From: a virus
Direction: 5' to 3' (one strand)
IMG/VR virus record: IMGVR_UViG_3300043775_000777
Location: 1-26,682 of that record
Length of the DNA stretch: 26,682 nt
Below, piece after piece: positions 1 through 26,682 of this stretch (within the stretch, counting starts at the first letter, position 1; every line of letters starts with the position of its first letter). The position numbers and the translations under genes were made by a program. Under the pieces are notes generated by a model. That model saw only the letters and a list, made by a program, of their open reading frames with translations, did no database searches and had not been told where the DNA came from.

Positions 1-1
1 A

Positions 2-2668
2 TATCAAGATGGTGGAGAATATGGTATGCCTCTGGGTACCGGAGTCTCTCAGAACTTTATTGGTAACAGAGATGAATTCAAAGTAGGTGGTATACCTGAA
101 TTACCATTAAGAGATAATCAAGTCAACTATGATGCATATGTAAACAGGTTTGAGCCTAAGACAAGAATGCAAGATGGTGGAGAACAAGATGCAATGAGTG
201 CTATGATGAAAGCAAGACTTGCTTATGCTAATGAATTTGGTAATCCTGCAGCTCAAAGAATGATTAATCTTCCTGATAATCCATATCAATTTGATGATGG
301 AAATACAGGTACTCATTACATGGCAAGTATGGATAACTATGCTGTACCACAAATACAAGATATAAATGGTCAGTTGATGTTAGGAGACTATGGTCCAGAA
401 TCAAATGAAGCCATAAGATTTGATACAGATGATGATGCTAATTATTTTGCAGAACATTATAAAGATGTTTCTCCAGGTTTTATAGAAGCAGAGCTTACAG
501 ATGATGAAATAGAAGAGTATAGAAAAGGTGGATACATAGTAGAAGATATTTCTATACCTTCATTAAACCAATATGATAAAGGTGGTAGATTTAAAAGAAG
601 AAAAAAGAAACAAGAGGAACAAGAACAGCTAGAGTACAGACCACCTGTAGAAGTTAATGATGAAATGTATGAGTCAGTAACTCCTTTTCCGGAAGCACCA
701 GAAGAATTTAAACAAGGTGTAGGTAACATTAAAGAGATTGAAAAAAAAGCACAAGCTCCGGACTGGTTAAAGTTTTCTAATGAGTATGAAAAGAAAAACT
801 CTAAGCAAGCATTCATTGATGAAAAGAAAAAAGAATATCTTAAAGGAACTAATCAAGGATTGCTTAAAGCTCAGGGTTATAATATGGAAAACTTTCCAGA
901 AGATGTAGAAAGAAACTTTGAGAAAGCATATGACTATAAAAAGAATAGTTTTATAGTTAAGAAACTTGGCAAGAAAGAAAAGTTTTCTCCAAACAGAAGA
1001 GGTGAATGGGTTGATGAGTTAAGTAAAAAAGAAAAAGAAATTGTAGCTAACTCTAAGTATGAAAGCAAACTACAACCAAGTTATTGGTCTAGAACTTTAG
1101 CAGGACTGCAAGAACTTTACGGAGATGTTTATGCACCCGGTGTATCTAGCAGAATACCTATAGCAGGCTTAACTAAAAAAGAACAAAAAGACATTCAAAA
1201 TTCTAAGCTAGGAGCATTTGAAACATTAGCAGGATGGGATGCTCTAGGTGCTGTTGCGGCAAATGCATTAGAAAAATCTGGTAACTCTGGTTATGGTGCA
1301 AGTTATAGACAATCTCCAGGAATATTATCAGGAGAAAAAATGGCAGGTGTTACAGATGAACATGCTATGACATTAAATCTTTTGAATTATACTTTACCAT
1401 ACGATATAGCTGCAGCTGCACCATCAATAATTAAAGGAGTAGGTAATGTAGCTAATGTAACTAAAACAGTAGGTAAAAATCTTATACAAGCTTCCCCTCT
1501 AAAAAAGGCATACAAATATAATCCATGGGCATTTAAAGCTGATAAAGAAGCGGCATACAGAATGCTTGGTGGTAAAGAAGGATATTTAGATGCAGTTGAG
1601 TCAGGTCTTTTAAGACCCAATCAGAAAACTGGAAGATATGATGCTACATTTTATAATGTAGGAGAACCTTTAGATAGATATAAAGCAGGGTATGATACAC
1701 AGTATATGGCTGAAGTACCTTTATCAAATGAGAAAATATATCCAAGATATGAAGGTGCTGATGATTATAGGATATCAGAAGAAATAGGTGCTGAAGCATT
1801 TGACACTAGAGTTCCTAAAGGACATGTGGGTATATATGAACCTGGTGTAAATTTATATAAAGAACATTGGTTACAAGGATATAAGAAAGTTAAACCACCT
1901 AAAGCAACTAAAAAATTAGAAGTTGTTCCTAGTGAAGAAGAATTAATAGATCTTTGGAGAATACAAGAAAAAGGTGACAGACCAATGGCGGAACTTGCTG
2001 CAGAAGGTAAATTGGGACCAATGTTTAAAAATGAAAAAGCTATTCAACATTTTAAAGATAGAGAAAAATATTTTGGACAATGGTTTACAAAAGACAAAGC
2101 AGATTTAGATTGGTACAAAACAGATAGAGAGTTTAAAGATCCAGAAATCATAAACCTAAAAGTTCCTAAAAGCAAACTTGAAGAGTTTCAAAATTATGAT
2201 AAAACATTAAGCAGGGCTTCAGATAGAGAGTTTGTAATTCCTCAGGAAGAACAAGGTTTATACAAAGTAAGTGAAACACCGAAAGAATTACCTGGTTCAA
2301 GTAATAAATCTTTTATGGGTAAAGTAAAAGATTATTTTGATAGACCTCCGGGACCATTAATGCTTGGTATGTCTAAAGGAGCTGTGTTTACTAAAGAAAT
2401 AAAAAACCCAGATTACTTCCTAGACTTAATGAAGATAAACAAGTACAGTGCAAAAAATAAAAAATATTTTGAAGATCTTATAGCTACTGTTAAGAGACAA
2501 GGCAATGTAGCAAGTGAAAGACAATATGATGAGTTGCAAAGACTTAAGACCGGAGACATGAACTATGGTAAGAAAGGTTTTGCCAAAGGAGGTATTGTAT
2601 CTGAGTTATCTAATAAAGAAATAAAAGATCTTGTAGCACAAGGTTATATAGTAAAAGATGTAGACTAA
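2..2668 (+). CDS. Modular phage protein, 5'-truncated by the window; probable virion cargo protein with xxxGG motifs and two ADP-ribosyltransferase-like modules
   Basis: The frame is open from position 2 (YQDGGEYG precedes the ATG at 26), so the true start is probably upstream of the window. TAA at 2666-2668. Contains YQDGG, FKVGG, MQDGG, YRKGG, YDKGG and FAKGG, and the terminal tag ELSNKEIKDLVAQGYIVKDVD. Function is inferred. Confidence 0.8.
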   Translation, partial: YQDGGEYGMPLGTGVSQNFIGNRDEFKVGGIPELPLRDNQVNYDAYVNRFEPKTRMQDGGEQDAMSAMMKARLAYANEFGNPAAQRMINLPDNPYQFDDGNTGTHYMASMDNYAVPQIQDINGQLMLGDYGPESNEAIRFDTDDDANYFAEHYKDVSPGFIEAELTDDEIEEYRKGGYIVEDISIPSLNQYDKGGRFKRRKKKQEEQEQLEYRPPVEVNDEMYESVTPFPEAPEEFKQGVGNIKEIEKKAQAPDWLKFSNEYEKKNSKQAFIDEKKKEYLKGTNQGLLKAQGYNMENFPEDVERNFEKAYDYKKNSFIVKKLGKKEKFSPNRRGEWVDELSKKEKEIVANSKYESKLQPSYWSRTLAGLQELYGDVYAPGVSSRIPIAGLTKKEQKDIQNSKLGAFETLAGWDALGAVAANALEKSGNSGYGASYRQSPGILSGEKMAGVTDEHAMTLNLLNYTLPYDIAAAAPSIIKGVGNVANVTKTVGKNLIQASPLKKAYKYNPWAFKADKEAAYRMLGGKEGYLDAVESGLLRPNQKTGRYDATFYNVGEPLDRYKAGYDTQYMAEVPLSNEKIYPRYEGADDYRISEEIGAEAFDTRVPKGHVGIYEPGVNLYKEHWLQGYKKVKPPKATKKLEVVPSEEELIDLWRIQEKGDRPMAELAAEGKLGPMFKNEKAIQHFKDREKYFGQWFTKDKADLDWYKTDREFKDPEIINLKVPKSKLEEFQNYDKTLSRASDREFVIPQEEQGLYKVSETPKELPGSSNKSFMGKVKDYFDRPPGPLMLGMSKGAVFTKEIKNPDYFLDLMKINKYSAKNKKYFEDLIATVKRQGNVASERQYDELQRLKTGDMNYGKKGFAKGGIVSELSNKEIKDLVAQGYIVKDVD
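1943..2245 (+). other. Putative ADP-ribosyltransferase-fold module within ORF1
   Basis: Order of motifs LWR(1952-1960)...GQWFT(2075-2089)...WY...IINLKVP...REFVIP(2225-2242) matches the ART pattern: strand-1 Arg, aromatic-Thr/Ser strand, late catalytic Glu. Recognised by eye only. Confidence 0.5.
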
Positions 2669-2710
2669 ACTTTATAAGTTTAGCCATTAATTTAAAATTT
2701 AGTATATTTA
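2665..2710 (+). promoter_or_regulatory. Conserved palindrome plus Bacteroidota-like promoter upstream of ORF2
   Basis: CTAAACTT-TAT-AAGTTTAG (perfect 8-bp inverted repeat, 2665-2683). TTTA at 2679-2682, 20-nt spacer, TATATTTA at 2703-2710. Same ungapped layout at 8031-8075. Resembles the Bacteroidota -33 TTTG / -7 TAnnTTTG consensus. Confidence 0.6.
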
Positions 2711-2726
2711 ATATATATCTTAGCAC

Positions 2727-5700
2727 ATGAAGAAAAAAGTAAGAATATATAAGTCTCCAGATGGAAACGGAAAGTATATCAATAAGACTGCACAGTTCTT
2801 AGAAAGAATGGACTATGGTGGTCAACCAAGTGTTGATGAATTAGGTTATCCAGGAGCTGTCCAAGAAACACAAGCGGATCCTGCAGATGAGTTAACTCAA
2901 GTAGTTCTTAAAGACATAAATGATAACTTACCATATGAAGCATCAGTAGCAAAACTTGTTAATGCTTATGACTTAGATCCGGCTGTGGCAAATCAGTTTG
3001 TTCAACAAATATATGCTACTGTAGAATCTCAAGTTGATAAAGAAAAATCTGATGAAACAGAAGCGGAAGAAGAAGCAGAACCAAAAGAAGTAGAAGAAAT
3101 AGGTAATGAAATAGTAAGAGAGAAAAAATCTATGAGTAAAATCAGAGGTAATGCTGATCTTGCTATGGAGGATAGTGGTGAAGATGATGAAGGTTTAGGT
3201 GATGAAGACATGCTGAAGTATGGAGGTATGCCAAGAAAAGATGACGGAGGAGAAGCTGATTATGTTGAAGCAATGAATAATGACCAAACTAGTTGGCCAG
3301 CATCTGAAACTCCTATAGTCATGCCAGATGTATCTGAGTATATACCCTTTGATATGAGTGATTACTTAAGTAATGATGCAGCAGCAATAGCTTGGTCAGA
3401 ACCTACAGATGAAGATATGTCAGTTTCAGAAGATGAATCTGATTATACTGAACCTGTAGTTAATCCTGAAGAATTCAGAATGGGTGGTTTTAAAACTAAG
3501 AAGGGATATGTTAACTCTATTCTTAAATTAGTTAAGAAAGCAAATGGTGGTGACACTGAAGAACAAGACATAAAAGCATCTGATGCAGATCCAAGAGGTG
3601 ATGACTTAAGAAAGAATAGACTTGATGCTTTTGTAGGTGCTGTAAAAAGAGAAGGTAATGCATCAATTGCAAAACAAAAAGCTGAAGAACAGTTTGAAGA
3701 AATGCAAGCCATGCATAACCAAATGATGCAGAATCCAAATCTTCAAAACTTTATACCTGAAGATTATGGTCAAGACTATATGCAGTTTGGTGGTCAGAGA
3801 AGAGCTATGCGTCAACTTAATAGAGCTATGAGAAGAATGCCGGTATTTCCTGGTATGTATGGACCTGTTACTAAATTTGATGTAAGAAGATCTGGTATAT
3901 TTGGTAGACCAAAAGAATACTCTATTGAGTTTGGTCAAAGTCCATTAATGCAATTAGCCGGTAATCCATTTTTATCTCAAGCATATGGTTATGGATACAG
4001 TAAGAAAAAAACTAAAACCCCGGGTAGATTAATTACAGAAACTGTAAGAAACACAGTTAATAATAAATCTACTAAAGATGTAGCTAATGCAACAGGTTCT
4101 GAAGCTGCTAGTAAGTCAGTTAACTGGGATATGGATAATAATACCATTCCTGATGTGATTCAGAAAAATCCTATTCAACCAAAAAAAACTATATTTGATA
4201 GTTGGGTAACTGATCCAAATGCAACAGCTCCGCAACAATTGGCACCAGGTAGCGGTGTATTATTAAATAATTCCATTACACCAAATACTACAGCTTTTAC
4301 AAAGGTAAAAGGACAAACTATGCCTCCTGTATATGATGCATCCCGTATAGCATTCATGAACAAAAATAAAAAGCAACAAGGAGGATTAGTAAACAATCCT
4401 ATGCCTGATCAGTTTGGTAATCTTCAACAGTTTGTATATGGTGGTCTAGATCAATCTGACATAGATGATGTATATTCAAAAGATGTAACAGATCCTTATT
4501 TCCAATATGGCGGTTTAACCAAATATGTAGGAGATGAAGAAGGAAGTGAAACAGATGAAAATACAGATCAATATGAAGACTATAGAAAAAGAGTAGGTGA
4601 TAAACTAGGTATGTCTTTAAGAGATGATCTATCTGCTAAAGAACTATTTGAAATGGGTAATAAAGCAGGTGTAGGTTTTGGTAATACTCCTGCTACTACA
4701 CAAAAGAAAACTACAACTACACAGACTCAACAATATAATCCGTATGCTTCAGCTTATGGGTATAAACCTCAAAGTTTATTTCAAACATATTTTCCAGCAA
4801 ACTTTCCTCAGAGACATCAGTATTTAAAAAAGACTAAAGGAGCCTATAATAAAAATACTGGAGAGATGTTTAAAGGTATACCAGGATTTAATCCGTATGC
4901 TCAAGTTCAAAACATTACAGGAAAAGGAAGAAGATTTAGTGTAACATACAATACTAATCCTACTGGAAAACCTGAAGATAGAAAGTTAGCATTTGCAACA
5001 CCAGGGTCTCAACAGGAACAACAAAAGCAACAAGGTATTGCTAATAAATCTACACAACCTAAAGCAGGCTTTTCAAATACAGCAGGTTTATCTAATAAAG
5101 CTCAAAGACAGATCCGTCAAGGTGAAAGAGAGATGATGAGAAATGAAAGAAAAGTTGCTAGAAATCCTGAAGGTAAAGTTCCATTTATGTTAAATGCTCC
5201 TGGAAAAGTAAATCAAGCAGGACCAACACAAAAACAATATGGTGGTGTTATGGAACCATATTTACCTATAGCATTATACGGAACAGAGTCTCCGGTATCT
5301 ATGGCTGATAGTCCTGTTAATAATGATCTTAGAATGCCTACTAAAAGTTCTAAAGATGTTGGTCAACAGATGATGATGGACAGTAGAAAGAAACTAGAAG
5401 GAGAAGCTAACTATATGCCTGATGAATACACTGAAGATTATAAAGTTAAAAGTAAATGGCTTGGTGATAGACAAGGAGCCCTACTAAGTGCAAATGCTAA
5501 AATAGAAGGATTAGCAGGTGGTATAAATAGATTCAGAAATAGAAATGCTGAAGCTATGATGTATGCTAATACTACAGCTGATAATAACTATACTTCTGAT
5601 CCTAGTACAGATTCTGGTGATTATGATATTAATACAGGTCTTTATAGACCAGATAAACAAGGTCAAACATGGGGAAGCAGATCTGCACAATATGGAGGAA

Positions 5701-5798
5701 CAAGTAATTATTCTGAAGGTGATGAAGTTGAAATGACTGAAGAAGAATTAGAACAATTCCTAGCAAATGGTGGAGAAGTAGAATACTTAAATTATTAA
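2727..5798 (+). CDS. Large low-complexity phage protein (1023 aa), probable virion internal/cargo protein with 12 xxxGG motifs
   Basis: Long ORF; acidic N-terminal half and basic, Gln/Met-rich C-terminal half. Motifs MDYGG, LKYGG, KDDGG, FRMGG, KANGG, MQFGG, KQQGG, FVYGG, FQYGG, KQYGG, AQYGG, LANGG. Terminal tag EMTEEELEQFLANGGEVEYL. No enzyme motif recognised. Confidence 0.8.
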   Translation: MKKKVRIYKSPDGNGKYINKTAQFLERMDYGGQPSVDELGYPGAVQETQADPADELTQVVLKDINDNLPYEASVAKLVNAYDLDPAVANQFVQQIYATVESQVDKEKSDETEAEEEAEPKEVEEIGNEIVREKKSMSKIRGNADLAMEDSGEDDEGLGDEDMLKYGGMPRKDDGGEADYVEAMNNDQTSWPASETPIVMPDVSEYIPFDMSDYLSNDAAAIAWSEPTDEDMSVSEDESDYTEPVVNPEEFRMGGFKTKKGYVNSILKLVKKANGGDTEEQDIKASDADPRGDDLRKNRLDAFVGAVKREGNASIAKQKAEEQFEEMQAMHNQMMQNPNLQNFIPEDYGQDYMQFGGQRRAMRQLNRAMRRMPVFPGMYGPVTKFDVRRSGIFGRPKEYSIEFGQSPLMQLAGNPFLSQAYGYGYSKKKTKTPGRLITETVRNTVNNKSTKDVANATGSEAASKSVNWDMDNNTIPDVIQKNPIQPKKTIFDSWVTDPNATAPQQLAPGSGVLLNNSITPNTTAFTKVKGQTMPPVYDASRIAFMNKNKKQQGGLVNNPMPDQFGNLQQFVYGGLDQSDIDDVYSKDVTDPYFQYGGLTKYVGDEEGSETDENTDQYEDYRKRVGDKLGMSLRDDLSAKELFEMGNKAGVGFGNTPATTQKKTTTTQTQQYNPYASAYGYKPQSLFQTYFPANFPQRHQYLKKTKGAYNKNTGEMFKGIPGFNPYAQVQNITGKGRRFSVTYNTNPTGKPEDRKLAFATPGSQQEQQKQQGIANKSTQPKAGFSNTAGLSNKAQRQIRQGEREMMRNERKVARNPEGKVPFMLNAPGKVNQAGPTQKQYGGVMEPYLPIALYGTESPVSMADSPVNNDLRMPTKSSKDVGQQMMMDSRKKLEGEANYMPDEYTEDYKVKSKWLGDRQGALLSANAKIEGLAGGINRFRNRNAEAMMYANTTADNNYTSDPSTDSGDYDINTGLYRPDKQGQTWGSRSAQYGGTSNYSEGDEVEMTEEELEQFLANGGEVEYLNY

Positions 5799-5801
5799 CC
5801 A

Positions 5802-8033
5802 ATGAGAGTTAAAATAAAAAGATTACCGCAAGCAAGAACTGGATACCAAGTTCAAGGAGCTTTAGTAAATGATGTACCTGCAATGGGTGGGGTTGACTAT
5901 AATGCATATATAGGACAAGAAAGACCTAAAGTTGGAAACACTATCAGTAAAGTACCAAGAAGCAAAGCTAATCTAGAAGCTGAAGGTGGGGAAACTGTAA
6001 TAGGAAATATTGATGGAAGTGGTATGCCGTCATTCTATACTATTACAGGACCAAGACATTCTGATGGTGGTGTACCACTTAATCTTCCGGATGACAGTTT
6101 CATCTATAGTGACACACAGTCAATGAAGATAACTGACCCTACTATTCTTAAGATGTTTAATAAACCAGTTAAGAAAGGCGGATACACTCCGGCAGAGTTA
6201 TCAAAACCATATGACCTAAATAAATTTAGAAAGATACTTCAAGATCCTGAGTCAGATGAAATAGCAAGAAACACAGCTGAGTTAATGATTAAGAACTATA
6301 CTATTAAGTTAGGAGCATTAGCATTAGCACAGGAAGCTAAGAAAGGATTCCCTCAAGGAATTCCTGAAGTTGCAAAACCATATATGGATGCTAATAATAT
6401 TAGCCCAGAACAGATTATGCCTGAACTTGCTGCACAAAAACAACAAGCACAAGAACAAGCTCCAGAAGATGCAGGTCAAGAACCTAACATAGAACCACAG
6501 GCTGAAGAAGATATGGCTGTGATGAATCCTGGAATGTCTGCTGATCAAATGGGTATGCCTCAACAAGATATGATGATGCAGATGGGTGGTATGTTAGAAC
6601 AAGACTATATGTTTCCATACCATCCTACTGAAATGGCTTATGGTGGATATCTTCCTAAAGCTCCAGACGGAGTTACTGTAGAAGGTATTGGAGCTTCTAA
6701 AGTTACTAAGGCTCCAACAGATGAAGGATGGAAACAAGGTAAAGTGGCAGGTGCCGGATCAAAAGCACAAGGTTATTATAGAAGTAGTAGAGGGCAAGGA
6801 GAAAAAGTATCATGGCATTCTGGTAAAGGTAATGCATCAGAAGCATCAGTAGCATCAGGTGTTTGTAAAAAAATCGCTAAATCTGGAGATATTGAAGATG
6901 CTATATTAGGAGCATTTCCTGCTTATCTTAAAGGAAAAAGAAAAGGTGATCCTGGTTATGAAGAAGCAATGCAAGCAGCTGTTGCAAGATTATCTGCTAA
7001 TCCTTTGTATGCAGATTGTATTAAAAAAGCAAATGAAAAATTTGAAAAGAAAGAAGCGGTATATCTAGAACCAGAAGACACAGGCATTGATGAGTGTGAA
7101 TGTACTGATGAAGCTACAATGGAAAAATACACTGTAGGAAAAGATGAAAACGGTAACTGTCTTCCATGTACTTCTACAAAGAAAAGATGTGAATGTCCTG
7201 ATGGATCTGATCCTGGTATGGATGAGGATGGTAATTGTAATGATTGTGAAACTGAAGAAGAAGAAGGTGCTATCACAACACCACCAAAACCAGAAGCTCA
7301 ATGGTGGTTACAAGATACTGTAAATACTATGGGTGCATTTGGTGAACTAATGGGTACTAAAAAATATATGCCTTGGGAAGCAAGAGTTGATCTTGAAGAA
7401 CCAAGACCTACATTCTTAGATCCTAGTAGAGAGCTAGCTAAACAATCTGAGGACGCTAACATTGCTGCACAAGCTAGTGCCCAATTTGCCGGACCACAAG
7501 CTTTAGGTGCTAGACTTTCTGCAATACAAGGACAAGGAGCTGCTGCTGCTGCAAATACCTTATCTAACATTAACAATCAGAATGTCAATATTGCTAATCA
7601 GTTTGAAGCTAATCAAGTTGGTATAAGAAACCAAGAAAATATGCTTAATCAAGCAATGAATGCTAGAGTGTATGATAAAAACACTATTGCTAATCAACAG
7701 TTTGATAATGCTATCAGACAAGGTAGAGCTAACTTAAGACAAGCATATAACACAGCCGTTACTAATAAGTGGAAGACAGATGCATTGAATCAGTTATATC
7801 CTAACTATCAAACTCTTGCTGGCCCTGGAGGTAAAGTAATTTATACTCCAACTGAGAAACAACTTACTCCTGAAAAACCAGGAGCAACTGAAGCAGAATA
7901 CTACAAAGATTTGTTAGCAGCTGGATTGAAAGAAGATGTAGCAGGTAAATTAGTAATAGATAAGTTTAAGTCTAAAAAAGGCGGAAATGTTCAAAGAGGT
8001 TACATATATACTGATTGGCCAATCTTCCTATAA
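5802..8033 (+). CDS. Phage virion-associated protein (743 aa) with an EAEGGE...GPxHxxGG domain, a Cys-rich repeat and an Asn/Gln-rich helical C-terminus
   Basis: ORF starts 3 nt after the ORF2 stop. ANLEAEGGETV...GPRHSDGGVPLNLPDDSFIYSD (5967-6113) resembles a motif set I recognise from Bacteroidota phage structural proteins. Cys repeat at 7095-7247 and 11-residue N/Q repeat at 7572-7736. Confidence 0.8.
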   Translation: MRVKIKRLPQARTGYQVQGALVNDVPAMGGVDYNAYIGQERPKVGNTISKVPRSKANLEAEGGETVIGNIDGSGMPSFYTITGPRHSDGGVPLNLPDDSFIYSDTQSMKITDPTILKMFNKPVKKGGYTPAELSKPYDLNKFRKILQDPESDEIARNTAELMIKNYTIKLGALALAQEAKKGFPQGIPEVAKPYMDANNISPEQIMPELAAQKQQAQEQAPEDAGQEPNIEPQAEEDMAVMNPGMSADQMGMPQQDMMMQMGGMLEQDYMFPYHPTEMAYGGYLPKAPDGVTVEGIGASKVTKAPTDEGWKQGKVAGAGSKAQGYYRSSRGQGEKVSWHSGKGNASEASVASGVCKKIAKSGDIEDAILGAFPAYLKGKRKGDPGYEEAMQAAVARLSANPLYADCIKKANEKFEKKEAVYLEPEDTGIDECECTDEATMEKYTVGKDENGNCLPCTSTKKRCECPDGSDPGMDEDGNCNDCETEEEEGAITTPPKPEAQWWLQDTVNTMGAFGELMGTKKYMPWEARVDLEEPRPTFLDPSRELAKQSEDANIAAQASAQFAGPQALGARLSAIQGQGAAAAANTLSNINNQNVNIANQFEANQVGIRNQENMLNQAMNARVYDKNTIANQQFDNAIRQGRANLRQAYNTAVTNKWKTDALNQLYPNYQTLAGPGGKVIYTPTEKQLTPEKPGATEAEYYKDLLAAGLKEDVAGKLVIDKFKSKKGGNVQRGYIYTDWPIFL
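7095..7247 (+). repeat. Two tandem Cys-rich peptide repeats, CEC-x(n)-G-x-DE(N/D)GNC-xx-C
   Basis: CECTDEATMEKYTVGKDENGNCLPC (7095-7169) and CECPDGSDPGMDEDGNCNDC (7188-7247), read directly from the translation. Confidence 0.85.
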
Positions 8034-8075
8034 ACTTTATATGTTTATTAAACTTAAAAAATTTTAATAGTTTTA
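8030..8075 (+). promoter_or_regulatory. Second copy of the palindrome plus Bacteroidota-like promoter, upstream of ORF4
   Basis: ATAAAC-TTTATAT-GTTTAT (8030-8048). TTTA at 8044-8047, 20-nt spacer, TAGTTTTA at 8068-8075. 16 of 17 bases match the first copy over TAAACTTTATAWGTTTA. A-rich leader (GATAAAAAACATT) before the ATG with no SD. Confidence 0.6.
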
Positions 8076-8095
8076 CAATATAGATAAAAAACATT

Positions 8096-11000
8096 ATGGC
8101 TACGTATCTACAAGGAGTCACAGATTATATACCACAGTTTCAACCCTTTCAACCGGATCTGAACTTTTATGCTAATGTAATGCAGACAAAGCAGACTCAG
8201 TATGATACAAACTGGAAGGCTTTAAACAAAATGTATAGTCAGTATTATTATGCTGACTTAACAAGAGATGGTAATATAAAAAAGAAAGATGAGTATTTAA
8301 ATAACATTGAGTTTAACCTTAAGAGAGTATCTCAATTAGATTTGTCACTTGAACAAAATGTTGCTCAAGCTACACAAGTATTCAAGCCTTTTTATGAAGA
8401 TAAAGGTTTGATGAAAGACATGGCTTGGACTAAAAACTATAACAACCAACTTAACCGTGCTGAGATATTCAGAAATTCAAATGAAACTGAACAAAGAACA
8501 CAATATTGGGAAGAGGGCGTTAGAGGAATGAACTATCTAAGAGATGAGTTTAAAGAAGCAACAGATGAAGATGCAATGGGTTTTCAAAATGCTGAGTATG
8601 TACCTAATGTAGATGTATTAGGTAAAGCAGAAAAGATTGCTAAAGACTCAGGTTTATCTATTGAAAAAGTAGATTTTAGTGATGGTGGTAAGTTTATTGT
8701 TAAAACCAAAAATGGTGAAGCACTTACTGAACCTTTACAAAAGTTATTTGAAGCTAGATTAGGTAGTGATCCGTCTATTCAATCTAAATATAAAATGCAA
8801 GCATATGTAGATAGAAAAGACTATGCTTATTCTAATGCTGCACAGTTTGGCGGAGACAAGAATGCTGCAGAAATGAAGTATCTTGAGAACAGTTTTAATG
8901 TGCTCAAAGCACAGAGTGATGCAAGATATAAACAACTTCAAGTTAACTCTTCTGTTTATGATAATCAAATAAAAGATATTCAAAAACAAATTGATAATGG
9001 TACTGCATCTCCTACAGCAAAGATGATGCTAGAGCAGTACAAAATGAATAAGGATATCAATGATAAAGTTTTGGCAAGAGCTGAGAATGAAAACAAAATG
9101 CTCAATGATGGTAAAAATAAAACTCCTTTAACTTCAACAGGGTTTACAAATCCTTATGGAGATCTTAAGTCATTAAGATATAAAGTAGATAATGGTATGG
9201 CATCATTACTTATGCAGAAAGATCTTGATGAAGCAGCTAATATCTATGCATATAGAGATATGGAAATAGATGTAGAAGCTAATCCATATAAGATCTTAGA
9301 AGAAAAGCAAAGAAATAGCATGCAGCTTATAGCAGCAAGAGAAGCTGCATCAATGAGATTAGCTGAATTCAAAAGCAATCTTCAAAAACAAAAAGACTAT
9401 GAAGATAATATCATAGAAAATGGTGCCGGCTACAGAGATGAAAAAGGTAACATACAGTTGTATGAAGATCAAAACATAGTAACCACTGAAGAAGAAAAGT
9501 CAGGAGGTGTTACTGGTTCTATTAACTTTAAAAATAAGAGCCGTGATATTTCTCAAATGACTAAGCAAGAGTTTCTTGATCCTTACTTCCAATCAACATT
9601 TGCTGTATTAGATCAAGCTATTGCTGATAAAAAAATGAGCAAACAAGAGGCTGGTAAAATACTTGGGTATAATAAAAATCAAGGTATATCTCTTGATGAC
9701 TTTATTAAGAAGTATAACACATATGGTGACTCTTGGTTAAGAAAACAAGTAGGGTCTAAAGGAGTTAGAGAAATCAGAAACAAAATGAATGAATGGATAG
9801 GTAATAACAGAGATCTAGATTTATTTACACAGAATGGTGAGAAGACGGCTCTATACAAAACTTATAGAGAGGCTAATATGAAGATGAATGACTATATGTT
9901 ATATATTAAATCAGATGAAAAATGGAAAAAAGAAACTTCTAAGTCTGTAATTACTGATCTTACTAGACAAGGTTATGATAAAGCTAAGTATTTGTATGAT
10001 GATAACGGCAATAAGAGAACTGAAAAAGAATACATAAGAGCTCTTCTTGATAATAAAGCAATTTCAAAAGATGAAATGGCAGAGTATATTGCTCAAGAAA
10101 AAATTCAAAAAGGAGAAGCTGGGTATAAAGCAGCTGTAGAATTAATTGGAATGAATGATTATTGGACTGCAAAAGGTGCACAGTTCCTTGATGTATTAGA
10201 CAGAGTAAATAAATTTTTAAAACCAATTGCGGCACCTAAACAATATATAGCTGAAAAAATATACGGAGTAGCTACTACACCATCAGTTAATTTTGATTAT
10301 GATGAATTAGTAAAAGCTGCAGGTAAAGCTTATTCAACTGAAAAAGTTATTAAAACACCACCTCCAAGAATCCCTGGAGGACCAACTGGATCTGGTACAG
10401 GTTTATTTGCAACAGGCTCATCAAGAATAACAGTTAATCCAAAAGTACATGGTGTTGGTTATGCACATTTTGCTGATGTAAGTAATGACTTAAAAACTTT
10501 TGGAATGGATAACATGGACAGAGTATCATTTTATGGTATCTCTAAAGATATGTATGATAAGTCTGGAAATAAACATAATGATGTTGGTAAAGCGGCATTA
10601 GATAAAATCCGTGAGGATATGCAGAAGAAAAAATCTTCTCTTGGAGCTTTTGAACTTAAAGTGTCTCCTATTGCTGGAGGTTCTGATAGAATGGCTGCAG
10701 TAAGAATAATACCAAATCTTGAATGGATTAAAGCTAATACAGCTAAGTTAAATTCAAAAGGAGGTATATCTGAACCTGGATTGTTTACACCAAATGAAGC
10801 AGCAGCAATTGCTAAACATGGTATTACATATTTTATGAATAATAAAAAGATGAATAGTAATATGTATAAGCAATCTTATCAATCACCAATGGAAAGTTAT
10901 GTTGAAACATTTGGTAAGTATGAATTAAATAGTATTGGTGGGGATCCAATGAAATCTTTTAAAGTAGAAAAGAATACATTAGGAACCGGTGACTATATTA

Positions 11001-11188
11001 CTACTGTTACCTATCCTTTATTTAATCCTGATACAGGTAAGTTAGAAAAACAAGTATATAGAAATAATGTAGGATTTACTGGTCAAAATCTAGAAAATTT
11101 AAGAGATGGAATGATCTATAACTTTATGGATGATGCGGATATACAGAATACATTACAGTATAATAACTTTGAAAACCTAGGTCAATAA
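8096..11188 (+). CDS. Phage protein (1030 aa), probable virion cargo/ejection protein of the crAss-like type
   Basis: Long ORF. The N-terminus MATYLQGVTDYIPQFQPFQPDLNFYANVMQTKQTQYD resembles proteins I recall preceding the giant genes in crAss-like phages. Largely helical/coiled-coil composition. The stop overlaps the next start (TAATG, 11186-11190). Confidence 0.75.
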   Translation: MATYLQGVTDYIPQFQPFQPDLNFYANVMQTKQTQYDTNWKALNKMYSQYYYADLTRDGNIKKKDEYLNNIEFNLKRVSQLDLSLEQNVAQATQVFKPFYEDKGLMKDMAWTKNYNNQLNRAEIFRNSNETEQRTQYWEEGVRGMNYLRDEFKEATDEDAMGFQNAEYVPNVDVLGKAEKIAKDSGLSIEKVDFSDGGKFIVKTKNGEALTEPLQKLFEARLGSDPSIQSKYKMQAYVDRKDYAYSNAAQFGGDKNAAEMKYLENSFNVLKAQSDARYKQLQVNSSVYDNQIKDIQKQIDNGTASPTAKMMLEQYKMNKDINDKVLARAENENKMLNDGKNKTPLTSTGFTNPYGDLKSLRYKVDNGMASLLMQKDLDEAANIYAYRDMEIDVEANPYKILEEKQRNSMQLIAAREAASMRLAEFKSNLQKQKDYEDNIIENGAGYRDEKGNIQLYEDQNIVTTEEEKSGGVTGSINFKNKSRDISQMTKQEFLDPYFQSTFAVLDQAIADKKMSKQEAGKILGYNKNQGISLDDFIKKYNTYGDSWLRKQVGSKGVREIRNKMNEWIGNNRDLDLFTQNGEKTALYKTYREANMKMNDYMLYIKSDEKWKKETSKSVITDLTRQGYDKAKYLYDDNGNKRTEKEYIRALLDNKAISKDEMAEYIAQEKIQKGEAGYKAAVELIGMNDYWTAKGAQFLDVLDRVNKFLKPIAAPKQYIAEKIYGVATTPSVNFDYDELVKAAGKAYSTEKVIKTPPPRIPGGPTGSGTGLFATGSSRITVNPKVHGVGYAHFADVSNDLKTFGMDNMDRVSFYGISKDMYDKSGNKHNDVGKAALDKIREDMQKKKSSLGAFELKVSPIAGGSDRMAAVRIIPNLEWIKANTAKLNSKGGISEPGLFTPNEAAAIAKHGITYFMNNKKMNSNMYKQSYQSPMESYVETFGKYELNSIGGDPMKSFKVEKNTLGTGDYITTVTYPLFNPDTGKLEKQVYRNNVGFTGQNLENLRDGMIYNFMDDADIQNTLQYNNFENLGQ

Positions 11189-14100
11189 TGGCAGAAGAAA
11201 CACCTTTTAGTCCTTTAGATTCTTTAGGACCAGAATACGGAGGCATTAATGCTCCTAGATTAGATGCACAAGGTTTATCACCATTTGAAGGTGATATGCT
11301 TACGGATCCAAAAATTAATTTTCCAAAGCCGGAGAATTACTTTCCTGTGTTACCACAGGTTACAAACTTGGATAGACCTAATAGTTCTATTGAAAGAAAT
11401 GTTGTAAGGACTCCTGCAAACAATCCTAGTATAAAACCTAAAAAAGTTTCTGGAGCTCAGAATAAAGCAAGTATAACAAAATCTTTAGATGCTTTCTTTC
11501 AAGCTAATCAGAATAAAGACAACTATGCTAAAATCTATTCATACAATGCCGGACCAGATGGTAATGCATTTTATAAAAGATATGCAGCATATGGTCAAGA
11601 AACATTTGACAAGATTGGTTTTCACCCATTAAGAGATAATGAATCAAACTTTAATGCTCAGACATCTAGATGGGATGACTTTTCTAGAATGATGACACAT
11701 TCATTTATTCCTTTATTTTCTAGAGGTTTTGTATCAGGACCAAAGAGTTTATGGAAAATGGCTCATGGAGACTTTACAAGTTCAGACAGAGAAGATGCAA
11801 GAGTATATGAAGAAGCAGCCGGAATAGGTCAATCATCTAAAGGTGGTGTATTTGGATTTGCAAATAATACTATGATGAACTTTGGGTATACAGCAGGTAT
11901 TATAACTGAAGCTGTTGCTGAAGAAATTGCTGGTGCATTACTTGCTGCCCCTACAGGTGGTGCAAGTTTATTTGCAACTACTGCTAATATAGCAACTAAA
12001 GTTCCTAGAGCTTTAAGCTTAACACAAAGAGCAGTTAAAGGATATGATGCTGTAAAGACTACTCTTAAAAGTTTTGACAGTATAAATGCTGCAAGAAAGT
12101 TTTGGAATGCTGCAGCTTCTAATAAAACAGTATCTGCAATAGGTAGAGGTCTTAATCCTTTAGAGAATAGTTTTGAAGCATTTAAAGCTATTAAAGGCAC
12201 TGACAATATAACTGACTTAGCAGCACTTTCAAAAACTGCTGGTGGTTTTTATAGAGATATTAGAAAGATAAACATGGCTTTATCTGAAGCTAGACTTGAA
12301 GCTGGTATGGTTGAGAATAAAGTATATGATAAACTTTATCATGAAGCATACATGGCAAAAGGTGAACCACCATCAAACAAAGAACAAGCTGAATTAGAAA
12401 AACAAGCTAAGGATGCTTCATTGGAAACTTTGTTAGCTAATACAGCTCTCATATATGCATCTAACTCAATTACATTTAATAACATCACATCACCAAGAGG
12501 AGGTTTAAGAAACTTTATTAAATCTACTACTGATGATATATATGAAATAGCTGCAAGAGAAGGTCAGAAAGACTTTGGTAAACTTGGTAAAGTTATATAT
12601 GATAAAACAGCTAGACAGTTTGAGTTACAAAAGTCTAATCTAAAAACTTGGGCAAAAGGTTGGAGAAAAGATCCTATACATAAATCAATTGGTAGTACAA
12701 TAGGATATTTTAAAGCTAACTTTACAGAAGGTATTCAAGAGAACTTCCAGGAAGTAATTGCTCAGGCAAATGAAAGATACTATATAGATAGTTACAAAAG
12801 CCCTACTCTACAAACACAGTTGTATTCTAAAGGAGTAATTAAAGCTAATCTAAAACCTAAAGCTGATTACTATGCACAAGGTTTAAAAGATCAGTTTAAT
12901 TCACAAGGTCTTGAAACATTTGCATCTGGTTTCTTTATGGGAACATTAGCATCTCCATTAAATGCAGCTATTCCTTTTTTAAGTTCCACATATAATAGAA
13001 CTTTTGATAAAGAAGGTTTTGCTAAATGGAAAAAAGATCAAACAGCAATTGCAGAAAATCTTGTTAAAGATTTGAATGATGTTAAGATGAAAGACTTTAT
13101 GTCTGATAGAGTTATGAATACAGGAGCTCAAGATTTGATTAGCAAGATTAGAATAAATGCTAGTAAGAAAGGAGGTCTAGATGCTGAGACAGAATCATTT
13201 GTAAATGCAGTAAATACCATGAGAAGAACCGGTACATCTGGTATCTTTATGGATACTCTTAAATCATTTAAACAATATGATGACAAAGAGTTTGCAGATG
13301 CAATGAAAATTACTGAAGAACAAGTTCCTAAGTATAGAGGTAGAGTTGATAAAGCTATTGCTAGATTAAATAACATCAATAATATTTTTGAGAATGGTGA
13401 AAGAAAACACCCTAATCCTGTAAGCTTAGATAATTTAGGTGAAGAAGGAACACCTGAGTATGATGCTAAACTAGCTTTATATAAAGGTTGGAATGATTCT
13501 CTCCGGAATTATGCATTTTTCAATGAAGCATATAATGATGTTAAAGGAAGAAGAGCTAGTATCCAAAATAAGTATAATACTAATCCAAACTTTCAAAGTT
13601 TAAGCAGCACTGATAAATCTTTATTGTTTCAACCTGAAAGAATAATTGATGAGGTAAGACTGTTAAACACACAATTAGCATTAGAAAAAGATGGAGAAAA
13701 CAATGCTAAAAAAGTAAATGAATTAGAAAGCAGAATCCAACTTCTTTCTGAATTTGCAAAAGCTCACAAAGGATTTGATGAATACTTTAACAGAGCTGAT
13801 GAAGATAAAGTAAAGATTGTAAAAGAAGAGCTTCAGAAAAAGACAGGTAAAGAACCAACTGCAGAAGAAATAGCAGAAGAGTTAGACAAAAGAGTTGGGT
13901 CACTGGATAATGAAGAACTTAAAATGTTCCATTTACTTAATCTTAAGAATGCTCATAATAATTATTTAAAAACTCTTTCTAAAGATAAAGGTGATTACAT
14001 ATTTGATGAGCAAGCTGATGAAGCATTTGAACAACTTGTAGATTACTATAAACTTGGGCAAGAAGGAAAAGCTCTAGCTACGTATGTAGATATCATGAAC

Positions 14101-17100
14101 AACCCAGCGGAGTTCATGGAGTCTGCAAGAAGAAATGCTGAAGTAGCAAGAAAGTTCTATGACAGAAGAATAAAATACTTTGAAGATCTTGTTGCATCTG
14201 AGATGGGTAAAGTAAGAGATAATGCTCTATTGAATAAACTAGCTGATAATCAGTTGTATTTGAACAGAGAGGACATGGAGAATTATCTTGGAGACAAGAA
14301 CATCCCACCTTCTGAAATATATGACGGTAAAACTAAACAGATATACCCAGAAGGTAGTGAAGAATATAAGAAAATCTATGCAGAATACTTTGAGAAAAGA
14401 GCTGAGTTAAAGTCTCAACTAAAGCCTAAAAAGACTAATGTTGTTAAGAAAGACTATGAAGATAAGATCAATGAGTTAAAGCAAAAAATGCAAGATGAGA
14501 TTGATGCTTTACCAAAAGAAACTGTTAAAGAATATGGTGAAGACATTAAGAGAAAAGGTAAAAACAAATCTGTTAAAATTCAAGAGATTGCTGAGCAACT
14601 CCAACCGGAAGAGTATGTAGAAGTTGACTATAAAGATGCTATTGAACCAATGGTGTTTTATAAAGATGCTGCTGGTGAATTAAGATATGATAATGCTGAA
14701 GGTGATATAGTAGAAATACCTACAATCAAAACTAAATTTACAGAAGCTAAGAAGTTTACATATACTGAAAAAGCTGATGAAGCTGAGGTAAAAAAGATTC
14801 AGGATAGATATGAAGCAAGAATAGCAGAAGTAATGGATGCATATAATGCAGACATGCAAGATATAGAAACAGAAGAACCGTATGAAGAAGTAACACAGGA
14901 CTCAGACTTAACAGAGTATGCGGACTTTAGAAACATGCTATATTCTGAATTCTTAAAATATGTAGACACATTACCGCAAGAAGAGCAGGATGCTATCTAT
15001 GCAGATGATAATGTTACAGATGCAGAGTTTGAGAAATGGTATAGGCTTCCGGAAAATAAAAAATACTTTGACCAGTACAATAAAGAAAACAAACCTACCG
15101 GTCCAAAGAACAATGTAGTATTTACATTTGAAGGAACAGATATAGATACTAAAGATCTAAGTCTACCTGAAATAATAAAATACCGGGATAACATTAATAA
15201 TAAGATCAACAATATAAACAGTCAGTTAGAAACTGAGCAAGAGTTTCCGGATGATGAAGACCCGGATGTTATAGCAGATCTTAAAAAGCAGAAAAGAGCT
15301 TTAATGACAGATGTTAGAAATCTTAATGCTGTGATTAGCCGTAGACAATTTGAAGGTTTTCCTGCTGAAATAAAAGAAGCAGTTCAGAAGATTCAGATTC
15401 TTATTGAGAAACAAAAAGGTGTAGAAGAAAACTATTTACTTACTGAAGATGACCCGGTAACTGGTCTTAAAAAAGGAGAGACGGCTTATAGAATTAACAA
15501 GCTTATCCATAGAAGGGTAACTAATGCTATACAAGAAGTATTAGGTAAAGACTATGAATACCAAGGTAAGACACAAGTTGAGTCTGCATTTAATAATACT
15601 ATTGGTGTTAATGGTTTAAATCAAGATTCTATAAATGATTTTATATCACAGCTAAATGCACTACTAGAAATTAATAAACTTCCGGGTGCTAATGCTTTGT
15701 TTCTTGAAAAACTTACAGATCAATTAAGAGCTTTAGATGGTCTTACTCCTGAGCAAATTAAACTTGAAAAACAAAAAGATGTTTTACTTGACAAGTTAGA
15801 TGCAAAAGACAGAGATATTATTAAAGCTGAAGAAAATAACCTACCTGAAAGAGTAAACAATCTAGTAGCTCAAAAGAATGAAATACTTAAAGAACTAGCA
15901 GCTGTTGAGAAACAAATCAAAGGTGCTACAGCTCCTACAACTACTTCTACAACTACACCTGATATAAAAGCTAAAATAGCTGATATAGAAAAAAGAAGAA
16001 AAGAATCTATAATTTCATTTATTAAAAGTAGACCTAGAGTAAAACTTTCATCAAATGATGAAATTATTAAAGCTAAAGAAGAGTTAAGTAAACAAACTAC
16101 TGAAATTAACGATCAATATGATGCAGAGTATTTAGAAGCTGTTAAAAAAGGAGAAATACCTAAAGAAATGGCTATGAGTGCTATTTCAAGTGCAGATGGT
16201 TTAAACAGAAAAGCTTATAAAGAACTAGCTGCTTTAGGACAACAACCTGCTCAACCTGTTCAAGAAACTACAGCTAAAGAAGAAACTACTAGTCATAACA
16301 CTACAAAAGATATTGTTCTAAAGATGTTTGCTGAAGAAACATATCAAGATAGTAGAGATGCTGGTAACTTCTTAGATGATGCCAAAGATTATTTAGAGTC
16401 TGGTATTAAACCAAAGTTTGATGAGAGTAAAATATCTCAAGATGCCTATGATAACTTATTTGGTCCCGCAGGTTTCTTAACTGGTATAAAACAAAGAGTA
16501 GATGCCGGTGAGTTTTACTTAATTGGTAGAGGTCTTGTTGTTTATGATTCTGATATTACTAGACCTGACGGAACCAAAGACAGGATAGCAGGGGAGATTG
16601 ACTTATTATTAGCTACTAAAGATGGTATAATGATAGTGGATATCAAGTCTGGTGAGATGAGAAAGTGGACTAACTTTAACCAACTTAGTAAGGCTGAAGA
16701 TAAAAGAAACTATTCTAAAAGAGAAGAGTATACATTACAGCAAGGAGCTTATGCTACTATGTTAGAAAAAATGATAGACTATCCAGTATCAGGAATTGCT
16801 CTACTTGCTATTGAAAGAAGCTCAGACAAACAGACTAATGCAATGGTATCAGCAGGGAAACCTTCTGGAATGAGTATCTATTATGATCAAACATACCAAA
16901 AGAATCCTGATGGTACTTATAAGAGAAATCAATTTGGTGAACTAATATCTAAAGCTGCCCAAACTAAATTTTCAGATTGGATGGTTCCTTTGTATAGAGA
17001 AACTGTACAGGATAAGTTAGATATATTGTTTCCTCCCGGAGCTGTTAAATTTATGCCTGGTCTTAAAGAAAAAGCAATTAAAGAGTTTAATAATTATCTA

Positions 17101-18390
17101 GTGGACTTACAAAGTATTACAAATGAAGATACTAAACAAAACAAAACTGCATTAAATGAGATTGAGCAGAAAATAAATAACTTTGCTCAAAACAATAATC
17201 TTGACATTCCTGAAAATCTAAAAGAAGCTCTTAAAGAAAAGAAACTTGCTCTTGGTCAGGTAGTTGGTAAAAAGTTTATAGATAAAACTATTACTAAGTA
17301 TGAAGGTCTAGCTGCTCAAAGTAAATCTGAAGTAGATAAACTTGCTGCTAAACTTTCTACAATTAAATCTGATGTATCATTTGATAATATTAATCTAGCT
17401 CCTTCTAGTGCATTTATACAAGAACAGTTAAAACAAGATGAAGACTTTGCTGATAGATATGCAGTTCATGAAAGATTTAAAAATTCAACAGGGCAACCGA
17501 CTATAGGTCAGCTTACTGCTGCTGATACACTACATAAATCAGGAATTCTTACAGATGAAGAATATCAACCAATAGAAGATGGTGAATCTAATAAAGAAGA
17601 AGTATCTAAAATGATACATGAAGCTGTAAAAAGAATTCAGTATCTAAAAGCTAACAGTGAAACAAATGAAGAGTTAAATAAGTTTAAAGAATATCAGTCT
17701 CAGATTATCAAACTTATAACTACTGATAAAGTAAATCAATCTAACATAGGTATTGCTAATGCTCTTAAACTTGCTAATGCTAAAATTGCTGAAGGTGATG
17801 TTAAGATGGCATTGGATCTTGTAAATGCTGAAGTGTTTAAACTGGAATCTCAATTGAAATATACTACAAAAGAGTTTGTTCAAAATAAAATCCAAGAGAA
17901 AATTGATGATTTAAATAAAGTTACTGAAGCCATAATAACTACTACAGGTTATGTAGAAGAAGTCTTTGTCCCTGAGCAAGAAGTAGTAGAAGGAGAGCTT
18001 GAAGAGTTTGACAATGAAGACCAATTAGATAAAATTATTGTCAAAAAAGGCATGGATCTTTACAGAGATAATGCTAAATTTACTGTCCAAACTGTCCATA
18101 GAAATAATACTGTTACTCTTAGAGATAGTTCAGGTAATAAACTTACAGTTACTATGGAAGAACTAAATAAAAACTACAAGACTGAATCTGATTTATTAGG
18201 TCCTGAAGTTGCTCCAGAAGAAATAACTCTTACACCAGAAGAACAAGAATTTGTAAACCAATCTGAAGATAATGTAGATGCATTATTAGATAAAGATGAA
18301 GTAACAGATGCTCTAATGAATCAAGCGGATAAAATCAAATCTTCAGATGAAGCTGAGGATGCCTTATTAGATGACTTAAATTGTGAATAA
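11188..18390 (+). CDS. Giant phage virion/ejection protein (2400 aa) with N-terminal hydrophobic segments and a PD-(D/E)xK nuclease domain
   Basis: Gly/Ala-rich hydrophobic stretches (about 11881-11991 and 12907-12981), an FTEGIQENFQE motif (12721-12753), long coiled-coil-like regions, and the nuclease motifs AGEIDLL, IVDIKS, YTLQQGAYA. Confidence 0.85.
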   Translation: MAEETPFSPLDSLGPEYGGINAPRLDAQGLSPFEGDMLTDPKINFPKPENYFPVLPQVTNLDRPNSSIERNVVRTPANNPSIKPKKVSGAQNKASITKSLDAFFQANQNKDNYAKIYSYNAGPDGNAFYKRYAAYGQETFDKIGFHPLRDNESNFNAQTSRWDDFSRMMTHSFIPLFSRGFVSGPKSLWKMAHGDFTSSDREDARVYEEAAGIGQSSKGGVFGFANNTMMNFGYTAGIITEAVAEEIAGALLAAPTGGASLFATTANIATKVPRALSLTQRAVKGYDAVKTTLKSFDSINAARKFWNAAASNKTVSAIGRGLNPLENSFEAFKAIKGTDNITDLAALSKTAGGFYRDIRKINMALSEARLEAGMVENKVYDKLYHEAYMAKGEPPSNKEQAELEKQAKDASLETLLANTALIYASNSITFNNITSPRGGLRNFIKSTTDDIYEIAAREGQKDFGKLGKVIYDKTARQFELQKSNLKTWAKGWRKDPIHKSIGSTIGYFKANFTEGIQENFQEVIAQANERYYIDSYKSPTLQTQLYSKGVIKANLKPKADYYAQGLKDQFNSQGLETFASGFFMGTLASPLNAAIPFLSSTYNRTFDKEGFAKWKKDQTAIAENLVKDLNDVKMKDFMSDRVMNTGAQDLISKIRINASKKGGLDAETESFVNAVNTMRRTGTSGIFMDTLKSFKQYDDKEFADAMKITEEQVPKYRGRVDKAIARLNNINNIFENGERKHPNPVSLDNLGEEGTPEYDAKLALYKGWNDSLRNYAFFNEAYNDVKGRRASIQNKYNTNPNFQSLSSTDKSLLFQPERIIDEVRLLNTQLALEKDGENNAKKVNELESRIQLLSEFAKAHKGFDEYFNRADEDKVKIVKEELQKKTGKEPTAEEIAEELDKRVGSLDNEELKMFHLLNLKNAHNNYLKTLSKDKGDYIFDEQADEAFEQLVDYYKLGQEGKALATYVDIMNNPAEFMESARRNAEVARKFYDRRIKYFEDLVASEMGKVRDNALLNKLADNQLYLNREDMENYLGDKNIPPSEIYDGKTKQIYPEGSEEYKKIYAEYFEKRAELKSQLKPKKTNVVKKDYEDKINELKQKMQDEIDALPKETVKEYGEDIKRKGKNKSVKIQEIAEQLQPEEYVEVDYKDAIEPMVFYKDAAGELRYDNAEGDIVEIPTIKTKFTEAKKFTYTEKADEAEVKKIQDRYEARIAEVMDAYNADMQDIETEEPYEEVTQDSDLTEYADFRNMLYSEFLKYVDTLPQEEQDAIYADDNVTDAEFEKWYRLPENKKYFDQYNKENKPTGPKNNVVFTFEGTDIDTKDLSLPEIIKYRDNINNKINNINSQLETEQEFPDDEDPDVIADLKKQKRALMTDVRNLNAVISRRQFEGFPAEIKEAVQKIQILIEKQKGVEENYLLTEDDPVTGLKKGETAYRINKLIHRRVTNAIQEVLGKDYEYQGKTQVESAFNNTIGVNGLNQDSINDFISQLNALLEINKLPGANALFLEKLTDQLRALDGLTPEQIKLEKQKDVLLDKLDAKDRDIIKAEENNLPERVNNLVAQKNEILKELAAVEKQIKGATAPTTTSTTTPDIKAKIADIEKRRKESIISFIKSRPRVKLSSNDEIIKAKEELSKQTTEINDQYDAEYLEAVKKGEIPKEMAMSAISSADGLNRKAYKELAALGQQPAQPVQETTAKEETTSHNTTKDIVLKMFAEETYQDSRDAGNFLDDAKDYLESGIKPKFDESKISQDAYDNLFGPAGFLTGIKQRVDAGEFYLIGRGLVVYDSDITRPDGTKDRIAGEIDLLLATKDGIMIVDIKSGEMRKWTNFNQLSKAEDKRNYSKREEYTLQQGAYATMLEKMIDYPVSGIALLAIERSSDKQTNAMVSAGKPSGMSIYYDQTYQKNPDGTYKRNQFGELISKAAQTKFSDWMVPLYRETVQDKLDILFPPGAVKFMPGLKEKAIKEFNNYLVDLQSITNEDTKQNKTALNEIEQKINNFAQNNNLDIPENLKEALKEKKLALGQVVGKKFIDKTITKYEGLAAQSKSEVDKLAAKLSTIKSDVSFDNINLAPSSAFIQEQLKQDEDFADRYAVHERFKNSTGQPTIGQLTAADTLHKSGILTDEEYQPIEDGESNKEEVSKMIHEAVKRIQYLKANSETNEELNKFKEYQSQIIKLITTDKVNQSNIGIANALKLANAKIAEGDVKMALDLVNAEVFKLESQLKYTTKEFVQNKIQEKIDDLNKVTEAIITTTGYVEEVFVPEQEVVEGELEEFDNEDQLDKIIVKKGMDLYRDNAKFTVQTVHRNNTVTLRDSSGNKLTVTMEELNKNYKTESDLLGPEVAPEEITLTPEEQEFVNQSEDNVDALLDKDEVTDALMNQADKIKSSDEAEDALLDDLNCE
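15888..16233 (+). repeat. Imperfect 16-bp direct repeat (TAAAGAACTAGCWGCT) flanking a 330-bp in-frame module in ORF5
   Basis: Copies at 15888-15903 and 16218-16233, 15/16 identical, both encoding KELAA, exactly 110 codons apart. Confidence 0.55.
16348..16815 (+). other. PD-(D/E)xK (RecB/Cas4-like) nuclease domain core within ORF5
   Basis: G-E-I-D (16591-16602), I-V-D-I-K (D at 16639, K at 16645) and Q-x-x-x-Y (YTLQQGAY, 16729-16752) occur in the canonical order and spacing of RecB-family motifs II, III and IV. Confidence 0.8.
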
Positions 18391-18392
18391 TC

Positions 18393-21300
18393 ATGAGTAT
18401 AACATGTGCCCTTTCTGATTCTCAGATTGAAAAACTATTTAAACTAACATATAAAAGAATGAAAGATTCATTAGACTCAGATACTGAGTTTGATGCTGAA
18501 GATTTCATGAAAGATTTGTTTAATAAAATTGCTGGTAAACAAGATGCAGAAACTGCAGCTAAGTTTATTCAGCATGTTCCGGCCATGGTTTATGCATTGT
18601 CTGCTAAATCTGCTTTTAAAAACTTAGATTTTAAAGATACATTAAATGAGTCTGCTATTAAAAAATTAAGTAGACAGTTTAAATCAGATACAGGGATCAG
18701 TGATGTTGTTAGTAGATATCAAGTAAAGCCAGATGTTTTACCCGGTAAGGTTGAAAGAGAAGCTGATAATGCTAATAAGATAGAGCTTAATCAAATTCCA
18801 ATACCAGAAGAACCAGTAACTGTAATTGAGTCAGATAGATTTAAAACATTAAGTCCTTGGGGAGGAACTCTTCAGAATTATATTAAGATTAATCCTAATA
18901 AAAAATCTGATGGTTCTGTAGTAATTGAAGAAATTAATCCAGAGAAAGCTCATATTATAAAGACTTTTGAAAACATAAAACAAATACAAGCCATGAGTGA
19001 CCTCACTGATGGTATTATTTATGAAGGTAAAAAGTTAATGTTCCGTGCAGAAAATTTAGATTTATTTGCCAGAGGTGAAAACCTAGACATGCTTGATAAA
19101 GAAACTAGAGATGAGATAGCTGCTTCTAGAACAATTATCAATAATAAATCTAAAGTTGATCCTGCAATTGCACAAGTAAATCAAAGAGTTATACTTGTTC
19201 TTACTGATGAGTTTGGTAATAATATCTATGTAGATAATGAAGGTAAGATAACTGATAAAGAGACTGGAAAGTTAGTATACCAGTTCATGAGAACTGTAAG
19301 AAAACAAGGTAATAAATATACTGTAAAAGACATCTATAATCAAGAAGATCAAGTTCTTTCTCCAGAAGAGTTTGCAAGAATGACTTACAATCCAGAAATA
19401 GATGGAACAAAGAGAGAGTACTTTGATAAAGTTGTAGCAGAGCAACAAAAGCAGATGAAAGAGTTGTATGACCTACAACAGAAAGCATTAAAGAATGAAG
19501 CAAAGTTATTACCGGTTACAGGTATTACTACAGGTATATCATCTAATTTAAGTTCAACAAGAATTTTATTAAATGAACTTACAAAGTTTCCTGGTATAAC
19601 TGCTGATGTTTATAGCACAATTGAAACTGCACCAAGAGATACAGCTACACTAAGAAAAGGTGAAGCCACAATTGAGATTAACGGAAACACTTTTGCAATT
19701 GACAGACCAAGAATAACAAAAGATATTGCAGATGAAGTGGCTTCAGTATTAACTAATCCTAATATTCCTTTAGCAGCTAAAAAAGGTTTTGTAGATCAGT
19801 TTTTACCAAGTTCCTTAGATATCCAAGGTTCTGCCAAAAAGTATAAATTTAGTTTTGATAAAGATTTAAAATACTTATACTTTAATGAGTATAAAGATTT
19901 TAAATTTAAAAACCCTGTAGATGAGAAAGGAAAATTATTAACAGATACTAATTTAAAAAAACTATCTGCTGAAGAAGTTAAAAACATTAAAGATAGAATA
20001 GTAAATGTTTTAATGAATGGTGGAATTAAGAATAATATAGAAGGTCAATCAAATGCTGTATTCATGTCATATGATAGCAGCAAGTTTAATAAAAACTACC
20101 AAAGACTATCTGAAGATGGTTCAAGATTCATTGATAAATCATATAATGAATTCTTAAGTACTTTACCAGCTGAAATAAAAATTATAAATGCAGACCCCGG
20201 ATTCTATAACTATTCAGTTAGTTACACTACTCCTGATAGCACATTAGGTAAAGTAATTGAATCTAACACAAGACAATTAAGCTTTGATGAAGAGTTAGCA
20301 TTAGAGGCTGAGAAACTTAAAAATGATCCGGCTACTATAGAATCTAATAGAATTATAAATCAAGCTAATAGTGAAGCTTGGAGACTTCTTGTTGAGTCAG
20401 ATCCAACCGTTAAAGTAAAACCTGTATCAGAACCAGTATTAATTGTATCATATTTAAGAAATCAGATTGCTACAAATCCAACATATACAAAAGAGTTTGT
20501 TACAAAAGTATTTGATAACATACTTGGAGCTTATTGGAGACAAATTGGAGATGCTCAATCTAAACTTATTAATGATGAGATTAACAAAAGATTTCCAGAA
20601 CCTATTAATTCTAAGGAACTTACTAATGCAGAAACATTACAAATCTTAACTGAACCAGGTGCACCAGCTCCTGAAAGTACAGATTCTGCAGTAAGTGAAA
20701 TATTTAAATCAAATGGTAAGATAGACTTAGATTCTATACCAGGTTCATTTGATAGAAAAGGATTTGACAAAGAAAGAATAAATCCTCTTAAAGTTTTACG
20801 GGCTAAGAAGTGGTGGAACAGTGAAGAGATTAAACCTTTAAGAGACCTTATCTCATTTGAGCATGCAGCTAATCTTGTTAACTCAGATGTGTTTGCAACA
20901 TTTATAGTTAATGCTGCATATATAGCTGATACAAATGATAAAATGGGTACTATTAAAGTGAATAAGCTTAATGGTTCATTTTACCAAAATCTTACTGCAT
21001 ACCATGAGGCGTGGCATGTTTTCTCTCAGTTGTTCTTAACTAAGGAACAAAAGATTGATCTATATACAGAGCTTCAAAATTATACTGATGCTAATGGTAA
21101 TCAACCTTATGCAAATAAAAAGTTTAGAGAACTAGAAGAAATGCTAGCTGAAGACTTTAGAAATTATGTTAAGTCCGGTAAAGCAAAAGAAAATGCTCCA
21201 AAAAGAAATACAATCTTTAGACAAATACTAAACTTCTTAAAACAACTATTTGGCAAGTACCTTAATAAGTTTAAGAAAAAAGATATTCAGTTAGATAGCC

Positions 21301-24300
21301 TGAATTCTCCAATGGCTAAAGAGTTATTTGATAACTTATTCCTTGGTAGATTTAATAGTTATCAAGCTTCTGTAGACAATGTAGTATTATATGATTTAGA
21401 TAGAGGAGTAAGACAGGTAAATAATCCAAAAGAAGATGCTTTAAGTCCTCAAGATGGTAATCAAATGGTTAAGACCATAGATAGTATCTTCTCTGAAAAA
21501 ATTGATGATATCTATGACACCAGAGTTATTGAAGCTAGAAAACAGATTGCTGAGACAGCACTTAAAGAAGGAATAAAAGTAACTCCTGAGTATATAGAAA
21601 AACAGTTACATACAAAAGGTCTTAAGTCTGCAAGTGTATTAATGCTTACTGATACTGCAAAGAGAGCTTGGTTATATGGTGAAACAAAGAACAGCCTTCA
21701 GGAAATACTTAAAAGTGAAACAGCTAAGTTAGAAAAAGTTAAAGGTCAAAAAGACTTTAATAAGTATGCTACATTAAAGGAAATTTCTGATAATGCAGTA
21801 GCTGTAATGAAGAATAAGAAAGGAGAAGACAAGTACTTCTTCTTAGCATCTCAGATTGATGACTTCAGTAAACTAGACCCATCTTTAAAACGTGGTGAAA
21901 GAGTTAGAGGAGAAGACTATAAAGGCAGTATTAAAATCCTTGGTGATTTCTACAAGCATAAAGAAATAACTAAAGATGGAAGACCTGTTGATATTGTTAT
22001 CATTTCTAAAATACAAGATGCTGAATTACAGTTTCAGAATTATAAAAATGCAGAGAAACAAAAAGCATATACAGAAGTTATATTAAATAAGAATGCTAAA
22101 AATATTCTTGTTGATGACAAACAACAATTAGTTAGAGATAACATAAGAATCTTACAAAATACATTAGCTAACTGGGGTGATGAAAAAAGTGGTATGGTTA
22201 AGTACCATATGGAAAACACTGATTATGAAATTGGTAAAAATAAGTTTGACATAGAAGTACAAAGCCAATCAAAACAAGAGATTGACCAGGACGGTAATGT
22301 TATAGATGAAACTGAAGTTACTGAAGGTGCAACAACAGATCCAGAAGTTAAACCAGGTACTCAGTCACTTCAGCAAATGATGAGTAAAGAAACTACTTAT
22401 CTTATCAAAAGTTTATTTAAAGTCAACCCTGATGGTACTACACCAACAGATAGATTTGGAGTTAAAGAAAGAGCAGACTTTAATAAAGTATTTACTATTC
22501 TAGCCAAGACTATAGGCGGAGAAAGAGATAGATACAAAGCATATGCAAAGCTAGCTGAGGAATCTGAAAAGTTTCCTGAGCTTAAGCAGTTATATGAAAA
22601 GAAATATCCAGACCCGAACAATATTACAAATACACATGAGATGGATATCAGTGTAAGGTTCTGGCAAGACTTTGGTAAATTCAGAGTTAAGTACATGCAG
22701 TTGTTTGCATTTAATGATTCTGACAGTAATACTATAGACTTTAGAGTTAAAGAATCTTCTATTGCTATTGACAATACTCTAAATAGATGGATGGCTTTAT
22801 TCAAAAGTACACAAGCTACTTCATATATTAATAAAGGTAAAGACAATGTTTCTACATTAAACTTAGCTAATCTAGTAAAAGACTTTGGTACTAAAGGTGA
22901 GTTAGCAAAAAAAGATGCAATAGACTTTGCTAGAGCAATGGCTATTGACTTAGATAACAATGACAATATTAAAAAGGAACTAGCGGACAACTTTGACTAC
23001 TATGGTCTAGCTTATATATTTGATATTGTTAAAGGTTTCAATGAGATAAATAACTTAAAAGAAGGTGATCCAGAATTAACAGCTGAAAGAGTTAAGTATC
23101 TTGACATGTTTAAGAAGAATCCAATTGATGTTCTTAAAAATATTATTCCTGTTGGTGTATTATCTACTCTTAAAGGTTCAGTAAAAGAACTTACACAGTT
23201 AAAGAGACTTGCTGAATTACAATCTAAGTATGGTTTTGACTCAGCTACAACTGGTGTTATCCGTGCCAACGGTAATACAGGATACCAAGAAATGAATTGG
23301 AGTTCTGCTGCATCTTATGTATATGCATTAAATGAAGTTACAGAGATGCATCAGCTATGGACGGATCCAAGATATAATTATATGTCTTACCTGAATCCAG
23401 CTATTAATCCTCACACACTTCAACTAAGCATTATTAAAAGTTTGTTTGATGCTAATGGTAAGAAGATACCAGGTAAAAGTGTTTTATTAATGGCAGTAGA
23501 TGGCACATCTATGTCTAATAAAAAGACAGTTACCAAAAATGGAAGACAAGTTGAGATAGAAGAAGCAGAAGGTAATACTACTACTGAACTAGATCCGCAG
23601 TCTAAGTTTTTACAGGAGTTACATACAATGCTTTTAGGTGGTGTAGCTGAATTCCCAAGACACTCTGAAAAGAAATTCTCATATGGTATTAAAGTTGTTG
23701 GAGGTATAGAAGGAAGTTCAGTAGGTTATCTTTTACAAGGCACAGATAAAAATCTTTATGTAGACATGGATATGTTTACTAAAACAGATGAAAAAGGTAG
23801 ACTTAATGGTGAAATCTATGCTATTGGTAATAACATACTTCCATATATCCAGGGTGAGTTTGATAGAATTAAAAAATTCAGAGGAGCAAACAAAGAAGAA
23901 TACTTAAAAATTACTGGGTATAACAAATTAGTTGATGATGGTAATGGTAATGATGCACCTGCCGGCTCAGTATTTTCTGCATTTGATTCTGTACTTAGAC
24001 AAGAAACAAAAGATGCATTATATAAATTAGCTGATGAACAAATAGATGTTCCTTTAGTAGATTACTTAAGAGGTAAGCCATTAAGAAAAATGATGGCAGA
24101 TGATATCATAGACTACTTTAATGAAAAAACTAATGAGTTAGACACTCTGTATTTCCAGAAAATGCCATTCTTGTCTAAGTCTATTTTTGAAAAACTTGGA
24201 TATAAAGCTGATGAATTAACTAGTAATAAAATCAATAGTCTAAAATTAGATAAGACATTAACTGATAGGATACTAAAAGCATATTTGTATAATGACTTTA

Positions 24301-26682
24301 TTCATAAGTATGAGTCAGCAATGCTTGTATATGGTGATCATGCACAGTGGGGTCATGATAAAGAAGACTGGACCAAACGTATACCTGGCTTAACTTCAGA
24401 TGGTACCGGGTTCCTTTTTGATAAAGGAATGAAAAGCTTCATTAAAGATAACTTCAACAAAGTTACATATGCAAGCTTAAACATGCCTAATATACCTGCA
24501 GATAAAAAGTTTATATATGGTGAGAACTTAAACACAGCAGTTATAAAAGATGCTGTGAGAGATTCATTATATCTAGATGATATGGTCAAAGCATGGAAAG
24601 AAGAATATGCCGGAACCTATGATTCTAAAACTATAGATGAGCTTATTAAAAAAGACATTAAGCCATTCATGGGAATGAAAGAAGGTGATGGTATGGCCTA
24701 TATGACTTTTGATGCATATAGAACTTTACACAAAACTGGAGGAAAAGGATGGACATTAGCTCAAGAAAGTCTTTACCAAAGAATTATCAAAGGAGAAAAA
24801 GTAAATCCTAAGACTGTAAAAGATTACTTCCCTGTATATAAGTTACATTACTTTGGGGCTATACAAAACAGTATTGCACCGGTAAGAGCAATGCATAAAT
24901 TTGCTGTGATACCTTTAATCCCGGGAGTTAATGCACAAGAAGGTTCAGAGTTAGATATATTACATAAAAAAATGTTAAAAGAGAACATTCAATATGTAGC
25001 ATTTGACTCATGTTCTAAAGGAGCTAACTTAACATCTGATGGTAAAGTAGATAATATCTTTACTAGTAAAGATGATAAAGCTATTAAAGAGGATGCTGAA
25101 TTTACAGTGAATCCTATTTACATGGCAAACTTAAAAGAGGTAACAGTTATTAATGAACACTTTAAGGGCTCTCTTCCTATTGCTACACAGACCAGAGGTA
25201 TCTTACTTGATAACCTATATAAAGAAGGTAAATTAATCAATGAGAAAAACAAACCAGTACTTGATGAGTATTTATCTGCAGTAAAAGATTACTCAGAAAT
25301 ATTAAAAGAAGAATTACTAAGTGAGATTGGTTTTGAGTTTATAGATGGTAGAGCTGTTGGTAACTTAAAACAGTTTGTTGAAGTTATCAGAGATGAATTA
25401 AAAAACAGAGATACTCCTGAACACCTTATCAGATTGCTCAACACTGCTAATGACAGAGAGCTAGCAATGGATTTATCATTACATCCAGAAGCTGATACAG
25501 TTGAAAAGCTTATCATGAGCTTTTTACAGAATGGGTTAATTAAACAAAAAACTAATGGAGAACCATTAGTACAAACTCCAACTACCTTTACTAATGGTAT
25601 TTGGGATTCTCAATATACTGCTTTAACTGATCTTGAAGAAATTAAAAAGTGGATGGGTTCAAACACTCTACCATTCTATTTAAGAAATGCAGGAGAAAGA
25701 AGTACTGAGATGAAAGTTGCTGTTGCACTGCAAGGTGAGTTTATTAAACTCTTAAATGACAAGCATACAGATGGAGAAAAAATCTCTACTATTGATAGAC
25801 TTAATGAAGTTATCAAAGATCCTAAATGGTTAGAGGCTAACAAGGATGCTGTAACAATGTTTGGTCCAAGGATTCCTAATGATGCTACCAATACAATTGA
25901 AGCAGCAACAGTATGGCATTTCTTACCTGAAGCATTTGGTAATAGTATAATAGTACCAACTGAGATAGTTGCAAAAGCTGGATCTGACTTTGACGGGGAT
26001 AAGTTATTCATGACTTTCTCTAACATAGATAATGAAGGTAAAGTTATTTCTAAAGGAGTAGATAAATTTGAAACTCTACTTAAAGAAACTCAGGCACTTG
26101 AAAAAGCTAATAAACCTATAAAAGGGAGACCTTCTTCAAGAGCTCTTATTGCTGAGCAGAAAAAATATTTACAGAACAGATTTAAAAATGCTGCTGTAGA
26201 AATCTTGATGTTGCCGGAGAACTATGCATACTTGACTAAACCAAATGGAACTTACCTGGTAGATAAGTATGTAGCTGAGTTAGAAGAAAACAAAAAAGGT
26301 TACAATAGATATAAGAACACTCATGGTCAGGCACCTAAACTTTCTGCTGCTGATGAAAACGGTAAAAGAAAAACTGTCATAAGCCCTACTAGAGTACTTG
26401 AGGCTACTTATAACTTGTATAAGCATGATGCTAACTTATCTCTTGAGCCTTCACTAGGTATCATGGCCAAGTTAGCTAAGAGTCACCCTATATACAAATC
26501 AGTTGGTGCTTTAATGCCAGCTACATATAGAGCTTCTGCTTTTATTGAAGCATTAAACAAAACTATAGAGACAGGTTTCACATTACCTGTAGTAATGAGA
26601 TTTGCTCATAACAAAACTAGGAATGCTATGGGTCAAGAAGTTATATCTTTGTCCGGAGAAAGAACTCAAAGTGGTTCCCGTA
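18393..26682 (+). CDS. Giant virion-associated DNA-dependent RNA polymerase (single-chain, two-barrel, crAss/phi14:2 gp66-like) fused to a zincin metallopeptidase-like domain; 3'-truncated by the window
   Basis: ATG at 18393 (MSITCALSDSQIEKLF), 2 nt after the ORF5 stop. All motifs I checked share this frame: YHEAWH (21000-21017), EEMLAEDF (21135-21158), DWTKR (24366-24380), DGMAYMTFDAYR (24687-24722), GPRIP (25863-25877), GSDFDGDKLF (25980-26009). The ORF track lists no stop-terminated ORF here, consistent with a frame that runs off the window. Confidence 0.92.
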   Translation, partial: MSITCALSDSQIEKLFKLTYKRMKDSLDSDTEFDAEDFMKDLFNKIAGKQDAETAAKFIQHVPAMVYALSAKSAFKNLDFKDTLNESAIKKLSRQFKSDTGISDVVSRYQVKPDVLPGKVEREADNANKIELNQIPIPEEPVTVIESDRFKTLSPWGGTLQNYIKINPNKKSDGSVVIEEINPEKAHIIKTFENIKQIQAMSDLTDGIIYEGKKLMFRAENLDLFARGENLDMLDKETRDEIAASRTIINNKSKVDPAIAQVNQRVILVLTDEFGNNIYVDNEGKITDKETGKLVYQFMRTVRKQGNKYTVKDIYNQEDQVLSPEEFARMTYNPEIDGTKREYFDKVVAEQQKQMKELYDLQQKALKNEAKLLPVTGITTGISSNLSSTRILLNELTKFPGITADVYSTIETAPRDTATLRKGEATIEINGNTFAIDRPRITKDIADEVASVLTNPNIPLAAKKGFVDQFLPSSLDIQGSAKKYKFSFDKDLKYLYFNEYKDFKFKNPVDEKGKLLTDTNLKKLSAEEVKNIKDRIVNVLMNGGIKNNIEGQSNAVFMSYDSSKFNKNYQRLSEDGSRFIDKSYNEFLSTLPAEIKIINADPGFYNYSVSYTTPDSTLGKVIESNTRQLSFDEELALEAEKLKNDPATIESNRIINQANSEAWRLLVESDPTVKVKPVSEPVLIVSYLRNQIATNPTYTKEFVTKVFDNILGAYWRQIGDAQSKLINDEINKRFPEPINSKELTNAETLQILTEPGAPAPESTDSAVSEIFKSNGKIDLDSIPGSFDRKGFDKERINPLKVLRAKKWWNSEEIKPLRDLISFEHAANLVNSDVFATFIVNAAYIADTNDKMGTIKVNKLNGSFYQNLTAYHEAWHVFSQLFLTKEQKIDLYTELQNYTDANGNQPYANKKFRELEEMLAEDFRNYVKSGKAKENAPKRNTIFRQILNFLKQLFGKYLNKFKKKDIQLDSLNSPMAKELFDNLFLGRFNSYQASVDNVVLYDLDRGVRQVNNPKEDALSPQDGNQMVKTIDSIFSEKIDDIYDTRVIEARKQIAETALKEGIKVTPEYIEKQLHTKGLKSASVLMLTDTAKRAWLYGETKNSLQEILKSETAKLEKVKGQKDFNKYATLKEISDNAVAVMKNKKGEDKYFFLASQIDDFSKLDPSLKRGERVRGEDYKGSIKILGDFYKHKEITKDGRPVDIVIISKIQDAELQFQNYKNAEKQKAYTEVILNKNAKNILVDDKQQLVRDNIRILQNTLANWGDEKSGMVKYHMENTDYEIGKNKFDIEVQSQSKQEIDQDGNVIDETEVTEGATTDPEVKPGTQSLQQMMSKETTYLIKSLFKVNPDGTTPTDRFGVKERADFNKVFTILAKTIGGERDRYKAYAKLAEESEKFPELKQLYEKKYPDPNNITNTHEMDISVRFWQDFGKFRVKYMQLFAFNDSDSNTIDFRVKESSIAIDNTLNRWMALFKSTQATSYINKGKDNVSTLNLANLVKDFGTKGELAKKDAIDFARAMAIDLDNNDNIKKELADNFDYYGLAYIFDIVKGFNEINNLKEGDPELTAERVKYLDMFKKNPIDVLKNIIPVGVLSTLKGSVKELTQLKRLAELQSKYGFDSATTGVIRANGNTGYQEMNWSSAASYVYALNEVTEMHQLWTDPRYNYMSYLNPAINPHTLQLSIIKSLFDANGKKIPGKSVLLMAVDGTSMSNKKTVTKNGRQVEIEEAEGNTTTELDPQSKFLQELHTMLLGGVAEFPRHSEKKFSYGIKVVGGIEGSSVGYLLQGTDKNLYVDMDMFTKTDEKGRLNGEIYAIGNNILPYIQGEFDRIKKFRGANKEEYLKITGYNKLVDDGNGNDAPAGSVFSAFDSVLRQETKDALYKLADEQIDVPLVDYLRGKPLRKMMADDIIDYFNEKTNELDTLYFQKMPFLSKSIFEKLGYKADELTSNKINSLKLDKTLTDRILKAYLYNDFIHKYESAMLVYGDHAQWGHDKEDWTKRIPGLTSDGTGFLFDKGMKSFIKDNFNKVTYASLNMPNIPADKKFIYGENLNTAVIKDAVRDSLYLDDMVKAWKEEYAGTYDSKTIDELIKKDIKPFMGMKEGDGMAYMTFDAYRTLHKTGGKGWTLAQESLYQRIIKGEKVNPKTVKDYFPVYKLHYFGAIQNSIAPVRAMHKFAVIPLIPGVNAQEGSELDILHKKMLKENIQYVAFDSCSKGANLTSDGKVDNIFTSKDDKAIKEDAEFTVNPIYMANLKEVTVINEHFKGSLPIATQTRGILLDNLYKEGKLINEKNKPVLDEYLSAVKDYSEILKEELLSEIGFEFIDGRAVGNLKQFVEVIRDELKNRDTPEHLIRLLNTANDRELAMDLSLHPEADTVEKLIMSFLQNGLIKQKTNGEPLVQTPTTFTNGIWDSQYTALTDLEEIKKWMGSNTLPFYLRNAGERSTEMKVAVALQGEFIKLLNDKHTDGEKISTIDRLNEVIKDPKWLEANKDAVTMFGPRIPNDATNTIEAATVWHFLPEAFGNSIIVPTEIVAKAGSDFDGDKLFMTFSNIDNEGKVISKGVDKFETLLKETQALEKANKPIKGRPSSRALIAEQKKYLQNRFKNAAVEILMLPENYAYLTKPNGTYLVDKYVAELEENKKGYNRYKNTHGQAPKLSAADENGKRKTVISPTRVLEATYNLYKHDANLSLEPSLGIMAKLAKSHPIYKSVGALMPATYRASAFIEALNKTIETGFTLPVVMRFAHNKTRNAMGQEVISLSGERTQSGSR
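20991..21170 (+). other. Zincin-like metallopeptidase motif within ORF6
   Basis: LTAYHEAWHVFSQLFL (HExxH) followed about 40 residues later by ELEEMLAEDFRNY, a candidate third Glu ligand. Known: zincin domains occur in the giant virion proteins of crAss-like phages. Confidence 0.8.
25863..26009 (+). other. RNA polymerase catalytic double-psi beta-barrel motifs (RxP and DxDGD)
   Basis: GPRIPND...SIIVPTEIVAKAGSDFDGDKLF. The Mg-binding DFDGD is at 25986-26000. Confidence 0.93.

What the first reader, a model, noticed from the sequence alone, without database searches (positions are those of the whole stretch)
2..7985. About 20 copies of a short di-glycine motif (x-x-x-G-G) punctuate three consecutive proteins: candidate polyprotein cleavage or capsid-targeting code
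Seen: ORF1 has YQDGG(2), FKVGG(77), MQDGG(167), YRKGG(518), YDKGG(572), FAKGG(2579). ORF2 has MDYGG(2808), LKYGG(3213), KDDGG(3237), FRMGG(3474), KANGG(3537), MQFGG(3780), KQQGG(4371), FVYGG(4431), FQYGG(4500), KQYGG(5232), AQYGG(5685), LANGG(5760). ORF3 has MQMGG(6576), MAYGG(6633), SKKGG(7971). The first position is mostly M/F/Y/K, the second often Q/A/K, the third often Y. The motifs separate compositionally different segments and are much less evident in the giant ORFs 5-6. Single-Gly variants LPQARTG, LPIALYG and LPKAPDG also occur. Known: adenovirus protease cuts (M/L/I)xGG-X and the ASFV SUMO-like protease cuts GG-X in core polyproteins, whereas T4/phiKZ prohead proteases cut after Glu. 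Inference: these are disordered head proteins either processed at GG into many peptides or docked on the capsid interior through a repeated linear motif. I know of no characterisation of such a system in tailed phages.
Basis: partly seen in the sequence, partly recalled or inferred. Interest (0 to 1): 0.8.

Follow-up and report, generated by a model that had tools for sequence, protein, structure and literature searches.

The report
Gly-Gly cut code in phage cargo
Three cargo-type proteins of a crAss-like phage are built from swappable modules separated by a conserved Met/Phe/Tyr-x-x-Gly-Gly motif that also punctuates cargo protein gp45 of the cultured gut phage crAss001, and the motif is likely a site where these proteins are cut after loading into the particle, although no cut and no protease has been shown.

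Summary
All 21 motifs are at the stated coordinates. [MFY]xxGG occurs 13 times in ORF1-3 against 2.4 expected. In 45 dereplicated relatives it is enriched in the same three gene positions (537 vs 102), but not in the muzzle, ORF4 or ORF5/6. The genome is crAss-like, and ORF3 begins with a rearranged copy of the portal-binding domain of crAss001 cargo protein gp45. gp45 carries the motif too, and its commonest natural deletion (61 of 120 variants) runs from one motif to another. The motif marks module ends, replaces gene boundaries in natural fusions, and fills small basic genes behind the capsid gene. Re-matching published MALDI peaks of crAss001 virion gel bands found no gp45 at its intact mass, where four other proteins were identified. 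No fragments were seen either, and motif-free gp46 was also missing. No maturation protease was found. Best reading: a maturation cleavage code (0.5). Rivals: an uncut packaging tag (0.25) or a mere swap joint (0.2). The scan noted this motif before in four other windows; I found no paper on it.

The parts
2..2668 (+). ORF1, 3' part of a hypervariable modular cargo-type gene; frame open at the contig edge; motifs at 2, 77, 167, 572, 2579 (518 lies in an acidic tag)
   Evidence: positional homologues 179-2428 aa long
182..532 (+). 117-aa acidic module between MQDGG (167) and YRKGG (518), absent from the variant copy of the gene at the other contig end; the indel runs from GG to GG
   Evidence: blastp ORF1 vs g114; segment 61-177
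2594..2665 (+). C-terminal tag of ORF1 (EL-S/T-xxEI...G-Y-x-V-E type), directly after FAKGG
2727..5798 (+). ORF2, 1023 aa; basic N-terminal tag KKKVRIYK, about 12 GG-type sites, alternating acidic and basic segments of 20-244 aa
5715..5795 (+). Acidic C-terminal tag of ORF2 containing LANGG; absent in natural ORF2-ORF3 fusions
5802..8033 (+). ORF3, 743 aa; motifs at 6576, 6633, 7971
5802..5843 (+). Basic N-terminal tag of ORF3 followed by the single-Gly variant LPQARTG
5934..6416 (+). Folded domain like the portal-binding compact domain of crAss001 cargo protein 1 (gp45), with two segments in swapped order; E59, E61, E64, H86 and S103 invariant in 148 of 148 representatives
8096..11188 (+). 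ORF4, motif-poor neighbour (control); equivalent of crAss001 gp46 by position only
21003..21017 (+). HExxH zincin-type motif in giant ORF6 (aa 871), the only HExxH in this genome's predicted virion proteins, with a look-alike in crAss001 gp47; one candidate protease

Best explanation
The [MFY]-[QKAR]-x-G-G motif marks the ends of exchangeable modules in three cargo-type proteins of a crAss-like phage, and it is likely the recognition site of a still unidentified maturation protease that would cut these proteins into separate modules after they are loaded into the head. Shown by sequence: the motif is enriched in these proteins and in small basic genes behind the capsid gene; homology blocks and natural deletions begin and end at it; it stands in for gene boundaries in fusions; crAss001 gp45 carries it. 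Predicted: ORF3's N-terminal domain binds the portal as in gp45. Inferred: ORF1 and ORF2 are brought in by clipping their acidic C-terminal tags onto the basic N-terminal tag of the next protein. Inferred: the cut falls at or between the glycines, since the first Gly is kept in the single-Gly variants A-Q-x-G. Cutting would remove the basic leaders and tails, free small domains for ejection through the narrow tail, and turn the Lys-rich proteins into short DNA-binding peptides. Because each new module arrives with its own site, the DNA of the motif also serves as a swap point. The protease is unknown. Candidates are the HExxH zincin in ORF6, the C1-type domain itself (invariant His, Glu and Ser) or a host enzyme.
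For: Enrichment in and out of sample, with neighbouring genes as negative controls. Small genes between g096 and g103 homologues in 56 loci: 290 vs 31.4, 23.5% Lys+Arg, 124 of 351 proteins with a site; scaffold-like g094 0 vs 5.2. Internal homology-block ends near a motif: 92 of 244 (ORF1 position), 28 of 99 (ORF2), 154 of 924 (ORF3), against 4-8% background; the peak is at the second Gly. crAss001 gp45 has FDTGG, FSAYGG, AFAEGG, KAFGG, AKDGG, NAFGG, MFAYGG and KAKGG; gp46 has none of the [MFY] type. 61 of 120 gp45 variants lack residues 266-375, GG to GG; 3 lack 261-329; 2 lack a stretch from 563. The two gp45 pieces resolved in the virion (214-245 in the tail, 425-552 on the portal, 420 A apart; PMC10172136 passages) lie between motifs. 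Re-matching MALDI peak lists of 13 crAss001 virion bands (PMC6235969 supplement 8): gp20 (93.0 kDa), gp26 (96.9), gp22 (92.3) and gp25 (86.5) were identified with 10-23 peaks each in bands 5-8, whereas gp45 (90.8 kDa; 12 copies of its portal-bound segment by cryo-EM) had 0 calibrated matches there. Arg-ending peptides seen were 5 of 13 for gp20, 15 of 42 for gp47 and 23 of 31 for gp49; gp45 offers 16. None of the 5 motif-spanning tryptic peptides of gp45 1-424 is among those the cryo-EM paper cites in its text, against 5 of the 12 that span no motif (Fisher-level weak). Precedent, recalled: T4, phiKZ and adenovirus internal proteins are cut at short degenerate codes.
Against: No cut has been observed. 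No gp45 fragment was found in any band either, and motif-free gp46 (60.2 kDa) was also not identified because band 10 gave only 7 weak peaks, so the control is missing. Only visible bands were excised, and I did not see the gel image. No assemblin, Ulp1/adenain or other maturation protease family was hit in the genome's proteins. The C1-type domain matched no protease among the top 50 listed of 48,161 representatives. The paper gives the portal-bound piece as 425-552, which starts at A425-F426 ahead of G427-G428 and so implies that this site is intact in the virion; the deposited chain has 126 residues rather than 128, and I could not read which are missing. The residue after GG is very variable and includes Pro. 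The cryo-EM authors explain the two locations by one uncut chain threaded through the portal. ORF3 of this genome alone is not enriched, and block starts in ORF3 are not near motifs (3 of 570). Local alignments tend to end at any short conserved word; non-motif GG also showed some excess (0.17 vs 0.087).
Confidence: 0.5

Rival explanations
1. The motif is an uncut, multivalent binding tag: a short beta-turn (hydrophobic-x-x-G-G-x-hydrophobic) that binds the scaffold, the portal's SH3-like wing loops or the C1-type domain, and so gathers internal proteins into the prohead core.
For: Tandem arrays in small disordered basic proteins (6 sites in the 141-aa g100). Mild hydrophobic preference at +1/+2 after GG. 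One site (gp45 425-428) is reported inside ordered density on the portal. No maturation protease found.
Against: The largest cargo (ORF4-7; gp46, gp49) lacks the motif yet is packaged. The passages read report no repeated peptide density on the inner capsid wall. In two single-chain models the motif-bearing flanks did not pack on the domain (pLDDT below 50, the second a poor model). It does not explain the missing 91-kDa gp45 band.
Confidence: 0.25
2. The motif is only a flexible joint or unfolding break point between modules, kept because its DNA gives micro-homology for module swapping; no protein recognises it.
For: Indels and block ends fall on it; the contig's two ends share 31 identical bases starting at the YQDGG codons; cargo must unfold to pass constrictions under 50 A.
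Against: Codons vary between copies (ggt, gga, ggc), so conservation is at protein level. A linker does not need Met/Phe/Tyr at -3 (3-4-fold enriched) and Gln/Lys/Ala at -2. Sites also follow short leaders and precede short tails, and fill proteins with no folded modules.
Confidence: 0.2
3. The sites are cut only after ejection, by a host or co-ejected peptidase, to release effector modules in the cell.
For: HExxH modules are swapped into 14 ORF1- or ORF2-position proteins of relatives; post-injection autoproteolysis is proposed for polyvalent proteins (PMC5512222 passages).
Against: It predicts intact gp45 in virions, which the gel-band spectra did not show, and it gives no reason for sites in small basic head-module proteins.
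Confidence: 0.05

Closest known systems
Cargo protein 1 (gp45) of Bacteroides phage crAss001 (PDB 7QOG chain M; Pfam PF25725; PMC10172136)
   Same: Same place, right after the muzzle gene. ORF3's domain resembles the portal-bound compact domain (Foldseek rank 2, E 1.4; VIA Z 5.4, rmsd 5.2, 100 aligned; atlas 0.93; profile-profile E 0.003). gp45 carries the same kind of motif and a basic leader.
   Different: Here three genes are chained by terminal tags instead of one gene. Two segments of the domain are in swapped order, and PF25725 itself does not hit. The paper's main text has no occurrence of 'cleav' or 'protease' and does not describe the motif.
Prohead-protease cleavage codes of T4 gp21, phiKZ gp175 and SPN3US gp245 (codes recalled; search listings only)
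   Same: Short degenerate code in internal and ejected proteins, often after a leader, sometimes many per protein.
   Different: Those cut after Glu and also process the capsid protein or scaffold. Here the code ends in Gly, the scaffold-like g094 has none, and no assemblin-fold protease was found.
Adenovirus protease and ASFV pS273R di-glycine processing of core proteins (recalled)
   Same: Gly-Gly code with an upstream hydrophobic residue; basic core proteins among the likely substrates.
   Different: Spacing differs (hydrophobic residue three before the first Gly here, two in adenovirus (M/L/I)xGG); no Ulp1/adenain-family gene found; the host is a bacterium.
Lambda tape measure protein gpH (PMC12617516 passages)
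   Same: Ejected protein with FATGG (733) and YATGG (778) bracketing a small domain. It is cut about 14 kDa from the C terminus in a glycine-rich region, at an unknown site by an unknown enzyme; a cut at FATGG would give 12.2-12.7 kDa.
   Different: Homology of that domain to the C1-type domain was tested and not supported (hhalign E 0.11-0.18, small profiles). Several plain GG sites upstream fit 14 kDa better. Analogy only.
Polyvalent proteins with zincin MPTase domains (PMC5512222 passages)
   Same: Modular, hypervariable, injected proteins; HExxH modules appear in ORF1-position relatives and in ORF6.
   Different: The passages read give no shared junction motif ('glycine' 0 hits in the main text).

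Membership tests
Crassvirales-like phage | crAss-type major capsid protein, portal and terminase | tested here: met
   PF23898 E 2e-31; PHROG portal 6547 E 4e-89; terminase 6681 E 3e-54
Crassvirales-like phage | crAss ring and muzzle proteins upstream of the cargo genes | tested here: met
   PF25702, PF24228, PF25731 on g111-g113
Crassvirales-like phage | Virion RNA polymerase subunits among the giant ORFs | tested here: inconclusive
   Size and position fit; no RNA polymerase family hit in Pfam or PHROGs
crAss cargo protein 1 (PF25725) | Match to the Pfam compact-domain model over its cut-off | tested here: not met
   No hit on ORF3 or in the genome at E<=10; gp45 itself scores 2e-66
crAss cargo protein 1 (PF25725) | Fold of the portal-bound compact domain | tested here: inconclusive
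   7qog_M is the best whole-domain match, but Z is only 5.4; BFVD hits are crAss-like structural proteins, E down to 4e-5; atlas 0.93
crAss cargo protein 1 (PF25725) | Gene block directly after the muzzle, before the giant cargo genes | tested here: met
crAss cargo protein 1 (PF25725) | Bound to the portal in virions | not testable with these tools
   uncultured phage
Prohead-protease cleavage code (T4/phiKZ type) | Short code enriched in internal proteins | tested here: met
Prohead-protease cleavage code (T4/phiKZ type) | Assemblin-fold protease gene in the genome | tested here: inconclusive
   No family hit among the ORFs scanned; many ORFs have no match at all; g096 was not folded
Prohead-protease cleavage code (T4/phiKZ type) | Code ends in Glu and is present in scaffold or capsid precursor | tested here: not met
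   Code ends in Gly; g094 homologues 0 vs 5.2
Prohead-protease cleavage code (T4/phiKZ type) | New termini at the code in virions | tested here: inconclusive
   No intact gp45 and no fragments in re-matched MALDI lists
Adenain/Ulp1 di-glycine processing | Ulp1/adenain-family cysteine protease | tested here: inconclusive
   No Pfam hit
Adenain/Ulp1 di-glycine processing | (M/L/I)xGG spacing (recalled) | tested here: not met
   Enrichment is at -3 (M, F, Y), with Q/K/A/R at -2

The most novel reading that the evidence does not exclude
crAss-like phages, and perhaps siphophage tape measures such as lambda gpH, share an unrecognised Gly-Gly maturation code. The portal-bound C1-type domain, with its invariant His, Glu and Ser, is itself the protease of a new fold. 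It sits on the portal and cuts a head-to-tail chain of modular cargo into ready-to-eject pieces. The gp45 segments seen in the crAss001 tail and head would then be separate peptides, not one chain threaded through the portal.
Probability: 0.12. Interest if true: 0.9.

Novelty: new variant of a known kind. Interest (0 to 1): 0.62.

Why it matters
My searches found no paper describing virion protein processing in crAss-like phages, the dominant gut phages. The published ejection model rests on gp45 being one chain that spans head and tail. A Gly-Gly code predicts exact new termini in a cultured phage, so it can be tested with existing lysates or by re-searching existing spectra. It would also explain how these phages swap injected modules so freely. 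The family is large: 1,830 clusters at 50% identity match ORF3's domain.

Tried and rejected
PHROGs and Pfam gave nothing for ORF1-4. PDB sequence searches gave only nanobody or chance hits, and tblastn of ORF3's domain in GenBank phages gave no match. Direct BLASTP of ORF3 against gp45 was not significant. A wide fold search gave helical-bundle matches and no protease among the 50 rows shown; that is no proof of absence. g096 (gp33 homologue, beside the capsid gene) was considered as the protease: atlas hits were unnamed, and the aligned part with gp33 covers only residues 123-321, so its invariant His47 and Cys53 were not shown to be shared; it was dropped without folding. Homology of the lambda gpH GG-bracketed domain to the C1-type domain was not supported (only 4 and 6 sequences in the profiles, because the homologue searches returned near-identical sequences). 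Folding gp45 405-569 to see whether the flanking motifs pack on the domain gave a poor model (mean pLDDT 54), so it was not searched further. Apparent enrichment in portal (60 vs 14.8) and capsid (54 vs 33.3) homologues comes from about one conserved site per protein among close relatives and was set aside. Leptolyngbya phage Lbo-JY46, the closest GenBank capsid match, shows only weak enrichment (2 vs 0.4 in one gene). The double-glycine bacteriocin-leader resemblance of the acidic tag (recalled) was rejected, because the tag is C-terminal.
Full report
Setting. The window is the start of a 115,433-base virus record. Outside the window it encodes a crAss-type capsid protein, portal, terminase, two ring proteins and the muzzle. 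ORF1-3 follow the muzzle around the circle and precede ORF4 and three giant ORFs, the position of cargo genes gp45-gp50 in crAss001. The contig's ends are two variants of the same gene: g114 (112,756 to the end) matches ORF1 at 85-93% DNA identity in its two best blocks and 70% in a third. ORF1 is therefore the 3' part of a longer gene.

Observation. [MFY]xxGG is 13 vs 2.4 expected in ORF1-3 (0 of 2000 shuffles). Bare GG is only slightly up (28 vs 20), and ORF3 alone is not enriched. Out of sample, in 45 loci kept from 67, the three positions give 147 vs 24, 257 vs 46 and 133 vs 31. The muzzle gives 38 vs 29, ORF4 13 vs 20 and ORF5/6 22 vs 32. In 148 more ORF3-family representatives the count is 449 vs 106. 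The profile is M/F/Y at -3, Q/K/A/R at -2, often Y at -1, and a loose preference for Y/F then V/T/I after GG. Single-Gly variants (AQxG 63, AAxG 30 in a basic or proline context) are common. Related sequences share sites by descent, so the counts overstate independence; the same-locus negative controls are the stronger point.

Anatomy. The motif is a module boundary. A 117-aa module between MQDGG (167) and YRKGG (518) is missing in the other allele of the gene. Internal homology blocks end near a motif in 38%, 28% and 17% of cases at the three positions, against 4-8% background, with the peak on the second Gly. Block starts show this in ORF1 and ORF2 but not in ORF3. ORF1-position proteins range from 179 to 2428 aa, and 14 ORF1- or ORF2-position proteins carry an HExxH module. 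ORF1 and ORF2 end in an acidic tag; ORF2 and ORF3 start with a basic tag. 31 of 44 ORF2/ORF3 pairs passed both pattern filters, and most others show the tags by eye. The profile search listed 14 proteins with the ORF3 domain far inside. In the 10 checked, neither tag pattern is found at the junction, and GG-type words lie there instead; 8 of the 10 begin with an ORF2-type N terminus (the strict acidic-tag pattern catches only 13 of 44 ordinary ORF2 ends, so I also read the junctions by eye). LANGG and YRKGG belong to that tag. The motif also fills small Lys/Arg-rich genes behind the capsid gene: 11 vs 0.8 here, and 290 vs 31 in 56 related loci.

ORF3's domain. Residues about 50-200 fold confidently. 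The only whole-domain match is the portal-bound piece of crAss001 gp45 (7qog_M; E 1.4, Z 5.4). It is backed by predicted crAss-like structural proteins, an atlas match to PF25725, profile-profile E 0.003 and gene position. Each line is weak, but they agree. The EAExGE segment precedes the G-x-x-H segment here and follows it in gp45. E59, E61, E64, H86 and S103 are invariant in 148 of 148 representatives, and the matching His, Glu and Ser are invariant in 20 of 20 gp45-type sequences. I could not read model coordinates, so whether they form a site is open. No protease fold was matched.

The cultured relative. gp45 has about eight motif-like sites. The strict [MFY] pattern gives only 3 vs 1.2 there (36 of 300 shuffles), because its variant favours Ala at -2. 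DAC15, Dulem virus 41, cr128 and phi14:2 homologues give 5, 4, 3 and 2 vs 0.9, 1.0, 0.7 and 0.2. Among 120 gp45 variants the commonest indel (61) runs GG to GG. Five more start or end at a motif, while about 36 other indel events do not. PMC10172136 (abstract, part 2 of 7, search passages and peer-review file searched; Extended Data figures and tables and one scanned supplement not seen) resolves gp45 214-245 in the tail and 425-552 on the portal, and reads them as one threaded chain. Both pieces lie between motifs, but the second is said to begin at A425, before the glycines. That argues for an intact site unless the two residues missing from the 126-residue model are these.

A test on published data. 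PMC6235969 (passages; supplement 8, parts 70-74 and 173; gel image not seen) gives MALDI peak lists for 13 virion bands. Matching them to 26 crAss001 proteins identified 12 of 13 bands. After calibration, gp45 had 0 matches in bands 5-8, where four proteins of 86-97 kDa had 10-23 each, and 1 chance-level match in band 11. The order of bands by mass is my inference from these identities. No fragment was found, gp46 was not identified (band 10 failed), and faint bands may not have been cut. gp47, gp49 and gp50 ran at large size with peptides along their length. This favours gp45 not being intact, without showing where or whether it is cut.

Protease. Pfam and PHROGs scans of about 105 of the genome's 114 ORFs found a cell-wall peptidase, a MoxR/VWA-linked metallopeptidase and ClpS, but no maturation protease. 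HExxH occurs in ORF6 (aa 871), g015 and g065; a look-alike of the ORF6 motif is in gp47. PMC5512222 (passages) proposes autoproteolysis by such domains. Lambda gpH carries FATGG and YATGG near its unexplained cut (PMC12617516 passages), but domain homology was not supported.

Literature. Nine full-text searches returned no paper describing this motif or cargo processing in crAss-like phages, judged from listings and the four papers opened; subscription papers are not covered. The T4, phiKZ, adenovirus and ASFV codes are recalled. The scan itself noted the motif in four other windows. Those notes are not evidence. As far as their summaries show, the gp45 deletions, the fusion junctions and the gel-band re-matching are new here.

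Verdict. A real, conserved module-boundary code in crAss-like cargo and small basic proteins. Most likely a maturation cleavage code (0.5), otherwise an uncut packaging tag (0.25), a plain swap joint (0.2) or post-ejection cutting (0.05). It works like T4 or adenovirus core processing but is not a member of either family. New variant of a known kind; interest 0.62.

Noticed in passing
window 1-1530 and G000:C1:114167-115433: The two contig ends are diverged copies of one gene (70-93% DNA identity), so the record is probably a circular genome closed from two strain variants; ORF1 is incomplete in the window.
   Followed up: yes
G000:C1:92435-96301 (g097-g102) and 80002-80226 (g084): Cluster of small Lys/Arg-rich genes behind the capsid gene, with DUF5872 and DUF6321 and arrays of K-M-K-x-G-G; likely internal head proteins.
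   Followed up: partly
window 16500-16940 (ORF5 aa 1774-1916): Weak PD-(D/E)XK nuclease match inside giant ORF5 (E 0.002).
   Followed up: no
L003:4556-5194 (ORF6, beyond the window): 2OG-Fe(II) oxygenase (AlkB-like) domain in the C-terminal part of the 4611-aa ORF6 (E 1e-10).
   Followed up: no
L074:5269-5940 and L073:11547-11843: The phage encodes an arginyl-tRNA-protein transferase-like domain (ATE_C, E 9e-8) and a ClpS adaptor (E 4e-13), two N-degron pathway parts in one genome.
   Followed up: no
L003:17105-19586: MoxR-type AAA ATPase next to a VWA/metallopeptidase gene (DUF2201).
   Followed up: no
L053:11288-11944, L046:10955-11611; P0466, P0483, P0484, P0489: In some relatives the C1-type domain sits at the C terminus of the ORF3 homologue instead of the N terminus, a module permutation.
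   Followed up: partly
L048:9015 and L066:7222: GIY-YIG-looking small genes (by eye) inserted among the cargo genes of two relatives.
   Followed up: no
window 7050-7270 (ORF3 aa about 430-490): Cys-rich repeat (C-E-C-x-D-G ... D-E-x-G-N-C) inside ORF3.
   Followed up: no
L071 (PP438436.1): The closest GenBank capsid match is a phage recorded on the cyanobacterium Leptolyngbya boryana, with the same gene order and ORF3-like N-terminal and ORF2-like C-terminal tags; an unusual host for a crAss-like layout.
   Followed up: partly
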